Shown one piece after another: positions 1 to 64,000 of a stretch of DNA of 64,000 nucleotides. This stretch comes from Takakia lepidozioides (taxonomy: Eukaryota > Plantae > Bryophyta), in contig CM060732.1 in NCBI GenBank assembly GCA_030704615.1, forward strand, positions 80,662,001 to 80,726,000, written 5' to 3'. The notes under the pieces are model-generated. The model saw only the letters and a list, made by a program, of their open reading frames with translations, searched no databases and was not told where the DNA came from. Position 1 is the stretch's first letter. Each line of letters starts with the position of its first letter. The position numbers were made by a program, and so were the translations under genes.

Positions 1-2395
1 AACCGCAGCTGAGCATTGACCACTGGATGAAGACAGCAGATATGTTTCGTGTCCACTTGGCAAAGTGTTAGAGGAGGAAGGTTTCGGGGACCGAGGAGCC
101 TCCAATGAGCAAGTGGCTATGGAAATCACTTCCAAGCAGCTCTCACATACAAAAGCAGGAGCATCTGGGAGTAGTTCCAGTGATTGTCCCCTGTGGCAAT
201 TGCTACAAATCATATGGCCCATTGAACTCCTCTTCAGCTTTCAGTGTTTAACAACATTCGTTGCTCACTCCAAATTCAATTGTAGATTGTCCATCGGGCT
301 GCATCTCATTCCACTGGATTCCCACATGTGTCTGTATCTTTTCTAGTACACCTGCAGTCAATACAGCAATAACAAACCATTATCTTAAACGATCATTAAC
401 AAACAAACAATCGATTCATGACATCAAATGTGGCAGAAAGATCTCTATAAAAATTCTTCCCCCTTCTGCGTCAACCTATCCTACAATACTGCAGTCAAAT
501 ATGTCGCGTGCCAGGAAAAAATCTTTCATTAACTTATCTGGCTGCATTTTCATGTAGAGATCTTCGTAATCAATCAAGACCAAGCTCTCACCTAATTACT
601 GCAAGAGATTCGTTGCTCAAGTAATGATAAACACTTATTATGCAATAATACCGCTTCTGCATTCGACACCGCCAGCTACTTCAGGCATCCTCGCTCTCTC
701 TCTTAACTTGCCCCTGGCAGAGAAGTACTGTGTTCATGCTTGTTCTACCATGTCAGTGTCCATCAAACGATCTGTCTCTCTGCATCTCTCTTCCACCTCG
801 TAAATTTCCATTTCATCCTTCAACAGCACTACAAAGATGCGATTCCACCTTCATTATGGTCCATCATCCACACCAGAGAGAGATGCTGTAGAAATGCTAA
901 GCTAAAAGCAAGTACTCACAGGTGAATCAAATGCGCGAGCACTGCTCCCCATCTTTTCGTTTGAATGAAGTTTTCTCGTGAATTGCAGCTACAACAAACA
1001 TCCAGTCTCCTTCATGTGTCTCTTTGTTACCAGTCTGTGAAGGATTGATTCCCACACGCAATTCGATGACGAGACAATGGCTGCGAGTGTAACCTTGACC
1101 GGGGCCTCTTCCCCACACTACAACTCCAATCTTTCACCATGGCCACAGAGGATGGAACTGTCAGTTTCTTCACTCAGGACAACTCTGTTTTGTCTCTTCT
1201 CATCCGCTTCTTCACGGAAAAAATTCATACGCCATAGCTGGCCTGTCCCTAACTTACACCATCGCTACAAATGCAAAGCTGCACCATAACTTCACCAACG
1301 CAGCACGTTCATGCTCGCAGAATCAGCTCCAAACAATGATACCTCCGTCCCGCACATATACAGCAGCTTCAAGTTGCTTCTTGCTTCAAGTTGCACAATT
1401 CTGGTCATTCTCCACAAGCTCCCCCTCCTATCAACTGTGCCTTAGAATTTTGTGTGGCCTCGTTGGAAGGAGGCTGTCGGGCGCAGAGGGGACTATGCTC
1501 TGACATCGGGCCCACCACATTCAGATGCATTCCTTCCGTCACCTCCTTCAGTGAGTGAGCCTGCACCACAGCCAGCCTTTACCAGAATCACCTAAAGTCC
1601 ACCTCCAGTCTATATATAGACGCAGCTTGCGATGTCTTGAGCTTGTTTTGCAGGGCTTCGGTGCTAAAGGTCAACTGGAACAAATCTGCGGCCATCCTAT
1701 CCAGTAACGAAGTAAGATTCCAATCGGAAAATAAAAATCGCGTTAAACCTATGAGCACAAATCAGCTCCGCTTTTCGTGACCATCGGATAACAGGTTAAA
1801 GTTACAGTAGTACTGAAGCAGGGTTATGACCTTCACAGATACGATCTCCAGGGCTTGTTGGCTCTTTGCGAGTCGGAGAGTACTGATTCGTGTCCTCTTA
1901 CATTGTCCAGACCAGTTGTAACCTACCGAAAGAGACACCTTCGTGGCTCGGTCCAGTAAACCCCGACTCTCTTGACAGGCGCCTCAAATCCAGGAAAGTC
2001 CCCGGGCCAGGACTCTCTCTACCTCTTACAAATACTCCCCTCCGGATTCTATCGAGACGTAGTCGTCCATGGCAAATGGTCCCATGGGAGATGGCCGGCG
2101 TCCAATGGAAGCAAAAGCAGCCACGCTTTGTCCCCATGCAGTCCATGGCGACTAGAAACAAGCTGTCAGGATCCATCACAGGGCATCCAACAAAGCCACG
2201 CTAAAGGCCAACACCCAAAATCACAATTACATGCAAGAAAATAAGAACAACAATGAGAGCCAGAACCACTATCACGACCACTCCCACCATGGCCACGATC
2301 GCGACCATAGCTTTGGTTTTAGTGTCCATCATGCAGCAGTCTTCGACTACCGCCGGCCGTGGAATAGCCGGGCGAAGCGAAGCACCCGCCGGGTG

Positions 2396-2403
2396 TTTCC
2401 CGC
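2396..2403 (+). promoter_or_regulatory. E2F-binding element TTTCCCGC upstream of the primase gene
   Basis: Exact match to the plant E2F consensus TTTSSCGS, about 120 bp before the ATG of a DNA-replication gene, the class of gene typically regulated by E2F. Confidence 0.65.
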
Positions 2404-2520
2404 GCTTTTTTTTCTCCTGAGAGAGAAGATCCGTGCGAGACAGATCGAGGCGTGAGAGATTGAAGGAGGAGGAGAAGGGAGGGGAAGAAGACAGAGGAGG
2501 ACGCATCGCAGGAAGAGCGA

Positions 2521-5500
2521 ATGGATTTCAAAGCGGCTACAAACAGGCGGGCTTCGAATGGCGGGGGAGGGATGCTTGGGAGTGCCGGGGGAGGAGGTAG
2601 TCGGTTGTCGTTGTATCAGGTAGCTCCTTGTGTCGAAGTTTCTCTTGAAGAATTTGAGCAGTTCGCCTTGGACCGTTTGCGTGGTACGCTCTCTATCTTG
2701 TCTTGGCCAAGCACGCTCCAATGAGGACCAGATTAGTGTTTGACTGTAGATTCGAGAAGGGAATGCACAGAGTTGTAGGTGTGGGGTTACGAAGGTACAG
2801 AAAGACGAAAAGAGAGTGGAATTTGAAATGTGGAGTGGCTGCATACAATTCTCATTCATTGAGTGGAAGAATTCTTCGTCATGTTCTTGCTGCTAGAGAT
2901 CGATCCTACGACAAGCTTCATACAGGCGATAAAATTTTCCGATTTGTGTTTAAAAGTTGACGAGAGGACGCAAAAAAACTCAATGGTTCTAGCCAGGCTC
3001 TGGTTGGGAGGAAATGAACTAGGAGAAGCATTACAGTGCGGGCGATTTGACCTATGGTATTTGTGAGCAGTCCTGAAAGGCATTGAGGAGGCTCGATCGC
3101 GGGGCAAGAGAGCTGAAGAAGTGGAAACTGTGGTATGTACTAATTGGTTAAAATCCATGATCTGTCTTATAAAGAGTACGCCACTTTCTGCATGCTCGAT
3201 CAGCTTGGCCGTGTAACGAGAGTAGTTGTTTTTGCCATGCAGCAGAAAATTTGGTAAATTGTGGAAGTCTCAGATAGTATTTGTGTGCACGTTGAAGGGA
3301 CGTTCTATGCTTGCAAACTATTAAAGGTTCCCAAGCATTATTCTCCAGATAATGTTTGAAAGAACAAGATCTTTTGAGATGATGTTGACTGTGGTAACAG
3401 GTAAGTGATCTATGGAGAAAGCACATGCGTACAGTAAATGCAGCAGACGCTCAGAACAAGGACCTCATCTCTCACTTTGTATTGCGCTTGGTATATTGTC
3501 GAACGTAAGCTCTGCCATAACCCCCTCCTCTGCAAGGGTTGCTATGCCCTTTTTGAACTCTGTGTAGTTTTATATTCACATTTGGAGGAACATATTACCA
3601 ATTACTTGGAGTTATTAGAGAAGGATTGTTTCTGACTACACTTTGGCACAACGAAATTGTTCCATAGTTCCTGCTGATTGTCTTTGTTATTGGCATTCCA
3701 AGATTTCTGAGAGGGGAAGGGGAGCAAGAGTGCAAAGGGAAGAGGCAGATAATGTCACTGAACAAACAGTTGTTGGAATGGCACGGTTGTGAAATGTCTT
3801 GCCAATGCGAGATTCTATTTCAATCTCTCTCCAAATTAAGAATATCACATGACATTCACAGGGAGGAACTCCGTAGATGGTTTTTGGCAATGGAGACTTC
3901 ACTCTTTCGGCAACGATTCCGTGGTGAAACCCCTGAGTCTCAGGTTTCTTACTGTCTGCCCTTCACCTGTTTTCTTTGCATGTTTTTGGGATCGTCTTTA
4001 GAATTTTTTAGAAGCTAAGCTCAGTTGCACTTTTGACAGAGGTGGTTCATGCAATACTGCAAGCTTCCATACAAGGCAATCAGCGCATCAGAGTTCGAGG
4101 TACATGTGACCATATCTTATCTGTTTTATTAACTGATTTGGGGGTCTCTTCTAAGACCATTTTCTGCCTAACTTGCAATGCTTGTTATCCTCAGTTTCAT
4201 AAGCTGTGACAGTGCTCAACAATAAGGGGATGCTCAGTTGCATGTACCACTTCACAAACAATTTTGTAACATGATTTGCATTCTGCATTATGTGGCCCCT
4301 TTGAACCAGACTATAATGTGACCTTGTGTTTTCTGTCAGGGCAGGCAGTGAAAGACAAGCTAGGGCAAGTGGCACGCTCATTAAATCAACCCTTGCCCAA
4401 TTGTAAGTCATTGGCGCTGTCATACATTCAATTATGCATACTCGAACATTTACATATTTTCATGGCATTAGACCATCATACTCAGAGTCAGAACTGAACA
4501 AGTACATTTCTTATCAATTTCCACCTTGGCAGACCAGAATGGTTCTCGAAAGGAAGGAGGATTCCATCATTATGGAAAAGTAATAGCATGTTAATAGGGT
4601 TGTGCTATGGCAATATCATTTCTACACATGCATTCTGTATATATAAATGTATTCAGGCTGACTAGACTGTCAGAGATGTGAAATTCTGGTAGCATACAGT
4701 TCCTCAGCTTACTGTGTGAAAGACAAGGCCGTATCTAGTACTTGAAATGATCTCCTTTTTCCTCTACTGATGGACAATGGCTTGCTGTGCATCTATCTTG
4801 TGCCTGGTGAACATAGCCGACAGCGCCTTCTATAAGGTGTGAGCTCTACATACCATATCAATGTAATTAGACATGTGGTAAATGTAATGTGATGGTGGAA
4901 AACTTTGCGGGTAAGTACTTGAAAAGCATGCTTGTTTTCTGGACGTCTTTGGCAAATTGTATTACCCTCAGAGTTCTATTTTCTGGTTGTGATATGAGAC
5001 CAAATGTGGGTTTTGCTGGCTGACTAGCTTTTTAACAAAAAATTTGTTGGTCAGAATTTGAGGGAAAGGAGAAAGAAATGAAATGATACTTTATGATGTC
5101 TAGGAAGCTCAAAGAGGTTATGGGACAAGAGAAAAGCATGTTACAAGAAAGAGAGAGGGGCCCTCCACGAGCAGCACAAAAACAACTATTGCTCAAGGGA
5201 TAGCCTAACAGATTCTGATCCTCATTGTGGAAATCAATGGTGGTGAGCAGGTTCCATTTGAGGAGGTCCCAGAGTTAGTAGGGAACCGGAAAGTGTTTTT
5301 GCAGCGAGGGCACGCTTTTGTTCCAAAGGATCAGGTGAAGAAATTTCATATATTTCCAAAATCTTTGCATTCATCATTTTTGTGTTCTGTAGTTTGGGTC
5401 AGGCTTTTCGTCTTTTCGTGCTTACCACATGGTTTGTTTGTCATTCTGTTTTCTTTATCGTAACAGTCTCGATTTGAAAGTCTTAGGAGCCTGTCCCTGT

Positions 5501-8500
5501 TATTCAAGAAATGGTTGCATTGACTGCTGACTCTGTAAGCTACAAGGCAGCTGTGTCGTCTGTTTGTTTGGTTGTTTTTTTCCTTTGTTTTCTGTGTCTA
5601 TAATGTTCTGTGTTTTCTCCCTCATCTTTTGTTAGACAGGCTTACAAGTTGTTCCTGCAATGAGATATATTGCCTTGAATATGGTCTCCTTGTTCTCTTT
5701 TTACATTGTCTACCTTTAAGTCTGGACATTATTATGGAATTTTACTTGGATATTATATTGGGATGAGATGATGTCTCTCCCTAAGTAGTTGCTGAGGGGA
5801 AGTCAGAGCTGTTTAGCTGTTTAGTAGGGCGTGTGTAGACCTGTGGTTTCTTCTGCAAACTAACATTTTCTGCTATGGGATGGAGCAGCTGGTGTCGATT
5901 GTGGCAAATCATTTTCGTGCACGGCTTTCAAAGGCCCTTGTTCTCACCAACAGGTCGGTCACGAGTCTCCATATCATCTTCAACGTGGAAAAACGTACAT
6001 TTGATGTGGCAAAAGGACTGACAGAGATGAACAAACAAACCAGCTTTATGGGTGCACAAACAGAGGTAGACTGATAAAAGGACAACATGGACACAGAGAT
6101 GGACACAATCTAGATAAACTCAAATATGTTTGGAAATGTTTCAATCATCCTGACGTTATATCTCAAGATGGGTGTGAGACGCTCTCTCTCTTTCTCCTCC
6201 CACTTAGACATCATGCTCCAGGTCATTTGTTTACACGTTTCACTTGCCATGTTTTGTGCCAGGAAATGGATGGCAACAATTGCCGAGGAAGAAAAGGATC
6301 GCCTTACTCCAGTGGGTGCCTCTCTCCCTTTTTAATCTTTTGTAGTTCTACTTTGTGCCATGGGTCCTATGGCCTCTGATGGATGTAATAACTCTCTTAC
6401 ATTCTTCTCATGTACAGACAAGAGAAAACTCCATCGTGTATGAGGCTTCATAGGAGGAGGAACCACGATATGTTTTTTTCTCATCTCTTGTGTTTTCTGG
6501 TACCCAATAGTGTCTTGGTGGATACATCAGAAGGCACAAATGAGGGATTAGTTATGACCACTGCTTTTGACATGGGTGGCCTTCTTCAGTGTGAAGCTGA
6601 CTACTAGAACACCCAGGTTTTTTGTCACCATTAAGATGACAAGCTTGACTTTCCTGGTATTGGATTTGAGGGCAGATTGTGGAGGCCTTGAGCATGCGCT
6701 ATTTGGGTGCTGACTACTCTCAGGTGTTCCACCTTTTCCCTCCTCCTTGTGCTTGTTTCCTTTGAAAACTACATAAGAGCATGCAACAATACACACACAT
6801 CTCGGAGCAGAGGGACACAACAATCATACAGGCATAGAGAACAAACAGACAATCAAGTGTGTTCATTATGTTAGTGGTAGACCTCAGAAAAGGTTCTAGT
6901 TAGACTAAAGAAGGTGGTTTCATGAACTCTCTGGTCTTGCAGCCAAAGAATAAAACTTTTGTAGGCCTTCAAGACTTGGACAGCCTGGCACAGAGGTCCT
7001 TCCCTCTCTGCATGCGGCATCTCTACATCAAGGTAACTTCTGAATGTTGGAGTTCTTCAAATTACCAGATGAGTAGGATATGTTGGAGTTCTGGTCAAAA
7101 TTGTTGTTGATTTTGCTGTTATCTTGTTAGTCTGGTAGCGATATCTGACATTCTCTTTCTGTTGTCTCTTGGGCCCTTTGGGCTTTCCACGGATGTAATA
7201 AAGTCTTTCTCCGCGGACGTTATAAAGCACCATTTCATTTCATTCTTCATGCTGTGCCAGAAATGCATGCAACAATCCAGTATTCCTCAGCTCACCCTTT
7301 TGAGACTCGTATGTCTGGCCTCCATATCCTCTGTTTGGATGTTCTGATTGTGGCTATTAACATTTGTGTTTAAGAGACTGCTGCAGTTGAAAGAGGACCA
7401 TCATCTCCGGCATGGAGGCCGCCAACAGCTTGGCCTTTTTCTCAAGGTAAAAAACATTCCTTTCCCTAGGTCTTAGAAACAGCAGTACTAATCATTCGTT
7501 CACTTGAAAGTAATATACCAAGGGTAGAGGGTGGGAATTCTTTTTGTGCAGAAATGATGATAGTTGCTCAAGGGATAACCCACCTTCTGCATCCAGGCTA
7601 TGAGAAAACTCAGGAGTTATGTTTCCGTCGTCAATTGCCAGTGGAGGCAATATGAACTCAGACAACGTCAATGTTTTCTGAGATGGGGGTTTGGTTGCAG
7701 GGTATGGGTTTGAAGTTAGAGGATGCATTGGCATTCTGGAGAGCAGAATTCTCTCAAAAGGTCCCGGCTTCTCTCCTTGCCTTTGGCAGTTTATGTTGTC
7801 CTGGGTCAGGCCTTATTCAAAAGAAACTCCTTAAGGAAATGCCAGCTGTAGCTATGTTTTATCTTATGATACCAAGGAATACCAAAGGTCATGTGTCTCG
7901 TGTTGAAGAAAGTTTTACTCTAGTGCAGATGTGGTTTGGGGACGCAGATGGGGGTTGAGAAGTTTGACAAGGAGTATGCATACAACGTACGTCACAACTA
8001 TGGGAAAGAGGGCAAGCGAACGGTATCTGTTCTCTCTCCTTCTTGCTTGTTTTTTATTAAGAGGAAAGGGACAAGAACCCCTTCACAAAAGAGAAAATGA
8101 AATGAAAATGGTAACTGATTGCCTTGATTGTGATGGAAGAGTGTACCTGAACATGGAATTCTGTTGCTATTGTTGCATCCCATGGGGGCAGGACTACACA
8201 CCATATTCATGCATGAAGATTATCATGGCAACGCCCGGAGTTGGGGACCACCATGGCTGCCCCTTTCGCCATTTCAGGTGGTCCTTTGCCGATCCCACGC
8301 CCACATGCTGATGCATGCAATTGAGGTCTGAAAGGTCTGCATAAATGCAGCTATCATGGACTCAAGGAACAAACAGACACAGACATAACAACCATTCTGG
8401 TGGTAACCTCCACAGATACGCACTCTATGGACATAGCTTGGCATACCATTGTGACCATTTATTGAGAGGAAGAGACAGACAGTTAGTGCAAGGGACTCTG

Positions 8501-10054
8501 CCTAGATGAGCTGAACTTCTTAGCCTATTTACTTCTCCAGCCTTAACTCTCTAGCATGATTGAAAATAATCACATGTTATTGTGCTGAGTTAGGTGGTAG
8601 AAAGAGAGCTGAAAGAGAGTGAGAATGCAGTCAGGAGAATTTGCATGCGGCATTGGGAGGATTACGTCTCAACTCGCATGCTGTTGATGACATAATGGTG
8701 AAAGTACGCAACCACCACTATCAGGTCTGTACCGCTCCCCTGCACTTGTCTTCTTTTTGGACTGGTATGACTTCCGGCGGAACCATAGGTTGAATGTGGC
8801 ATCTTTTTAGAAGGCCGAGCAGATTTTTTTGAATAAAAAACAGGGAGAGTGGGAGTATGTGCAGTGCTGTGCCCTTACACAGATGCTGTAGACTTTGTGA
8901 ATGTGACCATCTCTTTTTTAAACAGTTCAAGCTCTATCCGTGGCAAAGAGTGGAGACTGGTCTTCATTGAAGCTGGTACATAGGTCAATGTGGGGTGCCT
9001 GACATTCTTTGGGAATCTGAGGAACAGCATGTACCATTGACTCAAGGATGCAAAGTTGATTCTGAATGCCTGAGAAACTAAGCTCCATGAAACAATGGCC
9101 CGCTTGGAGAGGTTTCCACCCACTAGGGTACCCCAATAGCCCGAAACAGGTTCAGGTCAAATACAATCTGCTTATAATTTGCAACTGACTTGTGCTGACC
9201 AAATCGTGATATAAGCAGGTTCAAAAAGAAGAAACTTTTGGAGGATAGGATAAGGACAAAGGAACTTAGCTCAGACGTCGAGTTTATGTAGGTGATATGA
9301 AAGTTGAACTGGCTTCTCTAATGTACACCTCGTAAAATCTTCTGAACATCCTGGTTGACACAAGCTTCCTTGATTGCAGCTCGCATGTGCAGCAACTTTT
9401 GAAGGCGTGCATGCCTGCCAGTGTGATGGCATAAACCATCCCAACCAATATCTAGAGCAAAGTCAGAAGCTTCTGCAGCCTCAGGTTTTGTCTACATGTT
9501 CAGTTTTGGTGTGAATTCCATACCTTGCTTCAAATTTTATTTTAATTTTGGAAACCTTATTTGAAACTTGCTTTCCCACAGGCTCTATAGGCCTCTTTTG
9601 TATGTTACAGAATTTTCTCTTTTGTCTCTTGATGAGGAAAAAGGGACACATCCTAGAGAAAACTTCACCAACCCAAACCCTCTCTCCTTTTATCTCCTCC
9701 CTAATTTGTAGAGATTGTGCATCACTCAGCTTGGAGGACCCCAACTGTGGCTGCTGATGGGATGTACCACAGGCCCTCAGACTCCCAAAGATTCTCATTT
9801 TGTTTGTGGACATTATGAAGTTCCCTTCTTTCTTTTTTTCTCTCTCTCTCTCATTTTGTCCCATAAGCTCTATGCGCTTTCCGCAGACGTTATAAAGCAC
9901 GATTTCATTTCATTTTTCTCTCTGCAATCAATTGATCCAAGTGGTGGATTTTGTGTGTATGCAGAGTACTGGAGACACAGATCCAACTCCTCAAGCCCCA
10001 CCTCCATTACCAAATACATCAGATCGAGTTACACTGGTGATTCCAAACAGCTAG
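2521..10054 (+). CDS. PRIM2: DNA primase large (Fe-S) subunit, 19 exons
   Basis: Manually spliced with GT-AG introns and consistent phases: 2521-2683, 3071-3132, 3401-3504, 3862-3943, 4040-4099, 4345-4402, 4817-4836, 5251-5334, 5889-5953, 6263-6311, 6676-6723, 6943-7032, 7387-7446, 7701-7760, 7948-8022, 8192-8277, 8631-8724, 9380-9484, 9965-10054. Motifs: [92 protein letters not shown]. All four Fe-S cysteines are present. Confidence 0.95.
9855..9915 (+). repeat. Short dispersed repeat (TCCCATAAGCTCTATG..CTTTCCGCGGACGTTATAAAG..CATTTCATTT), probably the 3' end of a non-LTR retroposon
   Basis: Related copies at about 7165-7245 (+), 42427-42490 (+), 43938-43980 (+, weak), 5075-5135 (-) and 46179-46243 (-). 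The best-preserved copies end in a (CATTT)n tail. Confidence 0.6.
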
Positions 10055-13000
10055 CTCCAAATGTGTTCATGATGGCAGTCAGAAATGTGGATCCCTGGAA
10101 ATTGCGTATTATGAAGTTTTATTGATGGGTCTGCAACATTCGTGGTGTGACAGTTTTAGCCCATGAACCCTTTTCTCTCGTCCCAACACTGCAGTCCACC
10201 CCCCCTGGAAGGTGTGTCAGATCCATTTTTACTAAGTTAGTGCTAATAGAAAATCTGAACTAAATGTGTTTATCTGTTTTTTTTTTTGTTTTTTTTTTTT
10301 CGCGGAACAGGGGGGTGTGGCCCTGTTTTACTTTATTGAAAAAGGGAAAGATACAAGCATAGCATCATGAGGGAAAAAATAACCTCAATATCAAAGTGCC
10401 ATAGAGGCTGATGTAGGAAGCCACTGCTTCGCAACCGAAAGGCAGCAGTCTGGAGAGAAGAGAAGATAAAGCTTAGACTCAAGAGTCATGTCCATCTAAG
10501 AAAAGGTGTCAAAGGACCGTTGCACAATCGATTTGCCCTTCCTAACTGATTTTGTATGCCTCCAATTTTTATTTCTTAGGAAAAGGGGACAGAGGCCCTT
10601 TAAAACGTGTTAATAGTATTGGAAGTCGTGGGAATCATGACATGCCTCAGAAAAAAATTTAATTGAACAGGGAAATGCGTTCTACATGACTATGCCTAAT
10701 TTAGGCTTTTCCGCACTGATGAGTCCTGTCGTTTTCTGCATGCCATATTTGGGGAATCACGACTCACTCATGACCTAATCTACAAGCAGAGGCTAGAGCA
10801 GGTGTGTTTGATTCCTTTGCAGCATATGTTAACTAACAAGAGGTGAGATTGGCGCCTGTCAATTGTCATGTGTTTGATTTCTCTGCTCTTAAAGAGTGAA
10901 AAGACTAAAAAGTGGTGAGATTGACGCCTCTCGATTTTGTATAGCCCTTTAATGATGTTGGTTGGGTGGTGGGGCCATCAAATCATTAAGATAGAAATTG
11001 ACTACCTCCATGGAGAATTTTTGAAATATAATCATCTCCACGCAGATGCTTTTATGATTACCTCTATGAAGGTGATTTCGAAAGCAATCTAGATTACCTT
11101 TAGAGGGTAATCAACCAACCAACCCAAGAGGAATGAACTCCTGAGTAGGTATGTGTATGTACTTGTTTCCTCTTGTTACAACCCCAGCTTTTAATGGATA
11201 TATCAGTGATATGATACGCATGTGATACAGGATGACATTTTATCGCAGGCGGGACCACATGTGAATTCTGCCCAACGCCCCTGTGGCGAGATTAACGAGG
11301 TGGCTGGATTAGGAAAGTTGCTATATACCAGGTGGCATTCACTAACTGGTCCACGTTGCCAGACATCATAATTCCTTGGTACAAATAGCTGACCCATTTT
11401 CCAGGTCGAAATCTGGCGACTTTTCGCAAGAAAGAAAAACACTGATGGGAATCATGACATTGTTGATGACATCGTTGCTACACTGTCGTGATGGTTGCTC
11501 CAACCAGTTCGACCTCACCGTGCGACAATTCTCACACTCGCTTGGTTAGTGGTTATAGTACCCGGGATCTAGGCAATGGAAGAAAAGTGTTCTTCCCGTA
11601 CGTAGAAGAGCTGGAGGTGGAGGTCGTGGCTGTAAGATTCTAGCGTCACGCAGGAACGTGACGGTCGCACAACTGCGGTTTACTGTTTCGGTCTAACATT
11701 CCGGTTTGCAGGTCTGCTGAAGATGAAGCTTCCTGCCTCATAAGCTTTGTTGTGGTCATGGTTGGAAGAAATTTCCAGCCTCTTGGATTTTGTGGCAGAG
11801 CGAAGGCCGCGTTTGAGCCTCATAGATGCAGCCACTTGGGGGACGAGACCGCAGCCTTGTCAAGAAGACTGGTAGCGCAAATTTGGCGTATAGAATCTGG
11901 GATGGTGTTTTACACCTAACCCAAATCACGCCTTGTAGGACATATACCTGTGGGGGTTCCTAGATTTTTCTCCCACCAGGAAACAGGGATCCCAAGGGAG
12001 TGGTAAGCGTGGTGACGCAGATAGATTTGCTTACATTTCCCTTGGAGACGTAGCTGACTGATCTACAAGAAAGAAAGACGCAATGGTGGATAATCTTGGT
12101 CATGAGTATCTTTGCTCATCCGATACTGGAAATTTTTGATACTTGCCTGCTATGTATTTGTAGGCCCAAAGATTTAGGACCAGAAAGTCCCAAAGCCGCT
12201 GCAGTCCCAAAGCTTTCAGATGGGATGCTTGGTGGCTAAAGCCTTGCGCGAATGATGTAATCTGTCTGTTGAAACGGGACAACCAAAGGAAAGGCTGGGT
12301 CTTCGGCTTCAACAGATCACCCACAGGAACAGGGAATGAACGAATGAACGTAACATGTTTCTATCTCGGGGCTGTCGAAGAGCTGTCTCTCGTGACTGCA
12401 ATATCAATCAGTTGGCCGCTAGCTTCCTTTTCGTTCAACACCAGCGCAGGGAAGCTGGTCCAGGGATTCATCCGAGCTATTTTATCTGTCGGATCTAGTC
12501 CTCATCTAAGCTGGCAAGCTCGGAAGAAGCCACGGCCGGCCCAGAGTTAACCAGGTTTGGCTCTCTATGGAAGTCTGGACTCTGGACTGACGATGGAAAG
12601 AGAACAGTAGGTTTTCCGGTGAGGCTTTGACATTTTCGCCCTCCGGGCCGCATCTTCCCTCTGGCTCAGATCTAGCTCATGGCCAGCGGGGCTCGCATCT
12701 GACCCGGTGATGCTGTACGATATGGTCAGGAGTGACTGACAGTGTGAAATGCGAAGTGCTGGCCCATTTCTGCAGTCCTTTCCATGTGCCTTAGCCGTCA
12801 TCTCCTTGCAGATAGTGCTGCAAATTACAGTTCCACATGCCTACTAATTGTGCCTTCCCAAAGGGCATATCTCGGATGTATGTGAGTGATACAGTCAGAC
12901 GGTAGAGCTTTGAGTAGATCCCAGTCCTTTGCAAGAGGTTTTATCCTTCCAGCATGACACGCCTATCAAGTGGAGGGAAAATCAGCGTAGACAATTGGTG

Positions 13001-13885
13001 AGATGCGCTGCCTCAGTGATTTTCTCATGCGGGGTTCTTTTCATCCTTCCGGTTGATTTGTCGCAGCCTGAGCTAGCTTCTGTTCAACAGGAGCTGCCAA
13101 CTCTGCAGTAGCCACACTGCAACTCCTGCCTCCCGAACCTCCACGCCCACCACACCAAGCAACCTAGATCCTAGAAGCAAAGAGCTGACATGGGAGTACC
13201 AGCTGCAGCATTAGGAAGATTGGAGCCTGGAGCCTCCGCATCGCTCTAGTACCAGCTCCTGCGTGATACCCGTCTACTTGCTTCCACCCAGCCTCCAATG
13301 TTGACATCTCCTTGCAGCTGACCCCAGGGAACCCACAGTAGACACGGTTGCCAAATGTTCCTGTTCAGCAGAATGGAGGCGGCTGGCAGATGTTTGCAAC
13401 CAGTCCCCGTGAGCAGCTGGGGGCGCCCTGCAGTGGGGCTGCACAAAAGGAGGCCCGCGTGTTGACCTCCGCAAGATCAAACGCCGCTTTCCTTTGCGCG
13501 TCACTGTTCCTTTGGATCGCTCAACCAACAACCGCAGTTTTGTGAATTCCTGCTTGTCTGTTACATTAGGCCCAGGGGCGCGGATTCTTCTCTCTTTGAT
13601 GCAAAAGGAGATTGCGAACAATTCCACGAAGGTGCGAAGTGCACAATTCTCTATACGTACTTGGGTGAGTTGGTCACTGTTGCCGTTGACACCGGGGAGA
13701 CTTGATGTTCTTTCGATGGACTGTGCAGGCACTGTGGTGGGGTTGTCAGGCTTTGTTCATGTGCCTGTTCCTTGTTGTCTATTCACAAAAAAATGAATAC
13801 TAGTCTGGGCCCCTCCCTTAACCCTTTACTTCCTACAAGATGCATTTTTTCACTCCTACTACCCCTTAGTAGTAACATGAGGACC

Positions 13886-14553
13886 ACCAATCAGTAGCCC
13901 AGTTGGATAGTGCACTGAGTGCCACTCAAATGATTCTGGGGTCAAATCCTGCTACATTGTCAGGTGTGGTATGTTCTTCTCCCCCTTCCCTTGGACGGAG
14001 TCCATGAGCAAGCCTTCCCTCTGAGGTTACAGTATTCTTGATAGGACAACCAGCATGTAGCTCTAGTGGTAATGGGCACATACCACGTTGGATGTGGTTG
14101 TGGGTTCAAACCACGGTCTGGTGTAAGTCCAGGTACAATCCCATATGTATCCAAGTGTGTCTTCTATATTGAGGCCATGTGTGAAGAATTGAAATCGATA
14201 TACTAAAATGAAGTTGGATGTTTGTTTAGTTACAAAGAATATGTGGTACATGAATGAACTAATGTTAAAAAATACTCTGAAGATGCGATTCATAGATTGG
14301 AATTTGGTGAATGCCCACTTTGCTATTTTCAGCAACCAAAAGTACGTGAAATTCCATATCTCAACACCGTAGGTCCAAAAATTATGAGACCAAGTCGGTG
14401 CACCCCTCCTCATCGAGGGCTTTCCAACGGTACCAAGCACCAGGGCTGGAACCCGCTGTGTGGGAGATCTCAACGCTACAAAACAAACTACCTTGCTTCA
14501 TATATTAAGGGGCCTGAGTTGTGAGGTGTCACACCGAGGTATTTCCCTTAAAA
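13886..14553 (+). mobile_element. tRNA-derived SINE-like element, apparently with an internal insertion
   Basis: A-box-like TAGCCCAGTTGG and B-box-like GGGTCAAATCC. Head (about 13886-13975) and tail (AAGGGGCCTGA..TGTCAC..GGT.TTTCCC, about 14508-14550) both match the shorter copy at 58266-58498. A second tRNA-like head (GTAGCTCTAGTGG..GGGTTCAAACC) lies inside at about 14055-14115. Confidence 0.55.
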
Positions 14554-14929
14554 TATTTTTAAAAGAACATTAGGCCATCCACCGACCAACATTCATCCAC
14601 TAAAAATGACATACATGTACATACATACGTGATCCCTACACCATCTCCCTAAATTTTAGGGATTTTCACCGTTAAATTTGGGAGATATAGTGTTATTTTG
14701 GGGAGCATTTCTCTTTTTTTTGGTTTGCAACAAATCTTTCTTTGCATGTTGAAGGGCTTTTTGAATTTCCAAGATGACTACCCCAACTTTTCATAATTTA
14801 TAGTCCAAATGCCAAATGCATGCCAAATTTCAAATGACCAAGATTTTATAGCATAGGCTGCTTTGTACGTGTTTTTGTGATAGCTAGGCCACACATAGCA
14901 TTTGTCTCCGTTGGGTAGGACGCACGTCA

Positions 14930-15375
14930 GGGAACTGCGTTTTCCAACGCTGCGAGGCAAGCAGCCACACAAGCCCCATCGTTCCCAGTGGGATTCAGTT
15001 TGAACAGCAGGGATTGGTAGCTAAGATCCAGCGTGATGGCATGATAGATTATATCATCATTTTCCTGCTCTCATGGCGCCTTCCCACATTGGTGGCACCC
15101 TACTACAGGCTGCAACATTCAAGGAACGCACTTCCATCTCCACAACGTAGTTTCTTTTGCCTTAGAAAACTACGTCGAGCGGATGCCCTGCCGGCAGTGT
15201 AGGAAGCGTCTAATACTGCTGAGCGTCAAGGGCCCGTGTTATGGGAACTGCGTTGCCTCCATATGTAGAGCTAGGCCCCGCCGGCAGTGTAGGAAATGCT
15301 TGATACTGCTACACGCCAAGTGCCCGCATTGTGGGTACTGCGTTGAGGCAACGCATATGTCATGTGTGGCTAGGT
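14930..15375 (+). repeat. Direct repeat, copy 1 (partner at 19712-20087)
   Basis: Colinear similarity, e.g. GGTAGCTAAGATCCAGC, CTGCTCTCATGGC.CCTTCCCACATTGGTGGC.CCCTACTACAGGCTGCA and GGCAACGCATATGTCATGTG. Copy 1 has an internal ~90-bp tandem duplication (about 15185-15345). Confidence 0.8.
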
Positions 15376-15834
15376 ATAATAGTCATACCAGGGCCACACA
15401 GGCCAAATACATCCGAGGAACGCAACTCCCGTAACGCGGGGCCTCGGCACGCAAAACTATTAGACTGTCCCTAGACTGGTGCCCCTGCGTCCGGGCAACC
15501 GAGTTCTCTAACGCGAAAAGAACTGCATTATGCAGCCGAACGTACATTCCGGGAAGCATCCACCAGATCGTAGAGGTCCACGTGTCTTGTGTCATTTTCA
15601 CGTGCGTTGTGGGCCATTGGATTACACACCATCTCAATCACTCCTGGTTTGCCACCTATTCAATGGATTGTGGGAGGGCAGCATGTGTGGCCGCAACACA
15701 GCTGCCGTCCAGCAACGTCGCGAGGCCTGCGTTCAAGAATTGTGCATCCACCTAATGGGGCTGCACCCTGTGTGGCCGGGGCATCATGCCATACATAGCA
15801 TTTGCCTTCGTTGGCAGGACGTTAGGCGGCCTGC

Positions 15835-16473
15835 AAATGAGTCGACCGACTCGCCTTTCACCATATGGAGTTTTGTCAGTTGCTCCCGTAGACGATCAGT
15901 AAAACCCAAGGGTCGAAACTGTGTTAGGAAAGCTGTTTTTAAGGTGTTCCAATCAGGAAATGCTCCATGTTGTTGTCGATCATACCATTGAAATGCTAAT
16001 TCCCGCAAAGTGGCAGGGAACATTGTCAACCAACAGAATTCCGTCCTGGCATTATTAGCAATACAAGCTGTCATAAATTGAGCCAAATGGCGGTCAGGAT
16101 CTGACCCTTGCAACCCCGTAAACTGTGGCAGGGGCGATACATTGACAGTTCTATCGTTGGGCGTTCCCACATTCACCACCACCGGAATTGATTAGAGAGC
16201 AATTGGTACTACCGCCATTGGTACTAGTGCAATAGGTGGTACAATAGGGGGTATAATAGGTGGTGCAAGGATTGCAATAGAAGACGCGATAGGTGGTGCC
16301 GATGCAGCTGCCTGTGCGGCTAATAATGCTTGTCGTGCTATCCGAATTGCCAATTGGTCAGATCTGGCTTTAGCCTTATGTTCGGCGGTTACGGGAGATT
16401 CCCTCATACCCCATAACCCCTTCTTCTTAATTGACAATACAAGATGATCTCCTCGATTTCTTGCAACAGTCAA
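15835..16473 (-). pseudogene. Ty3/Gypsy gag (Retrotrans_gag-like), with an in-frame stop and 3' truncation
   Basis: LPQFTG..DPDRHLAQF..MFPATLRELAFQWY..WNTLKTAFLTQF..LREQLTKLHMVKGESVDSF. ORFs 16192-16473 and 15784-16182 are in the same frame, separated by one TAA at 16192-16194. Confidence 0.85.
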
Positions 16474-16955
16474 TTCAAGTGTTCTTGACGTTTCCTCTTG
16501 TTCAGGCGATAGTTGAATCTACTCCTTCTGCGCTATCGCCAGAGCTAGCATCTCCACTTTTGAGAACAGGGAGGCTCAACCGTCTCCCGCGCCTTCTTCT
16601 GAGTCCAAGAACATTCTGGGATCTCTGCCTTCTTATGCTGCTTACATAAACTACAATAAGGACATAGTTCGAAACCAGGTGGGAAAACCTTACTATTAGG
16701 AATGACTTCCCCCGTCATCTCGTAATTCCTCAACAGAAAGTAATTATCTTGAAATTTTAGTAAAGCATCACTATAGCAAACCGCATCATCTTTCCCCGGC
16801 AGCGGCGCCAAAAAGATGTAGAATAAAACTAAGATCAATCCTAAAAGAAAAGATCAATTAGTTCTAAGGTTCGTTCGCTGGGGAAAGCACTATACGACTA
16901 ATACATAATGATGTTAGACAATTCTATCTCTCTCTATCCCTTCTTTGAAACAACT

Positions 16956-17246
16956 TTACCAACAGTCATCTTCATCTAACACGATCATCATTCTTCCAGA
17001 TTCATAAATATTCTCTCCATCTTCTATTAACTCTGCTTCATCGGCTGAAATCAAATACCATTGCTCCACTATATTTTTCCTCCAAGAATCTCTCTGATAC
17101 AAAGTCAACAGCTCTCGATACCATTCTTTACTGACTAACCATAGATTGATTATCTCTTGTAGTCTTTTAAAGATATCTAGAGACAAATTATTAGGCAATC
17201 CAATAATTAATTCTACAGGATATACTATCTGTTCTCCTTCACACAT
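16956..17246 (-). CDS. Small F-box-like ORF (96 aa) in the retroelement leader
   Basis: LIIGLPNNLSLDIFKRL..LWLVSKEWY fits the F-box pattern LxxLPxxxxxxIFxxL..VxKxW. ATG start. Paralogous to the adjacent ORF. Confidence 0.5.
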   Translation of the reverse strand: MCEGEQIVYPVELIIGLPNNLSLDIFKRLQEIINLWLVSKEWYRELLTLYQRDSWRKNIVEQWYLISADEAELIEDGENIYESGRMMIVLDEDDCW

Positions 17247-17262
17247 CGCTAGTGATTATTCT

Positions 17263-17538
17263 TCACCACCAATTCCGTTTCTCCAGTCGCTCCAGGGATT
17301 TTCTCTCACCAAAATTATGATTCCATTCTCTCATAAGTTCAAGATAGCCTTCAAATGATCTATACCACTTTTGCAACCAACTATGTTTCCAATAACAACT
17401 CCGGTACAGGATGGATATCTCCCTATACCATCCTTTATTGACCAATTGCAATAAGAATACTTCTTTATCACTACAACAAAGCTTCTGAAAGATTGTTATC
17501 GATAAATGGTCTGGTAATCCAGTGATCAACCCTGACAC
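17263..17538 (-). pseudogene. Second small F-box-like ORF (no in-frame ATG, probably decayed)
   Basis: LITGLPDHLSITIFQKL..LQLVNKGWYREISILY..W....L.KWY aligns with 16956-17246. Starts at GTG, with an in-frame stop about 17 codons upstream. Confidence 0.45.
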
Positions 17539-18464
17539 TTCCTTTATTCCCTCATCATTGCTCTCTGCCAGGCAAATGATTTTACTTCACAATTGTACTC
17601 ATACCCTGAATTCAATTGAAGACTCTTTCTATCTTTGTCTCCTTAATCTGCTCCTTCTTAAGCTTTGGATATCCATCTATCGATATTTCTCTTGGTAGAG
17701 CAGAAACTAATTTTCACACCGAATTCTTATCTGTTTCATTTGTGCGCATTCTCACCATCTCATATAATTATGGTTATTCAGTTCTTACACACAGAAACAC
17801 ATTCTCATTCCATCACTTCATTCTCCACACATACACAAAGTGAATTGCACTTCCTTTTTCTTCTTCTTCACAGTCATAAATCACAACACTGCAAGAACGC
17901 AGTACTAAATCTATCATTGCAGAATAACTCTATAGTCTATCTTCTACTCACTCTTCTCTCCCTACTCCGGTCACGGCTCTCTGGCTCAACTGACACTTTC
18001 TGCTTCTCATGAACGCATTATATAGCAGGGCGCTTCAATAACTGTAATAACCGCTCAAACTCCTTCATCCATCCTATACAATTATTCATTCATCTCTTCT
18101 ATCATTCAGTCCAAGATAGACTATCGGCTGTATACAAGATATCGAAGAATACTGCCCTATCGCAGCAATATCGAAGGTATTGCAGGCTATATCGATGAGA
18201 AAGGTATTAAAAAGTTCTGAAAATGGTAAAGGAGAACAAAAGGTGGTGTTGCAAATGTACCCAGTAGCATATCATGGGGAGACACAGGGGATAGAATCTG
18301 AGTTTACCTCTGAAGCTGACGAGAGGACCACTGACACCGATAGTGATCTTCAAGTCTTACCATTGTCACCTAAACATACACGGAGCTGGCGGATCTACCG
18401 CTGTGCTAATCTAGGGGAGTACCCCTAGCATGGTGATTTCGATAGTGACTCTGATGATGCTATC

Positions 18465-19712
18465 TTGCAATGGGAAGGAGCCCGATCTTCTTATATGGTG
18501 CAGCACGAATCTGAGTGGGAAGAGGCCACCACGTCGGAAGATATCGCGTGGTATGATTCGGATGATAATAACCGTGCTCCATTGGTAAAGAAGGACCTCT
18601 ATCAAACCTTGAATTTGAACACAGCTGCTGAGCCCAATGACATTATAATTTCTGCGGCAATCCCATCAAATGAATTGTCTATGTGGAAGGAATTCTTCCA
18701 GAAACATCGTACGGCTTTTGCATGGACCTATACTGATCTTCGGGGTGTACCCCCAAAAATTTGCCAGCATCGCATTATATTGGAGGAAAGAGCAATGCCA
18801 GTACGGCAACGCCAACATCGATTGAATCATAAATATTCTTTGTTGGTTAAAGAAGTGTTGGACAAATTGTTAACTGATGTATTCATTTATCCTGTACCTT
18901 ATAGCGATTGGGTATCGCCTATAGTGGTTGTGCCCAAGAAACAATCAGACAAAGTACGAATTTGTAAGGATTTTCGGAAACTTAATGCCGTGACTCGGAA
19001 GGATTATTTTCCATTACCTTTCACTGATATTATTTTGGATGCAGTAGCGGGCCATGAGTGTTATTCCTTCCTCGATGGTTTTTCTGGTTATAATCAGATC
19101 ACGATCGCAGAAGAGGATCGGCCCAAGACTACTTTTACCACCGATTGGGGCACTTATGCCTATAAAATCATGCCCTTCGGACTTTACAATGCTCCTGCTA
19201 CGTTTCAACGCGTGATGACTGCCGTCTTTCAGGATTACTTGCGTCTATTTATGGAGATCTTCTTGGATGATTTTTGTGTCTATAGCAACAAAGCAACACA
19301 TGCTGAGATGTTGGAGCTATGCTTTCAAAAATGTAAGGAGTATGGGATCTCCCTGAATGTAGGAAAATGTCAATTTTTGGTTACCAAGGGGAAGCTTTTA
19401 GGCCATATTGTATCAATTCGAGGGATATCGACTGATCCCACCAAGATTGAGATTATTGTCCAATTACCTACCCCCACGACAGTGACAGAGGTGTATGTCT
19501 TTTTGGCCATGTGGGGTACTATCGCCGCTTTATCCGTCAATATGCTGAGATTGCCCTACCATTGACGCAATTATTGAAACACGATGCCGAGCAACAGTGG
19601 ACAAAGGAATGTCAACATTCTTTTCAAGAATTAAAATGGCGATTGATAAAGGCGCCTATCTCGATTTCCCCCGATTGGACTAAGGAGTTTCAGGTCTATG
19701 TGGATGCTTCAA
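18465..19712 (+). mobile_element. Ty3/Gypsy (non-chromovirus-like) pol fragment: RT plus start of RNase H, frameshifted
   Basis: FAWTYTDLRG, WVSPIVVVPKK, DFRKLN, FLDGFSGYNQI, MPFGLYNAPATFQR, FLDDF, LLGHIVS. Frameshift near 19500, then GYYRRFI..EFQVYVDAS, cut off at about 19712. Confidence 0.92.
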
Positions 19713-20087
19713 AGGAACAGTGTTTTCCCAACGTTGCAAGGCAAACGGCCACATAAGCGTCATCCTTCCTTGGTGAGACCCAGTTTGAACAATAGGGATC
19801 GGTAGCTAAGATCCAGCAAGGCAAATGATGATGTCATGATAGAATTATATCATTCTTTTTCTGCTCTCATGGCACCTTCCCACATTGGTGGCGCCCTACT
19901 ACAGGCTGCAGCGTTCAAGGAAAGCACAGCTTCCATCTCCATGACATAGTTTTTCTTGCGTTAGCAAATTACGTCGAGCGGACGCCCCGCTGACAGTATG
20001 GGAACGGCCTGACACTGTTGCGCGTCAAGGGCCCGCGTTATGGGAACTGTGTTGGGGCAACGCATATGTCATGTGCGGCCTGGGTAT
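19712..20087 (+). repeat. Direct repeat, copy 2 (partner at 14930-15375)
   Basis: See copy 1. It begins where the RNase H coding sequence breaks off. Confidence 0.8.
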
Positions 20088-20929
20088 GAGGGTTGACACT
20101 TGACACCGTTAATTTAACTTCATGACCCATTTCAGGTCGCCCTGTTTGGATGCACTATCGTAACTTTTGCAAATGGACTAAATTTATTATGTTCAGTCCT
20201 TTTGCACAATCATAGCGCTTGAGGTGGCAAACCTGTTTCAACTTATTGCATGTCATTTGGAGCAGGCATGCAACGTCTAGGTTTTCTTAAATGGCGAAGG
20301 GTCATAAAATAGTTGAGTGTAGGGGAGTTAACTGGCAACGTGGCCAACCTCATTGGGCCACCCCAAATCTCGAAAAATGCCCAATTTTATTATATAGATC
20401 CTACTGAAAACTTGCCTACTACTTATGGGTAATGTAAGTAAGTCACTCACCATAGGGATTTGTTAAATTATAATTTTTGGTATGGCCCGCTTTGGAAGGT
20501 CTAGGGAAGGTCTGAATATGGTTGTTATGGATTGTTTTAGGCATTGAATTAAATCGGCAGTGGAGAAAGAGGAAAGAAATTTAATTATATATATATAACA
20601 AAGCCCCAAGAGGGTAGGGTTGTGGACTCATTCATGCGAGTAAAGGATGAGAGGAGGAAAAACTAACGAGAATTAACGTGAACACATAGTGAGAGGGAAA
20701 AAATAAAATAAAATTGTGTGGACGTGACAATCCATGGGTGTAGGAGTAATATGTTTGAAAACGGAAATAGAAGTCATGGGCAAACATAGGCGGAATCAAT
20801 AGGGTCAATTTTACATGGACTTTTTATTTGTTGTGTTATTAATATTATATTATTATTTGGATGAAGGCCCGAACAATGCCCAAAGGGATTGATAAAAGAG
20901 GTAAAACTAACATCAAAGAGCCATGAACT

Positions 20930-21640
20930 TACCAACGACATGACAAACCACCTGTTTAGCAGCATTGCAGCTTTGCTTCAGACCAGCCATACCCACTTTG
21001 CCTACAACCCCAAGAGACACTTCGAGATCACTAAACTTCCAAACATGATAGAAACAAAAGGTCTGCAAACATTGAAGAATATGAAAACACGGTGGGTTTC
21101 CATCATTGAGCCACTGAAGATGATTTTTGGTTGAGTACAAAACATTGCTAGCCAAAATGAAGATTGATAGTGCTGACAACAAGCCGGATAAGGTGAGCAG
21201 ATTTGAACCTCCGCCATATGCTTTATAATATATATATTTTTTGGTCCATTTTGTTACATTTGTTGTTTCTAATGTGGTTTGTCATTGTGGCATGTGGCAG
21301 GCCTTGCTGGTTTTGTTGTGTGACCCATACACATTGTTGGGGATGTGTGTTCTTCCGTTCTTGATCATGAGAGCATTAACTGCTTGGTGCAGTTTGCACA
21401 ATCCAAGAATATATTCATTTGTGATATGGTTGCAGCAATTAAGATTTGCAAGGGTCAGTTGTATTCTTTGTATGTTGACCCGGCCATTGCGTTTGCAAGT
21501 GATGAGGGTCATTTAAGAGTTTGTTGGATTGATCAGTGCAACCATGAGCAGATTCACCTCAAGTGGGTGGATGACCTCAATGACAACTCAGACCAACTAG
21601 CTTTCATTATGAAATGGTGAACACATTTGGGCGGACCATG
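20930..21640 (+). pseudogene. Decayed hAT-like (ZNF862-type) transposase, middle part
   Basis: HFAYNPKRH..LKNMKTRWVSIIEPL and INCLVQFAQSKNIFICDMVAAIKIC, spread over several frames with stops. Confidence 0.55.
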
Positions 21641-21998
21641 TGCGTGGTGCAACCATGCCCAATGCCAATGTGACTGCTATTGGGGCCAATGCCTATGTGG
21701 AGGCTGAAGCTGGCAATGTGGTTGATGAGGCAACCCCCTACGGAAGTCACTATATGTATTTTTTCCATATCACGTACGTACAAAGGTATATTTATACTAG
21801 GCTGTATTTTGAAACAATTTCACTTTTTTCCATCTTATCTTTAGGTTTATTGTAAAACCTTTTGTTTCCTAACACCCTATTTTTATTTATAATTTTCTAT
21901 ATTTTAAATTGTCTTTTTAAATAATTACAAAATTTCAAAGCATGTACACAAATAAGTACATTCCATTCGTAAGTCAAATGCCGGACCCAAGAAAAAGT

Positions 21999-23500
21999 TT
22001 AATTTTCATGAGCCACAAACTTTTTCAAAGCCGCAACATCACTTGGATCTAAAGAGTACAAGCTTTGACATGGTTCAAATGTCATAGTCACTATTGAGAT
22101 TATGGTCTCAACATCAATCCACTGTGTATCATTGGAATCATATTTGAACTTCAGGTGACCTCTACATCTAGAGAACCAATTCAAAAACACCATAATCGAA
22201 GGACACCCAGATTTGGATAGAGCAGGCTTATTCATCAAATCAAAAGGCTGCCTTGATATTCCTCATATAGAGCCAACTTTCATTCAAATCTTTTGTATTT
22301 TGCCCAACCACCAAGTGCCCTGATCCACTGCAGCAGTGATGGCCGCAGGTACACCATTGGCTGCCCGTTTGCCCTTATGTCGTTTCTGTACTGCCTTCAC
22401 CGAAGATGACAATTGCGTGGATATCATTTGAATGAAATAAACCCCACAATCGCTGCCCAATCCCAGCAAACAAGTGATTGTAGATGTTGCTGCCTTCATA
22501 TAAGACTCTGAGTTGTTGAAGTATATAGAATTGCGAACACAAGTCAATCTATGGAGAGAAATGGATTTCCATTTAGTTGACTTACTAATGTAGATTTGAA
22601 TATCTGATTACCTTCAAAAGACACTGTTGGAGAAATTGGCCCAGCTGGTTTATAATCTAGAGGAATGTGTTCTTTTAGAAGGTCAAGCATGTCGTGAATG
22701 ATGTGCTGGACTTCCTGCTCAGCAACAGCTGCGGGTTCTATTCCATCATCAAACACTTTTTCGCCCTCAACTACTTCAACCCCAACAGTATCACCAATCA
22801 AATGAGCATACCCTCCATCATCAGGCAAAACATCAGGTCTGATTGTTTCATCCCGATGGACTTCACCGTCCCCATTTTCCCCATGAGTCCACTTCTCCGA
22901 GGGAACATACATGAAATGCTTAGGATCTTTGTCTTCAACCTTCCAAGGCTCTATCCATCATTTTTTGTTTCTTGATTGGGGAGGATGTGCCATATTACAG
23001 CTGTTGTGCTTTCCTCTTGCAGTGCATCAACTACCTGCTCATTAATTGCGTTTGCTTCAAATTCACCGTACATGTAATTCACACACAAGTATGTTTGACA
23101 TTGGATAGAAACATGATCTGTTTATTTGTATCATCTGAGGAAAGACCTATAATAACAAACGAGAGGTTGCACTGCAAATCTACCCATTCGTCCAAAATGC
23201 ACCAAACTTGGCCCATTCTACCGCTGCAGGACAATTACCACCATAAAGTTCAATTGGAAGCATGCTGAACTGAAGTAGTAGAGACAATCTCCCATATTCC
23301 CAGATTCTCCAGCCATTGTAGTAAAGAAGGTGGCCTATCTAATAGTTCATCTACTCTAGCTTGCATAAGATTCCACGCAGGTGGTTTGTAGTTGAGTCAA
23401 TCAGACAATAGACTTCGAGCTTTAGACCCCACACCCACTTTGAATGGAGCACACTTCTGAGATAGAGAACGTACATTTATCGACATCTGCATCATAAAAA
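21999..23500 (-). pseudogene. Decayed ORF of unknown family, probably transposon-borne
   Basis: Consecutive minus-strand ORF pieces (22544-22912, 22284-22547, 21999-22238) with protein-like composition (WWLGKIQKI, VFLNWFSR, QWIDVETIIS), separated by frameshifts or stops. Lies inside the hAT remnant. Confidence 0.35.
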
Positions 23501-26019
23501 ATGATGATATGAGGTCAATTCCAACAATACTTATAATTTAGCCCTCTCTACCTTTTAGCAAACATAACAAGAGAACTACCTTATTCAACTTTTCACTCCA
23601 CAGACAGTTTTTTGTAAATCATTTTTCACAATGTTCTTTGAACCACGTGAGGCTTATTCCAACCATACCGCAAAATAGTGAGGATGTAGGCTCCAACTGC
23701 CACACCCGGTCCAATCACTTCTTTCAACCTGTGGCACCATCAGCCTAATACTCAAGACTTGGACCACATAAGGTTGACATCATCTTTGTCGATCATAGTT
23801 GGCCATGAGGTTCACTGCCATCTCATTTAGACAACACTAGTGCTTGATTTGTTAGAACTGAACATGCCCCTACCTATCACATAACTAATCACATGAAAAC
23901 TGGTGATGAATCCCTTACTTTCTGCCCAAAGAACAGCAATGTGCACTACTCAAACGTTGATGACAGAGAGAGGGTTGCAACAGAAAAAAGTGAAGTAGAC
24001 TTACAAGCTGGAATTTCAGAGCCTGGACGAGCAGGAGTTAGCAGGCGTCTGGCGATCTGGTGCATTCCAACCTACATTGCATCCTACAAGTCATAGCAAA
24101 ATATGTTAAGTGTGCCAGGTGTTCTCGATCTCTGAAAATTTTAAAAAAATCTGAACACTTTGCATATCAGCAAAATTACACTTACTACTTAGTCGGTGTA
24201 GCAATGTGCCAGAAAGCTCAAGCATATGACCTCCTCTGGCTGAATTCAGAGTCATGTGAAATGAGAAATGAGAAATGTGAAGGAAAAAGATAAAACAGAT
24301 ATATCTCAAGCTGAATGCAACCAATACTTACACATCATAAGGCGCCAAGCATGCATCACCATCCGAGCCAAATAAAATCTCTTATCGTTGAATGCTCTCA
24401 CGGTTCAAATCTGCCATTTTTGCATCATTGAAGGTTACACCACTGTCACCCTCTTTTTCACTCATATTTCTACTGTGGTGTTGATCGTACCTATGGCAGC
24501 AGCCCTGAATTAGTGAATGTTACTACAAAAGTTACCAATTGCGCTCACATTGCACTCCATTCCATTGACTCTTGAATTTTAGCTTGCGGCTACTCCTCTA
24601 TTTAAATTGTTGTACTGTAAATATTGCGGTAGCTATGCATAGTAGGGACTCAAGTACGGCACCCATTCTCTTTCATTCTCAAGCTACTCACAAGATAGGT
24701 GCAGCCGATAGCAATGATGTAATACACCTCACATCCCTCTGCTGGACCAGCCATCACTTGCTCTCTTTGGATGACAAGTGTAAGTGTCATGACAGTACTA
24801 TCAGCCCCATGAACATCACCTTTTGTAAGTTACTAATCTAAAAATTTGGACAATGCTTGCATACTTCTACAACGAATAAGAGATCTTGGCATCATTCTTT
24901 TTTGCTTTTATATATCATGAATCAGATCAGCTTGTCCTGGTACAGCCAACGATCACATGGCTGAAAAACCAAGATGTCTACTTTCTAATTCTTATAATAA
25001 GCACTGGTTACCTACTCAAGCACCTGCTGTACCAGCCATCACTTGCTCTCTAATGACGAGTGTAAGTGTCGTGACAGTATCATCAGCCCCATGTTTAACC
25101 TTCAAAATTGGACATCCCACCCAGCTCATGTATTACTGGCTGCACACATAGTGGAGCCTATATGTCTTCAATATACACTCACAGATGCGACAAGTGCTTG
25201 CAGTTGCTTGCATCGTAGCTCATGGCCCTGAGACCTGTCTCTAACGCCACAAACCAAAATCGCAACTGCACCGTGAAAGGGTTGAGCTCCAAGTCGCATA
25301 ACAAATAAACCATGCGCATGACACCATCGCCCTAATCCTATGATTAAAGATGGATGAATGCAGTTTTGAGAAGATTTCATTCTGATGAATTAGAGCTAGA
25401 TGAAATATGAGAAACTTCACAAGGGACCACTAGCAGATGCAGATCCAAAGCAAATTGTAGCTTGTTCTTAAAAAATGACAGAGTTGAAAAACGATGCTCG
25501 TCCATACATTATACTTTAGATAAAATCCTTTATTACATTAACTTTTTAAGTAAAACTCTGGATTTTTTGTGACATTTTTATTAAAAAAAATGGGTGAAAT
25601 GATATTTGCCTACCATATTTTCTAAATAAAACTTTTATAAAATTTACCTCAAAAAAACAAACTACGCCCATATTTGTTCTCATGTGGTTTTGAAAATACA
25701 GGGAGTGACATTCCCAGGGGCAACCCCAGAAGTCCCAAAGAACTATGTTAACAATGATGCATAGAACATCCTCGTGACGAAAGTAAGACTGAGTGTTCAT
25801 TCCATCTAGCGGATAACATTTGTAGGGATAACGTCCACAAAAAGTGGTCCGGAGGGAGAAAACTGTATGTTCATGCCCCTTCAATGCACCTTTCTGTTGT
25901 GCTTGTTGTGATTTTCGTAATGCCTTGGTCAAAATTTGGAGGAGCTTGTTGCATTGGGGGGAGGGGGTACTGCTTTGAACTTTATTGCTTTCTCTATATT
26001 AACATGTGTTCATGTGGGT

Positions 26020-27400
26020 GTGCAGCGGAGCAGCTGTGGCGGAGCTGAACCTAAGATTCTCCCAACATTTTGTGCTTGATGTCATGGCTATAGTATACCC
26101 AGAGGAACAGTTGCAAGCATGATGCGATGAGAGTTTTCCAAAGCACGTTGATGTGTTGAAGAATTGGTATGGTGAAGTATGTATATTTGGCACGGGAGCA
26201 GAGAAGAAGACAACATTGGGCATGCTGAATCGCTGGGACCTTGAATCTCAGCAAGGTATGCTTAAGTTGTGTATGAAAAGCAATGCCTTGGCTGCCATGG
26301 AGCCGGGCCCCTCTGACATCAATCCTCTCACCAAGATTTGGAGAATTATTGATGCCTTTAGAATATCAATTTATGCGTTCACTACAGGAAAAAAAGGGGG
26401 TTAGCGATGCCGCGGCGTCGCTAAAGCCCCCTTTTGGGGCGGGGTACAAACCCCAGATTGCAACATCTGGGCGTCGCAGAGGCGTCGCTAGAATACCGTC
26501 GCTATTTACCGACGGATGGGGGTCGCTAGGTAACGCCGGGGCGCGGAGGCGACGCCGGCGCGACTTGCGACACCCTGACGTCGCAATTTTTTATTTTATT
26601 ATTATTATTATTATGTTTCCTTATCTACGATGCCGCATTAGCTAAAGTACGACCCCGGACATTGCAGTTTAGGAAGGTACATTTGAATTTAGGTGGGAAA
26701 ATTCGAATTTGAATTTCAAATATTTATTGACCATTGACTCCGGTTCTGTCCAATGGCAATACGTTCATTGTTCTACATATATTAGGCAATGCATACTTGA
26801 ACCTAAGACCTCCTACACGTTATAACATTTCTAAGACACTACAGACTAACCAACACACCTACGATACATCTATGTATCACAAAAGCAGTCTAAGTATATA
26901 TATACATATCAAATATTTCTTTCAAGTTCATTCTAAGGGGATCCCAAGCGACGTCCTTGTGATGACCTAAGTTGGCTACTACACCATTGCGACCCCCTGG
27001 CGTCGTAGCATGGGGTGTCCCCAACAACATTTTTGTGACGTTGGGGGGTTTTTTGGGCATTGCGACCCCACGATGTTGCAAGGAAAAAAACTTGCCGCGA
27101 CCCTCTGCGGCGGCTGGTCATCGCAGCGGGAGATTGCGACGCCGGGGCGTCACAAAAAAGGCTGCGGGGGTGGCGTCGCAGGCCCAACACCGCGCCCAAG
27201 TGGGGACGCGGCTAGCATCGCTAACCCCCCCCCCCCCCTTCCCCCCCCAAAAAAAAAAAAATTTGCAGTAGTGGTTCCCGGAATATATGAAGCTTGCAGA
27301 AATCGTGATGGTGCATGTGTTGGGCATGTGGGAGTATATGGCCAAAAATTCTTAGGTCTGGACAATTTCCCTATAATGCCTGTTTTGACGAGTGGAGCGT
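26020..27400 (+). pseudogene. Decayed hAT-like transposase C-terminal (dimerisation) part, interrupted by a CACTA element
   Basis: RFSQHFVLDVMAIVYP..NPLTKIWRIID. Removing 26380-27273 plus one TSD restores the frame ..SIYAFPEYMKLAEIVMVHVLG. Confidence 0.6.
26380..27273. mobile_element. Non-autonomous CACTA (En/Spm) element, 894 bp
   Basis: Termini CACTAC (26380) and GTAGTG (27273), 3-bp TSD GTT on both sides (26377-26379, 27274-27276), subterminal inverted match GGGGGTTAGCGATGC / GCATCGCTAACCCCC, and many GCGAC/GTCGC motifs. Confidence 0.92.
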
Positions 27401-28438
27401 AGCTGTGTCACATGGGCGTTATGGAATGTCTACGTAGAAGTAGACATTTGTGTATTGTAGTGCAACTGAGAACTCTGATTTACTAAAGCAAAGCTCTCTC
27501 TTTGTTTCCATCATTTTTGCAAGTATAGGGAGAGTCCTGATGTTTACATATGCCATTTGGATTTGTTCCACTCCTCAGGCCATAGTGGTTGGCTTCCATT
27601 TGTGGACTTGTCTGGTTAGTGCCAGAATGCATGTTTTCAGTGGGCCTATGGTGCTTGCAACTCTGTTTTTTCACTTGTGTCAGTAGTTCCAGATTGCTCC
27701 TTGAAATTGGGCTATGGTACCTAAAACTTTGTTGTTTCACTTGAGTTAGTAGTGCCAGATTACTCCTTGAAATTGGGCTATGGTGCCTGAAATGCTATCT
27801 TGGCATTTTCATGATAGCCAGTTTTAAACAATACATGGGTTCATGAAGCCACCTATTTCTGGCCCAAATGGGAATATCTTTGGGACTAAACTACGTGGGA
27901 AATAGGGTAACTCCTGTGATCGCGGTTTAAAAATATAGAACCCCCATGACCGTGGGTTTGTGCTCACGTGAGCTCTGCTCACCGCTGTGCTCATGTCCTA
28001 CCAACCCCCCTATATAACGGCCAATCATTCCCATACTTAGACCCAGATAGACCTTACACTTCTCTTGGGATCCAAGTGGTCTATCTCAATTGTCACATTC
28101 AAAATGATACAACATGCTGAAAACTCTTTGCCGAAAACTACAACTATATTATCCTCGCTAGCCACTATCCGTGAAGAAACTATTGATTATTGGAACCACC
28201 ACTCTTGTTGCAACCTATGTTCTCTTGGTACTTAACAACCTTTTTTTTTCATTTCTGCATAGGTGTGGACGTGCCACGTGGTTGCAAAATGCTAAGGATA
28301 AGTGCAGCTCGGTGGTGACTTTAAGAATGTCCACGTGGATGCATCTTGGCTACAGGTTTGCTGATCTACTGTACATATATGACGATTTTTTCCACAACAT
28401 GTATATATTGCACGGCGCCGACACAACTGGAAATGAGG

Positions 28439-29362
28439 CCAGAAATTCCAAAAATATTCTTGAAAAGATGCGATAGCAGAACTAAAATTGGGAATAAATT
28501 GGGAAATAGGGTAACTAAAATTAGGAATATCTTTGGGAATATTCCATATGTTGAAATGAAATTCTCAAAATAAAATAAATATTCGACAGATGATTGTTGA
28601 ACTTGCCAAGGTACTACGGTATATGTTTTCAAAACGGAATTCAACCATTGGCGGATATAGAGACATGGTGCATTTATAAGGTTTCTCTGCCTATTTCTGT
28701 TCCTAAACCCAAAACCCTAATGTGGAATAGTCACACATAATGTATATCTACAAGCTCCAAGTTCCACATATCTACAACTTTGCTATCCTACAAAAGAATA
28801 ACACATTAGGGAAAAACAAAGTCACAATAACCAACACCATCCAAAACATACAAATAACCAAACAATAGTTGAACAATTTAATATAATAAGACAAACAACG
28901 GCGAAATAAATCAATGTATCAGGTTTTACAAGCGAAATAATGGATTTCGCCAACGAAATAGTAGATTTTGCTAGCGAAATAATGCGTTTTGTTAGCAAAA
29001 TATTGGATTTCGCCAGCGAAACAAGGGGTTTGCCGGTGAAATTTCTAGGTATCACAACGTAGGTCATATCCTATGGTTTCGTGGGCGAAAAAAAATGTGT
29101 TGCGGTTGGTTTTGCATATAAGAGATGACGTGACATTGTTTTGTTTCGCTAACGAATTGTTATGTGCTTGTGCGTACAAGAAAATAAACCACGGAAATAG
29201 GGTACCCGTCCATATTTATGACTCATTTTGTGCATATTTCTCCCGTGACTATTTCTCTTCGTGTGGTTTGTGCTCACGTGAGCACAAGTCTGCTCGTGAG
29301 CACAAATTGCACATTTTAGTTTCGCTATCGCATCTTCTCAAGAATATTCTTGGAATTTCTGG
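28439..29362. repeat. ~50-bp inverted repeats enclosing a 21-bp tandem repeat (MITE-like)
   Basis: 28439-28489 CCAGAAATTCCAAAAATATTCTTGAAAAGATGCGATAGC.. is the reverse complement of 29313-29362 with few mismatches. About five 21-bp units (AGCGAAATAATGGATTTCGCC-like) at 28931-29035. No TSD seen. Confidence 0.6.
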
Positions 29363-30411
29363 TATATCCTCTTCTGCTCATGCTCGAGTGAGCCTGCTCA
29401 CATGCTACCCAACCTCTTATATAGTAGAGTGTTATTTAGAATTCTTGAAGTTGTTGGAATGTCATGTTTGGTATGGTGTGTAATACCTATAATAGCACAT
29501 TTATATTGGCTTAAATTCCATTGTTGCCCACTTGTTGAAACTTTCCACTTTTCTTATTTGGCAAATGTGATGAGAAGATGTCTTAGTGAGTATGACCAAA
29601 TCATCTCCGACATTTTGTTTGTGATTGATTGTTTGATTCTATTATTTATTTGTTGTGTTATGTATTGGGGTTGTGAATGTATGGTTCTTTTTATATAGTT
29701 TTTACAAATGCCAAATAACAATATCTTTAAAATCGTATTCCATGGAGGTTTTGTTTGAACTATATGACATGCTTACTATATATGAATTTTTACCATTTTG
29801 TGGTCTCCTATAAATGGACAAGTTATATTTTTATTTTTGTTTTATCTTCAAATAATTTTCTATGAAGCTACAATTATTATAAGAGTTTACAATAGACATT
29901 TTACAACATGATTCTTCATTCATGAATATTTATCGTATGAACTTTAACATGAACAAGCTCCATGAACCAAGCAAGAAAAATATGCCCTGCTTCCACCCTA
30001 TTCTATGCCCTTTCCGCTTTAGGTGTAGATCATTGTTCTACTTGGTCAATAGAGGAGAAAATGGTTTTTTTGGGTTTTTTTTTACAACACAATTGAAGTT
30101 TGACTTTGGTGTCACATAAGCCATAGGTCGCATATAATGATGCAATAAGTTGAAATGCATCCTTTTGATCATCTATAGGAACAACCGCACCAGTGAGATC
30201 AGACTTGAAACACACTAGCTAGTGAGATATTGTAGAATGTTTGATCGGCGTATTTCACACGTCTGTCAAATATCTGAAACCTCGCTCGGCCTTGCTACAT
30301 CCAATACTCCCCCTCCTGTTGAATGCTATCTAGTCCAAAGTGTCCACCTTCCAACAAAAAGAGAAGTGTCATGAGTAATTCCTTGGGATGAAGAAACACC
30401 ATAATTTGAAA

Positions 30412-32445
30412 CAGGGGACAGAGGCCCTGAGAGAATTTTATGAAGTTTATTTGGGGAAACAACAATGATCTACGTAATTTATATACAAAAGTTTATAAAA
30501 TATATAACTATGTAACAAGTTTTTGAAATTTTGAAATTTTATAAGACATATAGGTATAAAAAAATTATATCTATCTTAATAAATTTATTTAAATACATCA
30601 AAATCTATGTACTGCTACGGTCCTCAATGGCCTATAATATATTTCACTGATATATTCCGGTCACATACACAGTGACTAATAGCCCAACACTTTTATGATA
30701 GTAAGCGAGATTTCCTGTCACCTTCGCATTCGGTACTATTTCAGCTCGTTGAGATCCGGCCTACTACCACCGAGGGCCAACATCCTACACACGGAAGATA
30801 ATTAATAGCCTACGTTTCTAAGTATTAAAATGTTCTATGGGTAGACTAATATAATCTCCAGCTCTGGTTACCGGCAAAAACCTTAAAGAACTGGTGGGTT
30901 TCATGGTTCTTTGGCATGTACCTCACGTTTGTGTTTGTATGTTTTCCCGGTCATTCTTGTTTTTGAGAACTGCCAGTGAAGAAGAGGGTATAATATACCC
31001 GGACTGGCAACTGTAAAGGGTTTGCTTTATGATGAGTTGGTTTGGTACATAGGTGAAGGACTGGTATAAAGTACTGGTATATACACTGGTATCAGATACC
31101 AGACCAGTCTGGTATCATTTGGAATAATACTTGCTCAAATATCAGACGAGGCTGGTATCAGTTTTTTCATACCAGCCACAATACCAGTACTCCCCAGCCG
31201 TCTTCCTCATTTACTCTGGTATGTATACTATACTAATTTATGTATATATATGCCTACATACTTGTGTGTATATATATATATATTTCTTTATTGGCTCTGC
31301 CCAACAGGTTGGGCAGGGCCAGTTTTTAGTTCCCAGTTGGGCACATGTTACACTTCATATCAATAAAACAATGGCAGGCCTCCGTGTATCTCACGCCTTG
31401 TTTGTATTGAATTTGTTTTCACTTGATACTTGCTATGTGATAAACTTGTAATTCAAGAAGGCTTTGGAGTGATACCAGGATTGATGTCTCGTACCAGCTG
31501 GTGTTGTGGTCATGATACTCATACTCATACCAGTATTTAGAAAAATATACATCCACCATTATATAGACCAGACTGGTATAAAAAATTTGTGATACGTCTG
31601 GCACCAGGACCAGTCTGGTATGTCCTAAACCTGATACCAGTACAACCCAACAGTCATGAAGATTTGGTTGTTTATTTTCAATGTGTTTTAGTGCGACTTT
31701 ATGAACTTGAACGGCCAATCAGTGATCAGCCCAGAGAGTGGAACCCCGCCGGGGGGGGGGGGGGGGAGGGATGGAACCATTGGTTCCAACATGTTGCCCT
31801 TTGTGAGAAGCCGCAACATATTCTTCTCCATTCAATGAGATATCGTCTAGGGTTCGCAGATCTTTACGCGGTGAAAAGTCTCCGCCCTCCGGGTTTGTGT
31901 AAATCAGCTCGAACAAGCTTGAACGGCACAAGCCCATCATGCGAAGACCATACTTTATACCTTACCAAGTCCACTCCGACAAAAGGAAACCTCACATGAA
32001 CCAACTATTTGTTGGAGTGCACGACACGAGTCTATGTCCCTTCCGTTTATCTGCTTAAAGAATCTCACATGGCAATTCTCAACACCCGTTCTCAACGCCG
32101 TACTCAAGACTGGGCTGACTCCTTGGCTCTTTTATTCCGGAGTTTTGTGTGCTGAGTGCCCCATCCTTGATCCACATCCTTGACCGGTAAGGCCATTCCG
32201 ACCAAGAATCTCATTTTTGTGGAAAATAATAACACATGACCACGGACTCGAGGCACACTTAGGCCCTGCCACTTATGAAGGTAAGAGATAAATTCATAAT
32301 TTTAAATTAAAGTTTAATATATTTATTAATAAAATTTCTACTTGGTTACAATTAGTCACCTTGCGAGTCACGCCATCTGAATGATTCCATTACCTATTAT
32401 ATTTTTTGGAATTTATTATGTAATTCTCAGGGCTTCTGTCCCCTG
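30412..32445. mobile_element. TIR-bounded non-autonomous DNA transposon (~2 kb)
   Basis: Left end CAGGGGACAGAGGCCCTGAGA; right end reverse complement CAGGGGACAGAAGCCCTGAGA (20/21). A third copy of the end motif lies at about 10584-10598. No convincing TSD. Interior is rich in CTGGTAT/ATACCAG motifs. Confidence 0.65.
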
Positions 32446-32454
32446 CACTTGAGC

Positions 32455-32665
32455 AGATAGCCCAATTGGTTGGGTGTTTGTGCCTTGCCTGTGCATAACC
32501 TAGGTGATCCTGGGTTCAATCCTTCAACATGTGCCTTCAGACCATCCATTGGGCCCTCGATGGCCTGTGTGTTGAGCGGTAGGCTCTGTAAATTCACTGG
32601 ACGCTAAAGAAACTTTATCTTTATCTTTATCCCCTGTTCCATTAAATAAATAAACAAATAAATAT
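32455..32665 (+). mobile_element. SINE-like element
   Basis: A-box-like TAGCCCAATTGG, B-box-like GGGTTCAATCC, and an A-rich tail (AAATAAATAAACAAATAAA) near 32645-32662. Confidence 0.4.
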
Positions 32666-35465
32666 GTATGGAGAAGATCAATGAAATTTATTAATAATAT
32701 CACATAATATCTATATTCATCCATCAATGGGATTCCAGCACTTGCCCAACTGGACCCACTCAAGATTAGTAATAAACTCATAGATATCTACATTCATCCG
32801 TCTATGGAACATATAAGGAATTGTGCCCAGTGTTGGTCTGATATCTGGTTTCGCGGGGCTATCAACCCGGGCATCATCTCTCCTAACCTAACCTCCTGTA
32901 AACATTTTTAGTACCCTACCAGAAGGTTCCCGAGTTCCCTGGCGGCCCCCCAAACCCTACCAGACCGTGGTTGGGGTTCTCCTTTCCCGCCCCCTACCCA
33001 AGCTCTCGACTTGTTGCTGCAGGTCTGTTCGGGTATCATATTAATATGCACATATTTATAGACATTATGGATGCAGGGTTTCATGTGTTTAAGAGCACCT
33101 CTTTATGATCTTCATTTTGCCAGACACTATGGATGCAATTATGATTCAGTGTATAATTGTATGGGGGTTGGTATCCTATGAGATGAGCAGGTTCCCTTGT
33201 GGTTTTCTTGATTATTCAAATGGCCATTTCAATATTGAATTTGAATTTGAATACTAGTATCCGAGTTCATATTTCTAGGTTATTGACATTCACATACCAT
33301 TGCTCATATCCGGATTGATTTTTTTTTTAAACCACTCTATGCATACCAGATTCATACTTGAAAAAATCAGGGGATGCATGATTGGAAAACCTGCCTGCCT
33401 TAAGAAAATTCAGCACTGCATACCAGGACCCTTCTGGTATTTCCAATTCAAGATACCAGACCAACACTGGTTGGGACCCACTCAAGATACAAGGTACCTA
33501 AGGTCATTCCATGTAATAAACTCACATTCATCTATAAGAGGAACACATAGGGAACATAAAGAACATGTGCGCAGTGCGGACTCTAAAGATAAAGATAAAG
33601 TCACCTAAGGCCACTCCATGCAAACGAATGCATAGTCCCTCCTAACAATGAAATGAAGCAAAATCATTTTCAAAGACTAACATAAAGGCTATCATTGAGC
33701 AAGACCCTTTGAATTTGAACTTGAACTTAATTCTCCCCAAGACCTGGTTGAATGCAAGTCGTGGTTGACATTAGGTGAATGAAAGTTGGTCACCAGTACG
33801 AAAATTCCAACACTCCCAGCAGACGTTGCGAGGATAGATCACATGACAGCTTCGAGTGGAGCCCATGATTTGAGACTTTTGGATTTCAGCGGCTTTTTCT
33901 CCTTCAAAGGCGAGGTTTGAAGTTGATGGACGATCCGACGTATGGGTAGGGCGGTGAGGAAGTTTACTCAACATTCCCCATAGTCTAAATTTTGCTACGC
34001 ACACACTATCGCAAGCAATTGCCCCCAATGCACCACGGCTGACTTTGATCTAATCGTACTGTGGAAAGTGCAAGTGTAATTGCATATGCTAAAATGCAGG
34101 GTAAAATAAGTTGGTGGTGAGGACTGAATAGGACCGGTGCTTCCTGGGTTGATGGATGCACTATTGTCTGTATTAGCTGGACTAACTGACAAAGTAATTT
34201 GGGTTGTACATCAATCAGATCAAGGTTGTCCTGATCTTGCTTTTATGCTGCTACAGTGCTAGGATCGTTTCTTTGCAGTTCCACGGATGACACTGTGGGT
34301 TCTTGCGTGAATTGAGACAATTTTCTTTTCAAGGAGAAGCATGCCATCGATTCAAGCTAGCGTTCTCTTGGGTCGAGTCCAAATAGCTGCAATAATGTTT
34401 CTTCTGTATTTCTTATGCTCATGAAGAGGTTTAATTTTTGTTTTCAAGCTCGGAAGACCGTAAAGCGTTGGTTGACGTCTGTGTGTCGTTAAAACCAGCT
34501 TCAACTCTCTGTGTCTCAATTGCTGCTGGACGGCATTCAATGCCCGCTGCGCTTGGTACATAGGTTGCTTACTGGATCCCATGCATTACATTCTACATCG
34601 GACGACTGAAACCCTGTAAACGTAGACCATCACAACGCCAAGTGGTTCAGTTCGACCAACAATTGGACCAGGTGAAATGACACGAGGATCAAATCTGAAA
34701 CTAAAGTCGCTTTGATACAATAAATAGCTACACCCAGATGGCCCAGATTTCTCTGAATCTGAAAGACCAGCTGGTTCCCGGACCCCGGTACCTCCATAGA
34801 GCTTGCCACATAATACCACCTAGCCTACAAATCTCCCTCCTCCATAAATGCTTTCATTCTCTCTCAAGGTCAAGAATGATTCCCGGGCCCCTTCACTGCC
34901 TTCAGTATAAAATATATTAACACACAACGCTTTGTTTTTTCAAGCAGTTACAAATCCATTATGGCCAACGGTACCCAACAAGACGACAGACTGCAGAGAG
35001 TCAGCTCGACGTCCGGCATATTGCCTCCCTTCCACGTTTGTGGTGCCAGAGCCCACCCCACAACTAGGACTCTCACAGTGGGTCCCGACTCACTCGGAGT
35101 CACTGCAAAGCTCACCAATTCCGCACGTGTGAAACTGTTTACGAGTTAACGACAATTCGAAAACGAGGTACTTCCGCAGTACAATAAGATGGGTGCCGTA
35201 CATTATGTACAGTCTGTGTAAGTCTATGGTATATACGAACAGTATAGGCGTATACTAAAGTGTACAGTGAACTGGGTGACCGGGAATCAGCGTTGCGAGG
35301 CTGCCGGGTCAAGGCCCGACATGCTCCGACCCCGCGTTAAATTGTTGCGATTGTCCAAGGCACGCCGCTGCAGTCAACGTTTGAAGAGTGAGAGAGAGGG
35401 AGAGCGAGGGGGGGGGTAGGGGAGCCATGGCTGCGCACTGCGCTCCGATCATCTCGCCGAACTGA

Positions 35466-35475
35466 TATATATATA
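35466..35475 (+). promoter_or_regulatory. Candidate TATA box of the peptide-precursor gene
   Basis: TATATATATA about 290 bp upstream of the ATG at 35759. Confidence 0.35.
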
Positions 35476-35758
35476 CATAAGCGAGGATCCATGCTACTCC
35501 ATCATTCCAATTTCCCAACGCCGATCTCAGACATCGACACAAGGAAGAGCCTCACGTACTGCCAGAAGTACGAGATTGTGCACTGGTACTGACAACTTGA
35601 CATTGACGTGCAGCAGCTGAGAGCGCGAAATTTATAGAAAGAGATTCATCTGATTGTGAAGAGATACTCGAGTGGGAGGATCTGGGATAGAGAGGAGGAA
35701 GGTTGTAGGTGGGTTTTCTGTTCTGCTGTTGCAGGGATTCGTTCAGCTGGAGGTGGGT

Positions 35759-37747
35759 ATGAAGTGTTCTGTCATTATGCGGAAAACGGTGTGGTCGGCT
35801 GTTCTGTTGCTCATGCTCATCTTCTGCCCCAATGTACTCTGTGCTCGTGCCCGGTTTCTTCCCGCCCCGACAGGTGAACCCTCTATACTTCTCAACAGTC
35901 TGCAAGGCTTTGGGAATCCGACTCCTGTCAGCCAGGGGCATATGGGCTCAATGAATCTGTTTATGCCGGATGGCGAGATCCTGAGAAAAGCTTCAGTTCC
36001 CCCTTCAACATCATGGCCTTTTCCCCCTGCGACTACTCGTGGCTATGGAGGAGACGAAGTAGCAGCTGAAAAGTTGAGCACTGGAGAACATACCAAAAAA
36101 CCAGCCATGGACCTGTTGGCCATGAAGGCGGGCGGATCACCGAGCAAGGGCGGAAATCATATCACGGCGGACCAGAAGTCTGGCACTCCCAGTAAGGGTG
36201 GGAACTCTGTTGGAGCGATGATGGAGCAGAAATCTGGCACTCCCAGTAAGGGTGGAAACTCTGTTGGAGTGACGATGGAGCAGAAGTCTGGCACTCCCAG
36301 TAAGGGTGGCAACTCTGTTGGAGAGCAGAAGTCCGGCACTCCAAGTAAGGGTGGAAACTCTGTGGGAGTGACGATGGAGCAGAAGTCTGGCACTCCCAGT
36401 AAGGGTGGAAACTCTGTTGGAGTGACGATGGAGCAGAAGTCTGGCACTCCCAGTAAGGGTGGCAACGCTGCTCTCACAGTGGGTGAGAAGAAGTCAGGTG
36501 CCCCTGGCAATGGTGGCAACGCTGCTCCCGCAGTTGGTGAGAAGAAGTCAGGCACCCCGAGCAAGGGTGGTAACGCCCAGGTCGCGATGGACCAGAAGTT
36601 GCGGTCTCTGGAAACTGCTCTCAGCAAGGGTTCATCCGGACCTTCCTCAGGGACTCCCAGTCCCATCCACAACGTTCAGGAAAACGGTTTTGCCAAGAGC
36701 ACACAAACATCTCCCTCAGGGACCCCTAGTGCTATTCACAACGAGCAGGTGGCCGCCGGATTGGACGTTCCTGAGCAGCTCTTTGGAATTGCCCTGCCAG
36801 TGGTGGAGTCAAAGGCTGCAGGCTCAGGCTCACCTTCAAATGGCCACAACTCTCCGTCATCTTTCGAGAGGCTTTCGAAAACTTCACCCCATGGATCATC
36901 GGGGACGCCTTCCTCCGGCCATAATTCCATTCCTACAACGGTGGAATCTAAGGTGGGCTCACATTTCAATGTTCTTTCCAAGACTTCACCCACTGGATCG
37001 TCGGGAACTCCTTCCAAAAGCCATAATTCAGTTCCTACAGTGGAGGAAACTAAGGTGAGCTCCTCTTTCAATGTTTTATCCAAGACTTCACCCACTGGAT
37101 CGTCGGGAACTCCTTCCAAAAGCCATAATTCACTTCCTACAGTGGAGGAAAATAAGGTGGGCTCCTCTTCCAACGTTTTCTCCAAGACTTCACCCACTGG
37201 ATCGTCGGGAACTCCTTCCAAAAGCCATAATTCACTTCCTACAGTGGAGGAAGCTAAGGTGGGCTCCTCTTTCAATGTTTTCTCCAAAACCTCACCTCCT
37301 GGATCGTCAGGGACGCCGTCCACCGGGCATAACTCCATTCCTACAACGGAGGAATCTAAGGTAGGCTCATCTTTGAATGTTCTCTCCAAGACTTCACCCA
37401 CTGGATCGTCGGGAACTCCTTCCAAAGGCCATAATTCAGTTCCTACAACGGAGGAATCTAATGTGGGGTCATCTTCCGACATTTTCTCCAAGCCTTCACC
37501 TTCCCAGAGCCACAGCTCAATTTCCACGAGCACGGAGATGAAGTCTGACTCAGTCCTGCATGAGTACAGTGCAGTTGATCACATGGATCGTGGTCGGAGT
37601 TTAAGTGAACACCTGAGTATGATAGTTGAAGGTCATAAGGCAGAGGAGAGGAACACTGAGAGACTCGTGGGGTGTGGATCCGATACGAATTTACAGCTGC
37701 TTGGGTTCGGACCAAGAAAAGATCTCGTCTCCAACCTCTTCCATTGA
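35759..37747 (+). CDS. Secreted multi-repeat peptide precursor (IDA/IDL-like polyprotein), 662 aa, intronless
   Basis: First in-frame ATG at 35759 gives a signal-peptide-like N-terminus (MKCSVIMRKTVWSAVLLLMLIFCPNVLCA). It is followed by 9 units ending in GGN (7 exact SGTPSKGGN) and 9 units ending in HN (e.g. FNVLSKTSPTGSSGTPSKSHN), separated by spacers that often contain Glu. The ORF is uninterrupted. Confidence 0.85.
   Translation: MKCSVIMRKTVWSAVLLLMLIFCPNVLCARARFLPAPTGEPSILLNSLQGFGNPTPVSQGHMGSMNLFMPDGEILRKASVPPSTSWPFPPATTRGYGGDEVAAEKLSTGEHTKKPAMDLLAMKAGGSPSKGGNHITADQKSGTPSKGGNSVGAMMEQKSGTPSKGGNSVGVTMEQKSGTPSKGGNSVGEQKSGTPSKGGNSVGVTMEQKSGTPSKGGNSVGVTMEQKSGTPSKGGNAALTVGEKKSGAPGNGGNAAPAVGEKKSGTPSKGGNAQVAMDQKLRSLETALSKGSSGPSSGTPSPIHNVQENGFAKSTQTSPSGTPSAIHNEQVAAGLDVPEQLFGIALPVVESKAAGSGSPSNGHNSPSSFERLSKTSPHGSSGTPSSGHNSIPTTVESKVGSHFNVLSKTSPTGSSGTPSKSHNSVPTVEETKVSSSFNVLSKTSPTGSSGTPSKSHNSLPTVEENKVGSSSNVFSKTSPTGSSGTPSKSHNSLPTVEEAKVGSSFNVFSKTSPPGSSGTPSTGHNSIPTTEESKVGSSLNVLSKTSPTGSSGTPSKGHNSVPTTEESNVGSSSDIFSKPSPSQSHSSISTSTEMKSDSVLHEYSAVDHMDRGRSLSEHLSMIVEGHKAEERNTERLVGCGSDTNLQLLGFGPRKDLVSNLFH
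36125..36574 (+). repeat. Coding tandem repeat, mostly 54 bp (18 aa) units: KSGTPSKGGN
   Basis: Repeated CAGAAGTCTGGCACTCCCAGTAAGGGTGG; one unit is shortened to 45 bp in frame. Confidence 0.95.
36863..37435 (+). repeat. Coding tandem repeat, 102 bp (34 aa) x about 6: F..LSKTSPTGSSGTPSKSHN
   Basis: CCATAATT recurs at 37021 and 37123 (102-bp period); the units are near-identical. Confidence 0.95.
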
Positions 37748-39036
37748 AGGCCAGCCTCAGAAGGTTCTTTGCCAGGCCTAGGCCCCAATATATGATGGCG
37801 CTAAGCAAATTTCTTTCTTCGATAAGCCCGGGGTTAGATGCTTAGCCCTTGAGCAAACTGCTCAGGAGAGAATCGTTGCCAAAAGCAAATTGCTTTGGGA
37901 TTGCATTGTGGTGCAATGCTGATGAAGACACCAATCGAGCGACCTCGTCCAAAATGAGGCTTCCAGAGGTCGGGGACTCCAGGTCCCTCAGTAGGACCAA
38001 GAAATTGAAACGGGCGAGCAAAAGAAAGCACAGAAGATCCACGTCTGGCAACGCTTTGTGGCATTTGTAGGCAGCAGGTGTCTTTCCATCCACACGAGGG
38101 AGGGAGCTGGAGAGGTGGAATTTGTAGATATCGATAACGATACAACTCTTTGAGGCTACTGAAATCATCTTGAAGTTTTGTTCGATGAAAGGGGTGAAAT
38201 TCCACATGAGTCGGATTCAACCCCTCCTTATTACTGCACAGTTCATTCATGATAGAACTCCCCATAGACCTTTGTAACAAGTAGCAAAGATCTTTGAAAA
38301 TAGGTGTTCAAAGATTGGGCTCAGGGGGTTTGGGCTTTTGATGCTCTCCCTTGCCTTCTCGTACAGATTTTTATACAAACCGGCCATTCAGCTGGACAAG
38401 GCTGTTCCCATGTTAATTCCCATGTAATAAACATTCAACGCACTGAAGCCATGTGATTCCTGTATCCACTTCCACTTGAATTGGCCTGTAGTCTCTTTTA
38501 CTGAGTATAACCGCAGAACAGAAATCAGTTGCATGTGAACGAACCCCGGGGGACACCACATTGTGGGTCCGCACAGCAACAGCAAAGAATCAGACCCGTT
38601 GGCAATCACTTCCCAGAATTTCATAATGTCCAGCACTAGTGACTGTTATCCACGTGTTCCATAGTTGGCATTCTTTCTCCTCCAGTTCTATACTGTCTGA
38701 ACAGAGGTTAGTAGTCACAATGTTCTCAATTTGCTATCCGCAGTCCCCGTATGATCTTCTTCCTGGATTTCTTTGCATTTTGAATGTTAATGATCAGTGA
38801 CAGTTCCAAAACGAAGGATCAACGTTCGTGCTTTTTATCTACTCGGAACTAAAGTCTATGACCATGTTACTGGGAGCAAACTGGTCTCTCGCACGTACAC
38901 AGCACGCATCGTGCCTCTCCCACCTCCGAGTTCCTCATTCAAAAGGCCTCTGAGTGGTGCGCTATAAGAGAGACTGAATGTCACGTGAAAGAACGGAGCA
39001 AGAATGCTCCCGCATAGTGCTTCAATGCCTTGGAAC

Positions 39037-39050
39037 AAAAAACATAAAAA
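39037..39050 (-). terminator. Pol III oligo-T terminator(s) downstream of the tRNA pair
   Basis: On the minus strand, T5 (39046-39050) lies 8 nt after the tRNA-Leu(CAA) discriminator base, followed by T6 (39037-39042). Confidence 0.7.
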
Positions 39051-39058
39051 GTGATTTC

Positions 39059-39142
39059 TGTCAGCAGTGGGGTTCGAACCCACGCCCCCTTACGAAGACC
39101 AGAACTTGAGTCTGGCGCCTTAGACCACTCGGCCATGCTGAC
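39059..39142 (-). tRNA. trnL-CAA: tRNA-Leu (anticodon CAA)
   Basis: Minus strand GTCAGCATGGCCGAGTGGTCTAAGGCGCCAGACTCAAGTTCTGGTCTTCGTAAGGGGGCGTGGGTTCGAACCCCACTGCTGACA: perfect acceptor stem, TTCGAA T-loop, long variable arm. Confidence 0.97.
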
Positions 39143-39148
39143 ATTAAG

Positions 39149-51013: not shown

Positions 51014-52428
51014 AGCAACGTCCCTGACAGAGTGTCACATTTCATCAACATGAGGGTGGAGAAGTCTCGAGTATTTTCTCAGGACTTTCTCAATCAAATA
51101 GCTAAACTGAAAGAAGGATTTCGTCATGTACTGCAACTGTGAGTGCTGCTCTCTCCGGGAGCTTCCCATACACAATCCAAGTATCGGCATATCTAACAGC
51201 ATCAGCCAAATCCTGCATTAGTAGATTTCATCTTTTGTGAGTTTCTTGAAACCCCTATCACTTCGATGAATTCAACTTGGAATGACATTTTCCATTGTAA
51301 TGAACAGGGTATTTTAACATGGTTCAGCTATACTAAATCAATCAGTGTTTGCTGTTTAGTGTTCAGGGTTCTGAGTGTTACCCAGAGAGGGAGGAGAGAG
51401 AAGGTGTGGCCACAGTAGCATTGCATCTTCTGGGTAGAAAAATAGTAAGAAGGGTCTTCACTGTCAATCTTTATTGAGTTCCTGCAAGTCCTTTATTGCT
51501 TTCAGTAAATCGGGATATCAACTTTGTTCTCAATTTTTTTTTTTAAACTGTGTATGGTGACAAAAACCCCTTCCATCAACGATTCAACAGTGACCAAACA
51601 TATTCCAAATATCAGGTATTGCATAACAGTCACGTAGGTTTGCCTTTATAAAGTGAGGCTCATTGGAACCTTGACAACCATCGTCCATCTTCAATTTCAC
51701 GCTAAACATTGCAATATCTTCAAAACAAAAAAATTCAAAAGCAATCCTTTTACAAGAGATTTGTTCAGCATTTGATTGTTCTTGAGCTTCTCGAAATACA
51801 GAAAATGGTTGGAAAAACGTTCATTCACATCTCTTTCACATGTGTTAGAACTTCAGTTCTTGATGTTGCAGTGTCCTAATTTGGAAAGTCTCTAGTTATA
51901 GGGGCCAAAGTGGCAAATGTGAAACTCCTAGGAACTTGTTGTCCGTGGGCAACAATCATGAATATAAGAAAGCTAAAGAATGCAACATCACTCTTCATTT
52001 GTTTCGAAAGAATTTGAGAGTTATTTAAAAACAGGCGATAGGCCCAAGCTAGCCCAAACTTTCAAATTTGGAATACATTGAAATTTGATATTTTATCTTG
52101 AAATGACCCATATATTCTTAGTTCGAATGAGATATTTTTGAAAATATTGAGCCCATGATTGGATCAAATCATTTAGAAAAACAAAACAACACAAAAATGA
52201 TAATATATATTGATCGTGGTGTGTAGATTTGTTGTCCATGTTTTATTCAGAGCTTCTTGCCCATTGCCTTGGTTTTCTAGAATACTTTGATGGTAGTATT
52301 AGGTTGGTTGAGTAAGTTCATCTTTGAGTATTTTCTTATTTTCTTTAAGGCATATATATACAATGAGCATTAGTGAGCCGGCTCAGTCCACAACTTCGGC
52401 CTTTGTCAACTTCACAGTGGTAGCATTG

Positions 52429-54009
52429 TGTCGCGCACCTCACTTCGGTAATCCCCCCCCCCCTTCAAGTCATAGTTACTCGCTTTGATGCGCGCGCCTA
52501 ACTCCCAAACTGGCCGCCGGGCCAACTTGGAGCTTCGGCTGCTCACTGGGACATAACGGTCCCCCTTTGCTCCTCCACAAGACCCTCTCTCAATTTGGGC
52601 CTAGTGGAAATTCCCTTTGGTTGTTGGCAGTCCGGAACAGCTCCCCACACCTTGGTCGTTTTCCGGCTCGCACGCTTACTCGCTAGTTTTTGGTCACCAA
52701 CGGGCTTGCACTGTTCTCGGGGTTACTACTCCCTATATATACTTCTATGACTGTCCGCGGGGGTTTCACAAACAACCCAGTCATTTTATGGCGAACCACC
52801 ACGAAAACCCTCGATGAGTCTTGGCCCACCCACCATGGCCCCATTGGACCGTGATGAGTCCCAAGACTCCCCACGACTTCCACCACAAGGTCTCCGCCCC
52901 ATGGTGAGTCTTATGCCACCCCCACTAAGACCCACTAAGCTACCACCACTCCTAGTGGACCCACCCACACCGCAACCCGGTGTGCGGGACTCCACCTAGT
53001 GAGTGCCTCCGCCTCCTTGAGTGCCTTGGGTACTCAAGGGTGCTTCAGCCCCCGTACCTATTGTTGTCACTGCCCCCACCATAGGGGCAGCCCCTCTTGT
53101 GTCCCGACCCCCTACCCTCAAGGCAAAGGGCCGCGACACATACCCCTACCAACAGGAAGTCGATGTCCTCATCGACTTGTCCATTTTGTAGAAACGAACA
53201 TCAAAGTTGTGGCGTCCCACATCAAGGAGTTTGTTTCCATACCATGGCGTCCCATGGCAAAGAACCAAACCCCCACTTGACTCAACTCTCCACTAGCTAG
53301 TTCGGCCGACTTCCTCCAAGTCCCGGCCAAGGGTGGAGCCTCTCAAACTCCACCCAGTGCACTTTTCTTGGCCCACTTCAAGACCAAGGAACGATCCTCC
53401 CCGAGGATCGAATCGCCTTACTGCAACAACATTGCTTACGACCGCTCATGATGTCGTTTTTGGCATCACCTTGAACCCCTTTTTGACTAGGAAGATAACC
53501 TTGAACCAACCGCGCGCCCCAATCACTACAATTGGGTCCGCCTTAGAATGTTGGCCTGAGGTACGGGAACACGCCGAAGCCGTACTACGACTTCGTCCCG
53601 ATGTTACACGATTATAGTACGTGAACGGAAGCACGTAGATTCCGCGTTAATCCGCACTACAAGACAACCCCCTCGGTAGGGCAGTTGTAATACGCGCACG
53701 CGCCAGGTGCGCACTAGCACGTGAACTCCCAAAGAAGATGCAAGTTTTCTTACCCCTTGGATGGGAGTCACCCGATTTCGGTACTGCGCAAACACACCGA
53801 TTAATTCAATTTACCTCTCCCACTTTGTAAGCTAGCATGCATTCTACACACTAGCCAACCATACCATGCATCACCATTCCAAACAAAATAGAAAGCACAA
53901 CATTTGGAAACCATTTCATTTATAAACAAAATTTGTGCAACACAAGTTTTTGCAATCGGATTCCTGAGCTAGCTAAGCCGGACTAAGCATGCATTCCCCC
54001 CCCCCCCCC
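52429..54009 (-). mobile_element. Polypurine tract (53994-54009) and candidate 3' LTR of the chromovirus
   Basis: On the minus strand, G14-AA follows the integrase stop, then TG at 53993. A possible CA end lies at 52429. No matching second LTR was found, so the boundaries are tentative. Confidence 0.35.
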
Positions 54010-54032
54010 ACGATCCAAGGTTGATGTCCCCA

Positions 54033-57000
54033 TCAACGATTCTTCCACTTTTGAGGTCGCCCTTCGAAAACTGCAACCGCCTCAGATGCGTTTCTCAATT
54101 CTGAGGCACGCACCCAAGTTGCCTCCACTTGATGATAACCCTTCCATTTCACGAGATACTCTGTTTCTCGATTCTTGAACCTCCTCGACTTAAGCACTGC
54201 CTCCACCTCGTACTCAGGTTCATTTTCATGATCCAACAGCACAAGTGGCGGACGCAACACTTGATGTCGATTCGGACGTGCTTCATCTTTGAAGTAAGGC
54301 GTCAAAAAGGAGACATGGAATACCGGATGCACCTTGTTGTTTGCCAGCAGCTCCAATTCATACACATCCTCATTCATAACCTTCCGGATGCGAAAGAGCC
54401 CCGCATACGGAGGTACGAACTTCGGACTCACTTCCGGAGGTAGTCGAAAATTCTTGATGTTCAACCAGACCTCCATGCCTGCCTCAAACTTAACTTCCCT
54501 CTGTTTCTGATTCGTCTGCCGTCCATACCGTTTCTTAGCTTTGGCAATGTTGTATTTTGCAAGCTTCAACAAACGTTCGCGTTCTTCCAGCACCGCTGCT
54601 GCTGCCGGTTCCTCAATGTCCTGGGCGGCCCAACTTGTCGGCACCAGAGGTGCTTTTCCATAGACCAATACGGAAGGGGAAACTCCCGTTGCAGAGTGTT
54701 TTGTGTTATTATAACAGAACTCTGCCGCATCCAAATGCTCTGATTGGTCTGCCGACACATAATTCCGCAAGATCTGCTTCACCACGGAATTCACTCTTTC
54801 CGTTTGGCCGTCCGTCGTAGGTCGGAAGGCGGTGCTCATCTTGAGCCCCGTCCCCATTTTCTTCCAAAGTGCCCTCCAAAATTTACTTGTAAACTTTGGA
54901 TCGTGGTCCGAGATAATATCCTTCGGAAATCCATGATGCTTGAAGACATGGGCGAAATAAAGTCGTTTCGTCTTCTACGCTTGTCGTCTTCTACGCCATC
55001 GCCATCGCCGTCTCCTTGGTGGGAATGAAATGGCCCATTTTACTGAACCTATTCACCACCACCATGATTGCATCGAATCCTTTTGACAGCGGCATAACAG
55101 TCATGAAATCCATCGAGACACTTTCCCAAGACCCCTCTGGAATCGGCAAGGGTTGTAACAGCCCCGCTTGCTTTTTGTACTCGCTCCGGTTTTGTTGGCA
55201 TGTGGTGCATGTCTTGACATACTCCTCGGCCTCCTCCCTCAGTTTGGGCCAGAAATACTCTTTCTTCAAGAGTGTCGCGGTGCGTTTGGCTCCGCCGTGG
55301 CCCGCAAACGGGCCATCGTAGCATTCTTTCAGGAGATTATTTCTGATCCCTCCCTTCGACACGTAGAGGCGCTTTGGCTTGTACCGGAGCAGTCCATTGT
55401 GCAAGTGGAACTGCGATTTAACCCCCATCCTCAACACGGACTTCGCCATCTCATCCTTCCGGTAAGCCTTTCGGATCTTCCTTTGGAGCGTCGTCTCGCC
55501 TTTGTATACCAACATGAGCTACTGCTTTCTACTTAAAACATCGGCCACCACATTGTCCCGTCCCGGTTTGTACTGGATATCCACGTCGAACACCGCCAAA
55601 GTGTCTTGCCACCTAAGTTATTTTGGGGACAACTTAGGCTGCGTGGCAAAATACTTCACCGTGACATTGTCCGTGAACACCTTCACCGGGTTGGAACCAA
55701 CATAGTGGCGCCAAAGCTCAAGGCAATGCACCACCGCCTTCATTTTTTTCTCGTGCGTAGGCCACCGTCGCTCCACTTCATTCAGTTTCTTACTTTTGTA
55801 AGCCACTAGACGTCTATCCTGCATGAGTACACCCCCAATTGCGAAGTCCGACACATTTGTATGAATCTCAAATGGATGGTCGAACTCCGGGATTTTCAGG
55901 ACTGGAGCTTTCGCCATCCGCTGCTTCAACTCGGCAAAAGTTTGGCCACAAAAGGTGTTCCATACCCATACCTTGGACTTACACAAAAGGTTTGACAGCG
56001 GCCCTGCGATCTTGGCGAAATTTCTCATATACTTTCAGTAATAGGAGGCGAGTCCTAGGAAGGATCGCACTCCCGGGACCGAAGTCGGAGGCTCCCAGTC
56101 CAATATCACCCTCACCTTTCTGTCATCCATTTTGATCCCATCCTATGTAATCACATGCCCTAGGAACTCCACTTTTGTTACCCCGAATTTGCACTTTGAA
56201 GCTTTGGCATACAGCTTCACTTCTCGCAATTTCTGGAACACCCTTTTGAGGTGCTCCAAGTGCTCTTCCTTCGTTTTCGAATACACCAAGATGTCATCAA
56301 TGTACACGATCACAAAGTCATCCAACTACACCTGGAAAAGGCTGTTCATTAGCGTGCTAAAGGTCGCGGGTGCATTGGTGAGCCCAAAAGGCATCACCAA
56401 GAACTCATACGAACCATATCTTGTCCTGCACGCGATCTTCTCCTCAGCTCCTTTCGCCACTCGGATTTGATGGTAGCCGGAGCGCAAATCGATCCAGCTG
56501 AAATACTTCGCTCCTGCCAACCGATCGAAGAGGTCGTCGATCCTTGGCAAAGGGTACCGGTTTTTTATAGTCACCTTATTCAGCGCCCTGTAATCGACAC
56601 ACATCCGCAACGTCCCATCCTTCTTGTCTGCGAATAGCACCGGGGCTCCGTAAGGTGACTTACTCGGCCGGATGTACCCCTTTGACATTAGATCCTTGAG
56701 TTGGGCCTTCAGCTCGTCCAACTCTCTGTGGCTCAACCGGTAGGGCGCCTTGGCAGGCGGCTCCGATCCTGCATCACCTCTATCTTGTGGTCAACTCCTC
56801 TTCGCGGTGGCAAGCCGCTTGGTAAATCCTCCGGCATCACATCTTGGTATTTCTCCAAGATCCCCTTGATTCAATCTGGGCTCGGTTCCCTATCGACTTC
56901 TCCTTCCACTTGTCTTACATAAAGCAAAAACTGGGGCTCGTGTGGCTCTTCCACGACCCACTTCTTTGCTGACAGCAGGTTTATTCGCCCTCCCACTCGG

Positions 57001-57400
57001 TTGGGCGTTTCCGATACCTGTAAAACTTTGCCACCATTCCCACACGGTAGCGTGACTATTCTCTTGCGGCCATCTATAACCGCTCCGGATTTGCTCAGAA
57101 AAGTCATCCCCAAAATGAGATACACTCCATCGATCTCGCAAATGGTGAAGTTCTCACGTCCCTCCAACTCCCCGAGCTGAAGAGGAACTTCGAACACCAA
57201 CCTCGTCGCCAATTGTGGTTCTTCTTTGGCAGAACGCACCTCAATAGAGGCCCCCACATCACTTATCGGGAGCCCCAGCTTCTGTGCCGTTGCCGGTATC
57301 ATGAAGGAGTGCGACGCTCCTGGGGAATTGAACTTCCCAACCCGGTTCCGCAAGAATGTTGGGGTCATTGTATATGTCCCAACAAAGTTCGCGCCTGGCC
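54033..57400 (-). mobile_element. Degenerate Ty3/Gypsy chromovirus pol: protease-RT-RNase H-integrase-chromodomain
   Basis: GASHSF..LILGMTFL (protease); [46 protein letters not shown] (RT); SDFAIGGVLMQ (RNase H); GHGG..CTTCQ, SMDF, TDGQTERVN (integrase); YEVEAVL..YLVKWKGY..ATW (chromodomain). Several stops and frameshifts. Confidence 0.95.
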
Positions 57401-57908
57401 CCTTTTGGTTTTTTTTTTGGAGGTCCAGATTCATTATCATCATCCCTGGGATGACCTCCTCTGTCTTCCTCCTCCGCCATTTATGGCTCTGGCTTACCCC
57501 TACTCGACAGGTGTTTGCTAAGAACAATGCTCTCCCAACCCTCCTAAATCGTACCTAATCCTACTCCCTAATGAATCCTCCCCAAGTACTAGAGGCACGT
57601 GTCACTCCCTCCGCAGTTTTAAGTGATATGACGCAATGTGCAATGAAAAAAATGTGGGTGCCAGAGGAGAGCTTCCCGGGAGGTACTTAGCATCGATTTC
57701 GTAGAAACTAACGGCCCAAAATACCCCCCACCCAACCAATAGCACCCCTCTCCACTTGGACTCAATGACAAGGAATGCAACATCCCATCGCCCACCAAGT
57801 CCTGGTGTGGAGAAAAGTGAGGGAGAGAATGGCCTCCAAGGCCTTATAAGCCCCTCCTCCACACTCGGGGCGCGCGTTGTCATCATGACTGCGCACGTTA
57901 GTAATAGC

Positions 57909-59090
57909 TGCGACCGCTAGCAGGGGGTGGTCGCATCATTTTTTCTTTTATTTATTAGGTGCGACCACCAGCAGGGGGGTGGTCGCAGATTTTTTTATTT
58001 TTTTAATGGGTGCGATCACAAGCAAGGGGGTGGTCGCAGATTTTTTTTTTTTTTAATAGGTGCGACCACCAACAGGGAGGTGGTCGCATAATTTATTTAT
58101 TTTTTAATAGGCGCGACCACCAGCAGGGGGGTGGTCGTAGAAATTTTGTTTAAAACAAATAGGTGCGACCACCACCTACTGGTGGTTGCACTATTTTCCT
58201 TTTCTTTAATAGATGCGACCACCAATAGGGGGGTGGTCGCATAATTTTCCGATTTTTTAATATCTACCAACAGTCAGTAGCTTAATTGGTTAAGTGCACT
58301 GAGTGCGATCCGGACGATTCTGGGGTCAAATCTTGCTACTTGATGGGTGTGGTATTGTTCGTGTGTGGTGCCCCATTCCTACGCCTCATGGCGCATAAAT
58401 GAAAGAGGTTATTTTCTCCTCTCACTACTAAGGGGCCTGATTTGTGAGCTGTCACTCCCAGGTGTTTCCCAAAAATAAAATAAAAATAAAAATAAAATCT
58501 GCGACCACCAGCAGGGGGTGGTTGCACCATTTTTTTTTAGGGGTGACCACCAACAAGGGGGTGGTCGCAGATTTTTCTATTTTTAAATAGCTGCGACCAC
58601 CAACAGGGGGGTGGTCGGGCCATTTTTCTTTTTGTTAAATAAGTGCGAATAATATGTAGAGCAGTTTCATTCGGGCCCTGATTCTAGAGTGGTCCAGGAA
58701 TTACTGTGGCCCGGGAATTAGAGTGGGGCGCCTATCTAGGAAGTCCACATGTATTAAGGAATGAGATGAGGGGGTCCAAAAAAAGAATGGAGGAATTGGC
58801 TAAATTTAGAATAGGGAGTCTTGTAGGGTTGACATGTGTCCAAGGCCTTCTAGAAGGCTCCCAGGGTCGGCGGGCTTCTAGAAGGGTCCCACCGCCCTGA
58901 GAGGCTATATAAGGGAACCCCCCCTTACTACGTACTAACTTACTACCTATTAAATCAGTAAATAGGTGCGACTACCAGCAAGGGGGTGGTCGCAACATTT
59001 TTCTTTTATTTTAACAGTTGCGACGACCGCTACTGGTGGTCGCACAATTATTATTTTTAAAATATGTGCGACCACCAGGAGGTTGGTCCC
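57909..59090. repeat. Array of about 13 palindromic ~27-bp units (TGCGACCACC..GGTGGTCGCA) with AT-rich spacers, ~51-bp period
   Basis: Units start at about 57909, 57960, 58011, 58061, 58112, 58164 (inverted), 58214, 58500, 58543, 58593, 58967, 59020 (inverted) and 59067. Confidence 0.9.
58266..58498 (+). mobile_element. tRNA-derived SINE inserted in the palindrome array
   Basis: A-box TAGCTTAATTGG, B-box GGGTCAAATC, and an A-rich tail (AAAAT)n. Homologous to 13886-14553. It breaks the array period between units 7 and 8. Confidence 0.65.
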
Positions 59091-59853
59091 CTTGCACATG
59101 TATGTATGTTTGGAGAGGCAGATGAAAAGCACATGTATCGACTCCCCATGGATTTGTGAAGGGGAAGATGAATGTTGGGAGCTGCACCTGGCCTTTGTGG
59201 CTTTCGAAACCATAATAGGAAATCAACAATGTAAAGGTAATGACGAAACACAAACACACGCACAATCACCAAACCCTTTCTTGGGTACACATATTCCACC
59301 ATTTTTATTTCTGTACACGTATGCATGTACCCAAATTGAAACATGGATATCCATGGAAACATACTACACATCATGTGACAGAAGTTATAGCTGTACCTAG
59401 TTCTGTCTGGCACAACGACGATGGTACGATCTCACGCCTAGTACAAAATCTTCGTCCCTACTCACTTCACCCCCGTTCCCATGATCAGTGCTAGAATCAT
59501 GATCTCCATCTGTTCTTTCGTTTCCAGGCCGTTGGACCTGTAGTTGTCCTCGGAGTACGTTCAGTTGTCTCTCTGGTCGATTTCCACTCCTATCATGAAT
59601 ACCATCTAGGGTATCAGGCCTGTTCACAGGTCGGTCACCAACAAAAGGTTGCACAATTCTCTGCCGTTTCTGGGCTTGTCCCGGATTTCGTGGTGGCCTT
59701 GGAGCAGGTCTTGTATGAGGAAGGCTACTCGCACGTACATCAGAGGGGCCAACATGAGAGGAAGGGGCATGAGATGGACCAGCGAGGGTCGAGGTAGCAC
59801 GGTTCACATGCGGACGTCGTCGGGCCAGATGAAACGACAATGGCCGGTCGTCG

Positions 59854-61845
59854 TCATCTGATGGTTCGACTCGCAGAAGTCCCGCAACAGAAGAAGCATC
59901 TCCCAGGATCGGAGTAGCAAGATGGAGCGGCGTGAGATGAAGCACGGTTCATAGGAGCACGATATCGGTGAAGGAATGACAACGGCCTGTTGTCATCATC
60001 CGACGATTCGACTTGCACATCTCCCGCAGTCCGTGGAACTCGTGAAGGGGGAGAGTTGACCTCAATTTCATTGTTGAAAGTGTGCTCCACTGGGGGAAGG
60101 GGGTCCGCAATTGGGATGACACCATGTCGCAGTTCATCAACAACAAGGTCATCGAAGGATGGATGCATTGCAGCATCATCGTCATTAAATTCATATGGGT
60201 CATGTGGAGGATTGCCCACATCATCGGACCCATCCCAACCGTTGGAGTCGGAGTCCCTCGTGGCGTCGGTGTCATCATTGCTGCTAGATTGGACCTCTGA
60301 GGCAGATTCTTCAAACAACAGATTCTTCTTGTACCATGCAGATGCGTCACTTGCTGTCCTCTCTCGCAGTAGCCTACAATTCGTGTAGACATAAACCAAT
60401 TTGTCAGCCCTGACAAGATTCAACCTGTTGCGAATCTTGTTGTAAACAAACGAGTTCGTGCTCCAGTTCCGCTCACAGGACGAGGCAGAGCACACTTGAG
60501 CAAAAATACGTTTTGCAATGGGAGCTAATGTTCTTGCTCCAGCTCCAATCGGATCCCACCATTCATGTGGCAACATGTTCATTGCTTTTGGATCCGACAT
60601 GTCATGGAAAGGATTTCTGGCGATCCGAGAAGCACTGATACTCGGACAAAGCTCGCTCTGTCATGTTCAAGGGCGCGAGTTGCATGATGACCCGTACAAG
60701 CCCGGCGTTGATATCCACATCGTCTCTCAAATCTGTATTGTCCAGCAAGAATGGATTCAGCAAGCCCCCGCATAATGCAAGTCTGTGCGAACCATCCGTT
60801 TGCGGTCGTAAAATGCATCCTCGGTCCTTGCCGCCAAATCATCGTCCATAGAAAATGGAGGACACCTCAAGGATTGCACATTTTCCAATATCAACCATGC
60901 TTTACCCATTATTGGTTGTTTTCCATCAAACTCCCGCAAAGCAATCAACACCGGCTCCACCATGTACACAAAATTTGCACATTTCGCCCAGAAATCGTCG
61001 GAGCGAATGATTGCGCGGACCCTCCGACTTTTGTTCAAAGACTTGGACTTACGAGATTCGCGTAAGGTGCCCACATACGCATCCCATTGAGAGTCAATGA
61101 TCACCTGCTCCTGACCCGCCCTCACAGTCACCAATCGCTTTGTAGCAAAGCGGGTTTCACCCGGGTTCCTAAGGCTGTATTTGGGTTCATGTTTTCTAAA
61201 CAATGCCAGAGGGATGTGATGTGTACGAATGAACGTCACAACCGACTTTGCCCTTTTTACTAGTTGTTTCATCCATGATTCTTTTCCCTAATCCTCCAAA
61301 ATGAGATTAAAGATATGAGCAGCACACCCTTGGTAATATAGATGGGGATATCGTACCATCAAAATATCGGCGATATTAACCATGTTAGATGCATTGTCTG
61401 TGCACACTTGGACAATTTTATTAGCTCCAATTTTATCGATGAAACTTGTCAACAACCCTGCTTGATAACGTGCATCTTTTCTCTCCCCGCTTGTGTCAAC
61501 GGATCCCAAAAATTGTTCCCCCGCAGGACAGACCAGCATGACATTGAACAGTGGTCGATTAGTAACAGAACTCCAACTGTCCGCACATATAGTGCTTCCA
61601 TGTTTCCGGAGAGAATCACCTGTCTTTTCATTCACCTTTTGGGTGAGGTCAGACATAGCCTCTTCTAGCAATCATGTGCGGAGATCGCGATAACTCGGAG
61701 GTGTGTATGTGGACTTGGAATCGGACGTGGCTTTGACAGTAGCCACAAACGCAGGAAGCCTCGAGACATTGAACGGAATATTGGCCTCGTAGAAAAATTG
61801 GGCCCACTTCTTATCCAGAGTCCTCCTGTGCGACAAATTTAAGCT
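59854..61845 (-). mobile_element. Degenerate hAT transposase (DUF659 plus hAT dimerisation domain)
   Basis: TICADSWS..RPLFNVM..FLGSVDTSGE..IVQVCTDNASNM..CAAHIFNLILED; PGETRFAT; WW..LAPIAKRIFAQVCSASSCERNWS. Broken by stops and frameshifts. Confidence 0.92.
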
Positions 61846-62628
61846 GTCAAGTTAAATAAGCACAGTGTGAAAACAGCTAGAATAAAACTAGTTATTTGTA
61901 TTTAACACTTGGATTTAGGTCAAGTGTTAAATCAGGTGTCAAGTTTAGTTTGACACCTGGTCCGTCTTATCTTCACGAGAGCGGCAGTCGCGCAGCTCAT
62001 CTCTCTCGAGTTGAGCTGCGCGCGACCGAGCTCCTGCATCGTTAGAGTGTGCTTATGATGGGAGTGTAGGTTGTTGTGGGGTGGAGTCCCCATAGCTTGG
62101 GGTGCCCCTGGCTCGACTGTTATTTTAAAGAGTGATGCTGTTGGATTCATGTTGTTTCTTGTGTGAACAGTGTGTCCTTAGCTTTCTTATCACTCGAGAG
62201 AGATGAACGCTATCTAGTTTTCTAGTGCTAAGCTAGATACAATGTTTGTTTTAGCACTATTATAATATATATTGGGGCAGGAGTCCATTGGCCCTGCTGT
62301 TGCCATGGGTATGCGCTTGTTGTTTCACACATTGCGTTGGTGGTGATGGTGTAGTCATCCCTGTTTGTGGTGGCGGGTGCGCGCAGGGGCCCTGGCAGCT
62401 CTGGCCTGAGCGCTGGGGCAGGCTGAGCACCCAGTAGGCCAGTCGTGCCCAACTTGTGTGGTCATTTGTGTTGCAGCTCAAGAAGGGCCATTGGCTTGTA
62501 GCCCATTCTGGCTTGCAAGCATATTGCTGGATTCACCGTGCCCTGTAGAGACTCGCTGCCAGCGTACAGGAAAGGTAGTCGGAGGAGGCAGTAGGTCGTG
62601 GGCCTTCTCCACTTTTTCCTGAATGGGA

Positions 62629-63128
62629 NNNNNNNNNNNNNNNNNNNNNNNNNNNNNNNNNNNNNNNNNNNNNNNNNNNNNNNNNNNNNNNNNNNNNNNN
62701 NNNNNNNNNNNNNNNNNNNNNNNNNNNNNNNNNNNNNNNNNNNNNNNNNNNNNNNNNNNNNNNNNNNNNNNNNNNNNNNNNNNNNNNNNNNNNNNNNNNN
62801 NNNNNNNNNNNNNNNNNNNNNNNNNNNNNNNNNNNNNNNNNNNNNNNNNNNNNNNNNNNNNNNNNNNNNNNNNNNNNNNNNNNNNNNNNNNNNNNNNNNN
62901 NNNNNNNNNNNNNNNNNNNNNNNNNNNNNNNNNNNNNNNNNNNNNNNNNNNNNNNNNNNNNNNNNNNNNNNNNNNNNNNNNNNNNNNNNNNNNNNNNNNN
63001 NNNNNNNNNNNNNNNNNNNNNNNNNNNNNNNNNNNNNNNNNNNNNNNNNNNNNNNNNNNNNNNNNNNNNNNNNNNNNNNNNNNNNNNNNNNNNNNNNNNN
63101 NNNNNNNNNNNNNNNNNNNNNNNNNNNN
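62629..63128. other. Assembly gap (500 N)
   Basis: Run of 500 N characters. Confidence 1.
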
Positions 63129-64000
63129 GAGTACATCCCAGATTTATCTCTCATGTAGACCAGAACAGGTTCTAGAAACAGGATTGTGGATCTTTCATGG
63201 CACACTCACACTCTAAAAATTCCATAGATTTTTAGCAGAGTCCCAAAAACAAAAAACCAGGTCTAGATAGGTAGCTTTTCCCTTTCTGCAGCTATCCCCT
63301 CAAAAATTGAGTCAAACGGAGCTCATTTGACGAAGATATGACCAACCAGGCTCTTTAAACATAACACCTTTTTCTTTTCTTTCCCCTTTTTTTAAAAAAA
63401 ATAAGACAAAACAAATACAAAGAAAACTCTTTTTTCTTTTTCTTTTTTTTAAAATACTTGTCTTGCTTCCCTGTTCCCTGTTTATCTACGGGTTCCCGAG
63501 GCCGTTCCCCTCCAGGTCTATGCAAAATCAAGCTGGTGCGGACAATGCTCACGTACTGAGGCACTCAGGATTGAAGACCCAAAGTGCTTCTATCTCGTCT
63601 CACCAACAGCCGACGATACTGCCTGCAGCAGCTCTCACACCATCAGGCCCTGACCAGCAAAAGGTTCGCCCACATGCATATCCCCCTGTGTAATGTTCTC
63701 TACTCATGCTTGCAATCAACCAACTTCAAAGCGTCCAATGCCAAGCCTCGTTAAAGGGTCCAAAGCGCCTCGTTTATCTACAATGAAGGTGCACACCATG
63801 AACAGTAACGGGTTAGCTCCCCTCCAGAGACGTAACCGGCCTGAATAGAAGCAAGAAACCAATCCTCTTTGATTTGCTCTTCACAGAACAGGAGAAATCT
63901 GATCGCCGTAATGCATTGACACCACGACACGAGGCGTCGTCGAACGTCCTCCCTTTCTACTTTACAACCACAGCCGCTCCTTCACAGCAACGATGCACTC

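What the first reader, a model, noticed from the sequence alone, without database searches (positions are those of the whole stretch)
35759..37747. Secreted polyprotein encoding a tandem array of IDA-like peptides
Seen: a signal-peptide-like N-terminus followed by nine HN-terminated units, six of them in a 34-aa repeat. Known: the Arabidopsis IDA EPIP region is FGYLPKGVPIPPSAPSKRHN, the mature peptide is cut after the Lys by subtilases, and it binds HAE/HSL LRR-RKs through its C-terminal HN. The repeat FNVLSKTSPTGSSGTPSKSHN keeps the F..L.K..P...S..PSK.HN skeleton with one extra residue, including the Lys at the cleavage position, which predicts 15-mers such as TSPTGSSGTPSKSHN. Inference: this is a multi-copy IDA/IDL-type prohormone releasing many ligand variants from one transcript. 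Canonical IDA precursors are short and single-domain; multi-domain precursors are familiar for CLE and CEP, but I do not know of one for IDA.
Basis: partly seen in the sequence, partly recalled or inferred. Interest (0 to 1): 0.9.

Follow-up and report, generated by a model that had tools for sequence, protein, structure and literature searches.

The report
Moss polyprotein of 18 IDA-like peptides
An unannotated, intron-free plant (apparently moss) gene encodes a secreted protein with 18 tandem copies of a short, strongly conserved peptide core ending in asparagine, which looks like a multi-copy precursor of IDA/CLE-type signalling peptides, though expression, cleavage and receptor binding are untested.

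Summary
Window 35759-37747 (+) is one 662-codon ORF. It has a signal-peptide-like start, nine 'KSGTPSKGGN' units and nine HN-ending units, six of them 34 aa apart. All 18 units share S-G-T-P-S-x-x-[G/H]-N.

The cores are under purifying selection in this frame, unlike the spacers:
- GGN cores show 0 nonsynonymous and 10 synonymous changes, spacers 10 and 3.
- HN cores have dN/dS 0.18, spacers 1.14.
- 'SGTPSK' is identical between the two arrays although 7 of 18 nucleotides differ.

So this is very probably a real gene for a secreted repeat protein. The best reading is a polyprotein precursor of Asn-terminated peptides.

IDA membership is not shown. Likeness to Arabidopsis IDA is within the reach of composition-matched shuffles (4-19%). 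The cores read SGTPS, not SGPS, and lack (R/K)(R/K)HN.

The closest match is a moss motif, P***TPSPGHN, published for a 140-aa Physcomitrium candidate. Unit 10 meets 7 of its 8 positions (0 of 20,000 shuffles).

No homologue turned up in any protein or metagenome search. The scan had also noted the GGN class separately on this same stretch.

The parts
35759..37747 (+). Complete intron-free CDS of 662 codons plus stop, for a secreted tandem-repeat protein
   Evidence: ORF list and translation. It is the only frame open across both arrays and the unique segments. pN/pS is 0.48 in this frame and 0.67-1.53 in the other five.
35759..35851 (+). Signal-peptide-like N-terminus (aa 1-31): basic n-region MKCSVIMRK, hydrophobic core aa 9-28, A-R-A before the likely cut
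   Evidence: Kyte-Doolittle scan: the only 15-aa windows above 1.5 lie at aa 5-31. AF2 models a helix at aa 3-27. SignalP was not available, so the cut site is inferred.
35852..36121 (+). Non-repetitive pro-region (aa 32-121)
   Evidence: Translation. No Pfam match. pLDDT below 50.
36122..36574 (+). GGN array: nine units (aa 122-272), each a conserved 12-mer E-[Q/K]-K-S-G-T-P-S-K-G-G-N followed by a variable spacer of 3-6 aa (15- or 18-aa period)
   Evidence: Core: 0 nonsynonymous and 10 synonymous changes. Spacer: 10 and 3. Fisher p = 4e-4. pS 0.37, pN 0.
36620..36850 (+). Three divergent HN units (units 10-12; aa 288-364): LSK|GSSGPSSGTPSPIHN, FAK|STQTSPSGTPSAIHN, ESK|AAGSGSPSNGHN
   Evidence: Unit 10 matches MpIDA1 in its last six residues, PSPIHN. 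It also meets 7 of 8 positions of the moss motif P***TPSPGHN.
36851..37435 (+). HN array: six units at 34-aa spacing (aa 365-559). Each has a 13-aa spacer, then F-N-V-L-S-K, then the 15-mer T-S-P-T-G-S-S-G-T-P-S-K-S-H-N
   Evidence: TRF period 102 nt, 6.1 copies. Core dN/dS 0.18 against 1.14 for the spacer. Core 3 nonsynonymous and 8 synonymous changes, spacer 9 and 3, p = 0.04.
37436..37744 (+). One decayed unit (..DIFSKPSPSQSHS, no HN) and a non-repetitive C-terminal tail (aa 560-662)
   Evidence: Translation. The tail is not hydrophobic, so there is no GPI-type signal. One low-confidence helix at aa 615-626.
35466..35479 (+). TATA-like element (TATATATATACATA) about 280 nt upstream of the ATG; a possible core promoter, inferred only
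   Evidence: Read directly from the sequence. No transcript data.

Best explanation
This is a real, intron-free nuclear gene of a land plant; earlier notes of this scan call the genome a moss. It encodes a secreted, intrinsically disordered polyprotein.

Proposed mechanism: after the signal peptide is removed, the pro-protein is cut in the secretory pathway or apoplast. The likely enzymes are subtilases cutting after the conserved Lys (..L-S-K| in the HN units, ..E-Q-K| or before E-Q-K in the GGN units). Trimming then proceeds back to the invariant Asn. This would release up to 18 peptides of 9-15 residues in two classes, ..SGTPSK-GGN and ..SGTPSx-xHN. Each carries a Pro, probably hydroxylated, five residues before a free C-terminal Asn. 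Such peptides would act as ligands of LRR receptor kinases of subfamily XI (HSL/CLV1/TDR-like), in the manner of IDA and CLE.

Shown here: the ORF, the repeat anatomy, frame-specific purifying selection on the cores, the hydrophobic N-terminus, and the motif match to a published moss peptide candidate. Inferred: secretion, hydroxylation, cleavage sites, release of peptides and the receptor class.
For: - A 662-aa ORF spans two unrelated arrays and three unique segments in one frame.
- All 18 units keep G(-7), P(-5) and N(0). S(-8) and S(-4) are kept in 17 of 18 units and T(-6) in 15 of 18.
- Cores are constrained and spacers are not: GGN core 0 nonsynonymous and 10 synonymous changes against 10 and 3 in the spacer (p = 4e-4); HN core 3 and 8 against 9 and 3 (p = 0.04). 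NG86 dN/dS is 0.18 for the core and 1.14 for the spacer.
- SGTPSK is identical between the arrays although 7 of 18 nt differ, including a Ser AGT/TCC switch. Only 11 of 300,000 random 7-hit mutants keep it.
- Spacer length varies (3-6 aa) while core length is fixed.
- Lys sits at -15 in 8 of 9 HN units, including divergent ones.
- None of the 35 Asn lies in an N-X-S/T sequon; 8.7 are expected and 0 of 5000 shuffles go as low.
- There is a single N-terminal hydrophobic segment and no other.
- Pro at -5 and a free terminal Asn are the two contacts that matter most in the HAESA-IDA structure (PMC4848090).
- A GN ending occurs in MpCLE1, and PSPIHN in MpIDA1 (PMC8462819).
- Unit 10 meets 7 of 8 positions of the moss motif P***TPSPGHN; 0 of 20,000 shuffles do.
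- Multi-motif precursors are known in the related families: PIP2, PIP3 and PIPL1 have two motifs and CEP9 has five.
Against:
- No orthologue or paralogue was retrieved by any search, so core-versus-spacer conservation across species is untested.
- Constraint on the cores would also be expected for a repeated functional or glycosylation motif in an uncut protein.
- No conserved basic or otherwise recognisable site follows the Asn (next residue S, A, V, E or H), so C-terminal release is unexplained.
- 18 copies in 662 aa is far outside known plant LRR-RK ligand precursors.
- Likeness to AtIDA is not beyond composition-matched chance.
- AF2 places weak beta strands (pLDDT 50-65) on the FNVLSK segments.
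Confidence: 0.5

Rival explanations
1. The product is a secreted but uncut Ser/Gly/Thr/Pro-rich repeat glycoprotein, for example a mucin- or AGP-like wall, mucilage or spore-coat component. Under this reading the SGTPS motif is a hydroxylation and O-glycosylation module, or a binding module, rather than a released peptide.
For: Composition is S 18.6%, G 12.4%, T 8.4%, P 8.1%. Every Pro follows S, T, V, L or I, contexts known to favour prolyl hydroxylation (own knowledge of the Hyp-contiguity rules). The protein is predicted disordered. Its nearest neighbours in the Atlas feature search are wall-protein-like clusters, at non-significant scores of 0.77-0.79. No recognisable cleavage site follows the Asn. 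Purifying selection on the cores fits this reading too.
Against: Pro is only 8% and P+A+S+T only 40%. There are no SPPP or AP/SP-rich glycomodules, no Tyr or Cys cross-link motifs and no GPI-type tail. Selection keeps an exact 9-12-mer ending in an invariant Asn rather than a composition. The core matches a short moss peptide-precursor motif. Sequons are entirely avoided.
Confidence: 0.3
2. The HN array folds into a beta-rich repeat domain, a solenoid or stacked hairpins built on the FNVLSK segments. The protein would then act as a folded extracellular scaffold.
For: AF2 in single-sequence mode puts strands on HFNVLSKT and on ..HNS.. with 34-residue periodicity, at pLDDT 50-65.
Against: Confidence is low: mean pLDDT 42, pTM 0.34, and no residue reaches 90. 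AF2 tends to stack any tandem repeat (own knowledge). The GGN array, with the same core, is modelled as coil. The FNVLSK linker is less constrained than the core, with 3 nonsynonymous and 4 synonymous changes.
Confidence: 0.07
3. The stretch is not a working gene: an unexpressed or recently dead ORF kept open by its minisatellite-like repeats.
For: No annotated homologue was found among 15 billion proteins and there is no transcript evidence. Repeat arrays also give long ORFs in other frames.
Against: Only one of the six frames shows a synonymous excess. The SGTPSK core is kept across 7 of 18 nt changes. The frame stays open through about 900 nt of unique sequence and begins with a signal-peptide-like segment. 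Recent loss of function cannot be excluded, but the history is that of a coding gene.
Confidence: 0.08

Closest known systems
Physcomitrium patens SSP candidate STRG.12453.1_ORF.5, motif P***TPSPGHN (bioRxiv 10.1101/2024.05.13.593875)
   Same: Both carry the T-P-S-x-x-H-N core, with Thr before the Pro. Unit 10 (PSSGTPSPIHN) meets 7 of the 8 specified positions, and units 13, 17 and 18 meet 6 of 8. Both come from a moss, both have a predicted signal peptide, and both are unannotated. The authors report the motif in four moss species and describe it as similar to CLE and IDA.
   Different: That candidate is a 140-aa precursor described by a single motif; here there are 18 cores in 662 aa, and half of them end in GGN.
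IDA/IDL peptides (AtIDA PIPPSAPSKRHN; Marchantia MpIDA1 EVPPQGPSPIHN)
   Same: Both are secreted precursors with Pro five residues before a C-terminal His-Asn. PSK.HN is shared with AtIDA and PSPIHN with MpIDA1. The F..L.K upstream element has Lys where subtilases cut AtIDA (the cleavage site is from own knowledge of Schardon et al. 2016).
   Different: The core reads SGTPS instead of SGPS. There is no (R/K)(R/K) before HN, and half the units end in GGN. There are 18 units instead of one, in 662 aa against 77-100 aa. The similarity is not beyond composition-matched chance.
CLE peptides and multi-domain CLE precursors (for example MpCLE1 HKNPAGPNPIGN)
   Same: Both are 12-residue Pro-containing cores ending in Asn, and the GN ending is shared with MpCLE1. 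Precursors with several CLE domains exist in rice, Medicago and cyst nematodes (own knowledge).
   Different: The G-P-x-P-[LI] CLE signature is absent. Best scores against CLE 12-mers are at chance.
PIP2/PIP3/PIPL1 (two SGPS motifs) and CEP9 (five CEP motifs)
   Same: These are multi-motif precursors within the IDA/PIP/CEP group of HSL-clade ligands.
   Different: Those peptides end in GxGH rather than Asn, and they carry 2-5 motifs rather than 18.
Hydroxyproline-rich systemin (HypSys) polyprotein precursors of Solanaceae
   Same: One secreted precursor yields several Hyp-containing signalling peptides (own knowledge).
   Different: The sequences are unrelated. HypSys peptides are Pro-rich and glycosylated, with 2-6 copies per precursor.

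Membership tests
IDA/IDL | N-terminal secretion signal | tested here: met
   One hydrophobic segment at aa 9-28 after a basic n-region, with A-R-A before the likely cut. This is heuristic only; SignalP was not available.
IDA/IDL | Short precursor (about 77-100 aa) with one C-terminal EPIP domain (Vie et al. 2015) | tested here: not met
   662 aa with 18 units.
IDA/IDL | Contiguous SGPS (or PS[GA]PS) core | tested here: not met
   The core is S-G-T-P-S in 15 of 18 units, with one extra residue between Gly and Pro.
IDA/IDL | Central Pro (Hyp64) five residues before the C-terminal Asn | tested here: met
   Pro at -5 and Asn at 0 in 18 of 18 units. The spacing is as in PIPPSA-Hyp-SKRHN. Hydroxylation itself is not testable here.
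IDA/IDL | (R/K)(R/K)HN tail | tested here: not met
   HN is present in 9 of 18 units. Lys at -3 occurs in 4 of the 9 HN units, and no unit has a basic residue at -2. MpIDA1 also lacks the basic pair (PIHN), so this feature may not define bryophyte members.
IDA/IDL | Sequence similarity beyond chance | tested here: inconclusive
   EPIP local score 37, reached by 4.3% of whole-protein shuffles and 0.07% of single-unit shuffles. The best 12-mer score against AtIDA is reached by 19% of shuffles and against MpIDA1 by 6.5%. No Pfam or sequence hit.
IDA/IDL | Binding to HAE/HSL ectodomains with a SERK co-receptor; release of a peptide ending in free Asn | not testable with these tools
   No receptor sequence of this species was at hand, and there are no peptidomics data.
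Moss TPSPGHN-type SSP candidates (Physcomitrium STRG.12453.1_ORF.5) | Motif P***TPSPGHN in a secreted precursor | tested here: met
   Unit 10 meets 7 of 8 positions and three more units meet 6 of 8. 0 of 20,000 shuffles reach 7 and 0.5% reach 6. Only the printed motif could be compared.
CLE | 12-13-aa CLE motif with G-P-x-P-[LI]-[HSG]-[NH] | tested here: not met
   There is no GPxP in any unit. Best scores against CLV3, MpCLE2, CLE41 and MpCLE1 are reached by 21-90% of shuffles.
PIP/CEP | C-terminal GxGH | tested here: not met
   All units end in Asn.
Arabinogalactan proteins / extensins (HRGPs) | P+A+S+T above about 50%, dense AP/SP/TP or SPPP modules, often a GPI signal | tested here: not met
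   PAST is 40% and Pro 8%. There is no SPPP and no hydrophobic C-terminus.

The most novel reading that the evidence does not exclude
This polyprotein is the missing ligand source for the moss HSL-clade receptor. IDA was reported absent from Physcomitrium even though an HSL-clade receptor is present, and those searches were limited to coding sequences under 300 aa (PMC8462819). On this reading, a bryophyte-type IDA lineage with a TPS..HN core has been amplified into an 18-unit precursor. It would deliver two ligand classes, HN-ended and GN-ended, from one transcript, making it the first multi-domain IDA-type prohormone.
Probability: 0.25. Interest if true: 0.85.

Novelty: new variant of a known kind. 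Interest (0 to 1): 0.62.

Why it matters
Peptide ligands of subfamily XI receptor kinases are hard to find outside flowering plants. Only about 10 residues are conserved, and searches usually discard long proteins. Mosses have HSL-clade receptors but no accepted IDA.

This gene carries 18 selectively maintained, Asn-ended, Pro-containing cores, and one of them nearly reproduces a motif seen in single-copy precursors of other mosses. It therefore offers concrete peptides to synthesise and test on moss receptors.

It would also show that plants can build high-copy neuropeptide-style polyproteins for this ligand class. If the protein is instead left uncut, it is a new kind of secreted repeat protein with an unusually exact motif.

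Tried and rejected
- Pfam scan of the whole protein at E up to 10 found nothing.
- The search for homologous proteins found nothing with the whole protein, the HN block aa 365-600, or aa 275-392 at E up to 10.
- Exhaustive phmmer against 1.84 billion representatives gave six hits. All are unrelated repeat proteins, including a 2010-aa bacterial protease, matched through low-complexity periodicity. I rejected them.
- Exact look-ups of the protein and of the neighbouring PPR protein show they are not in the collection, so this genome's proteins are not indexed.
- The metagenome scan by protein found no relative.
- A degenerate DNA pattern for KSGTPSKGGN in metagenomes gave two hits, L001 and L002. 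Both are single chance matches inside unrelated ORFs, about the number expected.
- The ESM Atlas feature search gave scores of 0.77-0.79, below any useful level.
- The AF2 single-sequence model had mean pLDDT 42, too poor for fold search.
- No other copy of the motif lies elsewhere in the window in any frame.
- A full-text literature search for the exact cores found only the two papers already cited. Their supplements are not held.
- Rfam over 30-42 kb found only two tRNAs downstream.
- The species could not be identified. 'Moss' rests on earlier notes of this scan, supported only loosely by the PPR-DYW gene and the chromovirus in the window.
Full report
**Observation.** Window 35759-37747 (+) is a single open frame of 662 codons. 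It contains nine HN-ending units, with the Asn at aa 305, 328, 364, 389, 423, 457, 491, 525 and 559. The last six are exactly 34 aa apart. Tandem Repeats Finder reports a 102-nt array (6.1 copies, 36881-37500) and, upstream, a 54-nt array (36169-36470 and onward to 36576). The upstream array encodes nine further units ending in GGN (aa 122-272). When all 18 units are lined up on their terminal Asn they share S(-8) G(-7) T(-6) P(-5) S(-4) x x [G/H](-1) N(0). G(-7), P(-5) and N(0) are invariant.

**Is it a gene?** The two arrays keep several frames open, but only this frame runs through both arrays and about 900 nt of unique sequence. The other frames break at the array borders. Substitutions between repeat copies give an internal test.
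- Among the five regular 34-aa units, the 15-aa core has dN/dS 0.18 and the 13-aa spacer 1.14. The same DNA read in the other two forward frames gives ratios above 1. Of all six frames, only this one has pN/pS below 0.5.
- Counting minimal changes per codon column, HN cores have 3 nonsynonymous and 8 synonymous changes against 9 and 3 in spacers (p = 0.04). GGN cores have 0 and 10 against 10 and 3 in their spacers (p = 4e-4).
- The six residues SGTPSK are identical in the GGN and HN arrays although 7 of 18 nucleotides differ, including a switch between the two serine codon families. Only 11 of 300,000 random sets of 7 substitutions preserve the peptide.

Gene conversion cannot produce this pattern; selection on the translated product can. 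The history is that of a coding gene whose short cores matter and whose spacers do not.

**Secretion and general nature.**
- The only hydrophobic stretch is aa 9-28. It follows a basic start and precedes A-R-A. There is no second membrane segment and no hydrophobic C-terminus.
- AF2 without an alignment models the N-terminal helix and little else (mean pLDDT 42). It puts weak strands on the FNVLSK segments of the HN array.
- The protein is 18.6% Ser, 12.4% Gly, 8.4% Thr and 8.1% Pro. That is too poor in Pro for an arabinogalactan protein or an extensin.
- None of its 35 Asn lies in an N-X-S/T sequon, although 8.7 are expected and no shuffle in 5000 goes as low. Because the units are repeats, these are not 35 independent cases.

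**Relatives.**
- Pfam, two word-indexed searches, an exhaustive phmmer run over 1.84 billion representatives, a third search at E up to 10, two metagenome scans and the Atlas produced no relative. They returned only periodic low-complexity look-alikes.
- The genome's own proteins are not in the indexed collections.
- As a result there is no cross-species comparison and no expression evidence. These are the main gaps.

**Comparison with known peptides.**
- Santiago et al. (PMC4848090) show that HAESA reads a dodecamer. Its central Hyp lies five residues before a free C-terminal Asn, and a C-terminal extension abolishes binding. Every unit here has Pro at -5 and Asn at 0.
- Vie et al. (PMC4526919) define IDLs by SGPS followed by (R/K)(R/K)HN. 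Here the core is SGTPS, and no unit has the basic pair.
However, 4.3% of composition-preserving shuffles of the whole protein do as well. For 12-mers against AtIDA and MpIDA1 the figures are 19% and 6.5%. A Ser/Pro/Lys/His/Asn-rich protein easily yields PSK.HN.
- Two bryophyte comparisons are more telling. MpIDA1 ends in PSPIHN (PMC8462819), exactly as unit 10 does. A preprint from 2024 describes an unannotated, infection-induced 140-aa Physcomitrium precursor with the motif P***TPSPGHN, found in four mosses and judged 'similar to CLE and IDA'. Unit 10 (PSSGTPSPIHN) meets 7 of its 8 positions and three other units meet 6. No shuffle in 20,000 reaches 7. The extra Thr that breaks SGPS is thus part of a moss-wide motif.
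- A GN ending, as in the GGN class, is known from MpCLE1.

**Likely mechanism.** The constrained blocks have the size of mature ligands. In the GGN array the block is a 12-mer, E-[Q/K]-K-S-G-T-P-S-K-G-G-N, with spacers of 3-6 aa that vary in length. In the HN array it is F-N-V-L-S-K plus a 15-mer. A Lys lies 15 residues before the Asn in 8 of 9 HN units, even where the sequence in between differs. I therefore read the protein as a polyprotein precursor. It would be cut after that Lys, as subtilases cut AtIDA after Lys (own knowledge), then trimmed to the Asn and hydroxylated at Pro(-5). It would yield two classes of ligands for subfamily XI receptor kinases. Only the anatomy and the selection are shown; each biochemical step is inferred. 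I give this reading 0.5.

**Rivals.**
- An uncut secreted glycoprotein in which SGTPS is a modification or binding module (0.3). It explains the constraint and the lack of a clear site after Asn. It explains less well the exact, Asn-ended core and its match to a small-precursor motif.
- A folded beta-repeat domain (0.07). This rests only on a low-confidence model.
- An unexpressed or recently dead ORF (0.08). This runs against the frame-specific selection but cannot be excluded without RNA.

**Context and novelty.**
- Furumizu et al. found IDA in Marchantia, Anthoceros and Selaginella but not in Physcomitrium, although all four have HSL-clade receptors. Some of their searches were limited to coding sequences below 300 aa, and the 2024 screen kept ORFs below 200 aa. 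A 662-aa polyprotein would escape both.
- Multi-motif precursors are known for PIP (two motifs), CEP9 (five motifs) and CLE (own knowledge), but I found none for IDA-type cores.
- I class this as a new variant of a known kind.
- Earlier notes of this scan flag the GGN class on this same stretch (s1-461696). They also flag a second poly-peptide gene with SPSGPSPSGN units 27.8 kb before the window (s1-473497). I could not read that gene; if it is real, it would share the P-S-x-x-G-N frame and suggest a local family.
- The species is unknown to me. 'Moss' comes from those notes.

Noticed in passing
window 39058-39229 (-): Two adjacent tRNA-Leu genes, CAA at 39058-39143 and AAG at 39148-39229, lie only 4 nt apart and 1.3 kb downstream of the ORF. 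They may be a dicistronic tRNA pair.
   Followed up: partly
window 48188-51013 (+): An intron-free PLS-class PPR gene with E, E+ and DYW deaminase domains, 941 aa from the first ATG. It is a candidate organellar RNA-editing factor. The exact sequence is not in the protein collection.
   Followed up: partly
window 18465-19565 (+); 54033-57527 (-): Ty3/gypsy chromovirus remains: reverse transcriptase ORFs, an integrase SH3 and a chromodomain. The ORFs are broken into several pieces.
   Followed up: partly
window 59854-61272 (-): A fragment of a hAT-family transposase: the C-terminal dimerisation domain at 59854-60600, plus an adjacent ORF with no Pfam match.
   Followed up: partly
window about 62500-63100: An assembly gap (a run of N) of roughly 500-600 bases, seen as poly-X in ORF translations.
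   Followed up: no
about 27.8 kb before the window start (outside the window): An earlier first-reader note (s1-473497) reports a poly-peptide precursor with about eight tandem (V)SPSGPSPSGN motifs. It has the same P-S-x-x-G-N frame as the GGN units here and may be a paralogue. I could not read it with my tools.
   Followed up: no
window 36157-36672 (-) and 36736-37533 (-): Long antisense ORFs of 171 and 265 aa lie over the two arrays. They are by-products of the repeats: reverse frames show pN/pS of 0.67-1.38 and no signal of coding constraint comparable to the sense frame.
   Followed up: yes
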